From NCBI RefSeq assembly GCF_902713615.1, contig NC_052148.1:235189336-235253335 (forward strand): DNA of 64,000 nucleotides. Direction: 5' to 3'. Positions 1 through 64,000 of this stretch are shown here, piece by piece. Under the pieces are notes generated by a model. The model was not told the origin of the DNA and ran no database searches. It was given only the letters and a program-made list of their open reading frames with translations. Every line of letters starts with the position of its first letter. Positions within the stretch are counted from its first letter, which is position 1. The stretch comes from Scyliorhinus canicula (Eukaryota). Made by a program: the position numbers and the translations under genes.

Positions 1-195
1 CCCCTCCTCTGTCTCACCTAAAGATTCTATATCCCGGGATTGAGCTGCCAATCCTGCCCCTCCTTCAACCACATCTCCATGATCGTTACTATATCACAAT
101 TCCACATGTCCATCCTCACCCTTAACTCATATGTTTTACCTGTAATAGTCTTGGCATTAAAGTAGATGCCATCCAGCCTTGTCTTACTCCCTTGA
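1..195 (-). mobile_element. CR1-type LINE ORF2 fragment (start of APE endonuclease domain), degenerate
   Basis: Minus translation IYFNAKTITGKTYELRVRMDMWNCDIVTIMEMWLKEGQDWQLN resembles the CR1 APE N-terminus (YFNARS..K..EL..DIVAITETWL); runs off the window edge. Confidence 0.8.
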
Positions 196-196
196 A

Positions 197-439
197 ACTC
201 GAATGACAAGCGCTGCAGGTATACACGTGGCATGATGCGGCATCTCCTTCCCACCTCCTTCTCAGCCTGCTGGTGGCCAGCTCTCCATCCTCACTGGCTG
301 GCTCCTGTTCCTCTGGGGCAGGTTCGGCAGCTGCAGGGCCCTCCTTGGGCAGCTCCAGCTCGTACAGCCTCAGTGCATCCCTCAGAGCTGCAGCGGGTCG
401 GATGAAGGCCACCATTCCTTGTTGGATTTCAAAGTCCAT
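197..439 (-). pseudogene. PIF/Harbinger (HARBI1-like) transposase N-terminal fragment
   Basis: MDFEIQQGMVAF..ALRDALRLYELEL..EPAPEEQE, then in a shifted frame PRVYLQRLSFE; resembles the acidic leader and RVYR.R.SF motif of Harbinger transposases; truncated by the CR1 fragment. Confidence 0.6.
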
Positions 440-444
440 TGTCC

Positions 445-709
445 AGACATAGACATAGAATTTACAGTGCAGAAGGAGGCCATTCGGCCCATCGAGTCTG
501 CACCAACCCATGGAAAGAACACACTGCACCTCCACCCTATCCCTGTAAACCAGTAACCCCCACCAAACATTTTTGGACACTAAGGGCAATTTAGCGTGGC
601 CAATCCATCTGACCTGAACATCTTTAGACTGTGAAAGGAAATCGGAGCACCCGGAGGAAACCCACGCTGACACGGGAAGAACGTGCAGACTCCGCACAGA
701 CAGTGACCC
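445..709 (-). mobile_element. HE1-like V-SINE, 5'-truncated
   Basis: V-domain and CR1-like tail shared with the other SINE copies in the window. Confidence 0.9.
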
Positions 710-1191
710 TGACCTGCATTGCAGTCCCTGCCAACGTATTTCCCCACTCCCCCCCCCCCCACCCTCCCCAACACCCGGCCGTTCCCCAGACGCTCGGCCC
801 TCCACACCGCACCCCTGGCCCATTGGTGCCCAGCATCGTCCTAGCAGAACACCCCCCCCCCCCCCCCCCCCCCCCCCCGCCACCAGCCACACCTCTGGGA
901 ACATTTTCTACCTCCTCTCTCTCCTTCAGCAGCCACAGTGCTTGTTTCCTGATGTTTAACACCGCAAGTGAACCTCACTATCAGTAATTTCTCCTGGCGA
1001 AGGCAGAGCATCACGGAAGCCCCAGAGAATACTGGGACGGCCCCATTAATGATATGCCAACTGCGTTTACTGTACATGTGGAGTAGAATGCATTCATGCC
1101 GCTGTCAAGACACCGGAGCCAAAAGTTTCAGCTCAAGCACCAATCTCTGCCCAATCGCGTTTCTGGGCTCACTGGACCTAGAATCCCGCCC
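710..1191 (-). mobile_element. Harbinger-type element end (TIR-like GGGCGGGATTCT at 1191), poly-C tract ~851-878
   Basis: 880-1191 is homologous, in inverted orientation, to the first ~330 bp of MITE 2269-3151. Confidence 0.7.
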
Positions 1192-1284
1192 TAGATCTTA
1201 GTGCTAAGGGGAAGCTTGCCAATCTTCAAACCTTTGTATACACTCCAGGCACATCAATTATTATGGCTTGTTCATCTGAACAAT

Positions 1285-1490
1285 GGGCAAAATCTTCCAG
1301 CTGTTCACGCCAACTGGATCTTCCGGTCCCGCCGATGGCTCACCCCGCCAGGGTTTCCTGGCGGTGTGGGGTGGATTCAATGGGACATCCCATTGACAGA
1401 GGTGGGACCAGAAGATCCTGACATTGGCTCCGAGTGAGCCGCCTCCAGCTGCCGAGGAACACGTCGTGGGAAGGCCAGAGAATCTCGTCC
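1285..1490. mobile_element. Short Harbinger-type MITE
   Basis: Imperfect TIRs gggcaaaatctt / gagaatctcgtcc; 3-bp TSD AAT on both sides. Confidence 0.75.
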
Positions 1491-1659
1491 AATATTTTGA
1501 AATGAGGTAAAAATAAAATTGAGATATGAACTTGAATTGAGTGAGCATATTGTACTCTCATTTACTTATGAATGTATAATTTACAGAAATTAACATTATT
1601 AGGTCTTCATCTACTTTAAATTTAATAGATAAAATATAAGAATGATACATATGTAAACC

Positions 1660-1970
1660 ATGGTTCAAGTGGGAGCACTCCCGCCTGTGAGTCAGGAGGC
1701 TCTGATCGAGGCCCCAGCCTCGAACATATTCGAAGAGAAGTGAGGGAGTTATCCTCATTGCCCTGGTCAATATTTTCACCTCAATCAACATCATTTAAAA
1801 AGCAAGCTGTTCACAATTACATCAGTGTTTGTGGGATCTTGCGGTATCCAGATTGGCTAGTGCAGCTCGTGTGAAGTAACAGCGATCACACGTCAGCAGT
1901 ATTTCATTGGCTGGGAAGTGCTTTGGGACATCCTGAGGTGTTGGCGAAAGGTGCCATAATAAGTCCTTTT
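1660..1970 (+). mobile_element. Deu-domain SINE (SacSINE1/AmnSINE-like), degenerate
   Basis: tRNA-like head remnant, Deu-like core (ccctggtcaatattttcacctcaatcaacatca..gtttgtgggatcttg), tail gctttgggacatcctgagg; homologous to 24095-24528. Confidence 0.7.
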
Positions 1971-2268
1971 TGTTTGACGCGCTCCTCAACTTCACTTAAC
2001 CGTCCTTGCTCTTGGAGTGTCCACCAAACAAAACTCCTTTGCTGTCCGTGGTGAAGTTTTCAATTGACTCAGTATCCATAGCCCTTTGTTGGAAAAACTT
2101 CCAGATTTCCATAGATGCAGCTGTCCAACATTTGTTGGACACATTGCCAAAGAAACAATCAGTATTGAATGTCATATTAGTAAATATCCTGAATTCACAG
2201 ACCAGTCAATTTCCATGTACTGCGAAATCAGCAAAAAATTATTCATATGTAGTAGGTACAGAAATATG

Positions 2269-3151
2269 GGGCAGGATTCACCGCTGGCTGTCGCTGAAAT
2301 CGGGAACTGCAATTGGGCGGAGAATCGGTTCCGAAGCCAAAATCACGGCGGCGCCGATTTGACGCCAAATCGCAATTCTCCGTCACCTCGACAGCGGCGT
2401 CAATGCATTTTGAAACGCACTTACAGTAAACACCGTTTGCATCTCATTGGCGGGCCTGACACAGTATTCTCTGGGTCCTCCGTGATTCCCCATCTCTGAT
2501 GGACCGAGTTCCCGAAGGCGCAGTTCACTTGTGCTTTTAAAAATTGTGAAACCGGCTTGGTGGCTGGTATGGGAGAGAGAGGGGGTATGGAAAGTGTCCA
2601 CCATCGCCTTAGTTTGCTGACAGCGTGCCGCTGGTTGGGGGAGTCTGCCAGGTCCGGGGGAGTAGTGGGGCGTGGCCTGAAGGAGGGCTGTGGGATCGGG
2701 GTGGACGTGCACAGAACACCATTACCACAGCCGGCAAGGCAACTATGCAGATGCACACGCCGCTGACAGCCCACTGCGAACCTAGAGCCACGGGTTGTAT
2801 AGGTGTCCCCCCCAGGCCACCCCCTAAGGTGCCCTCTGGCCCCAGCCGACCCATCAGCTGTATGGGTGCGCTCCAGCATAACCAGTGCCATCTTGTTGGC
2901 TGGGATGGTGTGTGTGCGGAGTGTAATGTGTATATGCGGCTGCAGCTTGTCAGCCTCCCGAGTGTCAATCACAAACCCGGCGAATCCCGCACCGTTTTTC
3001 ATTGGAATCGATGGTGTTCCATGTGGTGCTGGTGCTCATCCCGTCACAGTTGTTGAATGGATCCAGGTCCGGCACCAGTTTTGCTGTCATGAAAGTCCAT
3101 GAATCCTGCCCTGGCGTCAACATGTAGTCTCAGTAACGTAAGATCCAGCCC
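2269..3151. mobile_element. GC-rich Harbinger-type MITE
   Basis: Ends gggcaggattc / gatccagccc; 3-bp TSD ATG (2266-2268, 3152-3154). Confidence 0.8.
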
Positions 3152-3831
3152 ATGGACCCTTTCTGGATGGACACCTACCATTAGCCTCAATGTTCAATTG
3201 CATGATGATAGGGTAACATTTTGAGGGCCCAGCTGTGACCCTCTCCCAGATCAGTGGCAAGAGTAGAAAGCTCCAGTTGACACACTGAGATTCGAAGATC
3301 AATGTCAAACCTACATCTCTGCTCTGTCTTGACAGCTTTTCCTTAATAAGTGTGCAATCCTGATTACGTTACTTAATTCTACAGAGACGTTATTAGGGCC
3401 GACTTTAGCCCTCCCTTCCTAGTGGAAATACTTATCTCTCAGGTTGGGTGGGAGAATTATTGTGCCACATGGAGAAGAGGCTCGGTAGTGAAAACCTTTC
3501 AGCTGTCACACTGCAGAGGTTTGGACTGGACCATCTGACTCAGTACCCACCCACATAACTCCTGGCTTAAACTAAAATCAACCATGTCGTTGAGCTTGTG
3601 TAGTACAAGAAGCTGGCATGTTTAGAGCAGACTGAATAGAATCTTATGCTAAGGTGCAATGGTAGCAGTTTGAACTAGAGTCTGACAGGAGAAGAGGGAG
3701 GTGACCAGAAGGCTGCATTTAGGTATGGACTTTTAGTGTATGTGGCCCAGAGAACTGACCAGAAACAATGGGACAAGTGGAGGAGGATGCAGAAAGGGTT
3801 GTCAGAAGAATGTAGAGCTCGGGAAAGGATT

Positions 3832-4050
3832 ATAGAAACATAGGAACAGGAGTGGACCATTAAGTCCATAAATTCTGTTCTGCCATTCAATTAGATCATG
3901 ACTGATGACTATCTCAGGCCCATTTAGGAACATAGGAACATAAGAATTAGGAACAGAAGTTGGCAATTCAGCCTGTTCAGCCTGCTCCGCCATTCAATCA
4001 GATCATGGCTGATCTCTTCCTGTTCTCAAATCGACCTTCCTACCTGTTTA
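3832..4050 (-). mobile_element. Two tandem CR1-type LINE 3' tails
   Basis: Two related segments, each beginning with aacatagg-type repeats followed by ccattcaat.agatcatg.ctgat. Confidence 0.7.
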
Positions 4051-4103
4051 ACCTGTTTTGATATCAGATATTTCCCTGCATTTGTTCCATATATTTTGAT
4101 ATA

Positions 4104-4425
4104 GGGGCGTACGGTGACACAGTGGTTAACACTGCTGCCTCACTGTGCCAGGCACCCGGGTTCAATTCTGGCCTTGGGTGACTGTCTGTGTGGAGTTTGC
4201 ACATTCTCCCCATGGCTGTGTGGATTTCCTCCGGGTGCTCCGTTTTCCTCCCACAGTCCAAAGATGTGCGGATTAGGTGGATTGGCTATGCAAATTTACT
4301 GGTAGTGCAGATTAGGTTACGGGGTGGATGGGGGAATGGACCTGGGTGGAGTGCACTTTCAGAGAGTTGGTGCAGACTTGATGGGTTGAATGGCCTCCTT
4401 CTGCAATGTAGAGATTCTATTCTAT
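4104..4425 (+). mobile_element. HE1-like V-SINE, full length
   Basis: A-box gacacagtggtt, B-box ggttcaattc, V-domain, ttctat tail. Confidence 0.9.
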
Positions 4426-4864
4426 CCTCTAAATCTATATTTGTCTCAGAAAAAAATATTGATCTAAGCCTTGGTAGCTTTAGTATTTGTAATTTTGTAA
4501 TCCTATAGTACCCATTTATTTTAATATGCTGACATGGTCGAGCAAGTCTAGGAGATTTGTTTATCTCAAATCCCATTTATTTTCTCCATCATTACTTCTT
4601 CACTTACGTTAACTCCAATAAATTCTTTCCTTTGATTTATTTTTTAGCTTGCCTTGTACCACTGCATTTTGTGCTTTCCTGTCACTGTGAAGACATATGC
4701 AAAGCATTCATTTAATAAGTCTGCCAATTATTATTGGTGATTACAGTATCATCTGCATTTGCCATCAATGGGCCCATGTTTCCCTTACTCTTTCTCTTTC
4801 TCTGTCTCTCTCTTTCTAAAACTTTACTGTCTGCCTTGATATTACATTTTTCCAACTCTTTCTC

Positions 4865-5080
4865 TGGGATCACCGTTGTGGGTCTTAGACGAGGTTGACC
4901 TTGATCAGGATTGATAGACATGGCTGGAGGCTGTTGGTAAATTTCACTTTTTATTGAACATTCTACAATGTACATTACAAGTCTTAACACGAGTCTTCAC
5001 AGAGAACTATCGCTCAGTATACTCTGCTGTCATATGACCTTACATCACTATTTACATACCGTTACATTATGCTTATAATA
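4865..5080 (-). mobile_element. Possible old solo LTR inside a decayed CR1 segment
   Basis: TG start, minus-strand AATAAA, imperfect flanks ttctc/ttcta; the other terminus is not canonical. Confidence 0.35.
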
Positions 5081-5451
5081 TTCTATTTATGGTTTTTCTT
5101 ACTTTTTATAGGTCTCCCAATTTATTGGTCTTCCAGTTCCTTTGAGTTTCTGTAAGACTTTCTTTTAGCTTTATGTTGTGTCTTATCTCATTTGTTGATC
5201 ATGGTTGTTCCATAAACAAAAGGTGTGCAATGGTCTTGTATTATGCCAAATGCTTCTTTGAATACACCGCACTGTTGGTATGTAGGATCACCCATTCTCA
5301 ATTCAGCCCAGTTTACTGGGGTCAGCTTTTGTCTCAGGCTTTGTCGCCTTATTTAAGGAGGAAGAATGAAAGAGGCAACTTCCTCTCTGAGTGATAGACT
5401 AATAAATGAGGCTGGGGAATGTGGATTCGGGGGAAAGGAACAGAGTGGGAT

Positions 5452-5545
5452 ATTAGAACATAGAAAAATACAACACAGAACAGGCCCTTCCCATCGAGTC
5501 TGCACCGGCTCCCGGAAAGAGCACCCCACCCAAGGTCAACACCTC
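5452..5545 (-). mobile_element. HE1/CR1 3' tail fragment
   Basis: agaacatagaaaa..ccatcgagtctgcaccggctcc..gagcacccc. Confidence 0.75.
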
Positions 5546-5645
5546 AGTTGCCTTCAAGACAGAAAACAGAGAATGGAAGTGAAAGGTAGTTATTCAGAGT
5601 GGCAGAAGGTGGGAAGTGGTGTTCCACAAGTATCTGTGTTGCGAG
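5546..5645 (+). mobile_element. CR1 RT fragment
   Basis: Translation LQDRKQRMEVKGSYSEWQKVGSGVPQVSVL (GVPQGS motif region). Confidence 0.75.
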
Positions 5646-6629
5646 TGCTAATGGTTCTACCCCTGGCAAACCTACCCAGTCAAATGAATGGTTAGCTTAA
5701 AACTTCAAGAGAAATTTCAGATCATTAAGGGAATTTAGTCAGTTTTACAAGCTACAGAATGGGTCCTGAAATGAAATGTCCTGCCTCCTAGGAATTTTCA
5801 AACTAACAAAATGATCTCAGCGTAAAATGTATGTAAAGGTACATTATAGAATAAAAAACTCTTTTTACTCCTAACTTAAGAATTCTGGGATATTATAATC
5901 TATATGTGAGCTCGTGAGGATCTAAATGTGAGACTACAACTCTTTCATACTTGCTTATGAATATTTATTATAATATATCAATTATTGATTACATCATAGT
6001 CTTGAATACTATCTCATATAATAGATGATAATTAAAACCAGTTATCATATGGCAATTCTACTTAAGAATACATACAATGTTTAAATCCACCATAAGTAAT
6101 AGTTTGGATTTTCAAACAAATATTGTTTTGAAGAAGGTTATACTTACAATCCAGTATAATTTCTCAATACCATGGAGTGCCCTTTTCTAAATATTTTCTG
6201 GGGAATTCTCTGAGAGTTCAAACCTCTGCTGCCTAAAGATGGCTGACCTATGTCTCTGTAGAAGTTACAAAGCAAGCTGCTATTGTGCATTGTACTCTAC
6301 AAAACTGATGATTTTAAAATAAGTCTTATCAATCTTTTCTTGAATCCTTGAGCGTCATGTTGTTTACTATTGACCTTCTTACAGGTGTTTGACTTTCTTC
6401 CAATAGCAAGGCATTCAAGGTTTTTTAAATGAGTTTCTGTGCTTTCTGTGCCTTGTGTTGACTAGCTTTTTGGCAGTGCTTCATAATATAGTTTACTTTG
6501 TAGTTCAGTAATGTTATTACCACCTCACTTTTTAAAATAAATGCGGCACTTCCTTTCCAGGAAAACTGCTGTTCACAAAATAAAGTAACAATCTGGACTT
6601 TGAAATCAAAAACACAATTTCTAAATATG

Positions 6630-7395
6630 AAAATAACACAAGACTGGAGTAGTCAATGCAGAGGTGAATGAGAGGATATGAATAGAGTTGAAGAATGGTC
6701 AAATAATTGGGAAATTAAGTTCAACACAGATAAATGTGAGGTAGTATATTTTGATAGGAAGAATATGGAGCCCACTTATTACTTGGAAGGTGCAAGTCCA
6801 GGAGGGGTTGAGGAACACAGGGATCTTGCGTACTCATGAACCAATCAGTAAAAGTTGTGCCACAGGTTAGCACGGCCATCAAAAAACAAACCAAGCTCTC
6901 GGCTTTATTTCTTGAGGAATATCATTTAAAAGTAGCTCGGTATCAAACCTAGGTTAGACCACACTCAGCACTGTGTGAAGTCCTTGCTGCAATATTATTA
7001 AATAGCAGATATATATGAAGGCAATGCTGAGGGTGTAGATAATACCACAAATGTGTGGATATAGATATTAGGAAAGGATTGATAGGATAGATGTCTTTTC
7101 TCTTGAAAAAAGAAGGCTAAATGGTGATCTAAATGATTAAAGGTTTGATAAAGTGGATGCAGAGAGAATGTTTCCTCTTGTAAGGAAGAGCATAACTAGA
7201 GGTCATCAATGTAAGATAGTCACCGTGAAATCCAATGCAGTGTAGATGTGTTTATGGGGAAAATAGGCATACAACCAAGAAGACAGGAATAAAGGATTCA
7301 AATCATAGATTTAGATGAGGAAAGATAGAAGGAGGTTCAAATGAAACATAAACACCAACATGGACTGGTTGGCTTGAATGGCTTGTATCCTGTGG
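6630..7395 (+). mobile_element. CR1-type LINE 3' part, heavily decayed
   Basis: KFNTDKCEVVYF and SLEKRRLNGDL-like motifs; CR1-like tail near 7360-7390. Confidence 0.75.
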
Positions 7396-7974
7396 AATCC
7401 TTTGAAATTCAATGCTGAAGGTTCTTTATTATACTTTCAGTTTTTAGGGCTGGAATATTCTGTTCTGGACTAAGTCCTGTGTTGGGTGTGGGAAGTTGGA
7501 ATTTTCGCTGAAGTACAGGGCAGGAGAACACATTGAATCATACACTATTTTCCTCACTAATTATGCAGCCTTGAGGCTTGCGGTGGAGCGTTGGGTGTTG
7601 TACGCCCCACCGTCATGTTCCGGCACCATATTTAAAAGGCACCTGGACAACCATTCATTCATTACCAAGCCTTTAGGGGACACAAAATGTCAATGAGAAG
7701 ACAGAAAACCCCAGACCCATGCTTCTCCCCCCTGGAGAACCTCCTCCAGGTCGTTGAGGAAAGGCTGAATGTCGTCTTCCCAAGGGATGGCAACAGGAGG
7801 CCTACTCTATTCGTCTGATCAAGGTGGCCTGGGAGGAGGTCACAGGGCTGATCAGAACCGTGGGATCCAAAAGAGGACAGCTCTGAAGTGCAACAATGGA
7901 TGAATGATCTCATTAGTGCTGCTAGGGTAAATGATCCTTCCACTGACTCCCCAAACTCACGTCACCATTCCTTT

Positions 7975-8815
7975 CGTCATTCAGTCATGGGATGGGGTGT
8001 CACAGGCAAGAACACCATTTGTATTGTCCACCCCTAAGTGCCTTTGAACAGATGGTAGGGTGCTGCCTCCTTGAACTGCTGTAGTCCTTAAACTGCTGCA
8101 GTGCTGTTAGGGAGGCAACTGTAGGACCCTTTGTGGTGAATGTGTAACCACTATAAATTCACACTGTACATTACTGTGTCCCTGTGGGCTCCATCTGTGA
8201 GCCGTTGCGCGGCTCTGCCCACAGGGGGAGATGAGGAGCATGTACAGGGCTCCGCCCTTGGCTCCGCCCCCAGCAGGAAGTATAAGTGCTGCGGTCCTGC
8301 GAGTCCGCCCTCAGTTCAGCATAGTCGCAGGCAGGCTCAGTTGTAAGCCAATTAAAGCTACAGTTTACTTCAACTCGTGTCTCTGAATGAATTGATGGTC
8401 GCATCACCCTTTCCCATTCACATTGAAGGCACAGCCATGTATGGAGTGGAGCGTAATTTGCAGGTGGGGGTGTTCCCATGAATCTGCTGCCCTGTCCTAG
8501 CTGGTAGAGGCTATGGGTTCGGAAGGTGCTGTTGAAGGAGCTTTGGTAATTCTGCTGCAGTGCGTCTTGTACACGGTACACGCTGCTGCCACTGCGCGCC
8601 AGTGGTGTAGGGAGTGAATGTTGAAGGTGGTGAATAGGATGCCGAACAAGCAGCTGCTTTGTCCTGGATGGTGACGAGGTTCTTGAGTGTCGTTGGAGCT
8701 GCGCTAATCCAGGCAAGTAGAGAGTATTCAGTCGCACACCTGACTTGTGCCTTGTACATGTTGGACTGGCTTTGGGGAGTCAGACATTTAGTAATTAACC
8801 ACAGAATTAGCAGCC
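7975..8815 (-). mobile_element. 3' fragment of APE-RT LINE (same family as 37926-40792), interrupted by a solo LTR
   Basis: YKAQVRCATEYSLLAWISAAPTTLKNL.TIQDKAA plus the family tail. Confidence 0.85.
8132..8406 (+). mobile_element. Solo LTR (275 bp)
   Basis: TGTGG...CATCA termini, 5-bp TSD CCCTT, TATA-like gtataag and ATTAAA. Confidence 0.9.
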
Positions 8816-11744
8816 CGCAACCTGATCTTTCATCATGCACATTCTCAATCCATTTATCTGTCATTATGCAGGAGATGGTGGCCCACAACAGGAGGGAGGG
8901 GGACAAGGCAGGAGGTCGGATGCCTGAGTTCCGGACATTATTCAACTTGAGCAGCAGGGTGCCGAGCTGGCAGGCGAGGATCGAGACCATGCCTGTGCTG
9001 ACAGTGAAGTCAGCCTCCACCAAGAATCTAGTGAGGACGGCAGCATTATTTTAAGAACGTAGGAATACTGAGATGATTGATGCGCACAAGGTTTGAGCCA
9101 GCATAGACAGTCATTCATTCTTTCTTTTCTCCATTCGGGGTGCCACAGGAAAAGGATGAGGCCAACCTCCACACCAGAAATAATCTCCAGTCCCCAGGAG
9201 ACATCGGAGGAAGACAATCAAGGCTTCACTCCTGTAGAGCCATCGCAGCTTTCAGCAGCACCCGCCATTCACCCAGAACCACACACCCTGGTGGGTCATA
9301 TATCTAGTAGTGACAGCCAAGGTCACTAGTATTCGGAAGAGTGCTGGTGAAAAGGCACCTCCTAGCCAGAATCAGGTAATGAGCCTGTGGAAGTGGCCAT
9401 AAAAAAATATGTTGCAGGTTCAGAGAGACCCATGGGATCATCAATCAGCAGTGCCAGGGGACCTCAACAGAGAGGCACAAGAGATGGAGAAGGCCGCCTG
9501 CATTTTCTTTGATGTTGGCATGTGACCTTGTGGAAGTCTCTATGGAGAGGATGGCAGACGCCTTGGAGACCCAGATCTGGCAGTTTCTACCACATCTGCG
9601 CTTGTACCTACACACCACTGTTGTAGCCAAGGCTGCAAAACAGCAGTGGTTAGGCAAATGGACGATGGGGGACCTCCCTCCAAGTTCCCCTTCTCCTCAA
9701 GGAGTTAGGAAGGGGCTTTTAGGCACTCAAAGGGAGCATCAGGCAGGCACCCCAGGGGCCTCCACCCAGGACACTACGAGGATGTCCAGAAATTCTCAAT
9801 CTCCTCTGCCTGCGGCCCATCATCTCCAGCTGCTCAGGCTGCAGAGGATGCACCTGTTCCTCAGCAGGCGGCCTAAACAAGGTCGTGGCCCTCCGAATTT
9901 CTAGAGGATGCCCACCAAAGTCATCACAGACAAGAGGGAATAGTAGTCAGCATGCTGCTTCCACCTGTGCTGGGGATGTCAGTAGTCAGCAGCTGCCCAA
10001 GCAGTGCAGTATGTAAATTCGTCTTGCATTGCTGCCGAGAGATAGGGCTTCACTGCTGCTCATTTCTCTGGCAACAATTGAAGGGTGAAGCAGAGTCTCT
10101 AAAAATACAACAAAGAGCCTTTTCACTTGTCAAAGAATTCCCTGCTGCAGGCATACCCAGGGTGGTCACAATCCAATGGCTAGAAAGAGGAATTCCCCAG
10201 AGTATGACCCTGGGCAGGTTTTTCTTGGCTGTTCCTTCCATTTTGTTCCTCCTCACTTGTGTCTATTACTTAATTTGATCCATTTTCATCAAACATACTA
10301 TGTGAGGGTGCTTGGATCCGAGATTTTAATTAAAGTGAAACTGTGTGATGAATCTCCACAAAAATATGTAGAAATACAGATTAAAACTGTGAAGTACTTA
10401 CACATGGGGTTGCCATTAGCTGATATCATAAAGATCTTAGAGGGAAAGGAAAGGAAGATGCATTGCAAGGGTTTGTAATGTAATGCAATCTAAGCACGAT
10501 AATATGTTAATATATTGTGTGACTATTGTGCAATGCATTATGGAGGCTGTAAGGGAAACAATGAGATTAATAAAATCAGGGTAATTTCTAGGTGGTGACA
10601 GCGTACTCCTGAGCTCTCCCTTTAATGTTCCTTCCACAAATTCCAGGCCATAAATGCTGAGGGCCGTCTCCGAGAATCTCAGCAACTCTTTCAAATTGGC
10701 AGGTGTCCCGCCAATGCACTCATGGTGGCTGCGAACAGCCTTCTTCTGGAAGCACTCTAAAGACATCCAGATGTTGGAACTTGGCAGAGCACCCAGACAG
10801 GCAGCCCTGCGGCCAGTCCCCATCCCACCCCATGAGAGCGCATTCCGATGCAGCACGCATGGAGTTCCTGGCGTCAGTGTTTTTTTTGAACATTTTATGT
10901 GTCGCAGTACAAGCTGTTAGCGGTGCACAAAGGAAGTGCGCCCTGCAGGAGTGTGCAGAAATGGCTGCCTGCGCATTGTGCAGGCTACTGCCCTGAGCTC
11001 ACTGCGGCTCATGACTTTAGTTAGTAATAGGCCGCACTGTAGTTAAGTGTGCAAAAGTGGTTGCTCTGACAAGGACTAGATGCCAGGGAATGCCTTCCTT
11101 ATTTGGGGCTCCTCCTCAGACGCACCCTCTGCGGTGGCAGTTCCTGCTACAGCACTTCAAAGGTGTCATCATCCAAAAACATTTCCTTCAAATGTTATTT
11201 TGAATCCATTGGGTATTCAAGCAGCCATTTTTCAACCAAGCAAAGAAAGTGGAATCTTTTGTATTTAGTCCCTGTCAAAATGACTGGAACATTTGCCAGT
11301 AAACAGCCCAATTTAGTAATTAATGTGTTTAACCAAGGCAGCTTCCGGGTCTGTCACTCTTATATGGGGGCCCTGCTGCAGGATCTTGAGGGGTATGTAT
11401 AAGGTGCTATTTCCTAAAGGTAGGAGGAATAGGATTGTCTCTCCAACCAAGTAAGAGTGGATCCGAGTGAGGAAATCCACAGCAGGAGTGCGATCCCTCA
11501 TACCTGGCAAAGTGCACCAAGAGGATCCAGGGCCTCAGATATCATGACAGGTGAGTAGTGTTATAATATGCCTCGAAGGGACTGCAGTATGGCATCATTA
11601 GAAATGGAAATGTGTTATGCAATCCAGTTTTTCCTTGCCTTTTGTTTCCAGTAGTGCCCATACACACACAGCTCTGCAACTGTGATGTCTTCAAGTTTTA
11701 TATCAGCTTCTGTTTAATGGTAACCACAGGGATGTTGATAGTAG

Positions 11745-12452
11745 GGCACCACACAAGAGCAAGGAAATGACCATCTCCAACAAGAGAGAATCTAACCATC
11801 GCCCCTTGACATTCAATAGCATTACCATAGCTGGATCTCCCACTATCTGCCTGGGGGTTACCCTTGACCAGAAACTGAACTTGACTAGCCATATAAATAC
11901 TATGGCTACAAACTTGCAGTGAGTAACTCACCTCCAGACTCTCAAAACCTGTCCACCATCAGCAAGGCAGGCAGGTGTGTGATGAAACACACTCCACTTG
12001 CCAGGATGAGTGTAGCTCCAACAACACTCAAGAAGTTTGACACCATCCAGGACAAAACAGCTCACATGATTGGCATCCATTCCAAAAACATTCACTCCCT
12101 CCACCCAACAGTGGCAGTCATGTGTACTACCTACAAGATGCACTGCAAAAACCCACCAAAGTTCCTTAGACAACACATTCCAAACCCATGATCATCACCA
12201 TCTAGAAGGACAGGAATAGCAGACATATGGGAAGATCCCCTCCAAGTCACTCACCATCATGACTTGGAAATATATTCTTGCACTGTCGCTGGGCCAAATT
12301 CCCTCCCTAACAGCACTGTGGGTGTACTTAGACCTCAGGGTCGGCAGCGGTTCAAGAATGCAACTCACGCCACATTCTCACGTGCAACTAGCGATGGGCA
12401 ATTAGTGCTGGCCTAGCCAGTGACACCCACGCCTTGTAAACAAATTTTTAAA
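11745..12452 (+). mobile_element. 3' fragment of APE-RT LINE (37926-40792 family)
   Basis: APTTLKKFDTIQDKTAHMIG..YKMHC; tail gggcaattagtgctggcctagccag. Confidence 0.85.
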
Positions 12453-12988
12453 AACGCAACAATGGTAATGCCATTGTATGGTATTAGTAACAGACTGAAT
12501 CTAATTGCCATGCCTTTGCAATGCAGGACAAAAAAGTTTTTGTGCTTATCCCATACCTTCAAGGCCATTGCTGCAACTTCCTTAAAGTATCTTGAGATTC
12601 ACTACAAGCTGTGAAGGTATATTCCTATATTTTCTCTTTGTATCACATTCTCCCTGAACCCTTCCATATATTCGCCATCCATTACCCCTGCAACCTTTAG
12701 TAGAATTTTTAAACTCTGAAAACAAGGATGGGCAAATTGCTGATGTAGAAACAATTTGTTTGTTGTCCTTTAAACTCCTACTCTGATATCATCAACTCTT
12801 CAGGGATTTTAAGATGTCATCTTCCCCAAACCTGAAGGAAGTAGAGCTTTCATATCCGTTAACATGACTTCAGCCTTCTCTATTTAAAGGATCCAGGTAG
12901 CACTTTAACCAATCCACTCCAGATACTGTGGACATACACCTACTGTCTAATACAGCACAGACTACCACCAGAACATCCATCACGGGAC

Positions 12989-13730
12989 TGAAGTGTTGGC
13001 TAGTGTGGACTTGAGAGATGAACAGACACTTCCAACATTGATGAAGGTTCAACTCAATTTCATAGATCATAGAATTTACAGTGCGGAAGGAGGCCACTCG
13101 GCCCATCGAGTCTGCACCGGCTCTTGGAAAGAGCACCCTACCCGAGGTCAACACCTCCACCCTATCCCCATAACCCAGTAACCCCACCCAACACTGACGG
13201 CAATTTTGGACACTAAGGGCAATTTATCATGGCCAATCCACCTAACCTGCACATCTTTGGACTGTGGGAGGAAACCGGAGCACCCGGAGGAAACCCACGC
13301 ACACATGGGGAGGATGTGCAGACTCCGCACAGACAGTGACCCAAGGCGGAATCGAACCTGGGACCCTGGAGCTGTGAAGCAATTATGCTATCCACAATGC
13401 TACTGTGCTGCCCTAACTATTAACTAACTTCTAACTAACTAACACACGATGACTGTGGGTCTAAATGATGCTAACTTAAACTAGAGACCTAAGCCTTGTC
13501 GAAACCAGTTGATTCTCTCAGCACGTGTTGTGAGTCTGTGCTGGGCTGGATGAGTTCTTACTACACTCAGAGGCAGCACCCAGAATGAGCGGGAACCGTG
13601 GTGCCCTCTGCCTTTATAGTGTGTGTATTCTAACTGGTGATTGGCTGTGGTGTTTGTACATGTTGATTGGTCCCTGTGTGTGTCCATCAGTGTGTGTCTG
13701 CACCATGATATACTGGTATATATTGTGACA
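12989..13730 (-). mobile_element. Solo LTR inserted in the Copia protease region
   Basis: TG...CA termini, 5-bp TSD GGGAC (12984-12988, 13731-13735), minus-strand TATAAA. Confidence 0.85.
13061..13413 (-). mobile_element. HE1-like V-SINE, full length, nested in the solo LTR
   Basis: Head gggcagcacagtagca, B-box ggttcgattcc, V-domain, ctatgatctatg tail. Confidence 0.93.
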
Positions 13731-14254
13731 GGGACAATAGCATCTGGTCATCAGGACAAATCCTTCTGACTGATCAATCTCATCATCTTCCCCTTAGATC
13801 CTTTCTTGTTATGTCTCATTTTGAAAATCCTGTTATTCCATTTCAGACAATTCATTGCATTATGATATTTTGAGTCACATTTGACGTGACTGTTAACCAT
13901 TCCTTGGTTATTCCTGGGGTTCATTTTCCTGTCATAGTTACCCAATCCCCGTCTTCTGTTAAAGCTGCTACCAGGGTTTATATCCTCATTTATTTTGTTT
14001 GTGGTTCTTCTTTCGTATTGATGTGTTTGCCCTTTATCTGGAAGATCTCGAAACGCTGCCAGCATCAAACTCTCCATACTTTGTGTTACCACAGAATGCT
14101 CCATTATTGCCATGAAAGTGGTTGGAAATGAAATGTTTCTTTTTAAAGCATCAGATATGTGTTCCGAAAGCAGATCTCTTCCCAGAATTTAACTCCAGTC
14201 GAAACCAGGAACCTATCCATGTTCGCTACTTCGACACAAGCCAACAGTTTGAAG

Positions 14255-14415
14255 GAAAGTACTGAATTCGGGATGTCCAAATGGAATTTCTGCAATCAGA
14301 AATAGCAGGAAAGTGGGAACAGGTTACTGAGTTGGATGACCAGCCACGATCATAATGAATGGTGGAGTAAGCTTGAAGGGCCGAATGGTCTACGCCCGTT
14401 CCTATTTTTTATTTT
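14255..14415 (+). mobile_element. CR1 3' tail inside Copia gag
   Basis: gagttggatgaccagccacgatcataatgaatggtggag..ggccgaatgg. Confidence 0.7.
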
Positions 14416-14787
14416 TCTGTGCTGTACAACCTGTTTGGTCCCATGATATATCTTTGAATGAAAAAAACCTTCTAAGTTTATCAAAATCTGACCGTGCCTC
14501 ATACACATTACCGGACCTTCCTCAGTGTGAAATTATGAGCCTCTGATTCTGAAAATACTTTGTACCTGATCCTGCTTCTGGTGGGAAATGAACGTCCCAA
14601 AGGCAAGCCTTGCCTTTTCTTTGGTAAGGACATAACCTATCCACTTCATTCATCCATTTGTCATAACGTTCAGCTTCACAAAACAACAGTGGGAAATCGT
14701 ACCCGGGTACTTTACACTTGGTTTTCCACCATTCCTCTCTAAAGTAACTCCAAAAACAATCTTCTATTTGAAAAGGAATCTGAGGCC

Positions 14788-14805
14788 AACTATCCTCTGC
14801 TACCA
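14788..14805 (-). promoter_or_regulatory. Primer-binding site complementary to the initiator tRNA-Met 3' end
   Basis: Minus strand TGGTAGCAGAGGATAGTT versus expected TGGTAGCAGAGGATGGTT (17/18), 1 nt after the LTR-terminal CA. Confidence 0.85.
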
Positions 14806-16327
14806 ATGCTCACTCATCCCCGTTGGTTCATGAAGCTAAAACTAAGATTTGGCAGCTTCTTTGCTGGAGAGAGTTTATTGACTTAGTTTACAGTGAACAT
14901 TGCTCCATGCCCCAGTGTCCCAGCTATCCCCATTTATAGGTGTAGAAATACCCATCACCTGTTTAACAATATAATTGCCTTTAAACTTAAATATGATTAA
15001 CAAGACATTGACATGTCATGGTTAGATCTTTGCAAAATCAGAGCTCCTACATTGTATCAGGCTTTGCAAATTGTCTGGCCCATGTTAACCAAACATTGTT
15101 CACCTTCTTAGTACAATCATCCATTGCTCAATTTTGGCATTATTCAGACTTCAGTAAAGTCTTCGGCTGGGCAATATAATTGAATTTTTGAGGCAAACTC
15201 AAATCCAATTGCAGCTTAAATGGGTTCTTCTTGACAGTGACCCTGTGAAGGCAATTTCCAATGTTGCCACCTTCTGAACTTCCACTATAGGCTGTGTTTC
15301 TAGAATTTTTGCTGCAATGAAAGTTGGTAGTGAGGTTAGGGTTAGGATTAAGCCCATAATATTTTTTCCAGCACTGTGTAAAAATATCATTGTAGTTTAC
15401 CCGTTTCCTTGGTGAACTTCTACTAATTTTAAGTTGTCACCACTTCAATACTCTACCCTTTCTCCTTGATGCATGGATACAGACTTTAAAAAAAATTGTG
15501 TAGCCAGTGTCCCAAGTATGTATCTCTCTTATATTTATATTTTCTGGCTGGCTCTGTCAAACGCCCACCCTTACGCTTTGGCTCAGCGTGTTACCATATC
15601 TCCGGATAAACTGGCTAGTTGTGTGAGAGCATTCCTTAAAATAGTCGTCAAAGGCTCTTCTATTTATATATCATAATTGTTATTCATTCAAATTAACTAT
15701 GTGAGATAGGATTTGGGCACAGTCAGCAATCTGGGGACACATTGGACTCCAAATTGTACTGATTTTCAGAATTGTTCTTGAATTTCCACTCATTTGCATG
15801 TTGCTGAATCTGCAATCTGCCATGAAGAAATCCAACAGCCTTTCAAATGCAATTAAAAAAAAAACGTTTTCCTTTAAAAGATTTTCCTTGATATATTCAT
15901 AGCTTGGTCCAGTTTGATTATTACAGCTAAAAATTGGCTTGTCACAAATAATAAGCAATCAACAACAAAAAACAAGTACATTGGGTACGTGTCAGAAGTT
16001 AAAATACAAAATTTCTATTTTTAACTACAAGCAGCTGGGTTTCCAGCCTTGAAGGAGAAGGGAAGGGCTGACTCCATGAGGTAATTGTCTTTGCAGCATG
16101 GCTTGTGACTGGAAGAAGCAATAGTTCTTCCTGTAGGCCGAGCAAGTTACCCTGGAGACCCTCATGCCCCATGATATGTCTGCTTCCAACCACCACTGGA
16201 CCACCAAACACCAAAGGACCCTTTCCCACACATCCAGGAACTCGTAGATCGTCACTGAAACCTTGTGACTGTGGCGCCCTGGGTTACCATGGAATCCCCT
16301 CCCTGTGTGATGCAGAATTTCCCTCTG

Positions 16328-16765
16328 TGGATCGGCCGGCATATTTCCGAGCATGCACAAGGTTCCCTTCTCCGCGCCGCCCCCCGGGCAATATGGCGGA
16401 GCCCTACAGGGGCCCAGCGCAGAAGAAAGAAGGCCCCCCACGGAACCAGCCCGCCTACAGATCGGTAGGCCATGATCGTGGGCCAGGCCACCGTGGGGGC
16501 CCCCACGGGTTCGGATCCCACCATGCCACCTCCCCCCAAGACCGCCACTGCACACTTACCTGCCAGGTCCCGCCATACGTGAGGTGAGTAATTCGCGCAG
16601 GCGGGACTGGCCAATACTTTACGGCCACTCGGCCCATTGGTGCCTGAAGAATCGCCGGGGGTGGGGTGCTGTCAACGGCCCCTGACCGGCGTGGCGGGAA
16701 TGCCGCCGGCCCCTGAAAAACGGCGCTGGAGAATAGGGCAGCCGGCGTTGAGGCGGGATTCGAGC
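16328..16765. mobile_element. GC-rich MITE fragment
   Basis: Reverse-complement homology to the interior of 48197-48859. Confidence 0.75.
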
Positions 16766-17249
16766 CTTCCCCCAGCCGAAATGTCTCTAAAAATGTAGAA
16801 CTTGCTTCTCAAACACCTCAGCAAGGCATTGCTAAATTGTAAAACATCACAATCTAACAATGGAGAGCCTTATGGATGACCCTAAATAACAGAATCCTGG
16901 AAACTGGGTGTTGTGGTCACTATTTTCACCTCTCAATATCCTGTTTACTTGAAGAATGTTGACTAAAATGAAGCATGTTGATGAAAATAAAGGAAGTTGT
17001 CCAGCATGAATGCTCAACATCAATCTTGCTCATTCAGCTTTTTTATGGAATATATATTGGAACCACAGAGTTGGATTTTTAGATGTGTTGGATTGTCTCC
17101 AGCTTCTCTCAATGTAAAGGCATAGCTTTAGTAATGTAGTAATGATAGTTCTCCCCTTAATTAGGATAGAGCTATCATAATTTCTACTTAAGGATTTAAG
17201 GTAAATACTACTTTAAATATTGGTGGGTTTCTTAAATAGCTCTCTGCGG

Positions 17250-17561
17250 TGTCCAGCAGCACGGCTCCCACCCAACTGGCGGCACTAGACACCGCTGGGT
17301 TCCCGCACGGCTGGGACCATGAGTGAACCGTGCCATTGTGAACACAGCTCATCGGTGGCGAACATCGGGGTGGGTCTCAGGGTGACGTGCTGAAGCTGTC
17401 CCAACAGCGTGCGCCGTGCGCCACAATGATGCAGTTTTGGAGGAGATGGAGCATGCGAAACCTGCATCAAACAGGCGCCGCCCCCGATTTTGAAGTTAAA
17501 AGGAATTCTCCGCCTGATCTCCGATTACAAAATCGACGTTGGGGAACAGAGAATCCAGCCC
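17250..17561. mobile_element. GC-rich MITE fragment (one end)
   Basis: Ends gagaatccagccc; similar to 26920-27010. Confidence 0.7.
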
Positions 17562-18084
17562 ATTGTCTCATTTTACCTTTTGTATCCAAACTTGAAAATC
17601 CTATTCCATAGAGTCTTCAGCGGAGAGGGTACATTGTTGCGGAGAGATACCCAGACCCTTATTGTATCTGGCTTGTTATAATCTAGCTAAAACTTGTTAA
17701 AAAGGCTATTTGGAGGACAGTAATGGTCTCTAGTGGTCCCTTTCTTTTGGGAAGAGTTGGACCAGTTTTCCAAACCCAATTAAGTGTCTGTGAGGCCTGT
17801 CGTTCTCAGCCTTAAGTGGGAGTGATCATCTGCGGAGTACATCTGATCTGGAAAAGTCCCAAAAAGAGGTTAGGATTATAATCTACTTCAGAAAATCCAC
17901 CAGGCTCTTAAGATGCTCACTGGCAGGAATCCAACTGCACTTTATTTCTGCAAGAGCATTCAGGGAACCCATTCTTCCAGGTTCACTAATCTCACAACCA
18001 CCCACTGGTGCCTCAGCACAAGAACTAACTGAATTCCAAGCCAAATTGCTTGTTTAAAAGAGTGGGAGATATTTAAATTTACTT

Positions 18085-19880
18085 TAAAAAATATTTTATT
18101 CGGGCATTTTCAGAAGAAACAAGCCGAAGCAGAAGCAATATTGTGTAACATTATAAATAACCAGCACCCCCACCCTGCACCCTATTCTCACCTCCTCTTC
18201 CCGTCCAGCCTTCCCCATTTTAACCCCTTTACCTTTTCTCCCTCCCCTTTTGCTGACTCCTCAATCCTCCTTAAAAAAGTCAATGAACGGCTTCCACCTC
18301 CGATCGAACCCAGCAACCAACCCCTCTCAGGATGAACTTGACTTCCTCCAGCCTCAGGACTTCTGCCAGGTCACCCACGCCCTCGCTTTCAGTGGCTCCG
18401 GGTACCTCCATCCAAATAAGATTCCTCCCCGGGCTATCAGGGAGGCAAAAGCCAAGACATCGGCCTCTCTCTCCCCACTCCCAGACTTCCGGGTCTTCCG
18501 ACACCCCAAATATTGCTACCTCTGGACCCGGGGCCACATTTACCCTCGGACATTGTATCCGCAAACCCCTTGTGCCCTCTGAAGTACTTTAAACTGAATA
18601 AAGCTCAGCCTCGCACATGACGAGGACACATTCACCCTCTACAGGGCCTCAGCCCACATCCTGGCCTCCACCTCCCCACCCAGCTCCTCCTCCCACTTTC
18701 GCTTTTTACCTCCCACCGGGGCCCCCTCCCAATCCATCAGTTCCTTGTAGACCTCAGTCACCTTCCCCTCCTCTATCTCCCCATTCGACAGCACCTTGTC
18801 TTGCGACCCCAAGGGCGGTAACCCATGAAAGGATGTCTTCACAAAATCCAGAACCTGCAAGTACTGGAACCCATTCTCCCGGGCAGCTCATACTCTTCCT
18901 CCAGGTCCTCCAATTTCGCGGAACTACCCCTACAAACAGGTCACTAAATTGCTCAATCCCCGCCTGCCACCACCCCGAAACCTCGCATCCACCACCCCTC
19001 GCATCCACCACCCCCAGTGCAAAGTTATGATTATCACAGATCGGTGTCCACACTGAGGCACCCTCCAATCCCAAATGCTGCTTCCACTGCCCCCATACCC
19101 TCAAGGCTGACACTATCACTGGGCACATGGAGTGAGTGTCTGGCCAGCGAGATTGGCAGAGGCACTGTTAACAATGCCCTCAAGCTTATTCCCCTGCAAG
19201 AAGCCGTCTCCATCTGCCTCCATGCCGATCCCTCCCCCACTACCCATTTCCCAACCATGGGAATAGTTCCCATCCAGTAGTAGTTCATTATATTTGGCAG
19301 CACCCGCCACCCCCCTCCTCGTCCCCACTCCAAAAAATCCCCCCTGACCCGTGGGGGCTTCCCCGCCCACAGAAACCCAGAGATCAGTGCATTAACCTTT
19401 TTAAAGCATGACTTCAGGCCAAAGATTGGGAGGTTCTGAAATATGAACAGGAACCTTGGCAGCACTGTCGTCTTGACAGTCGGCACCTGCCACGCCACCA
19501 ACAGCAGCAGCACATCCCAACTCTTAAAGTCCTCCTTCATCTGCTCCACTAGCCGAGACAAATTGAACTTGTACAGCTGCACCAAACCCCACGTGAATGC
19601 CCAGGTTTCTAAAACTAACCCCCCCACAAAAACCTGAAACAGCAACTCCCCTAACCTCCTCTCCTGCCCTCTGCTCTCAATCGGGAACACCTCGATCATT
19701 CCCATGTTCAACTTGTGCCCAGAGAACCAGCCAAAGTGCTCCAAAATCCCCATAATACCCCCAATACCACTCAGTGGGATGAAATAAATAACAGGTCATC
19801 CGCATGCAGCTCAACCCTGTGCTCACGCACCCCCACCCAATCCCTTTCCAGGTGCCATTCCCAATGGCTCTATAGCCCAT
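18085..19880 (-). mobile_element. L1-clade LINE ORF2 3' part, 5'-truncated, decayed
   Basis: FGWFSGHKLN, VKTTVLPRFLFIFQNLPI, FLWAGKPPRV..GG..LPN..NYYW; minus-strand AATAAA near 18095. Confidence 0.85.
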
Positions 19881-20401
19881 CCACTAATGTCGCCCACCGA
19901 GCTGTGCGTCGCTGCACTATTGGAATGTGGAGGTGCTGTTTATGATGCCAGTGGCCTCCTGGGTGGCTGGGGGGTGGCGGGGGGTGGGGGGAGGGGGCCA
20001 ACGACTCTGGATGGATCGGCCTCATCAGATGGAGACCCTGCAAGACAATGGTCAAGTGGTCAGTGAGAGGGAAAGATCATCTTGTCTGAGTTAAGTCACT
20101 GGAGACAGGTCAACTGGGTAGAAGGGCAGTGGATCCTCACCTCTGTGGCACAGGCCAACCTCGCTCTCTCCTCGAACAAACCCTCGATTTCCAGGGCCTG
20201 TTCCTCAAAAGGAGTGAGAACTTAGATCTCTGGAATCCCACCCCCTCGTCTTGGCCCTTTCCCGCTTATTATGGGCCATCGTCTCCTGTGAGACAAAGCG
20301 AGGGCTTTGTGAGCTGCATGCTTGATGGGTCAGGAGGGTTTATAGCAGGTGGCATGTGTGGGCACTACCCCTGGACATGGAGGGGTTGTGCTAGTGGGTA
20401 C

Positions 20402-20672
20402 AGATGCACAATCAATGGACACGAAACGTAGGTAAAGTCCGAAACGAAAGGCTTTAATTAGCAAGAAGTGAGCCCGGTAGCAGACGTACAGGAAATGGCC
20501 TGGCTGCAGGGGAACATGGGTTCTTATACCCCACCTCGTAGGCGGAGTTACCTTCCTCTTAGCCAATAGGGATAAGAGGCACATGGTACCTGGGCCAATG
20601 GGCAGCGAGCCCTCTGCACCAATGGCAGCTCATACTCCCAGGTACCGTAATACCCCTAGTCATACTACCACA
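20402..20672 (-). mobile_element. Solo LTR (same family as 53175-53444)
   Basis: End-to-end similarity to 53175-53444; flanks GGTAC/GATAC (TSD with one mismatch). Confidence 0.85.
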
Positions 20673-20884
20673 GATACCAAGTGGTTCTGAGGAACAAGCA
20701 CTTAGATCGGATGTGGGGAGGGTGCGAGTGATTTGTGTGGGGGGTGGGTGCTTTCAGAATTTGCGGGGTGGTAGGTGGAACCTATGCCAGGAGAGAGGTG
20801 GTAACTTACACTTGCAGCTTGGTGGAGATCTTTGTCTTTTTCCGACATTGGATGCTGTTCCTCCTTGTCATGCTGCCCACGTTA

Positions 20885-21472
20885 ACTGCCGCTCCACTGC
20901 CTCCCTGGTGGCATTGCGAACCCTACTGGTCCGTCCCCCTCGGGGGAACAAAACTGGCACCAACGGCTATTGGCACTACGCCACCCGGCGTCGGGGCTAG
21001 CCAAAAGGCCTTTGCCGGTCTGGGCATGCGCCGGAGCGTCAGCGGCCACTGACCTCACCACTGGCGCATGCACGGTGGAGGGGGTCTCTTCCACCTCCGC
21101 CATGGTGGAGGCCGTGGCGGTGGTGGAAGAAAAAGAGTGCCCCCACGGCACTGGCCCGCCCGCCGATCGGTGGGCCCCGATCGCGGGCCAGGCCACTGTG
21201 GGGGCACCCCCCGGGTTCCGATCGCCCCGTGCCCCCCCCAGGACCCTGGGGGCCCGCTCATGCCGCCAATCCCGCCGGCACAGAGGTGGTTTAAACCACG
21301 TTGGCGGGATTGGCCTGTCAGCGGTGGGACTTTGGTCCATCGCTGGCCGGAGAATCGCCGCGGGGGGCACGCCGATTCCCGGGTGGCGGAGAATTCCAGC
21401 CATGGCGGGGGCGGGATTTACGCCAGCCCTCGGCGATTCCCCGCCCCTGCGGGGGGTTGGAGAATTCCGCCC
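20885..21472. mobile_element. GC-rich Harbinger-type MITE (partial)
   Basis: Ends ggagaattccgccc; shared core ccgatcggtgggccccgatcgcgggccaggcca. Confidence 0.8.
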
Positions 21473-22343
21473 CTGGTCAGGTTGGCATCGCCAAAGCGTG
21501 GAGCAGGTCTGCGCGCTGCTATACATGTGTATTGACTTGGTGTGAGTGGTGAGGGAGTGTTGAAAAGCAGCTCCCTCTTGTTAGCGGTGAGAAGTTGAAT
21601 CTCATGGGCGCTCATTTTTGGCACTAAATGCTACCGAATGCAGGCTGCGATCGCGCCAACCCGGCCGCTGAGAAACACCCTGCAAAACGTGCCCAAAATG
21701 ACACTTTGAAATGTTTCTGTTAAATCGTGCCCCAGCTGTTTCTCCTTTACCTAGGGAGTAGTGAACATCTGGAACGTGTTGCCAGCGGGTGTGATGGGCG
21801 ATAACTCTCTGCATGCCTTTAAGAGGGAACTGGGTCAGTTCTTTGAATGGACTAGAGATCACATCATGTTGAAGGTAACTTGTTATCACAGTTAATACCT
21901 GGTCCATGTGACCTCCTGGGTGGTCAGTGAGGATCTGTTACAGTATAATTCCTCTTATGGCATTTCTGAAAGCTGGCATGAGGTGTGAGCCAGGCTGTGA
22001 GATCAGCTGATCATTTTCCGCCCACCATCTTTGTACATACTGGTTGCAGCATTTTTCCAGGTTGTACCAGAACTGTCATCCCGACCTCCTTCCCTCTCTG
22101 CCAACACAAGTAAGAAAAGCAAGAGAGTTTTGCTGGCCTCCACGCTGCCTTGCATGGCTGAGGCAGATTCAAGAAGCAAATTGCAGCTCATTTGTGACAT
22201 TGGATGGGGATATGGTGCAAACTCACAAATGGGTGGAGATTTAAAGACTCAGTATTGAGTTTAATGCACCCTCGTAAGTTGGAGTTAGCAGCTATCATAG
22301 CCACAATGACAACTGAGAAGTGGCATTGTAGGAGAAAAACATA

Positions 22344-22969
22344 GGGCTGGACTCTCCATTCTGGAGACTAAGTGCCCATGCCGGAGTGGAAACGGTGTCG
22401 TTTCACGATGGAAAAATCGTCGTGAAACAGCCACCGATTCCCTGTTCTGGGCAGGGGCTAGCAGCCTGGTAGTATAGAGCACCTGGCTCTAACTGCTGAA
22501 ATGGCCTGGAGAATTGCCGGGTTTGTGGATGCGCATGTGCAGCCCGCGCCACGCTTCATAGCGGATGCCGCTCGCAGACCCGGCCCCTTCGGCCGGCTCG
22601 CCGTCTCGGACTGCCACACCGCAGTGCCCCCAGCCCCGATATGTCCACCCCTGCGCGTGGATCGGTCCTCCGCTGACTGTGGCAGCGCTGCACTGAGTCC
22701 GCAGCCGCTGCGCTGAATTCCTGACGGGCGAGACCACATGTGTCCCACGCCATCGGGAACTCAGCCGGCCGGGGGCTGAAACATCGGGGGCGGGCCTCAG
22801 GCAACATACGGAGGCCGTGGATACAGCATGCGGCGTACAGTGTGAGTACACCTCTTTTCAGGGGGCAGAGCATTGTGAAAGCGGCGCCGCCCCAATTTCG
22901 CCATCATCGGGGATTCTCTGCCCCGTCAACGAACGCAATTTCGGGGCCGAGGGTCGGAGAATCCAGCCC
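22344..22969. mobile_element. GC-rich Harbinger-type MITE
   Basis: TIRs gggctggactctcc / ggagaatccagccc; flanks ATA/ATG. Confidence 0.85.
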
Positions 22970-23239
22970 ATGTTTTCCTTATTGTGCTTTTCCCCACTTT
23001 ATCAGTCCTTTTTATTTTTTCTCTTGTTGGCTGCTTTACGTTCAGTTATTTCTCATGCGTCTGAGAATGTTGTAATTATTTGCCTTTGATAAACATGAGC
23101 GAGAAAGGAATAGATTGATATGCAGTCAGTTCTGGATTAATATGGGCGGGATGAGGCAATGTGGATTATAAACAACAGCACAACAGTCAGATGGCTTATT
23201 GTTAAGACAAGTAACAGCATACTGGGTGAGTACACTGCT

Positions 23240-23888
23240 AGGCTGTAGGTGCCGTGGTGCCGGGGGGCAGTGCATCATTGGCAATGCCGGGAGCGGGGAC
23301 TGATGGAGATGCGTGAAGGGGGGCTAATGGGGATTGTTGATGGGGGTGCTGGCGGGTGGTGGGGGGAGAGGGGTACCACATGACCAGAAGCCCTCAGAGC
23401 ATTTGCAGGATAGTACCTGTAGCCTCAACAGTCAGAAGTCTGTAAATTACAGCTAGGGGGTGGGTTTAAATGAATGTATGCAGCAATGGGGGTCTCAGCC
23501 AGGGCGCCCCAATCCCAAGGGGGACTTCCCGAGTCCACACACTTGCCACCACGTCGTTTCCCGAAAAGCTTCCAAAGTTTGCTTACCTCCTTGCTCTCCC
23601 TCAACGCCCATGGTGCCTGGGCCCCACTTGTAATCACTGCAGCAAATCACGTCCGCGTGATTCCCGGCTGTGAGGGGTGGGGGGTTGGGGGTAGATTCGG
23701 GCTTCCAGCCTGTTAACCAGATTTAGATACGGTGCCGCCAGTGTGGGGCAGGTAGTTCACAGAGGCCGGCAATGGGGCATTGCAACTGGTCTGGTGCGCG
23801 GCGCTGATCCTGTTTTTCCGTATGACCCGCCAACCTCTGCCCGGTCGGGAATACCGATACCAGCGACGGGCAATGGAGAATCCACCCC
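23240..23888. mobile_element. Older MITE copy
   Basis: Ends ggagaatccacccc; GC-rich interior; left boundary uncertain. Confidence 0.55.
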
Positions 23889-23926
23889 ATGTCTTTAACT
23901 GTCATGGTGGCTCATAATGGAAACGC

Positions 23927-24015
23927 CCCAAAGATGTGCAGGGTAGGTGGATTGGCCACGCTAAATTGCCCCTCAATTGGAAAAAAAGAATTGGGCAGTT
24001 TAAATTTTTTTTTAA
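23927..24015 (+). mobile_element. V-SINE 3' fragment with short alternative tail
   Basis: ccaaagatgtgcagggtaggtggattggccacgctaaattgccc followed by aattggaaaaaaagaattggg. Confidence 0.75.
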
Positions 24016-24094
24016 ATGATGGGAAAGTTGTGTACACTTGGTCTGCATAGTCAAGTATCCTCGCACTCACCAGTTCTTTAGTAAGAAGCAAGCC

Positions 24095-24528
24095 AAGGGC
24101 TTTCACTAACATAGTGCTTTTCACTCTCAGGACGTATAAAAAATCTACACAACTAATGAAAAATTTGATGCGTAGTCATTGTTGTAACATAGGAAATGCA
24201 GCAGCCAATTTGTGCACAGTGTGATCCCCAAACAGCAATGAGCTCATCTATTTTAGCAATGCTACAGGAGAGGTAAATGTTGGTCAGGACATCAGGAGAA
24301 TTCTCCTGCATTTTCTTTTAAAACCCCCAGGGAATCTCACTTGAGAGGAAGATTGGGCCTGTTTTTAGTGCCTTACGTGAAAGACAGAACCTCTAACATA
24401 TAGCACTGCCTCACTACTGCACTGCAGTGTCAATCTAAATTATGCATGGGAGTCTCTGGAGTGGGATTCGAACCCGTAACCTTCTGACTCAGAGGCGCGA
24501 ATGCTGCCACTGAGCCAAAGCTGACACC
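24095..24528 (-). mobile_element. Deu-domain SINE (SacSINE1/AmnSINE-like), near full length
   Basis: Minus-strand A-box tggctcagtgg, B-box gggttcgaatccc, Deu-like core, tail gtcctgagagtgaaaagcactatg. Confidence 0.8.
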
Positions 24529-26089
24529 TTAAGGGTATTTCAAGGCTATATTTATACTGCTGTGTGCAAGCAATATTTTCCCTCTTTTGTCTTAGGTGCG
24601 ATAAAAGGTATAAAAAATAATTTCAGCACAAGTTTTAGCAGTCACCTCAGGCAGATTGCCATTAACTGGAACAAGCTAAACTAACCAGACTCAAGCAGCT
24701 GTTCGGATTTCTGTGTTCCTATTGTTCTGTATCAGAATTGTGTGTAAAGTTATACAATCTCCCCGCAGCACCTAAAGAATAGCACAGAACCAAACTAATC
24801 TTTTGATGTGGTTCCTATAATTCATTATAATTTGTTTCAGCTAGCGCCTATAGTCTGCCAAACCGCTGGAACCGGGACAACTCTCCACTCATAACAAGCA
24901 CTTCTTTGTTCTCTATGTTGAAATCAAGAAGGGCCCAAATCACAATTTTGCTGCTTTTTGTTTTTGAAACTGCAATAGCAACAAACAATTTCTGACCAGC
25001 TAAATGTCAGTCTCCTTAATAGTGAGACAGAAAGTGCACAGATGACCAGTGATGAAACTTGACTGAAGGTGTCATTTAAAAAGATGAACGCGGGGGAAAA
25101 ACTGGGCAAAATAAGGACTTGATCCTGTTTCAGATATGGCAGGACATGGATCTGCTGAATTCAGTGCGATAACCATGGAACTGGTTTACGATAGAAAATG
25201 CCATTACACTGCAAATGTCCAATACAGTCCATTTAAAACCATTTACTTTTCTCCTTTCGAATTAGTTTGTTTCAACCTGGGTGGAAATCATTCATTATTA
25301 TTGGCTAATATACGGGGAAACATTTTCAGTGTAGCCATAATTTCCTAAAAGGGGGACATGATTTTCTTGATAAATATAAGCCACAGATGATAAACAAGCT
25401 GCTCCACTGTTACCTCTGTAGCGTGTGACTTAATTCTATGGCTATTATATGACGCTCCTAAAAACAGCAATAAAATGTGTAACTAAAACACAAAATGCCA
25501 GAAACAATAAGCGTAGCAGTCAGCTTCTGTGTGAAGAGTAGAGTTTTTAACCCAAAATAATTTTATTCATAAGCAAATCAAATACACATACAGTGCAAAA
25601 ATAATTAGCATATTCTAATATTGTTATAATCAGAGTTAAACGGCATGTTGATGCTCATCATTCCAGGTAGTACTGGCAGCGATCATTGTCTTCAAACATT
25701 ACATTTCAAAAGATGCTATTTTATTTATGGTACACTAGTCATGTTGGCATTAATACTTCGACTTCTATCCAACACATTTGGAAAGTGCTCTGTTAGCATT
25801 GGAAGGATACAATGTTAGAAATTGGACAGTGCCTCTTTTTTGGGAACGGGCTCATGATTTGCAAACTGACTGCGGCCTTTCAGATCAAGGTGGTGTCATG
25901 AAATCCATTTTTTTCATCACTATGCACTTGGTAAACTAGTACCCGTGTAGATTGTGACAGGGCACAGGATTTCGCCATCTTGTTACATTTGATCCTGCCT
26001 AGTAACAAGCGTAGGTCCCTCTTAGAATACATTGATAGGTCACTCACATCAGTCCAAATGGTCAGTGAAGAGCAGTTCAAGAGTCAATT

Positions 26090-27010
26090 GGGCTGGATTC
26101 TCCGATTTTGCGGCTAAGTGCTGACACCGGCGTGGAAACTGTGGCATTTTACAACTCCACAATCGACGCCGAACCCTCACCGATCCTGGGAACGGTGAGG
26201 GGCTCGCAGGCACACCGGGTAAATCTCCCGGCTCCTGTGCCAAAACGGCCGTGGAATGGCCCGGTCCGTGGTCACGCATGCACACAGTGATGACCTGCAG
26301 CGGTCGCATTGTACAACATGTGTGGACTCGACGTGCCAAATACTGCCCCCCTGGTTACCCCCTGGCCACCCCCCGCAAGTACCTCCAGTCAGCAGCCCGG
26401 CGCACGGCTGACTGTGGTGGTGCTAGACACAGTCCGCAGCCGCCACGCCGGGGTCACGACCATTGAGACCACACGTCAACCACGCAGTCAGGAACTCGGC
26501 CTATCGGGGGCGGATCATCGGGGGAGGACCTTCCGATGATGCAGCAACACCGTTCCAATGGCGTGCGGTGCGCAATGCAATGACGCCATTATGGAGGGAT
26601 CGGAGAATAGAAAACCGGTGTCAAATCCAGGTTCGATTCCCGGCTTGCGCCACTGTCTGTGCGGAGTCTGCACGTTCTCCCCATGCCTGCGTGGGTTTCC
26701 GCCTGGTGCTCAGGTTTCCTCCCACAGTCCAAAGATGTGCAGGTTAGGTGGATTGGCCATGATAAATTGCCCTTAGTGTCCAAAAAGGATGGGCGGGGTT
26801 AGAGGGTTATGGGGATAGGGTGGAGGCGTGGGCGTATGCATGGTGCTTATCCAAGGGCCGGTGCAGACTCGATGGACCGAATGGCCTCCTTCTGTACTGT
26901 AAATTCTATGATTCTATAAACCGGCGCCGCCCCTGATTTTGGCGTCGGAAGTGATTCTCCACCCGATTGCAGATTACGATATTGGCGTCGGGCAACGGAG
27001 AATTCTGCCC
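26090..27010. mobile_element. GC-rich Harbinger-type MITE with nested SINE
   Basis: TIRs gggctggattctcc / ggagaattctgccc. Confidence 0.85.
26629..26917 (+). mobile_element. HE1-like V-SINE, 5'-truncated
   Basis: Starts at B-box ggttcgattcc; ttctatgattctat tail. Confidence 0.9.
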
Positions 27011-27029
27011 AATATGTTTTAGTCAGAGA

Positions 27030-27761
27030 GAGAGAGAATCATGAGCAGGAGAAGAAGCTCCATGTAACCAAGCACTGCTATTAATTCTGTGGAGCTGCAT
27101 TGAGAGGCTCCAGGGAATGAAGGCTAGGGAGAAGCTGTGCAGAGCAGTAGGTCGTGACTCTGTGCTGTGGGCTGTCGGGGCAGAGCAGTGGTGTTCTGAA
27201 TAGTCGGAGTTGTGTTTGCGAGTTGGTGCTGGAGTGCAGACTCGCGAATCCGTAGTCGCAGAGAATAAGATTGCAAACCTGGGAAATGAGCAGTCATTGA
27301 GGCAGTCCGAGTCGGAGCAAGCTTTTCAAGGGAATCCCGAGGCTGGACCTTCAAAAGGGAAAAGTGAAGGCTTGCAATCACTCATAGGTGAGACAGAATT
27401 TTAACGACATTCTATTAAGAACAGTGAACACTGATGTCTGGGTGGGTTGCTGAGAAATCCATTGGCTCTGTCATGGTCACATCTGCCATTAATTATGCAA
27501 TGTGATGTTTTCAACTACAGCTTGCCTGTTATTTCACATTTGCCTCAAGTTAATTCTTAATGTTACAGTGTAAGATAGATATTGTAAATTGTTTACCTTT
27601 CTGACTGTGTTTATTTTATTTGTTTAAAACTATGGAACCTTACGGCTTTATTCTCGGAGCAAATACATGTGATCTCAAACTTTGCCTACTTTAAACAAAC
27701 CGTTACTGGTCCCTTGCCGGCTCGTAACATGAATTTGGGGGTCTGGTTTTGGATCATAACA
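27030..27761 (+). mobile_element. Possible old Gypsy LTR remnant
   Basis: Ends cgtaaca..tttgggggtctggttttggatcataaca, loosely like LTR end plus tRNA-Pro PBS (TGGGGGCTCGTCCGGGAT). Confidence 0.35.
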
Positions 27762-28059
27762 GAGGGCAACACTTGAACTTGATTTACTCAACTCACCTGA
27801 ATGATTGTAGCTTTGGATTGATGGCTCCTGTGCTTCTCTCCTCTCCTAAACACTGCCTGCTGTCTCTGCTCTCTGCCGGGGAAAGGGGGGGGCGGTGGGG
27901 AGGGGGGGGCAGGACGCAGACAACAGACCAGGCAGCATTGTTAGTGCACCAGGTGGTCCAACCAGCCTTCTCTTCTGAATGGCAGGCTCCCGACTGGAGT
28001 GATATTGCACGAGTGACTGAATGCTGCCGGTGAATCAAGTGGCAAGATTGCAGAAGGGA

Positions 28060-28700
28060 GTGTGCTCGCGGGTTCAGTGAGACTTTGTGGGCTGAGACAG
28101 AGTCAAGGAGGGAGGCTCTATGTTCCTCAGGTGGACAGGAAGTCCTCATACATGACCCCGAGGAGAGAGTGGGAGCATGTCACCAGGGAGCTCTGGGGTC
28201 AAGGACATTGTAGCCGTGCTGGAAAAAGTACAATGACCTCAGGGGAACGGTCAAGGCAGTGTGAGTATATCTTCACAAGATATCACCTCCCCACCACACC
28301 ACCAATCTCTTACCTTTGCTTAATGCACCACACCCCCATCCTCGCCCAGCAACGGTCCTTGGCACATGGCACATCATTATTATTCCATACCATGCCTCAG
28401 TCACATACACGTTCTAATGTCGCCATCCATCATTGCTTCCACAGATCGCCAATCATGCATGTTAGCCACCACCCAAATACAGTGCCACACAATCACTGAC
28501 AGGCTGCGCCCTCTGGCGCACAGGAAAATTCCATGCACAATATCAGGGAGATCCAGAAAACCTGAGGGGGCTACATGTGTCCATCCCCTTAGCTTTCTGA
28601 AGGAGTGTTCCAGATTATGGGCCCAGTGGGAACAGAGCCTATGGCATCTAGTCCCACAGAGGTTATCCAGGATGATAACAACTGACCACCTCATGCCCCT
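28060..28700 (+). pseudogene. Second decayed Harbinger-associated Myb/SANT-like gene (donor gtgagt 28261, acceptor 28523)
   Basis: ARGFSE..SRREAL / RREWEHV / CWKKYNDLRGTVK; exon 2 ENSMHNIREIQKT*GG. Confidence 0.55.
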
Positions 28701-29513
28701 TCTCAACTCCCTCCTCACCTAATCCTGAGAAGTGACATTGAATGGAGGTTGTAGTTAGCGCGATCAACTGCTCTAACAACCTCTCCACCAATCCTTTCCT
28801 CAACCCAACCTTCTCCTTTTGATGGTGTGCTTTCATGTTTCCAGGACCTGCCGTCTAGACAACCTCAAACAGAGTGAAGAGGAAGGCCCATGACACTGGT
28901 TAGATGGCTCCATCACTTGACATTGCAGTCCCAATTATCAGCTCAGGTACTGGAACTGTGCATGCCTTCGAGTATGAGCACTTGGTGAGTTACCGGCAGA
29001 GGTAGACTATATCCAGGCCAAAGGGAAACTCAACTGTAATGCATTATCTGGTGGTCCCTGTCTCAACTTCTCCGACAGCCCAGGTGCAACCCTCCTCACT
29101 TCTCGGGTTGCAGTAGAAACTCAGCAGGGTGTGAGAAACATATTTGCTGCCAGACGCAGAGAGCTGCCATTGTGAGCACAGATCTCAGGGCACAGGAACT
29201 CTCCCAGCAATCCACCAATCTGCGCTCCAGCAGATTACTAGGATTGTAGAGTGCCATTGATGGGAGTGCCAGTGACCATGTGGAAAAACCCGTTTTCCTC
29301 TCTCAGGGTAGAAGCATTCAATCATCCAGTGCTATCACTTCGCTACTGCTCTGAGCCTGCAGAACCGCCAAGGCCATCTTTAATGAGCTACCATTGAAAG
29401 TCAGTTACCTTCCTTCAGCCATGTTATATGCACAAGGCACCACTGCATAGCATAAAGAAAGTCAAGGGCACTCGCCGAACAGACACTAATGCAACACATG
29501 TGGGTGAATACAG

Positions 29514-29838
29514 TCATAGAGTCAACACCCAAGGAGGCCATTTGTCCCTTTGAATCAATGCCAGTTCTCTTAGAGCAATCCAGTCAGTCCCATTTCACAC
29601 GTTACCTCAAGGGTACATCCAATTTTGTTATAAAATCTTTCAGCGCCTCTATTTCACCACCCTCAAAGGCAGCCGGTCACATGTCATTACCACTGGTTGC
29701 ATAAATAAGTTATTCCTCATATCCCACCCGCATCTCTTCCCAAAATCCTTAAATCTGTGCCCCTCAGTCCTCGTATCATCAGCTAATGGGAACAGCTTTT
29801 CAGGCCGACCTTAACAAAAACAGTCATAACTCTGCACA
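29514..29838 (-). mobile_element. CR1 3' end (left flank of satellite)
   Basis: Tail catagag..ggaggccatt, then ccttaaatctgtgcccctcagtc, colinear with CR1 at 46131-46500. Confidence 0.8.
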
Positions 29839-32800
29839 CCTCAATCAGACGCCCCTCAATCAAACCGCCCCTCAATCAAACCGCCCCTCATTCAAACTGC
29901 CCCTCAATCAAACCGCCCCTCAATCAAACCACCCCTCAATCAAACCGCCCCTCAATCAAACCGCCCCTCAATCAAACCGCTCCTCAATCAAACCGCCCCT
30001 CAATCAAACCGCTCCTCAATCAAACCGCCCCTCAATCAAACCACCCCTCAACCAAACCGCCCCTCAATCAAACCGCTCCTCAATCAAACCGCCCCTCAAT
30101 CAAACCGCCCCTCAATCAAACCGCCCCTCAATCAAACCGCTCCTCAACCAAACCAAACTACAATCAAACCGCCCCTCAATCAAACCGCCCCTCAATCAAA
30201 CCGCCCCTCAATCAAACCGCTCCTCAATCAAACCGCTCCTCAATCAAACCGCTCCTCAATCAAACCGCCCCTCAATCAAACCGCTCCTCAATCAAACCGC
30301 TCCTCAATCAAACCACACCACAATCAAACCACCCCTCAATCAAACCGCCCCTCAATCAAACCGCCCCTCAATCAAACCGCCCCTCAATCAAACCGCCCCT
30401 CAATCAAACTTCCCCATCAATTAAACCGCCCCTCAATCAAACTTCCCCATCAATCAAACCGCCCCTCAATCAAACCGCTCCTCAATCAAACTTCCCCATC
30501 AATCAAACCGCCCCTCAATCACACTGCCCCTCAATCAAACCGCTCCTCAATCAAACCGCCCCTCAATCAAACCCGCTCCTCAATCAAACCTCTCCTCAAT
30601 CAAACCAACCCTCAATCAAACCGCCCCTCAATCAAACCACCCCTCAATCAAACCGCTCCTCAATCAAACCGCCCCTCAATCAAACCAAACCTCAATCAAA
30701 CCACCCCTCAATCAAACCGCCCCTCAATCAAACAGCCCCTCACTCAAACCACCCCTCAATCAAACCACCCCTCAATCAAACCAAACCACAATCAAACCAC
30801 CCCTCAATCAAACCAAACCTCAATCAAACCAAACCTCAATCAAACTGCTCCTCAATCAAATCACACCTCAATCAAACCGCCCTTCAATCAAACCGCCCCT
30901 CAATCAAACTTCCCCTCAATCAAACCAAACCTCAATCAAACCAACTTGCAATCAAACTGCTCCTCAATAAAACCGCCCCTCAATCAAACCAAACCTCAAT
31001 CAAACCAAACCTCAATCAAACCAACTCTCAATCAAACTGCTCCTCAATCAAACCACCCCTCAATCAAACCGCCCCTCAATTAAACCATCCCTCAATCAAA
31101 CCACCCTCAATCAAACACCCCTCAATCAAACCACCCCCCAATCAAACCACCCCTCAATCAATCACCCCTAAATCAAACCACCCCTCAATCAAACCACCCC
31201 CCAATCAAACCAAACCTCAAACTAACTAATTCTCAAACAAACTTCCCCTTAATCAAACCAATCCTCATTAAACCAACCCTCAATCACACCAGCCCTCAAT
31301 CAAACCACACACTAATCAAACAAATCCGCAATAAAATATATCCTCAATTAAATCACCCCTTAAACAAACTAACCCTCAGTGAAACTGTCCCTCAATCAAA
31401 CCATCCCTCAGTGAAACCGCCCCTTAATCAAGCATGGGGCAGCACTTTGGCACAGTGGTTGGCACAGTTGCTTGATTCGCAGCTTGGGTGACTGTCTCTT
31501 TGGAGTCTGCTTGTTCTCCTTGTGTCTGCGTGTGTTTCCTCCGGGTGTTCTGGTTTCCTCCCACAGTCCAAAGATGTGCGAGGTCGGTGGATTGGTCACG
31601 CTACATTGCTCCGTAGCGTCCAAAAGGTAGGTGGGGTTACTGAGTTACGGGGATAGGGTGGAGGTGTGGGCGTAGGTAGGGTGCTCTTTTAGAGACCAGT
31701 GTAGACTTGATGGGCCAAATGGCTAACTTCTGCACTGTAAATTCTATGATTCTATGAAAATGTGGCATCCAGAATTGAGCACAATACTCCAGCAGAGAAT
31801 GAGAATTACTTCTTAGAACAGTACAGCACAGAACAGGCCCTGCCCCTCAATCAAACCATCCCTCAATCAAACCGCCCCTCAATCAAACCAACCCTCAATC
31901 AAACCGCCCCTCAATCAAACCACCCCTCAATCAAACCAAACGTCAAACAAACGGCTCCTCAATCAAACCACCCCTCAATCAAACCGCCCTCAATCAAACC
32001 GCCCCTCAATCAAACCACCCCTCAATCATTCCAACCCTCAATCAAACGGCCCCTTAATCAAACCGCCCCTCAATCAAACCACCCCTCAATCAAACCAACC
32101 CTCAATCAAACCACCCCTCAATCAAACCAACCCTCAATCAAACCGCCCCTCAATCAAACCACCCCTCAATCAAACCGCCCCTCAATCAAACCCCCTCAAT
32201 CAAACCGCCCCCCTCAATCAAACCACCCCTCAATCAAACCGCTCCTCAATCAAACCGGCTCCTCAACCAACCAAACCCCAATCAAACCGCCCCCTCAATC
32301 AAACCAAACCTCAATCAAACCAAACCTCAATCAAAACGGCTCCTCAATCAAACCAACCCTCAATCAAACCGCCCCTCAATCAAACCGCCCCTCAATCACA
32401 CCGCCCCTCAATCATTCCAAACTCCATCAAACTGCCCCTTAATGAAACCGCCCCTCAATCAAACCGCCCCTCAATCAAACCAATCCTCAATCAAACCACC
32501 CTCAATCAAACCGCCCCCTCAATCAAACCAACCCTCAATCACACAAACCCTCAATCATTCCAACCCTCAATCAAAACCCGACCCTCAATCATGTCCAACC
32601 CTCAATCAAACCAATCCTCAATCAAACCATCCCTCCATCATTAGCCAACTCTCAATCATTACAACTCTCAATCATTCCAAACCCGCAAGCAAACCGCCCT
32701 CAATCAAACCGCCCCCAATCAAACCAACCCTCAATCAAACCGCCCCTCAATCATTCCAACCCTCAATCATTCCAACCCTCAATCAAACCAACCCTCAATC

Positions 32801-34030
32801 ATACCAACCCTCAATCATACCAACCCTCAATCAAACCACCCCTCAATCATTCCAACCCTCAATCAAACGGCCCCTTAATCAAACCGCCCCTCAATCAAAC
32901 CACCCCTCAATCAAACCAACCCTCAATCAAACCACCCCTCAATCAAACCAACCCTCAATCAAACCGCCCCTCAATCAAACCACCCCTCAATCAAACCGCC
33001 CCTCAATCAAACCGCCCCTCAATCAAACCGCCCCTCAATCAAACCAACCCTCAATCAAACCGCTCCTCAATCAAACCGCTCCTCAACCAAACCAAACCAC
33101 AATCAAACCGCCCCTCAATCAAACCACCCCTCAATCAAACCAAACCTCAATCAAACCGCCCTCAATCAAACCACCCCTCAATCAAACCAAACCTCAATCA
33201 AACCGCCCCTCAATCAAACCGCCCCTCAATCATTCCAACCCTCAATCAAACGGCCCCTTAATCAAACCGCCCCTCAATCAAACCGCCCCTCAATCAAACC
33301 AACCCTCAATCAAACCACCCCTCAATCAAACCGCCCCTCAATCAACCAACCCTCAATCACACAAACCCTCAATCATTCCAACCCTCAATCAAACCGACAC
33401 TCAATCATTCCAACCCTCAATCAAACCAACCCTCAATCAAACCATCCCTCAATCATTCCAACTCTCAATCATTCCAACTCTCAATCATTCCAACCCTCAA
33501 TCAAACCGCCCCTCAATCAAACCGCCCCTCAATCATTCCAACCCTCAATCAAACGGCCCCTTAATCAAACTGCCCCTCAATCAAACCACCCCTCAATCAA
33601 ACCAACCCTCAATCAAACCGCCCCTCAATCAAACCAACCCTCACTCAAACCGCCCCTCAATCATTTCAACCCTCAATCATTCCAACCCTCAATCAAACCA
33701 ACCCTCAATCATACCAACCCTCAATTATACCAACCCTCAATCAAACCAACCCCCAATCATACCAACCCCCAATCATACCAACCCCCAATCAAACCAACCC
33801 CCAATTATACCAACCCTCAATTATACCAACCCCCAATCAAACCAACCCCAATCATATCAACCCTCAATTATACTAAACCTCAATCAAGCCTACCTTCAAT
33901 CAAACCAACTCTCAATCAAGCCAACCCTCAATCATTCCAACCGCCAATGACACCAACCCTCAATCATACCAATCTTCAATCAAACCTACCCTCAATCAAA
34001 CCAACCCTCAATAATTACGACCCTCAATCT
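29839..34030. repeat. 16-bp tandem satellite, consensus CCTCAATCAAACCGCC, about 235 units by length, interrupted at ~31433-31840
   Basis: Directly visible; 16-aa periodic pseudo-ORFs NQTAPQSNRPSIKPPL. Confidence 0.98.
31436..31757 (+). mobile_element. HE1-like V-SINE inserted in the satellite
   Basis: ggggcagcac head, V-domain, attctatgattctatg tail. Confidence 0.9.
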
Positions 34031-34330
34031 AATTTGCTCCAATGTGAACAACCGCAGCTTCTTCAACCTAACCAAGTAACTTAAAATCCCTCATTCCTGG
34101 AAACATTTTGGAAAATCACTTATTCACCATTTGAAGAACCTTCACATGTTGTGACCAAACTAGATTCAATACTGTAGTTGTAACCTAACCAGAGCTTTGT
34201 ATAGGTCCAGCATACCTTCCCAGCATTTGTACTCAATACCTCTCTTTATGAAGTCGAAAATCCCAAGTACTTTGTTAATTAATCTTTCAGTATATCTACC
34301 TTCAATAATCCCTGCATATGCACCAAAAGA
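34031..34330 (-). mobile_element. CR1 ORF2 continuation (right flank of satellite)
   Basis: FIKRGIEYKCWEGMLDLYKALVRLQLQY; colinear with 46520-46800. Confidence 0.85.
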
Positions 34331-34508
34331 TTCTTCACCCTCATTCTTCAAATCCATGGACAGAATTTTGAGCCTGCGTTAGCTGTCATTGTAAACGGCA
34401 ACGCAGGCCCTAATCTCACGACAGTCCGCAAAAGAGATTCTCACCCCCGGCCATGATGTAATGAGGTTCCTGCCCTCTCTGACAAAGCTTTTTGTTATCT
34501 GACCAAAT

Positions 34509-35200
34509 GGGCGGAATTCTCCGCCCACCGGGTCGGAGAATCGGCGCCCGCCACTCGAATCGCGCCACACCACCCCGACGTCGGGACGCAGTTCTCCGTA
34601 ATGCGTGGTCAGCATGGCACCGATCAGGATATGCGCCAACTCTCTGGCCCCGGGCCGGCACGGGCTAGCGCTTCGAATCTCCAGCCCGGATGGGTCGAAC
34701 GGCATCATCAAAAAGCCGAGTCCCGCCGGCGCCGCTCTAACATTCTCTGAGCCGGTGGGACCTCCGGCCTTGAAGAGTCCTGGAAGGCAACCTGTGGGGG
34801 GGAGTGGGGGTCCGACTCCGGGGGGGGGGGGGGGCCTCCATAGTGACCTGGCCCGTGATTGGGGCCCACCAATCGGTGGGCCGGCCTCTGTTCCCGCTGG
34901 CGTCCTTTCCTCTGCTCCGGCTCCTGTAGCTCTACGCCATTTGGCGTCAGGGCCACCGCGGGGAAGAAGGCCACTGTGCATGCGCTAGTTGGCACCATCC
35001 CAACTGCACATGTGCGGACCCTGCGGCGCCGAGGTCAGGCCGTGTTCGGCAGCTGGAGCGGCCTGGGCCTGCTGCAGCACCGTCCTAGCCCCCTGTGAGC
35101 CGCAGAATGGGGTCCTGGAACGGGCGGCAACGCCGCAGTAAAACACTCACGTTTTTTCTCCGGCGTCGGCACTTCACCGCCCGTTGGGAGAATCCCACCC
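34509..35200. mobile_element. GC-rich Harbinger-type MITE
   Basis: TIRs gggcggaattctcc / ggagaatcccaccc; central poly-G. Confidence 0.85.
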
Positions 35201-35519
35201 AAATATCTTCTAACATGGCTCGGTGTCATACTTTGGTTTAAAATGGTTCGATGAAAGTCTTTGGGATGTTTCATTATGTTAATAAGCTGCTGTTGTTTGT
35301 CAGCATTCACATTAAAAGTATAACATATTTAACGTTAGGTTTTCAGTACACAAATACAGTGGTGGGAGTGGCCTCAGGATGTGCCCATTCCCCATTTAGT
35401 CTTGGTTGTAATTGCGGTAGTCGTCAACATGTGTCTTAGTACTCTGTCATCTCAGACCATGGAATGTGTAAGTATCCAATGCACATTTCCAGACAGATCC
35501 TTACCCCACATGACAAGCA

Positions 35520-36390
35520 CGTTTCAAGCATAGCAAAAGGTATGTATAATCATGCTGATGACTTTCGGTGACCAGCCAACTTTATTTTTGTTCCCATGCA
35601 TAGGCCCAGGAAGAGTCTGTTGAGGACAAAGTCCTGTGTTATAAAGCTGCTTGGATAAACCTTGACAAAATGACCGCACTTTTTTTGCAAGTACACATTC
35701 CAGAAGGAGGTAGCCGATGATATCCTGCACATCATGGTCATCGTGCCGACAGTGTGCAGTGACACTGAGACTTTGGGTGTGCAGGAAGGATCGGATGGGA
35801 GAATGCTTCCTCACTATGAGCCAATCAACGTCTTGAAGCTTGTTCAATAAATATGAGAACACAGCAATCTGCCCGGGACATCGTTTCTTGGATCCATCAT
35901 CTCCTTTCTCAAACAAAACCCTCCAATGACCACCCCTGATCAACTTGAGATTAACATGTTCTTCTGGAAACATTTCTAAGAGGGTCAGCAATTCGGTACA
36001 CTTTAACTGAATAAAGTGCTTCACAGCAATAGGGCCCAACTCATCCTGCTCGACATCCAGAGCAGATAGAACCTCATCACATGGTGACACTTGGTATTTC
36101 CCAGGGAAGTGTAAACAACGTTTGATGCAGCTGGACACAAATTCTGCCGTCAGCCAAGGATAAGATTGGATTTTTTTTACCTTTATATCTGGAGATTTGT
36201 AGATCATTTCACTGTGGAGAAGGTCCATTTTGAATTTCCAAATAAAGTGAAAGCTAGCTTGGATGGTTGCTATGGAAAAGTCTGAAGCTTGAAGTCGAGT
36301 CGCCCTGTCAAAATGTCCTGCTAGCGGGCTGAAGTACCTTGTATGTAATCCAGAGGTTCTCAGCATGATAGAGAGGGACTTCAAGGGATT
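35520..36390 (-). mobile_element. Tx1-like (L1 clade) ORF2 C-terminal region, decayed
   Basis: FHFIWKFKMD..MIYKS, FVSSCIKRC, alternative frame NTKCHHVMRFYL, LNKLQDVDWLIVRK.SPIRSFLH..AHC..LLLECVLAKKV (zf-RVT-like), alternative frame PSSFITQDFVL. Confidence 0.75.
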
Positions 36391-36992
36391 AAAGGCTTAC
36401 ATGGAAGGCAGGAGTTTGCTAAACGGTAGAAGTGATATTAATATGAGGCAATAGGTTGATAATTTGGGGGAAACAGTAGGGTAGCGGTACTGTTACTCTC
36501 TCTTACACAGCAATGTGGCTGGCTTTTAAATAACCCCTGAAATGGCTGAGCCAGTCATTTGCGAGTTCAACTAGTTAGGTTAAGACTCAAGGTAGGATAT
36601 TTAGCTGCTTCTATTTTTTTTTAGTCGTTCATGTGATGTGGGCATCACTTGCAAGGCCCATATTTATTGCCCATCCTTAAATGCCCTTGGGAAGGTGCTG
36701 GTGGGACTGGTTGGAAAAATAACTGCATGCTAATGACACCTGCTGTTAATAATGCGCAAGTTCAGAGGATTAGGAGATGGATTGTGAGTCAGGTTCCAGA
36801 ATTTGCTGATCAAATGACACTGCTCCTCTGCTTGCTTCACACAAATGGTATCTCAACTTTGTCTCTAATTTAAGTCAACTACTTGTTGAATTTCAATATT
36901 GAACCATTAAACTCAATTACCGGCATCATTTATTAACAGCATAAGTATCTTTGTAAAGTATGATACTTGTTAATTTAGTGTCAATCACCATG

Positions 36993-37844
36993 GGGACGGT
37001 CTAACCGAATTGCAACCGAGTCCCATGTTGAGAGCGTTTAGCCTGGTGTTTTCCCGATGCTCGCAGCACTGAGAAAGACCATGATATTGAACGGATTCTG
37101 TTGCAGTCCAGGGCCTCAGCAGGCAATGCCCCACCGAGGCAGCATTTAGTCCCATTTCCTGCACTGAGAAGCATCGCTTGCCAAAACTCCTCAGTGCAAG
37201 AGATATTTTAAATAGTGCCCTGATCTCTCAAACCCCCAAAGCCCCAACTCACCTATAAGGGTTCTCAGGCCCCTAAGCATGCCACCCCACAAGGAATGGG
37301 CACCCCGGGCCTATCCCCAGCACAATGCTAGCCTGACAACTTGGCACTGCCAGACTGGCACCCAGGCAGTCTCCTGCCACTGCCACCTATGAACCTTAGC
37401 AGTGCCAGGCTGGCACTCAGATGGCACCAGCAGTGCCAGGGTTCCACCCTGCTAGGAGGCCAATCACCCAGGGGCCTCAGATCCCCGGGGCTTTGCCCCT
37501 TTGCCCCCCCCCCCCCCATGTGCCATTCTACCTGGTCTCCATTTGTGGGGATCAGTACTGAACGGTGCTTGCCTAAGATCTCTGAGGTGAAGGGGTTAGA
37601 TCCCAACGCCTCAGATAGATCAGGTGAGTGCATATTAGAGTGAGACTAGCTACTCACCCTAATATGCAGATTTGCCAAATACTGATCCCGCCCACAATGC
37701 ACGGGATCCAGATCGTGACATCACACAAGATCCCGTAAGATCTCGCAAGATATGGCGAGACAGGTAAATCCTGGAAGAGGTCGCTGCCGGCATCTACCAG
37801 CTGCTTCCCCATTGGTGAAGGACACGTCTAGTAGATTGTGCCCC
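36993..37844. mobile_element. MITE of a second Harbinger-type subfamily
   Basis: Imperfect TIRs gggacggtcta / tagattgtgcccc; TSD ATG; interior related to 41340-42607. Confidence 0.7.
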
Positions 37845-37925
37845 ATGTTCACCCAGAAAGGGAACAATTTAAAGTATTTAACCTCATCATTTCAGGTAGT
37901 GAACTCTTCTTAGAGATTTGAAAAC

Positions 37926-40792
37926 TGCACATGTGACTCCACAGCAGTGTGGTTGACTCTTAAATACCCTCTAAAATGGCCTAGCAAGCCAGTCAGTTGT
38001 GTTCAACCACTACAAAAAGACAAAAAAAGGAATGAAACCGAACGGGCCACCCAGCATCGAAGCAGGCACCAGAAATGACAATGACAAACCCAGCCCTGTC
38101 AATCATGCAAAGTCCTTGTTACTAACATCTGGGGGCGTGTGTCTCCGAAATTGGGAGCGCTGTCTCACAGACTAGTTAAGCAACAGCCTGACATAGACAC
38201 ACTCACAGAATCAAACCTTGCAGACAATGTCCCAGACAGGACGATCACCATTTCAGAGTATGTCCTGTCTGCTGATTACCATGTGCTGGCCACTATCAGC
38301 TGATGAATCAAGAGTGCAGGATATGCTGTGGGTGGGGAACTTCAATGTCCATTACCAAGAGTGGCTTGCTTGGTAGTACCACCACAGACCAAACTGGCTG
38401 GGTCATAAACGACATAGCTTCTAGAGGGGCTGCAGCAGGTGGTGAGGGAACAAATAAGAGAGAAAAACATACTAGGCCTCATTCTCACCAATCTATCTGC
38501 TGCAGGTACATTAGTCCATGTGAGTATTGGTAGAAGTGACCACTGCACAACCTTGTGGGGACAAAGTCCCCTCTTCACATTGAGGATACCCTCCATCGTG
38601 TTGTGTGGCACCACCACTGTGCTAAATGGGATGGACTCCAAACAGATCTAGCAACTCAAGTCTGGGCATCCATGAGGCACTGTGGGCCATCATCAGCAGA
38701 ATTGTATTCAACCACAATCTGCAACCTCATGGCCCGGCATATCCATCCCCTTTACCATTACCACTAAGCCAGGGGATCAACCCTGGTTCAATGAAGAATG
38801 CAGGAGAGCGTGCCGGGAGCAACATCAGGCATACTGAAGAATGAGGTGTTAACCTGGTGAAGCTACAACACAGGACTACTTGTGTGCCAAACAGCATAAG
38901 CAGCAAGTGATAGACAGAGATAGGCGATCCCACAACCAACGCATCAGATCTGAGCTCTGTAGTCCTGCCACATCCAGCCGTGAATGGTGGTGGACAATTA
39001 AACAACTCACTGGAGGAGGAGGCTCCACAAATATCCCCATCCTCAATGATGGAGCAGCCCAGAACATATGTGCAAAAGACAAGGCTGAGACATTTGCAAC
39101 AATCTTCAGCCAGAAGTGCCAAGTGGATGATCCATCTCCGTCTCCTCCAGAGCTCCCCAGCATCACAGATGTCAGTCTTCAGCCAATATGATTCACCCCA
39201 CGTGATATCAAGGAACAGCTGAATGCATTGGATACAGCGAAGGCTACGGGTCCTGATAATATCCCGGCAATAGTATTGAAGACTTGTACTCCAGAACTTG
39301 CCGCACCCCTAGCCAAGCTACAACACTGGCATCTACATGGCAATGTGGAAAATCGCCCAGGTGTGTCCTGCACACAAGAAAGAGGACAAATCCAACCCAG
39401 TCAATTACCGGCCAATCAGTCTACTCACCATCATCAGCAAAATGATGGAATGACTCATCAGCAGTGCTTTCAAGCGGCACTTACTCAGCAATAACATTCT
39501 CACAGATGCTCAGTTTCGGTTCGACCAGGGTCACTGAGCTGCTGACCTCATTACAGCCCTGGTTCAAACATGGACAAAAGAGCTGAATGCCAGAGGTGTG
39601 GTTAGAGTGACTCCCCTTGACATCAAGGCAGCATTTGACTGAGTACGGCATCAAGGAGCCCGAGCTAATCTGGAGTCAATGGGAATCAGGGAGAAAACTC
39701 ACCACTGGTGGGAGTCATACCTGGCACAAAGGAAGATGGTTGTGGTGGTTGGAGGTCAATTATCTTAGCTCCAGGACACCACTGCAGAAGTTCCTCAGGG
39801 TAGTGTCCTTGGCCCAATCATCTTCAACTGCTTCATCAATGATCTCCCTTCCATCATAAGGTCAGAAGTGGGGATGTTTGTGGTTGATTGCACAATGTTC
39901 AGTACCATTTGCAAATCCTCAGATAATGAAGCAGTCTATGTCCAAATACAGCAAGAACTGGACAATATCCAGGCTTAGGCTGACAAGTGGCAAGTTCCAT
40001 TCACGCCACACAAGTGCCTGGCAATGATCATATCCGACAAGGTAGGATCTAACCACTGTCCCATGACATTCAATGGCATTACCATCGCTGAATCCTCCAC
40101 AACCAACATCCCGGGGGTTGCCATTGATCAGCAACTGAACTGGACTAGCCACATTAATGCTTACCAGGGCAGGTCAAAGATTAGGAATCCTACGGCTTTG
40201 CCCTGCCCCCCACCCCCCCCCCCCCCCCCCCCCCCCCCCCAAAGCCTGTCAACCATCTACAAGACACAAGTCAGGAGCGTAATGGAATGCTCTCCACTTG
40301 CCTGGGTGAGTGCAGCGTCAACCTCCAACAACACTCAAGAAGCTTGACACCATCGCGGACAAAGAAGTCCGTATGATTGCTCCCCCTTCCACAAACATTC
40401 AAACCCCCCACCACCGGCGAACAGTGGCAGCCAAGTGTATCACCTACAAAATGCACTGCAGTAACTCACCAAGTTTCCTTAGAAAACACCTTCCAAACCC
40501 ACGACAGCTAGATGGACAAGAGCAGCCGATAAATGGGAGCTCCACCAGCTGGAGGTTCCCCTCCAAATCACTCACCACCCTGACTTGGAAATAAATTGCT
40601 GTTCCTTAGTTTTCACTAGGGCAAAATCCTGGAACTCCCTCCCTAACAGCACAGTGGGTGTACCTACCCCTCAAGGACTCCAGCGGTTCAAGATGGCAAC
40701 TCATCACCACCTTCCGAAGGTCAACTAGGGATGGGTAATAAATGCTGGCCTAACCAGCGACGCACACATCCCGTAAACAAATAATAAAAAAA
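37926..40792 (+). mobile_element. Long APE-RT non-LTR retrotransposon (CR1/L2/Jockey group), disabled
   Basis: APE remnants (GNFNVHY.EWL, SDH), KATGPDNIP, NYRPISL, QFRFDQG, DIKAAFD, VPQGSVLGP, YKTQVRSVME; A-rich tail; multiple stops and frameshifts. Confidence 0.9.
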
Positions 40793-41339
40793 CAATTTTA
40801 ATGTTAGCTTTTTCTGCTTTTCCCTATCTGCCTCTTCTTTTCTTTGTACCCTGTCTTTCATTCCTTCTCTTTGTTTGAGTTTCTGGGAGGAATTTAGTTA
40901 AGGTGACACAATTCTCACCTGCTGGCTGAAGAGCCAGTGAGAGCCCTGGTTTGTCTCTGTTAGGGAAGGCCTTCCATATTAAGTGCCACTAGTGGACACA
41001 GTCGCGCCTGCCCTGGGACTAAGGACCTCAGGGGAAATTCGGTCCCTGAGAGCTGCCAACCAATCAGTGGCCGGCAACAGGTCATTGAAGGCAACACCAC
41101 CGGTAGCTGGAGATAAGAGATGGGAACAGATTTGACGAGACGCATTATGTCATATTCATGCAGACATTTTTCCAATGATAGAATATGAATGTCTGTGGAT
41201 ATCGGCTTAATTTGGAAATGCAATAAAAGTTTAGACAACAAACTTTACTTTGAATAATCTCAGAGACTGTTTATAAAACCAGTAATTACATTTGTACTCT
41301 TCAGATTTTAAAGTGGAGCTATTTCGCTAATGGCACTTC

Positions 41340-42607
41340 TAGAATGCGATTTACCGGAAAGGTTTTTCAGTGATATTTTGGGCGGGTTTGGCTGGGTGTT
41401 TGCCATTGGCTTTGTCAGTGACAATCGTGTTGGTGTTTACCCACATTTAGCCAATTTTTTGGGGCTTGAGGAGTTTTCCGCCAATCCAGCCCACCTTCAG
41501 CAGTGGGGAGCTGAACTTGCTGATGAGACCGGCTCCTCAGAGTTCAGGCCTCCATTTTGAAAGGTTGCCTCGACCTCTAAGTGAGCTTGAGGGTCCCCAC
41601 ATGCCCCAACCATGGATAATGTCACCCCACGCATACATTGGCATTACCCCAGAAGCCCCCAAGTGGGGACACCTCACTTTAGGGTCTCTGAGACCTACCC
41701 GCCTTTCAGGCCTCCCCACCCACCCTTTCACCCCACCCCCCTTTCAGGACACCAACCCTTCACCCCCCCCCCCCCCAACCTTTGGGAGGCCCTTTCATAT
41801 CCGTACCTCAACCTCCTACCCTTCATTACCCCCCTCATCCCCCCTTTCAGGGGCATGGCTCCCTCAGGCCCCAGCTCTTGACAGCGCCACCCTGGTAATG
41901 ATCATAATCTTTTTATTGTCACAAGTAGGCTTACATTATCACTGCAATTAAGTTACTGTGAAAAGCCCCCAGTCGCCACATTCCGGCGCCTGTTCGGGTA
42001 TACGGACGGAGAATTCAGAATTCTCAGTTGGTATGGGAATTGAACCCGCACTGCTGGACTTGTTCTGCATCACAAGCCCACTGAGCTAAACCATGCCCAC
42101 GGTCACCATGACACTGCTGCCCTTGCACCCTGGCAGTGCCATATTGGCACCTTGGCAGTGCTAGAGTGGCAGTGCCAAAGTGCCAGCCTTGCTGTGCTAA
42201 GGAGCCTGGGTACCAGAGGGAAGCCAGGGCACCACCCAGCCCTGTCCCTGACCAACCAGGGGTCTCCAAAGGCCTGGGAGACCCGAAGGTCCTGATATGC
42301 CTGGTGCACATTTGTGTGGACCAACACTAAACGGCACCTGTGTAATCTTTCACTGGGATGCCGGTTAGAATGCGGGAGGCCATTAGATAGGATGCCCATC
42401 TTGTTAATTAATGGATATTTCCCTTAATTGGTGATAATTGGCGCCTCACAACGTCCAGGTAGGATCCGAAACCCGCTAACAGGAGTGGGCCGGTAAAGCT
42501 GCAAGCCCGCCAGCACCCAGCGAGGATCCCGATTTCGCCCTTTCCAGCGATCAAACCGGCGTGCCCGGATCCATTCCGGGCACAACGTGGCCATTAAATC
42601 ATGCCTC
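41340..42607. mobile_element. MITE (second subfamily) with nested SINE
   Basis: Ends aatgcgattta / taaatcatgcc; clustered ggcagtgcc motifs as in 36993-37844. Confidence 0.6.
41897..42098 (-). mobile_element. Short tRNA-derived SINE (family B)
   Basis: Minus-strand tttagctcagtggg, gggttcaattccc; tail shared with 55606-55793. Confidence 0.85.
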
Positions 42608-43175
42608 TAAGATTTCTCTTACATACAAACACAGTGGTTTGGTAAAGGTGTGAATTATGAGAGGATTGCAAGGCCGGGGAAAGAAGTCACAGGCCCTTGT
42701 GCTTCTCCTCTTTCCAGGTCCCTATTCTCCACTCTAGACAACCCCTCCTCCTCGCTTAAACTCTCCCCTCAATCCTGCATGATATTTCATTCACTTCCAA
42801 GAATCACCAATAGTGCACCAATTACAGAAAGATATTAGTATAATGCTGACATCCATTTGTGTCATTGGTTACAAATATTGTCTCGCCTGGTAAATATGAG
42901 TGAGGATCATTAATGTTAAGTTCAGTAGCAGCATAATGCAGTGTTAGTTTATGTGTGTCATGTAGGTTATCCCACCATAACTATTAAACAAACCAGAGAG
43001 TACAAATTTTGCTCAATCAGTATCATGCAATATTGCTAATTTGACAGAAAAATAACATTTTAGGTATTTATAACACTGTGCAGGTGATAACCTTTGTTTT
43101 GGTGGCTACCTCAGCCCTCATTTACACGTTATGCACATTGCACCATATGGACACAATGACAGTACATTAATATAA

Positions 43176-43292
43176 TAAAAGCAAAATACTGTGGATGCTG
43201 GATATCTGAAATAAAACCAGAAAATGCTGGATAGATTTGTCAGGTCTGGCAGCATCTGTGGAGAGAGAAACAGAGTTAATGTTTTGAGTCCG
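43176..43292. mobile_element. Probable Penelope-like terminal repeat fragment
   Basis: gaaaatgctgg..caggtctggcagcatctgtggagagagaaacagagttaa, a motif I recall from shark repeats. Confidence 0.5.
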
Positions 43293-43471
43293 TCAGGATG
43301 GAACAGTAAATTTCTATTTGGAGGAATGATTCAATACTGACAAGCCAGATAAACTGCACAAGATATTTTCTGTTCTGCAGAAGAATTAAAAGACTTTCTG
43401 CTGCCTGGGTGCATGTTTTATTCAATATAATTATTTCATACAAGGGAGTTAATTGGATTTTGTTTCTCTTC

Positions 43472-43778
43472 TGGCACCGTGGCACAGTGGTGAGCTGCCT
43501 CATGGCACCAAGGACCTGGGTTCGATTCTGACCTGGGTGACTGTCTGTGGACTTTGTATTTTCTCCCCATGTCTGCATGGGTTTCCTCCGGTTTCCTTCC
43601 ACAGTCCAAAAAATGTGCAGGTTTGGCCATAATAGAATTGCCTCTTCACATCCAAAAAGTTGAGGTGAAGTTACAGGGATAGGGTGGGGGTGTGGGTCGA
43701 GGTAGGATGCTATTTCGCAGGGTTGGTGCAGACTCGATGGACCAAATGGCCTCCTTCTGCACGGTAGGGATTCTATGA
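43472..43778 (+). mobile_element. HE1-like V-SINE
   Basis: ggcacagtgg, ggttcgattc, V-domain, gattctatga. Confidence 0.9.
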
Positions 43779-44484
43779 TCAGTAATCTTAGAGAGTGGAC
43801 AGGCCAAATGACTCCTGAGCAACAAAGTGGAATGATTGAACACCATGGGCCTTCATTGTCGGTGAGAAGCATTGGAGTCCTCAGGTGTTTTTGTGCAACA
43901 TGACTTTTAAGAGGCTGGAGGACAAAAACTTAATGGTTCACAATTGTATCTATTTTCTTGATCAGCAAGTCTGAAGACTCTGCTGATTGCTGCACCTCAC
44001 TACAATATATTTTAAATATAAACAATGCAACACAACTTTATCATGATATTTCAATACCTCAAAAATCTCATAAATCACAAAGATAGAGTGGGATAATAGG
44101 TAAGTAGACTAAAGGACAAGATTGAAGTCAATGGAAAAGACTCCTGAGAATTATGTGCAGTGTATAACAGCAAAGGGACACTGATTCTCTATGGGCCCAT
44201 TACACACGCCTGTCCTGGCAATCCTATCCAGCAAAGCCCACTCAATGTAAACTTATATTAGCAACAAAATAAACAGGACTTGGGACATGATTCCACACAA
44301 AATAATTATGGGTGGCAAAGGCCATCCAACCCAGCTCATCTCATTCATCCAGAATGACATACAAACATACATATTAGGAGCAGGAATGAGCCATTTGGTT
44401 CCTCAAACAAGCGCCATCATTTGATAACATTGCCTACATTATGCCGGTGTCTGCAACTCAAAAGTATTTAATTATCTGTAAATT

Positions 44485-44676
44485 GGGCGGGATTCTCCGG
44501 TTCCCCAGCTGCGTATTTCTCGGTGGCACTCCATGCGCTGATGGCGGGGATGCTATCTTCCCTCCGCTTGTCAATGGGATTTCCCATTGAAACCATGCTA
44601 TGTCGCCACAAAACCTGCTGGTGGGGGTGCACTGCCAGCGGGAAAAGTAAATCCTGATGACCGGAGTACTCCGGCC
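44485..44676. mobile_element. Short Harbinger-type MITE
   Basis: gggcgggattctccgg / ccggagtactccggcc; central palindrome tcaatgggatttcccattga. Confidence 0.75.
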
Positions 44677-46130
44677 AACATTTGAGACATCATGAAATGT
44701 GTGGTATAAATGTAAGTATTGTCTTACTTTCTGTTATGTTATATATCATTCCTGCTGGGAAAGCATCAAGTGATGTGTAGTGACATCAGCAGATGTTTTG
44801 CACAGGCTTTAGGCAGTTCTCCATCTTAGGTTGCATGAGCAATACCCCTCAATAAACCTCTCATGGTGTTTTGAAAGAAAGTAGAGTGTGGGCTCCTCCG
44901 TACATTTTCTCTTTGCTGTAACAAAGAAATATAACAGAAGACAACACTGGCAATGAGGATTGAGGCAGGAAAAATCGCTGGAAGAAGAAATGCACCGCCT
45001 AAACAGTGGAGACAGTGTCGGGAGCAAAGAAGGATTCTCAGGAGCAGACTCACACACATACACATACACACGTCAGGGGAAGCATTGCTGCCCATAGTGA
45101 AGGTTTAAAAAAAGTTTCGGCTGTAACTGTGAAAAAGAAGACTGACATTCGGGGGGACCTTGTTTGGCTGTTGAAGTGAGTAGGGTCTGGCCTGCAGGGA
45201 CTGTGCACATTGCAAAGTTAAATGGGCTGCAGGAAACGGGGATTTCAAAGTCTGCCGACTCTGCATGGTCCACTACTTAGGGGAAAAAGTCAAACTACAG
45301 TCAGGCAAAACGGAAAGGGAATTTCTCGTACTTGTAATAAATGGGATTGTTTGTGCCATACATTCCATAAAAATCGGAAGAGGGGAAGTTGGTTTAAGTA
45401 GACCTTAGGAGCGGGGATCTGAAATGGCAGATAAAAGGGACATCATGCATGCATTTGATGAAGACTGAGAGACTTGGAACTCACATAAAGAAAGATTCCA
45501 ATTATATCTCACTGCAAATCAGACATCGGCAATGCTAAACCTCACAAAACTTCTCAGCTCCATAGGACATAAAGCTTATATGCTGCAACAGATTTGCATC
45601 ACCCAGCAAAACCAGGAGATATGCTCTACATTGAATTCATGAAAATCTTTGAGGGGCATTTCTCTCCGAGACTGTTACTGATTGCAGAAAGGTTTCAGTT
45701 CCACCGCTGTAGTCAGGAAGAAGGCATTTTACAGATCAGAACAACTTTAAGAAGGTTAGCAAAATATTGCAAATTTTTTGCAACACTTGATGATACTCTT
45801 CATGGTAGGCTAGTTTGTGGACTGCACAACGAAGCTATTCAGAGGAAGCTACTTAGCGTATGTGATTTGACTCTGAAAGCTGCTGTGGAAGTTGCCACAT
45901 CTGTAAAGGTAGCAACAAGAGAAGCTTCACAGATAGGGCCAGGAGTGAAGACCCACATAATGGATACCACAATGAACAAGGCTGCAAGGGTGCAAACATG
46001 TCACCGATGTGCACAGGTTGGACACTCAGCGGGGGAGTGCTTGAGTAAAATAAATACGTGTAAGAACTGTGGCAAAAGGACCATATTGCCAAGGCATGTT
46101 GGGCTGAGAAAATGTATCCTACACCATGAA

Positions 46131-47138
46131 CAAAGAATAAAGAACAAAGAAAAGTACAGCACATGAACAGGTCCTTCAGCCCTCCAAGCCTGCGCCGACC
46201 ATGCTGCCCGTCTAAACTAAACTCTTCCACACTTCCAGGGTCCGTTTCCCTCTATTCCCATCCTATTCATCTATTTGTCAAGATGCCCCTTAAACGTCAC
46301 TATCGTCCCTGCTTCCACCACCTCTTCCGGCAGTGAGTTCCAGGCACCCACTACACTCTGTGTAAAAAACTTGCCTCGCACATCTCCTCTAAACCTTGCC
46401 CCTCGCACCTTAAACCTATGCCCCCTAGTAATTGACCCCTCTACCCTGGGAAAAAGTCTCTGACTATCCACCCTGTCTATGTCCCTCATAATTTTGTAGA
46501 CCTCTATCAGGTCACCCCTCAACCTTCTTCGTTCCAGTGAGAACAAACCAAGTTTATTCAACCTCTCCTCATAGCTAATGCCCTCCATACCAGGCAACAT
46601 CCTGGTCAATCTCTTCTGCACCCTCTCTATAGCCTCCACATCTGGCAGTGTGGTGACCAGAATTGAACACTATACTCCAAGTGTGGCCTAACTAAGGTTC
46701 TATACAGCTGCAACATTACTTGCCAATATTTATATTCAATTCCCTGGCCAATGAAGGCAAGCATGCTGTATGCCTTCTTGACTACCTTCTCCACCTGTGT
46801 TGCCCTTTTCAGTGGCCTGTGGACCTGTACACCAAGATATCTCTGACTGTCAATACTCTTGAGGGTTCTACCATTCACTGTATATTCCCTACCTGTATTA
46901 GACCTTCCAAAATGCATCACCTCACATTTGTCCGAATTAAACTCCATCTGCCATCTCACCGCCCAAGTCTCCAAATGATCTAAATCCTGCTGTATCCTCT
47001 GACAGTCCTCATCGCTATCCGTAATTCCACCAATCTTTGTGTCGTCCGCAAACTTACTAATCAGACCAGTTACATTTTCCTCCAAATCATTTATATATGC
47101 TACGAATAACAAAGGTCCCAGCACTGATCCCTGCAGAA
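46131..47138 (-). mobile_element. CR1/HER1-like LINE 3' ~1 kb, well preserved, nested at the end of Gypsy gag
   Basis: QGSVLGPLLF, KFADDTK, LVRPHLEY, RRRLRGDLIEVYK; possible TSD CATGAA. Confidence 0.95.
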
Positions 47139-47473
47139 CATGAAGAGGCAAGAATGTGCAAGAAAAAAAAGTACAGCTAAACATACTACTTGTGTCTCTC
47201 AATTAGTGGACGAAGCTCAAGATCACTAAAAGTCAATGTAACCGAGTTACTGCAGGAGTTGAAGCTCGGTGTCTTGTCAAGATGGGGTGATATCCAAACT
47301 CGAAGGTCATGAAATTAAAATGGAAGTGGATACAGACACAGCGTTATCGTTAATACCTGAGACAATTTATCATCAAAGGCTGAAGAGTCTACCTTTAAAG
47401 CCATCAATTATGATCCTAAGGATGTACATTGAAGAGGTTGTGCCATTAAAGAGATGCATTGTGGTAAAAGTAC

Positions 47474-47823
47474 CATAGAGTCATAGAAAGGTTACAGCAC
47501 AGAAGGAGGCCATTCAACCCATCTTATCCATGCCAACCCAAGGACACCCAGGTGCCCTTTCTAATCTCACCTTCCTGCACCCGACCCATAGCCATGTAGC
47601 TTACAGCACTTCAGTTACTTTTTAAAAGAGATTAGGGTCTCTGCTCCTCCACCAACTTGGGCAGCAAATTCCAGACTCCCACTACCCTCTGCGTAAAAAA
47701 GCCCTTCCACATGTCCCCTCTACACCTACTGCTACTTATCTTGAATCCATGTCCCCTGGTTCTAGAATTCTCCACCGAGGGTAACTATTTTATCCTGTCC
47801 ACTCTAACACATCCCCTCATAAT
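47474..47823 (-). mobile_element. CR1 3' fragment nested in Gypsy protease region
   Basis: catagagtcatagaaagg tail; taccctctgcgtaaaaaa (FFTQRVV on minus). Confidence 0.85.
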
Positions 47824-48196
47824 AATAGAAGAGAAGCAAATGGACAGACAGCAATGTTGCCTCTTCATGTTGTGCGTGAAACTTTTCCTGCTCTGTTTGG
47901 CAGAGATTCGGCTTAACTGGGAAGCAGTAAATAAACAAATGGATTCAAAGAGCAATTTGCAAAATTTCTGATGAAATATGGGAAGGTGTTCAAAGATTCG
48001 CTAGGTTCTATGACTGGCGTTCAGGTACACCTAAAGATCAAACCAGACAGCACAAATGTCTCAAAGCTAGAACTTCTCCATACCTCATCAGGCCATTGTT
48101 GAAGAAGATCTAGAAAGACAAGTACAAGCAGGAGTAATTGAACGTGGAGTTACAAGTGATTGGGCAACAGCAATTATTCCTGTATTAAAACATGAT

Positions 48197-48859
48197 GGCC
48201 GGGGTTCTTTGTCCCCCATGCCAGGTCGGAGAATCCCTGGGGGGAGGCGAGAATTATGCCCCGACGCCGGATTACCGATTCTCCGGCGCCAAGTCTTGGG
48301 CGCCAGCGGAATTGCCGCTGCACAGGTCGGGGGCCGTTGAAACAACCCACCACCCCCCAGCGATTCTCCAGGCCCCGACAGTTCGACTGGCCGCCGAGTT
48401 CGGCCGAGTCCCGCCGGCATGGGTTACTCAGGTCCCACACATTGGGACCTGAAAGGTGTGTCTGCGTGGGCCGTCCTGGGGGGGGGGGGGGGGGGGGGAT
48501 CCGACCCCAGGGAGGGCTTCCACGGTGGCCTGGCCCGCAATCAGGGTCTACCGATCGGCGGGCAGACTGGTTCCGTGGGGGCCTATGTTCCTCCGCGCCT
48601 GGCCCCTGTAGGGCTCCGCCATATTGCCCGGGGGCCGGCGCGGAGACGGGAACTCACGCGCATGCGCGGATTCTTGCCTGTCGTTCCGCGCACGCGCAAA
48701 CTCACACCGGCCGTTCTGCGGCAGCTGAAGCTGTGGGGACCACTCCGGTGCTGACCTAGTCCCCTAGGAAGGGTATTGGGGACCATTGATGCCGGAGTGG
48801 TTGACACCACTTTTCACGCCGGTGTCAGAACTTGGCCGTGGGATTGGAGAATCCCGGCC
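48197..48859. mobile_element. GC-rich Harbinger-type MITE nested in Gypsy RT
   Basis: TIRs ggccggggttct / agaatcccggcc; TSD GAT; removal restores PVLKHDGSMRICG. Confidence 0.92.
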
Positions 48860-48980
48860 GATGGCTCAATGAGAATTTGTGGATATTTCAAAACAATTAT
48901 TAACCCAGAATTGTGTGCAGATCACTATCCTCTGCTGTTGATTGAGGACTTGTTTGCTGGACTTTCTGCAAGGCAGAAAT

Positions 48981-49928
48981 TGTTGCACGTTTTACTATGG
49001 TTGTAAAACGCGTTTATTGGAGTGTATTAACACGCCTCCGTATTCGACGTGTGCTTAACACTACTAGGCTCTGTTCTATGTATTTATTCAGCTCTGGAGT
49101 CGCCAGTTGCCGTATAGACAACGTCACAAGTATTCCAAGGTCAAGTTCAAAGTAATAAAGACGATACACCGATTAGTAAGGTTCAAACGATCAATATTTA
49201 TTATACAGTTATAATAAATACTCATGCACACACTAAGAGACTAAGCTATAACTAAACTTAAGTGAACAGAATACTTATCTAACAGGAACAGGCAAGGTCA
49301 GAGAGCGAGGCCTTCGTCCTGGTCTTGTACTGCAGCCTTCAGCAAGCGTTCTGGTACTGGGGGTCTAGTGGGCTTGGATCGCGTAGCGAGCGTTGAACTT
49401 ACGGTTTCGGCGGCTGGTGCTCAACGGCTGGCGTCAGGATGCAAGATGTCTATCAGGGCCGGAGCACGGGTTTAACAGACCGGGCTATGTGGGGAATTTG
49501 CCTTTATACCCCTCTCTAATGTCCTTGCCCCCTTCTAGGCGGGCTCTACCTTTCGGTACCGATTGGAGCGTTTCCAAACGGTTACCTTCGAAATCCTCCA
49601 ATGCGAGGGCCTTCCTCGATGTTGGGGGGTGGTTCCGATATTCTTTACTCTGGTGCCATCCTGTCTGCGCAACCAATTAAGTGTTACATTGAGATGGAAA
49701 TGTTGCCATTGTTCGTGCCTGGATCTGGGCTGCCTCATCAGAATGCTAAGCGCTTTGCCATTAACACCTTTGGCTTGGAGATCTTGCACCTGGCCAGAAA
49801 CTGGTTTGCTGCTTGCAAAATGCTAATTAGTTGAGAGCAGGCTGTCTGCTCTCACTAAACAGGCTTTTCCTTCTGTCTTCCATTTTACTTTGGCTCAGTG
49901 TCCATTTTGCGTGGCCAGCATGGCTACA
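48981..49928 (-). mobile_element. 948-bp solo LTR with 4-bp TSD nested in Gypsy RT
   Basis: TGTTGC...GCTACA termini, TSD AAAT; removal restores FAGLSARQKFSKIDL; minus-strand TATAAA ~49505 and AATAAA sites. Confidence 0.9.
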
Positions 49929-52726
49929 AAATTCAGTAAAATTGATCTTTCACAGGCGTATTTACAAATTAATGTGGCTGCCAACTCACAGCCACTATTC
50001 ACCATTGTGACGCATAAAGGTCTGTTTCGTTACAGAAGACTTGCTTTCGGATTACCCTCTGCTTCTGCGCTTTTGCAAAGATCCATGGATCAAATTCTAA
50101 GTGGGGTGAATGGAGTGCAATGTTATTTAGATGACATATTCATCACTGGTTTGAGCGAACCGGAACACTTGGAGAATTTGCAAGTTATCCCGAAGGGTTT
50201 ACAGAGCCACAACTGAGAGTTACAAAGGGAAAGAGCGACTTTTTCAAGTTATCTTAAATTATCTAGGTTATATAATCGACAAAGATGGCTTACATTTGGA
50301 GTCAAAGGAAATGTTAGCAACCTTAGAAGCAGGGCATCCTCAAAATGTAACATAATTAAGATCATTTTTAGGATTGATCAATTATAATGGTAAATTAATG
50401 CCGAATTTAGCAACATGATTGAAGTCTTTGCACACTTTGCTACATGTCAAACAAGTAAGGCACTGGTCAGAAGAATGCAAACATGCACACAATGAGGTAA
50501 AAGAAGCTATACTGAGGTCAGAGCTGTTGTTCATTATAATCCCAACCTGAAGTTGCAACCTTCTTGCGATGCCTCACCCTATGGGGTCGGTGCAGTTCTC
50601 TTGCACATTATGCCTTCAGGCGAGGAGTGATCAATAGCATTTGCTTCACGACTCTTGCTAGCGTAGGAATGAATTACGCTCAACTTGAAAAAAGAGGCTC
50701 TATGCATCATTTTCAGTACAAGAAGGTTCCACCATTATCTTTATGGGTGTCATTTCACTCTTTTCACCGATCATTGTAATTCACCACAATCTTTGGGCGG
50801 TATAAAGGTATACCTTCTTTGGCAGCCAGTGGATTTCAAAGGTGGTCATTGATATCGTCGCCTCACATTTATGATATCCAATATCACAAGTCAGAGCAAC
50901 ATGCAAATGCTGGTGATTTGTCACGATTGCAGTCGCAAGACAAGCATGAACCTGAAGAGCATTTGTCAACATCCTGTATTTCTCGCTCGTGGATAATGTG
51001 CCTGTGACTTTTTCTCAAGTTCAAAGATATATATAAGAACTGATCCAGTGATGGGGAACGTGATGGACTTGGTTCAAAAAGGAATGCTGTCAGACATCCA
51101 TTGTAAAAGTCCAGGCCTCAAGCCCTACATCACATGAAGACTTAGTTGACAGTCCAGAATGGAGTTTTATTATGGGGAATCCATGTGATTATTCCTCCGT
51201 GTTTGCGTAGTTGAGTCCTTGTGAAACTTTCATCTGCTGAGGATGAAAGAATTGGCATGCAATTATATTTGGTGGCCAGGATTAGATGCGCAAATTGAAG
51301 AGAAAGTGATGCAATGTCAATCCTGTGCAAAATTAGGGAACATTCCATCATTACAACTATTACATCCTTGGGATTAGTTGATACAGCCATGGAAGAGAGT
51401 ATACATCGATCATGCTGGTCCACTGGAGTGTCACATGTTCTTAGTGATTGTGGACGCATACTCTAATTGGCCAGAAGTTGTGATCATGAAGTCACCGATG
51501 ACTGAGCGTTGGGAAACTAGACAAAATAATGCAAGATTTGGAACACCGGGGCAGATTGTCAGCGATAATAGTACGTGGTTTACTTCAAAGGAGTTTGAGG
51601 ACTATTTAAAGGGAAACGGTATACGCCATATTAAGTCAGCTCCATATCATCCAATAATGAATGGATTGGCTGAAATGTTTTGTATAATCAAGAAAGCATT
51701 CTATCAAAGCGTTGAAGAACCAGGGAATGCTGGCAAGATGAATGAACAAATTCCTAATGTCTTACAGGAATACCATTCAGACGGATGAATAAAGAATTTG
51801 TGACAACATGCTGATCATCTACATGCTTCACAAAGTGAATTCGCAGAAACGTCTCAGGAGGTTCTTCCCTTGGGAGATCTGGAAAGCGAAACTTCAGAAC
51901 AGAGAACAGACACAGTGACAAGTTCAGGTTCTGTTTCTGAGGACTTTCCAATACCTTTAGTGACAGATACTGGAGTCTCAATGCAAATAGTACCATCTAC
52001 AGAAGTGAATGAGGACGCTTCCAAGGTCTCAAGTAGCCAAGTTGCAGAATGCCAAATTTAACCAAAAAGGAATAGACATCCACCACAGAGAATGTCTTAT
52101 TGAATTGGCTATATGTACAGAAATAATACATAAGTGGATCTGTTGTATAAATGTTAATTGTTTTCATTGCACGAACAAAGTAAAGGAGGGGGGTGTTATG
52201 TATCAGAGAATACATTCCTGCTGAAAAAGCGTCACGTGATGTGTAGTGACGTCAGCAGAGGGTTTGTGTGGGCTTTGCGGAGTTCTCCATCTTAGATTGT
52301 ATAAGCAACACCTCTTCATAAACTTCTCATTGTGGTTTGGAAGAATCCAGAATGTGGCACTTCCACACCTTTTCTCTTTGCGGCAAAAAAGAAATATAAC
52401 ACTTTCATTACATCTGCATGCAGTGGAAAGAGTGACTGTAAAAATGGTGAAATTGGAAGCCCAATGCTCAGGATAAGTAACCACAGAGCCAACAATTGAT
52501 GTTAGGGAAGTGGCAACAAAGAAATTGCTACATTTACAAGATAATTCAACTCTGTAGCTAATAAAACCGTACTATTCTGTCCACTCTGGACCCAACCCAC
52601 AATATACCATAAATGGCTTCTGCTCCTTTTACACAAATGACACTATTCTCAGGATTTGCCAATCAGGCATCTAGCAGCAGCTTCTGAAAAATGTACAGCA
52701 CATTGAAATGTTGATATGAATTTTTC

Positions 52727-54020
52727 ACAGGGGCCAGTGCTGGGACCCCAGCTGTTCACAATATATATTAATGATTTAGATGAAAGAACAAAATGTACCA
52801 TCTCAAAGTTTGCAGATGATACCAAGTTGGGTGGGAGGATGAACTGTGACGCGGGTGCAGAGATCCTACAGCACAATTTGGATAGGTTGGGTGAGTGGGG
52901 AAATCAATGGCAGATGCAGTTTAATTTGGATAAGTGTGAGATTATTCACTTTGGGAGCAAAAACAAGAAGGCAGATTACTGCCTGAACGGTTGTAAATGG
53001 GAGAGGGGAGTGTGCAGCGGGATCTGGGTGTCTTTGTGCACTAGTCGCTGAAGGTAAGCATGCAGGTGCAGCAGGCGGTAAAGAAGGCTAATGATATGTT
53101 GGCCTTCATTGCAAGAGGTTTTGAGTAAAGGAGCAGGGATGTATTATTGCAATTATACAGGGCCTTGGTGCGGCTGATGCACAATCAATGGACACGAAAT
53201 GTAGGTGAAGTCCGAAACGAAAGGCTTTAATCAGCAAGAAGTGAGCCCGGCAGCAGATGTACAGAAATGGCCTGGCTGCTGGGGAACACAGGTTCTTATA
53301 CCCCGCCTCATAGGCGGAGCTACCTTCGTCTTGGCCAATAAGAATACAGAGAACATGATACTTGGGCCAATGAGCAGTGAGCCCTCTGCCCCAATGGCAG
53401 CTCACACTCCCAGGCACCGTAATACCTCTAGTCATGCTACCACAGCGGCCACACCTGGAATATTGTGTGCAGTTTTGGTCTCCTTTTCTGAGGAAGGATG
53501 TTCTTGTTCTCGATGGAGTTCAGCGAAGGTTTACCAGACTGATTCCAGGGATGGCGGGACTGTCATATGAGGAGAGATTGTCTTGGTTGGGATTGTTCTC
53601 GCTGGAGTTCGAAAGAATGAGGGGGATCTCATAGAGACTTATAACATTCTAACAGGACTAGACAGGGTAGATGCAGGGAGGATGTTCCTGATGGTGGGTG
53701 TGTCCAGAACCAGGTTATCACAGCCTGAGGATTCGGTGTAAACCATTTCGGACAGAGATGAGGAGACATTTCTTCACCCAAAGAGTGGTGAGCCTGGGGA
53801 ATTCATTACCACAGGATGTAGTTGATGACAAAACATTGAATATATTCAAGAGGCGGCTAGATATAGTACTTGGGGTGAATAGGATCAAAAGTTATGGAGA
53901 GAAAGCAGGTTTGGGCTATTGAGTTGGATGATCAGCCATGGTCGTGATGAATGGCGGAGCAGGCTCGAAGGGGCAAAAGGCCTCCTCCTGCTCCTATGTA
54001 TCTGTGTATGTATCTATGAA
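52727..54020 (+). mobile_element. CR1-type LINE 3' part, interrupted by a solo LTR
   Basis: QGPVLGPQLFTIYINDLD, KFADDTK, RPHLEYCVQFWSP, FFTQRVV; tatg-repeat tail. Confidence 0.93.
53175..53444 (-). mobile_element. Solo LTR (270 bp)
   Basis: TG..CA termini, TSD GCGGC, splits the CR1 ALVRPHLEY codons. Confidence 0.93.
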
Positions 54021-54167
54021 TGATACAAGCTTCAAAAATTCAGTACAGCTTTAACTCAAGAACCCAATTGTTTCCCCCTGAAAATTGTGTTGTACGCAGT
54101 AAATATACAGCCTAAAATTGGAAATATTGAATTAATAAATAAGAAACTTCAACAGCAAAAAAGTGAC

Positions 54168-54625
54168 ATCCACCAGCCTACCACCCCTGCCATTCACCCA
54201 AAACAACCACCCCATGCCACACCTGCCAATCCACCCCTCCAACAGCCCCCATCTTTCCTCCACACCTCCAGCAGTCCCTAACCTCCCCCTATCCATCTCC
54301 CACCCACCATCAGCTCCCACCCTCACCCCACCCCTCCAATGACCCCCAACTTAACTCCTACCTCTCCAACACCCCCAACCCACCCCTGTGTCTCCAACAG
54401 GCCCTACTTATTACTCACCCGTTCAACACCCCCGACACCTCAACACCCCATTCCTCCAACACAGCCCAAACTATCCCATCCTTCCAGGATCCCCTAATAT
54501 ATCTCAAAACCCTCCAACACCACCAAATTACCCCGATCCCTCCAACACCCCCAATCTACCCCATCACTTCAACCACCCTAACCAACTCCTCCATCCAACA
54601 CCCACAACCTACCACTCACCCCTCC
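54168..54625. repeat. C/A-rich low-complexity decayed tandem repeat
   Basis: Recurrent cctccaacacccccaa motifs; almost no G on the plus strand. Confidence 0.75.
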
Positions 54626-55605
54626 AGCTCTGTGTATTTCTGGTGGGCTTTTAAAAACAAATTAGAGCCTAAAGCTGTCTGAGGTTTGGAATCAGCAGCC
54701 CAGACCTGATGAAATTACCTGACAGACTAACTTTTTAAAAATCTGAATCTTCAGCCTGAAGGTTTAGGGATTTTCTGGAGCCAGTCTTTCAGGTTGTATC
54801 TGGGCGCGCTGACTGGGGGACAACACAAAGCTTCATTTAGAACAATGAACCTGGGCTCCCCCAGCCCCTGGCCCTGTTGTTTGGCACAGTCAGCAGCCCC
54901 CTCTCCAGGGCCCTGCACAGGAGACCTGACTTTAGTAAAGTCTTGGTCAGAATCAGAGCAAAATCTTGATGTATGTGAATTCCATGTTTATATCCAGGTA
55001 TATGTCACAATAAATTATATGAGGTTTGATTGCTACTCAGTGGTGATCCCTCACACTACCCTGCCCCACCATTGTTGCTTAGCAGCAGCATTCCATCTCA
55101 GAGTGTCCATAACACTTGGAGCTTATCCTCTATATGTAACCAACCCCGTACAGGAAAATGTTTTGGAATCAAGGCAAGGTCAGGCCACATCCTTCTAGCA
55201 AAGATGTCACCATGGATAAAATGGGGTTTCTGTGCGGAAGGAACAGAGTCAGAGAGACAACGAGAGAGACCGAAAGAGGGACAGGTGGCTGGATTTAGTC
55301 CTACGGTCATGGCATGGGCTAGCGGGCCTGGAAGTCGTTGGTGATCTGACACGGGTCTGGGGTGGTTGTTGGTTGGACTCGATTACGTGGCAGCAAGCGC
55401 ATGAATGAGAGTAATGTGGGCTTCCTGCCGGATCATGTGGCAGGACCCAGCTCTGATGTCAGAAAGTCCGCATCACCTGATCACCCTGCAGCAGCTGGCA
55501 CCACATTTAAAGGGTACTTAGCATGTGTTAGAGTAGGAAATCGGAAATCCAACTTCAAGGATTTTAAAGAGAACTCTGCAATTTAAATCTCTAGCATCTG
55601 GTTTA

Positions 55606-55793
55606 GGGGCTAGTTTAGCTCACTGGGCTAAATCGCTGGCTTTTAAAGCAGACCAAGCAGGCCAGCAGCACGGTTCGATTCCTGTACCAGCCTCCCCGGA
55701 CAGGCGCCGGAATGTGGCGACTAGGGGCTTTTCACAGTAACTTCATTGAAGCCTACTCGTGACAATAAGCGATTTTCATTTTTTCATTTTTCA
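55606..55793 (+). mobile_element. Short tRNA-derived SINE (family B)
   Basis: A-box tagctcactgg, B-box ggttcgattcc, tail gaatgtggcgactaggggcttttcacagtaac, tttca repeats. Confidence 0.9.
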
Positions 55794-56111
55794 TTATTGT
55801 TGCTCCACCCCAAAAATAATGGTCCCAATGTGATGTCCTTGGCAACAAACAGTGAGATTAAGTAAGAAGCAGAACTGCTACACATGTGCCAGAATCCCAT
55901 ATGCTACACCAATGATGTGCAGAACTGTTACTGTCTGGAAACTGGAAACTGTGTCACATTCTCCGATATGGCACAGAATAAAGCTTTATTCTGGTGTGTT
56001 CAAAATTCCTGAAAACTTATAATGGTTTATCATTGTGGTAAGGGAAAGTTTTGGAATTCCTGGTTTTCAGAGAATGGGGCATTCCTGAGGTTTCTTGAAT
56101 GCATACCTCTC

Positions 56112-56466
56112 CATAGAATTTTTACAGTGCAGAAGGAGGCCATTTGGCCCATTGAGTCTGCGCCGACCCTCTGAAAGAGCACTCTACCTAGGCCCACTCT
56201 CCCACCTTATCCCTATAACCCTGCATTTTGATCATGGCCAGTCCAGCTAATCTCCACATCTTTGGACACTGAAGGGATAATTTAGCATAGTCAATCCACC
56301 TAACCTACAAATCTTTGGACTGTGGGAGGAAACTGGAACACCTGAAGGAAACCCATGCAGACGCAGGGAGAAAGTGCAAACTCCACACAGTCGCCCAAGG
56401 TCAGAATCGAACACAGGTCCCTGGCACTGTGAGGCAGCAATGTTTGACACTATGCACCATGCTGTC
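56112..56466 (-). mobile_element. HE1-like V-SINE
   Basis: Full-length match to other copies. Confidence 0.9.
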
Positions 56467-58018
56467 CATTGATATTAACTGATCCTCCTGTATCTTTGAG
56501 ACCATCAATGTCTGAGAAGTCAAGCTCACTCTTGTAGTTGGCTGGTTGCAAAGGAGCATAAAGGTGTATTCAGGGTCATCTACCTCTACATTGGTTACAT
56601 TCACTTGCCTTTTCATTCACCATATGTAGCATCCTTCCATTAGTTGTTGATTTTGCTGATGAGTGACAAACTTGAGCAAAGTTGTTGAGTTTACCACAAC
56701 CTTTAAACTGTTTACCAGCAGTAGGACTCTCTCACCAGTGTCACAGTGTCACAGTGGCAACATTCTTTGGACAAGTCACAACACAAGTTGTGAGACTTGT
56801 TCCTGTTTTGCAGGTGGGTTCCTGTCACATGAGTGATGAACATTGTTCACAGGAGTTGAACTTGGAGTGTAGTAGTTACTGTTGACTTCAGAAGTTCTGG
56901 GCACTGAAAGTGACAGTTGTCATAAAAATGCCTATTTTTGAAAAATATTCTTTTTAACCTTTCAGCTGACTGGAAATTCGGTGTTTTACAAAATGAGACA
57001 ATAAACGGCTTCAGAAGGCGAGCCCAGATTCCAAGTTGAAGGTGAGAAAAGCAATCATGAATCCCTTCTGAAGGAATTGTGAAGAGCGGGGCATTTCAAA
57101 GGAGGCCTCCAGCCATCAAAACTCTAAGAAAGAGGTTAAAAATGCAAAGTCCTGCATTTTAATCAATAATATAGACAATTGGAACTGCTAACCAGCCAGG
57201 CACACCAACAGACACTAAATACCCTCTGTAGAGGACAAAATAACTCCATCTCTTGTTGGCTCCTACTATCTTGAAATGTGTCAAATGTTTCTGAGATGAA
57301 AGTTCAACCTGCAATTATTTGTTCTCCAACAATGATAATTCAAAACATGTCAGTTGAATTCCAAACCAGATAGAGAAGTCATCTGAAAAAAAACTACTCA
57401 AGGGAGCAGTAAGAAATCTCTCTCTCTTAAATTAAGAAAAGCCCTCTCTCTACAGTATAAAAACCCAATCCTGGAGGTAGTTACTGTCCATTGGAAGGAA
57501 CTTCAGGAGATGTCCCTCAATTTATGGGAGTCGGTACATGGACTGAAAAGGAGGGAAATTTTCTGCATCAAATTGCAGTTACCAAGACTTGAATTCAACT
57601 CCAGAATTTTAAAGGGAATCGGCTAACTTCAAACGGCTGCAACATTTGCCAATCTACGCCTCAAAGACAATTTGGTGAATTTGGGAATTATTTTGTGATC
57701 GGCCATGATCTTATTGAATGACCTAGCAGGCTTGAGGGGCTGACTGGCCTTCTCCTGCTCCTAGTTTGTATGTTTGTATGTATGTTTGTAATTAAGTGAA
57801 CCATTTAATAGACAGCCTGGATTTACATCTTGATAATCAGTTGGGATTTACTGGAAATCTATAAAATAATTAAATCTTCACAAGGATTTTAAGATAAAAG
57901 CTTCCAAGATATTGATGTGTGATAATGTGGTAACTAACAGGGTGGCTCATTGTCCTTGGATAATGGCTTTGCCAATGTATGTGGCTCAAAACTGTGGCGA
58001 CAGTCTCTGCAGGAAGTT

Positions 58019-58330
58019 AGAACATAGAACATACAGTGCAGAAGGAGTCCATTCAGCCCATCGAGTCTGCACCGACCCACTTAAACCCTCACTTCCACCC
58101 TATCCCCGCAACCCAATCGTTTTGGACACTAAGGGCAATTTAGCATGGCCAATCCACCTAACCTGCACATCCTTGGACTGTGGGAAGAAACCGGAGCACC
58201 CAGAGGAAACCCTCACATGCACGGGGAGAACGTGCAGACTCCGCACAGACAGTGACCCAGCGGGGAATCGAACCTGGGACTCTGGCGCTGTGAAGCCACA
58301 GTGCTAGCTACTTGTGCTACCATGCTGCCC
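58019..58330 (-). mobile_element. HE1-like V-SINE
   Basis: Full-length match to other copies. Confidence 0.92.
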
Positions 58331-59469
58331 AGTTCTATTCATCGTGTCAACGATAGTTTCCAAATTGAAGTTTTGATTACCTGCAATGAATACACTTAGC
58401 ATAAAGAATTTTCCTTTGTTTAATGAAAACCACACAGGATGATTAATAGACATCTGCATCTATTTAATTAGTCATGGTACATTTCCAAGGGCTGACTGTA
58501 AATTACATCAAAGATCAATTTTTTGATACTGAGGATCTTCTCTCATCAGAACTGCATGTTAACAATGCAGACATGAATAGTGCAAGATTTTCCAGCTATT
58601 ACATGATGGTTTACCGGCAGGTATGTGCTCCCTTTGGAATCCAGCAAGAAGTTGGAAAATTACCATTACACCATGTATAGTGGAAATCGTTTCTATCTTG
58701 TACTTGGTATTAGGCTCTGTGACACTGTACCATTAACCAGTGATTACTGTGTACTTACATTTGTTTAAATTGTTCATTAAATATTCCGTGGATGAGATAA
58801 TGTTGATAGGTTTAGTTTCAAGCTCTATTGTCTTCTGGAGAACTATGGCATAATTACATATCCCGTCACTGTCATCCATGCTAAATTTGCCTGAGTCTTT
58901 TTTGCCACTTTGTTATTTTTTGACTTTAAACATTGTTTGGACTCTGATTCTATCGATGGGCTGGTGAAGTTGCTCCTGGTGAATAAATGACGTTACTTGT
59001 GCTTCTGTTTAAGAAGGCTAAAACATTGTGCATGTTTTTCATTACGTCTTCTTCTTTAGCTAAGACACATCCTCTGGTCCAATTGCACCAACAACGTGCA
59101 GTTTTTTGGCGGTCAATTTTTATTTTACTGTCCAGCATCAGAGTGAAAAAAGTAAAATTGGGCAGGGAACACTGGGATTGTTAACTAAGCACACCCAATT
59201 TTCCTTCAATTCAAATGGTTGACCAACCTAAATCAGACATTTCCCACTTGACTTTCCTTTCTGTGCTCTGCCTCAGCGATCCTCAGCCTAGCTGGTAACG
59301 ACAAAAATCTCCTGCTGGAGGTTTTGATATCGAAAATGTCTCAAGTTGTTTATGGTGGGGGCTGGGGAGACACCTGGGCCCTGTTGGTATTGCATCAGGG
59401 TAAGATCTACCCTTGATGGTGCAAAGTGTTCTATGCCATTTGAAAAATTATAATTCACCTAAAACAATC

Positions 59470-59832
59470 TTTTTTTTTATTCGTTCATGGGACGTGGGCC
59501 TCACAAGCTGTGCCAGCATTTTCTGATGTTCCCTAATTGCCCTCGAGGGGGCAGTTAAGAGTCAACCATGTTTCTGAGGATCTGGAGTTACATGTGGGCC
59601 AGACCAGATTAGGACGGCAGATTTCCTTTCTTTAAGGACATTTGTGAACCAGATGGTTTTTTATGATAAGCAACAATTTTTTACGGTCATCATCAGACTT
59701 TTAATTCCAGATTTTTATTCAATTTAAATTTTGCCATCTGCAATGGTGAGATTTTAACCTGGGTCCCCAGAGCATTATTCTGGGTCTCTGGTTGACTAGT
59801 CCAGTGACAGTACCATTATGCCAAAGTCTCCC
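59470..59832 (-). mobile_element. tRNA-headed SINE (family C) sharing sequence with LINE 37926-40792
   Basis: Minus head tggcataatggt..ggttaaaatc; tail gggcaattaggg..cccacgtcccatgaacgaataaaaaaa. Confidence 0.8.
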
Positions 59833-60012
59833 CTCATATAATAAATATCCCCTTTAATTTCTACAAGAATGCCCCATGCAAATGGCATCTATTCTCACTT
59901 CATATGGGAAAATGCAGAAAATGGTCAAGGAAAAGAGTGTATGCAAATATAACTCTTAATTCATTACTTCTTTCAAAACAAAATGGATGAACAAGTGTGG
60001 CAGAAAAATAAT

Positions 60013-60586
60013 GGCTGTGATTCTCCGGTCTCTGACGCCGAAATCGCCTTCGGCAATCGGCCAGAGAATCCCCGTTGGCACCAAAATCGGGGGCGCCGTC
60101 GCATTTGCGATGCTCTGCCCCGTCCAATACGGCGTACTCAGGATGTTACCTGAGGCCCTCCCCCGATTCTCCACCCCAGATGGGCTGAGTTCCCGACGGC
60201 GTGAGACGCATGTGGGAATTTTTTTCGGGAACCCGGCATGGCGGCTGCAGACTGAGTCCAGCGCTGCCACAATCGGGGGAGCCGATCAACGGGTGGGGGG
60301 GGGGGGGGGGGGGATTTGGCGGCGGCTGGAGGCACTGGTGGTGGGTGGTCCAGGAGTGGCGAGCCTGGCCAAAGTGGGGCACTATTTGGCAGACCAGGTC
60401 CGCATGCCGCCAGCGCCATGATGCATGGTGCGGCCGCTGCATGCGCGGCCACGGACCCGTCAATTTTCCGGCCATATCCGCAGCTAGTCTGGCCCCCCAC
60501 CAGACAGAGGATCGGTGGAGGTTTTGTGCCATTTTTCCAGGCGTGAAACACCACTTTTCCCACGCCGGCTACAGCACATAGTCTCC
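60013..60586. mobile_element. GC-rich Harbinger-type MITE
   Basis: ggctgtgattctcc start; inverted homolog of 22344-22969. Confidence 0.85.
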
Positions 60587-60717
60587 CAATAATGAATGGT
60601 GCATTATTGACAAATGTGTTCACAATACTTCAGGGGGTGTAGAAAAACTTGAACGTTGCAGGTTTCATGAATTACAATGAATGGCTAAACCATGAAATCG
60701 AGTATAATATTATACTC

Positions 60718-61058
60718 GGGGCGGCACGGTGACACAGTGATTAGCACTGCTGTCTCACAGTGCCAGGGACCTGGGTTCAACTCCAGCTTTGGGTGACTGT
60801 GTGGAGTTTGCATGCCCTCCTCATGGCTGCACAGATTTCCTCTGGGTGTTCCGGTTTCCTCCCACAGTCCAAAGAAGATGGATTGGCCATGTTAAATTGC
60901 TCCTTCGTGTCAAGGGCTGTGCAGGTCAGCTGGGGTTATGGGGTTATGGGGTTGTGGGGATAGGGCAGGGGAGTGGGCCTAGATGGGGTGCTCTTTCAGG
61001 GGGTCGGTGCAGAACCGATGGTCCGAATGGCCTCCTTCTGCGCTGTAGAGATTCTATG
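60718..61058 (+). mobile_element. HE1-like V-SINE
   Basis: ggggcggcacggtgacacagtg head, V-domain, gattctatg tail. Confidence 0.9.
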
Positions 61059-61782
61059 GAAAGACTCCCAGATTCACATGCAGGATGCAGATTGCCTAGA
61101 GAGTAATGAAGAGATGAGAAAGCAGAACGGAGGGTGCAGAGCACTCCAACTGGCGAGGCAAGGAACTTCTCTCACTCCTCTGGGAACGTTCACATTACTT
61201 TAAATGTAACCTTAAATGCTTTGGATGTCCCACTCTGTACTAGATGTACTAAAGTATCTATAATTGTTCATGGACAACTTGGCTACTTGTTCAGAAATTC
61301 AAACCAGGCGTATTTGATCTTTTTTTTGCTTTGCTGAGTGCCATTGCCAGATAGGCCTTCAGCTTAGTATGTAATCAAACATAATTAAGCAAAAGCTTGT
61401 CCTTTTTATAGTTCCATGAAAAAATTCATCCACATCCACAAGGTTGGATTAAGCACACCATTATGATACCATTTCTGCAAGCAAACTGGAAGAGTGTGGA
61501 AGGAGAATAACTGGGCCAAAGTCAAAGGGGACACTGAGAATGCAGTTATGTTAGTCAGAGGCAATTGTGTGTCTGGAGCTATGTTCCAAAGAGCTGACTC
61601 GAATAAGGAAAAGCGCAAGAGCTGTAATATTCACGTACCGGGATCGAATTTGGCATTTCAGTAGGAAATTGAAGGTGAGCCGGGTGAAGGCAGCAGCTAT
61701 CCAAGGGGATGGGCGTAGGGGCAGGTCAGGTCCAATCCATCAGGTTTACCCTCATTGACATGAGAGAGGTAAGTTGCCAGCA

Positions 61783-61955
61783 TGAAATGAAATGAAAATC
61801 ACTTATTGTCACGAGTAGGCTTCAATGAAGTTACTGTGAAAAGCCCCTAGTCGCCACATTCCCAGCGCCTGTTCAGGAAGGCTATTACGGGAATCGAACC
61901 GTGCTGCTGGCCTGCATGGTCTGCTTTCAAAGCCAGCGATTTAGCCCTGTGCTAA
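61783..61955 (-). mobile_element. Short tRNA-derived SINE (family B)
   Basis: Reverse-complement match to 55606-55793. Confidence 0.9.
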
Positions 61956-62061
61956 TTTAGATTGCTGATGTTGGTCAGAGGCATAATAGGGATGTCAGAT
62001 TCAGCAGAGTGGGTTAGACATATAAAATAAATTAACTGGAAAACAGCTGGATACCACAAAT

Positions 62062-62280
62062 GGGCAGCACGGTAGCACAGTGGTTAGCACTGTGCTTTCA
62101 TAGTGCCAGGGTCCTAGGTCGATTCCCGGCTGGGTCACTGTCTGTGCAGAGTCTACATGTTTTCCCTGTGTCTGCGTGAGTTTCCTCCAGGTGCTCCAGT
62201 TTCCTCCTACAAGTTCCGAATGACGTACTTGTTAGGTAATTTGGACATTCTGAATTCTCCTTCTGTGTACCCGGACAGGC
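62062..62280 (+). mobile_element. V-SINE with HE1-type head running into the family-B tail
   Basis: gggcagcacggtagcacagtgg head and V-domain, then ttctgaattctcc..gtacccggacaggc as in family B. Confidence 0.8.
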
Positions 62281-64000
62281 AAAATAAACACCACATAGGC
62301 AACTCATCAATTAGAAAGTAACAAATCTGGTGCTGCTGCAGGTATTTAAGGGCCGACAGCTAATTAAGATGCCGAAAGAGGGAAGCAACACTATGGAGCT
62401 GCAAAAGGATGTCTGCAGCCAAGAAGCATTTAATACTGCCCTCAGAGTTTGTAACATGGCCATGAAGAGACTGGTGGAACTAAATGGAAAGGCTGCAATT
62501 TTCCGTTTGGATGGTTTCCAGGTATCAAAGCAAATTGGTGAACAGGCTAGGTGACAGATGCTCCTGTAAAAAGAAGTTAATGATCTCACCAGACCTGCAA
62601 GGCAAATTGTCCATTCCGGCTCTCATACATTCAGCACAATCATTTGCATTTGACTTTTTGCCTCAGAAATATAAATCCTTCTCTTCCTTTCTGGCAGAAG
62701 AGAATATACAGGGGTTCCACTCGGATCAACAATGTCGGTCAGTCAACTGGATTCTGCTTGCTAACATGCCCATAAAACCTGTTACTACTCTGACAATAGC
62801 TTTTCCCTCTTGGGCACTCTGGTTGTTTCTTCCAGGCATCGTTAGTGCTGTGGTAAACTGACTCATGCATGACAAGGGTTAAAAGCCATTGTCTTGCACA
62901 AATGTGAACCTACCTGCAGTCTTCTTGCAGAAAAGCAAGCACACTACCGCTGAAGGAGTTGCTGCAGTCTGCAGTTGGTTTCCTCAGCTCTGGGCTTCCT
63001 GTGGTGATTATTCATGAATGCCTGATGGGTCTATGAATGACCACAATGACTTCCATTCTTGCATATTTGCAGGCAATCGAAGAATATCTGGGAGAAGGCT
63101 CAAATAAGTAAAAAGATCATATCGCCAGGATCTAGGATTCTTTCACGAAGGTGAGAAATAGTACCTGGTACTTGGTTAGGTCTCCTTCCTTAGTCTTCCA
63201 CGAGGGAATTTTCACAGGAGATGCACAATGAGCGCATATATCTATCATTAGGCCAGTAAAGGAATACTGCCATTTGAAATCCTTGTATTGCGAGTGTTCT
63301 TGTTGTAGCTGGTGATGCTGCAATGTTAATCCTGGCAAGTATTAGTTTGTTATTTGCACACGTTATTGAATTCAGGGTGGATTGAATAGGGCAAATGTTG
63401 GATTGACTAGTAATGCATTTAGCAGACATTTTCTCCAGTCACCTGTTGCCAAATATCTCTGACCGCAGAAAACTTATTTGTCGTTTGCGTTTGACGTATT
63501 TCCCCCTCCTCATGCTGACGGACTTCACTCAACTGTTGCAAAGCAAAACTATACAACATATAAAAACTGCAATCATAAGAGACACTTATTCTGGGCTCCC
63601 ATCTCCCATCTCCATAAACATAAGCAATTCAAAACTCTGTTGCCAATGTCCAAACTTGCACCACGTCTCAGCCACCCATCACCTCTGTGCACACTGACCA
63701 ATGCTGGCAAGAGTGCCTTGCTTTCCTGCTTAGAAGAAGGCGGCGGCAAAGAAGGTCAAGCCTGCCATGACTTTGATTGCAGTAGGTGATGATGTTCTGT
63801 GCCAGTAGATTGATAAGCCTTGATTCGATGATATGATGGAACACTGTTATTACTTCCCTGGAAACTCAAAGTCTTCTGATGCATGGTTCATTTGAGAACT
63901 CAGGTGGGATTTTAAACTCAGGAGGATTTTTCCATGTATCCCTACATCTATCTATTCACCTTCTAGCTGCAGCATTCTTTACGTCTTCCTTTTGTTTTTT

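Follow-up and report, generated by a model that had tools for sequence, protein, structure and literature searches.

A 16-bp tandem array of about 4 kb interrupts a minus-strand CR1-type LINE, and the question raised by this locus was whether the array was born in place from the RLRGDLIEV-coding segment of its host or reached that position in some other way. The DNA analysed was a window of 64 kb (the whole stretch, of which the array is a small part). The evidence set out below makes it highly probable that the locus is a single-locus minisatellite of 235 units at the RLRGDLIEV site, standing in place of one unit, with a likely start by a slip between direct repeats, a likely growth by ordinary means and no function. 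The features of the locus and of the copy used for comparison were as follows.

29514..29838, minus strand: 3' part of the host CR1-type LINE, namely the end of ORF2 after LIEV and the 3' tail (from translation and alignments; outer boundary approximate)
29839..29853, plus strand: first unit of the array, 15 bases, with G at position 10, nearer the usual CR1 site than the modal unit
29854..31432, plus strand: left minisatellite block, 99 units including the first unit (from segmentation)
31433..31757, plus strand: SINE within the array, with a short TTCTATGA tandem tail at its end (from copies in the window and the genome)
31758..31841, minus strand: LINE-like scraps of about 85 bases, a CR1 ORF2-like piece and a CR1 3' tail-like piece (from likeness judged by eye)
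31842..34021, plus strand: right minisatellite block, 136 units, with higher-order block duplications and a degenerate right end (0.76) (from segmentation)
34022..34028, plus strand: terminal incomplete unit, the second copy of the short direct repeat, running on into CR1
34029..34330, minus strand: 5' part of the host CR1, ORF2 up to ...LFTLEQIRLR, 5'-truncated near 34330 (from translation and relatives)
46133..47125, minus strand: better preserved CR1-type comparator copy, end of the RT domain, with an unexpanded site at 46501 and the control site at 46590

Segmentation against the modal unit divided 29839-34028 into 235 units of 16 bp, 99 to the left and 136 to the right of a SINE/LINE insert of about 410 bp. 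TRF reported 29835-34012 with a period of 16, 78% matches and 260.7 copies, a count that includes the non-array insert. The modal unit was CCTCAATCAAACCGCC; 94 distinct variants were present overall, and the commonest were CCTCAATCAAACCGCC itself (44 of the 235 units) and those ending in CACC (24), CAAC (19) and CGCT (15). Variation fell mostly at positions 10-11 and 14-16. At position 14, which is a CpG member in the modal unit, A was found in 111 and G in 87 of the 209 full-length units; decay of the CpG may have produced A, the commonest variant state. Variant blocks recurred, the longest exact internal repeat being 190 bases (32003 and 32824), and several unit variants were common to the left and right blocks. 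Identity to the modal unit fell through the left block from 0.97 at its left end to 0.77 beside the insert; in the right block it was 0.83-0.93 over most of the length and 0.76-0.79 at the right end.

The start and the end of the array fell on one identical short word, and the last unit was incomplete. In the window copy this direct repeat was CCTCAAT, 7-8 bases at both array ends. The first unit (29839..29853) is likely the edge of the original seed, a role read from its place and sequence. A stop-free frame of 480 codons ran through the left block because the unit has no stops in that phase; this explained the open frame, no evidence of its use was found, and a coding role for the array was rejected. 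Three long frames elsewhere in the 64-kb window had no Pfam match.

Minus-strand translations, with frame shifts, gave a right flank of ...RLFTLEQIRLR and a left flank of ...LIEVCRVMT...EKLFPLADDTRTEGHRFK, and these peptides were the two halves of a stretch that reads GLFSLERRRLRGDLIEVYKIM in the copy at 46 kb. This comparator (46133..47125) matched Pfam RVT_1 with an E value of 2.2e-09. Host and comparator are taken by us to be CR1 from their ORF2 C-terminal motifs. The host fragment, of about 640 bases, appears to be a CR1-type non-LTR retrotransposon, its ORF2 C-terminal homology being continuous with RT-bearing copies; RT and APE parts are absent from the fragment itself. Both flanks belonged to a high-copy, dispersed element, with 600+ candidates per flank; the relatives scored showed identities of 71-83% for the 3'-part flank (40 of the 600+ candidates) and 70-76% for the 5'-part flank (39 of the 600+ candidates).

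Relatives were fetched with each flank separately, which gave 58 loci (some of them near-duplicates) and, with the 46-kb copy, 59. When the array was cut to its first unit and the flanks were joined, 41 of the 59 relatives could be aligned in one piece through the junction (60 bases or more to both sides) at 63-75% identity, while most of the others were truncated or broken near the site. Flank-to-flank distance could be read in the 38 of 59 relatives in which both flanks scored; it was 23 in 13 of them and 21-25 in 26, and the modal value of 23 is the one predicted by one 16-bp unit plus the 7-base end repeat. Apart from one unit, the junction showed neither loss nor doubling of sequence. The joined host aligned with the 46-kb copy at 63% over 338 columns; that copy belongs to a different subfamily, and 11 of the 16 bases at its site equalled the modal unit, as against 14 of 16 in the nearer relatives (L015-L022 and L066). 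The original prediction had described the flanks as colinear halves of one minus-strand CR1, and both the translations and the joined alignment bore this out; the site at 46501-46522 also reads as first stated.

The starting point for such an array was sought in other CR1 copies. Exact motif matches to the LIEV site on both strands numbered 22,908 (15,907 with a stricter pattern), and the unexpanded sites comprised 9,668 with a 6-bp repeat (A at position 5) and 13,240 with a 4-bp repeat (T). Degenerate 16-bp dimer patterns led to three CR1 copies (L100, L101 and L102), each of which has a single additional unit at this site; a further dimer pattern aimed at other subfamilies returned zero loci. 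A variable-period search with a similar 10-base word (periods 10-25; 139 of the 140 matches examined) gave 26 loci; its patterns required G at position 10, and the window's own subtype at other periods lay outside them. Fourteen of the 26 loci were at the CR1 site, and the 12 without a CR1 flank were not counted as CR1-born. Among the 14, both flanks exceeded the shuffled maximum in 8, CR1 was present on the 3' side only in 5, a pattern as at a truncation end, and in L102 the left flank was weak but correctly placed. The duplication periods were 12, 13, 14, 16, 16, 16, 16, 18, 21, 21, 22, 22, 22, and 24, and only one of the 14 loci was a real array (L150, 24 bp x 23). This corresponds to about 6 events of any length per 10,000 copies of the site, and to 1-2 per 10,000 for 16 bp.

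Independent exact 16-bp duplications at the site were thus found in four other CR1 copies (L100, L101, L102 and L133). Sixteen bp was the modal length (4 of 14 vs about 9% expected for evenly spread breakpoints; binomial p 0.03), and all four events fell in the 6-bp form, which makes up 42% of the seeds (p 0.03, or 0.075 for the three strict-pattern events with CR1 on both sides); behind these p values stand 3-4 events, a crude null (long duplications are rarer than short ones) and post hoc tests, and the 16-bp mode and the confinement to the 6-bp form give weak support to a repeat-guided first step. The original prediction had placed the seed in a 4-bp CCTC repeat. This was not supported, exact 16-bp duplications numbering 0 among the 13,240 sites with the 4-bp form vs 4 among the 9,668 with the 6-bp form; seeding by a direct repeat as such was partly supported by the four duplications, with a repeat longer than CCTC (6 bp in those four copies, CCTCAAT in the window copy).

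One control word (TRMLPG), 89 bases away in the same ORF and picked for conservation only, was searched at periods 10-22. The search gave 135 matches, and among the 100 listed (ending at C7:8.9 Mb) there were 14 loci, 9 of which were at the CR1 site (8 events when L164 and L165 are counted as a single one). L193, at the control site, was a 19-bp x 138 array (2.6 kb); its left neighbour was CR1 in register, and the sequence to its right was derived from CR1 and apparently carried a deletion. On the same contigs, the LIEV site had 6 loci per 22,908 sites vs 8-9 per 57,657 for the control, a rate ratio of 1.7-1.9 (one-sided p 0.18-0.23, with one control and denominators that are only roughly comparable). 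The control rate was not distinguishable and the control site held the 138-copy array, so a special hotspot at the LIEV site was unsupported. One 1-kb CR1 copy contained 29 exact direct repeats of at least 5 bases spaced 10-30 (13 of them of at least 6 bases), and seeds are therefore present everywhere in CR1. Many positions of CR1 copies give rise to tandem repeats, and the LIEV site was not shown to stand out among them. The earlier suggestion that any CR1 copy is a latent seed survives weakly, as a property that this site shares with many others in the element; the special status that it gave to the motif was not supported, in view of the control site and the 10 of 14 duplications of other lengths.

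The same data bear on the possibility that the array began in situ as a generic small tandem duplication, made by end-joining repair or slippage with no help from direct repeats, and was 16 bases long by chance. Such an origin would suit the 10 of 14 site duplications that were not 16 bp (12-24 bp), the 16-21 bp duplications at the control site, and the human data in which only 6% of 7,276 TE-derived repeats could be assigned to two known initiation models (PMC3389668). It does not account for an array that starts and ends precisely on the direct repeat, nor for a modal length of 16 bp confined to the 6-bp-repeat form, and we regard it as unlikely.

The exact modal dimer had 13 matches in the 4.22-Gb genome, and 13 of 13 were inside the window. 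A degenerate 16-bp dimer search outside the window found only two-unit duplications, all at CR1 sites (with exact patterns, in an assembly that is possibly incomplete). The array is a single-locus TE-derived minisatellite: its tandem unit falls within 10-60 bp and lies at the homologous position of the TE. Long arrays of one unit at several loci, by which a satellite family is defined, were not found in these searches, and the label of satellite in the original prediction was replaced accordingly; the genome search for the unit that it had proposed gave the exact modal dimer at no non-CR1 locus. A pre-existing satellite inserted into CR1 at a look-alike word (as a mobile satellite, through eccDNA or by conversion) might draw on the 12 of 26 similar-word tandem loci without a CR1 flank, some of which ran to kilobases and had C-rich units of 15-26 bp. 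However, none of the 12 had the unit or the period of the window, the modal dimer and the degenerate dimers were distributed as just described, and the junction was free of loss or doubling beyond one unit. An insertion of this kind is very improbable, and a mobile or multi-locus satellite was largely refuted by the genome-wide dimer searches.

No contig from the public runs spanned the array, and the length given for it is that of the assembly. Independent evidence for the junctions was taken from sample S2 of another study, and S1 was not counted as it is possibly the source sample. The S2 contig at the left junction was identical to the window over 192 bases, including 40 that belong to the array, and the contig at the right junction differed at 6 of 346 bases. 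One of these differences, a C at 34028, leaves the S2 allele with an end repeat of 6 bases. The array that had been predicted is real, both of its junctions being present in S2. An assembly artefact, by stutter or mis-join at a low-complexity site, could appeal to the missing spanning contig but is contradicted by the 94 variants, the limit of 190 bases on exact internal repeats, the embedded SINE and the S2 junctions, and it is scarcely credible. Run X8, which carries another organism label, gave a contig that crosses the left junction with 0 differences and enters the array by just 30 bases, too few to date the array by. The depth of array words varied widely between runs, and twofold within one sample; it is a sum over contigs and not a copy number.

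Birth in place from the RLRGDLIEV segment, as the original prediction had it, was supported by the contiguous flanks, the likeness of the unit to the site in the relatives, the window-only dimer and the four independent 16-bp duplications at the site. The first step would have been a slip or unequal exchange between two direct repeats of 6-8 bases, 16 bases apart, giving two units. The founding unit probably gained about two substitutions before it spread; its sequence was deduced from paralogues (63-75% alike) because no unexpanded allele or orthologue of the locus was seen. The longer homology would then have allowed ordinary unequal exchange and gene conversion, which may have produced the block duplications and the polarity. 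SINE and LINE scraps presumably landed in the array later, and after this insertion the units next to the insert and those of the right end would have decayed, with turnover kept up at the left end and in the right-hand blocks. Chance is sufficient to explain why the host copy reached 235 units while most duplications stayed at two. The cut-off of G4Hunter is 1.2. Our own G4Hunter-style scoring gave means of 1.0-1.1 for this array and 0.55-0.73 for two other CR1-born arrays, and a G-quadruplex drive of growth was unsupported, these crude scores being all below the cut-off.

Since the four exact 16-bp duplications (4 of 4) and the 235-unit array all have the 6-base form, codon choice in the conserved ORF2 motif at LIEV, by which a 6-base word recurs 16 bases on, might set the birth rate of minisatellites; CR1 subfamilies with this spelling would then be seeds specific to the register, and the CR1 copies a natural experiment. 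This remains a tentative and rather doubtful reading. If it is true, tens of thousands of near-identical CR1 copies would measure the effect of direct-repeat length on the first step of birth.

The proposed mechanism, short direct repeats followed by expansion, would be that of the published Haber-Louis model for TE-derived minisatellites. Both this model (Haber and Louis 1998) and the minisatellites that Jurka and Gentles (2006) derived from Alu are described in PMC6947457 and PMC3389668; there, as here, a slice of a retroelement between direct repeats of 5-10 bp is duplicated and then expanded in place. The window array has the corresponding structure, with direct repeats (7-8 bases in the window, 6 in S2) bounding the unit and an incomplete terminal unit; the 4-bp form of the original prediction is shorter than the 5-10 bp of the model. 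In contrast to the Alu minisatellites as presented there, the array here grew in ORF2 coding sequence of a CR1-type LINE, in a genome whose repeats suggest a cartilaginous fish, and not in a primate SINE, and it is longer (235 units). According to Ahmed and Liang (2012), 300 of 7,276 human TE-derived repeats were flanked by direct repeats of 5-20 bp, mostly 7 bp; most repeats had two units, and weak hotspots occurred inside some TE consensuses (PMC3389668). The 14 + 9 CR1 duplications found here, few of which expanded, give a similar picture; the term CR1 is absent from the main text of that paper.

Tandem DNA with CR1, including partial ORF2, is described for the chicken HinfI (SCR1) repeat and for CR1-related centromeric repeats in PMC6947457 and PMC9659126. 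There, a long CR1 fragment lies inside the larger monomer of a satellite family, whereas the present array is a 16-bp slice at one locus with both parental flanks. No published description of a CR1 LRGDLI seed was found in a literature search that was thin on subscription journals and supplements; the LRGDLI motif returned one unrelated fly paper. The mouse Ms6-hm and B1-derived minisatellites have units of 4-6 bp and measured instability. Like the present array, Ms6-hm (in a MaLR LTR) and the B1-derived (GGCAGA)n repeats are presented in PMC6947457 as long simple arrays expanded inside a copy of a dispersed repeat.

The locus is most likely functionless, and its value lies in a clean record of the birth of a minisatellite with both parental flanks kept. 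The same genome holds an early stage (the two-unit duplications) and late stages (the 23-copy array at this site in another CR1 copy and the 138-copy array at the control site). For TE-derived repeats it is initiation that is poorly explained (6% explained in PMC3389668). In a LINE present in tens of thousands of copies, initiation could be measured against repeat length, which is a modest, testable gain and offers no new mechanism.

The insert at about 31433-31841, absent from the original prediction, consisted of a SINE and about 85 bases of LINE-like scraps. The SINE, presumably of the shark tRNA-derived SINE family, had at least 8 further copies in the window at 69-80%. No target-site duplication was seen around it by eye. 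The LINE-like scraps resembled 46650-46690 and 46150-46180 by eye and had a short blast match at 5461-5492. None of the 40 loci that were scored, out of 4,731 candidates, had the SINE end together with the LINE scraps as a donor would, and capture of the insert as a copy of another locus was not shown. Against the genome, the SINE had an identity of 85-90% over its 3' 160 bases (best 40 scored of 4,731 candidates), and the comparison of this value with the 63-75% of the host loosely suggests that the array is old.

The minisatellite at L193:1990-4612 (G000:C7, ~8.910-8.913 Mb), elsewhere in the same genome, consisted of a 19-bp unit repeated 138 times with 93% matches. It arose at the TRMLPG-coding site of a separate CR1 copy, 89 bp from the LIEV site, and is a parallel case to the array in the window that looks younger.

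At L150 (G000:C6, ~88.703 Mb), a 24-bp × 23 array was built from the VYK/LIEV stretch, and CR1 was present only on its 3' side, as where a 5'-truncated insertion breaks off. Because short duplications were found at the matching position in five other loci (L133, L152, L153, L154, and L178), there is a hint that 5' junction formation produced tandem duplications.

Kilobase minisatellites without CR1 flanks, with units of 17-26 bp, were also present at L143-L145 (G000:C3, ~2.780-2.788 Mb), L146, L148, L159, L162, and L194; the largest was 26 bp × 308. Arrays at L147, L151, and L157, on separate contigs and likewise without a CR1 flank, had a related 15-bp C-rich unit in common and likely belong to one multi-locus minisatellite family.

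Old CR1 fragments that were almost identical and also had their surroundings in common were clustered at L015-L022 and L033 (G000:C17, 113-124 Mb) and at L036-L038 (G000:C2, 162.63-162.65 Mb), and these clusters are likely segmental or tandem duplications. On C17, the CR1 fragment was paired with a CR1 piece in inverted orientation.

Within the window's array, two tiny LINE-like scraps (31758-31841) immediately followed the SINE tail. The better preserved CR1 copy at 46 kb looks, from its surrounding sequence, to be nested in an LTR-retrotransposon gag/protease region; a zinc-knuckle-like motif was seen by eye in the enclosing regions (45500-46130 and 47140-47480), and there was no Pfam match. 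A stop-free frame of 290 codons on the minus strand (35527-36396) also had no Pfam match, and the plus strand there looks by eye like a decayed reverse transcriptase. The tRNA-Phe(aaa) predicted by ARAGORN at 55607-55696 is likely a SINE head or pseudogene.
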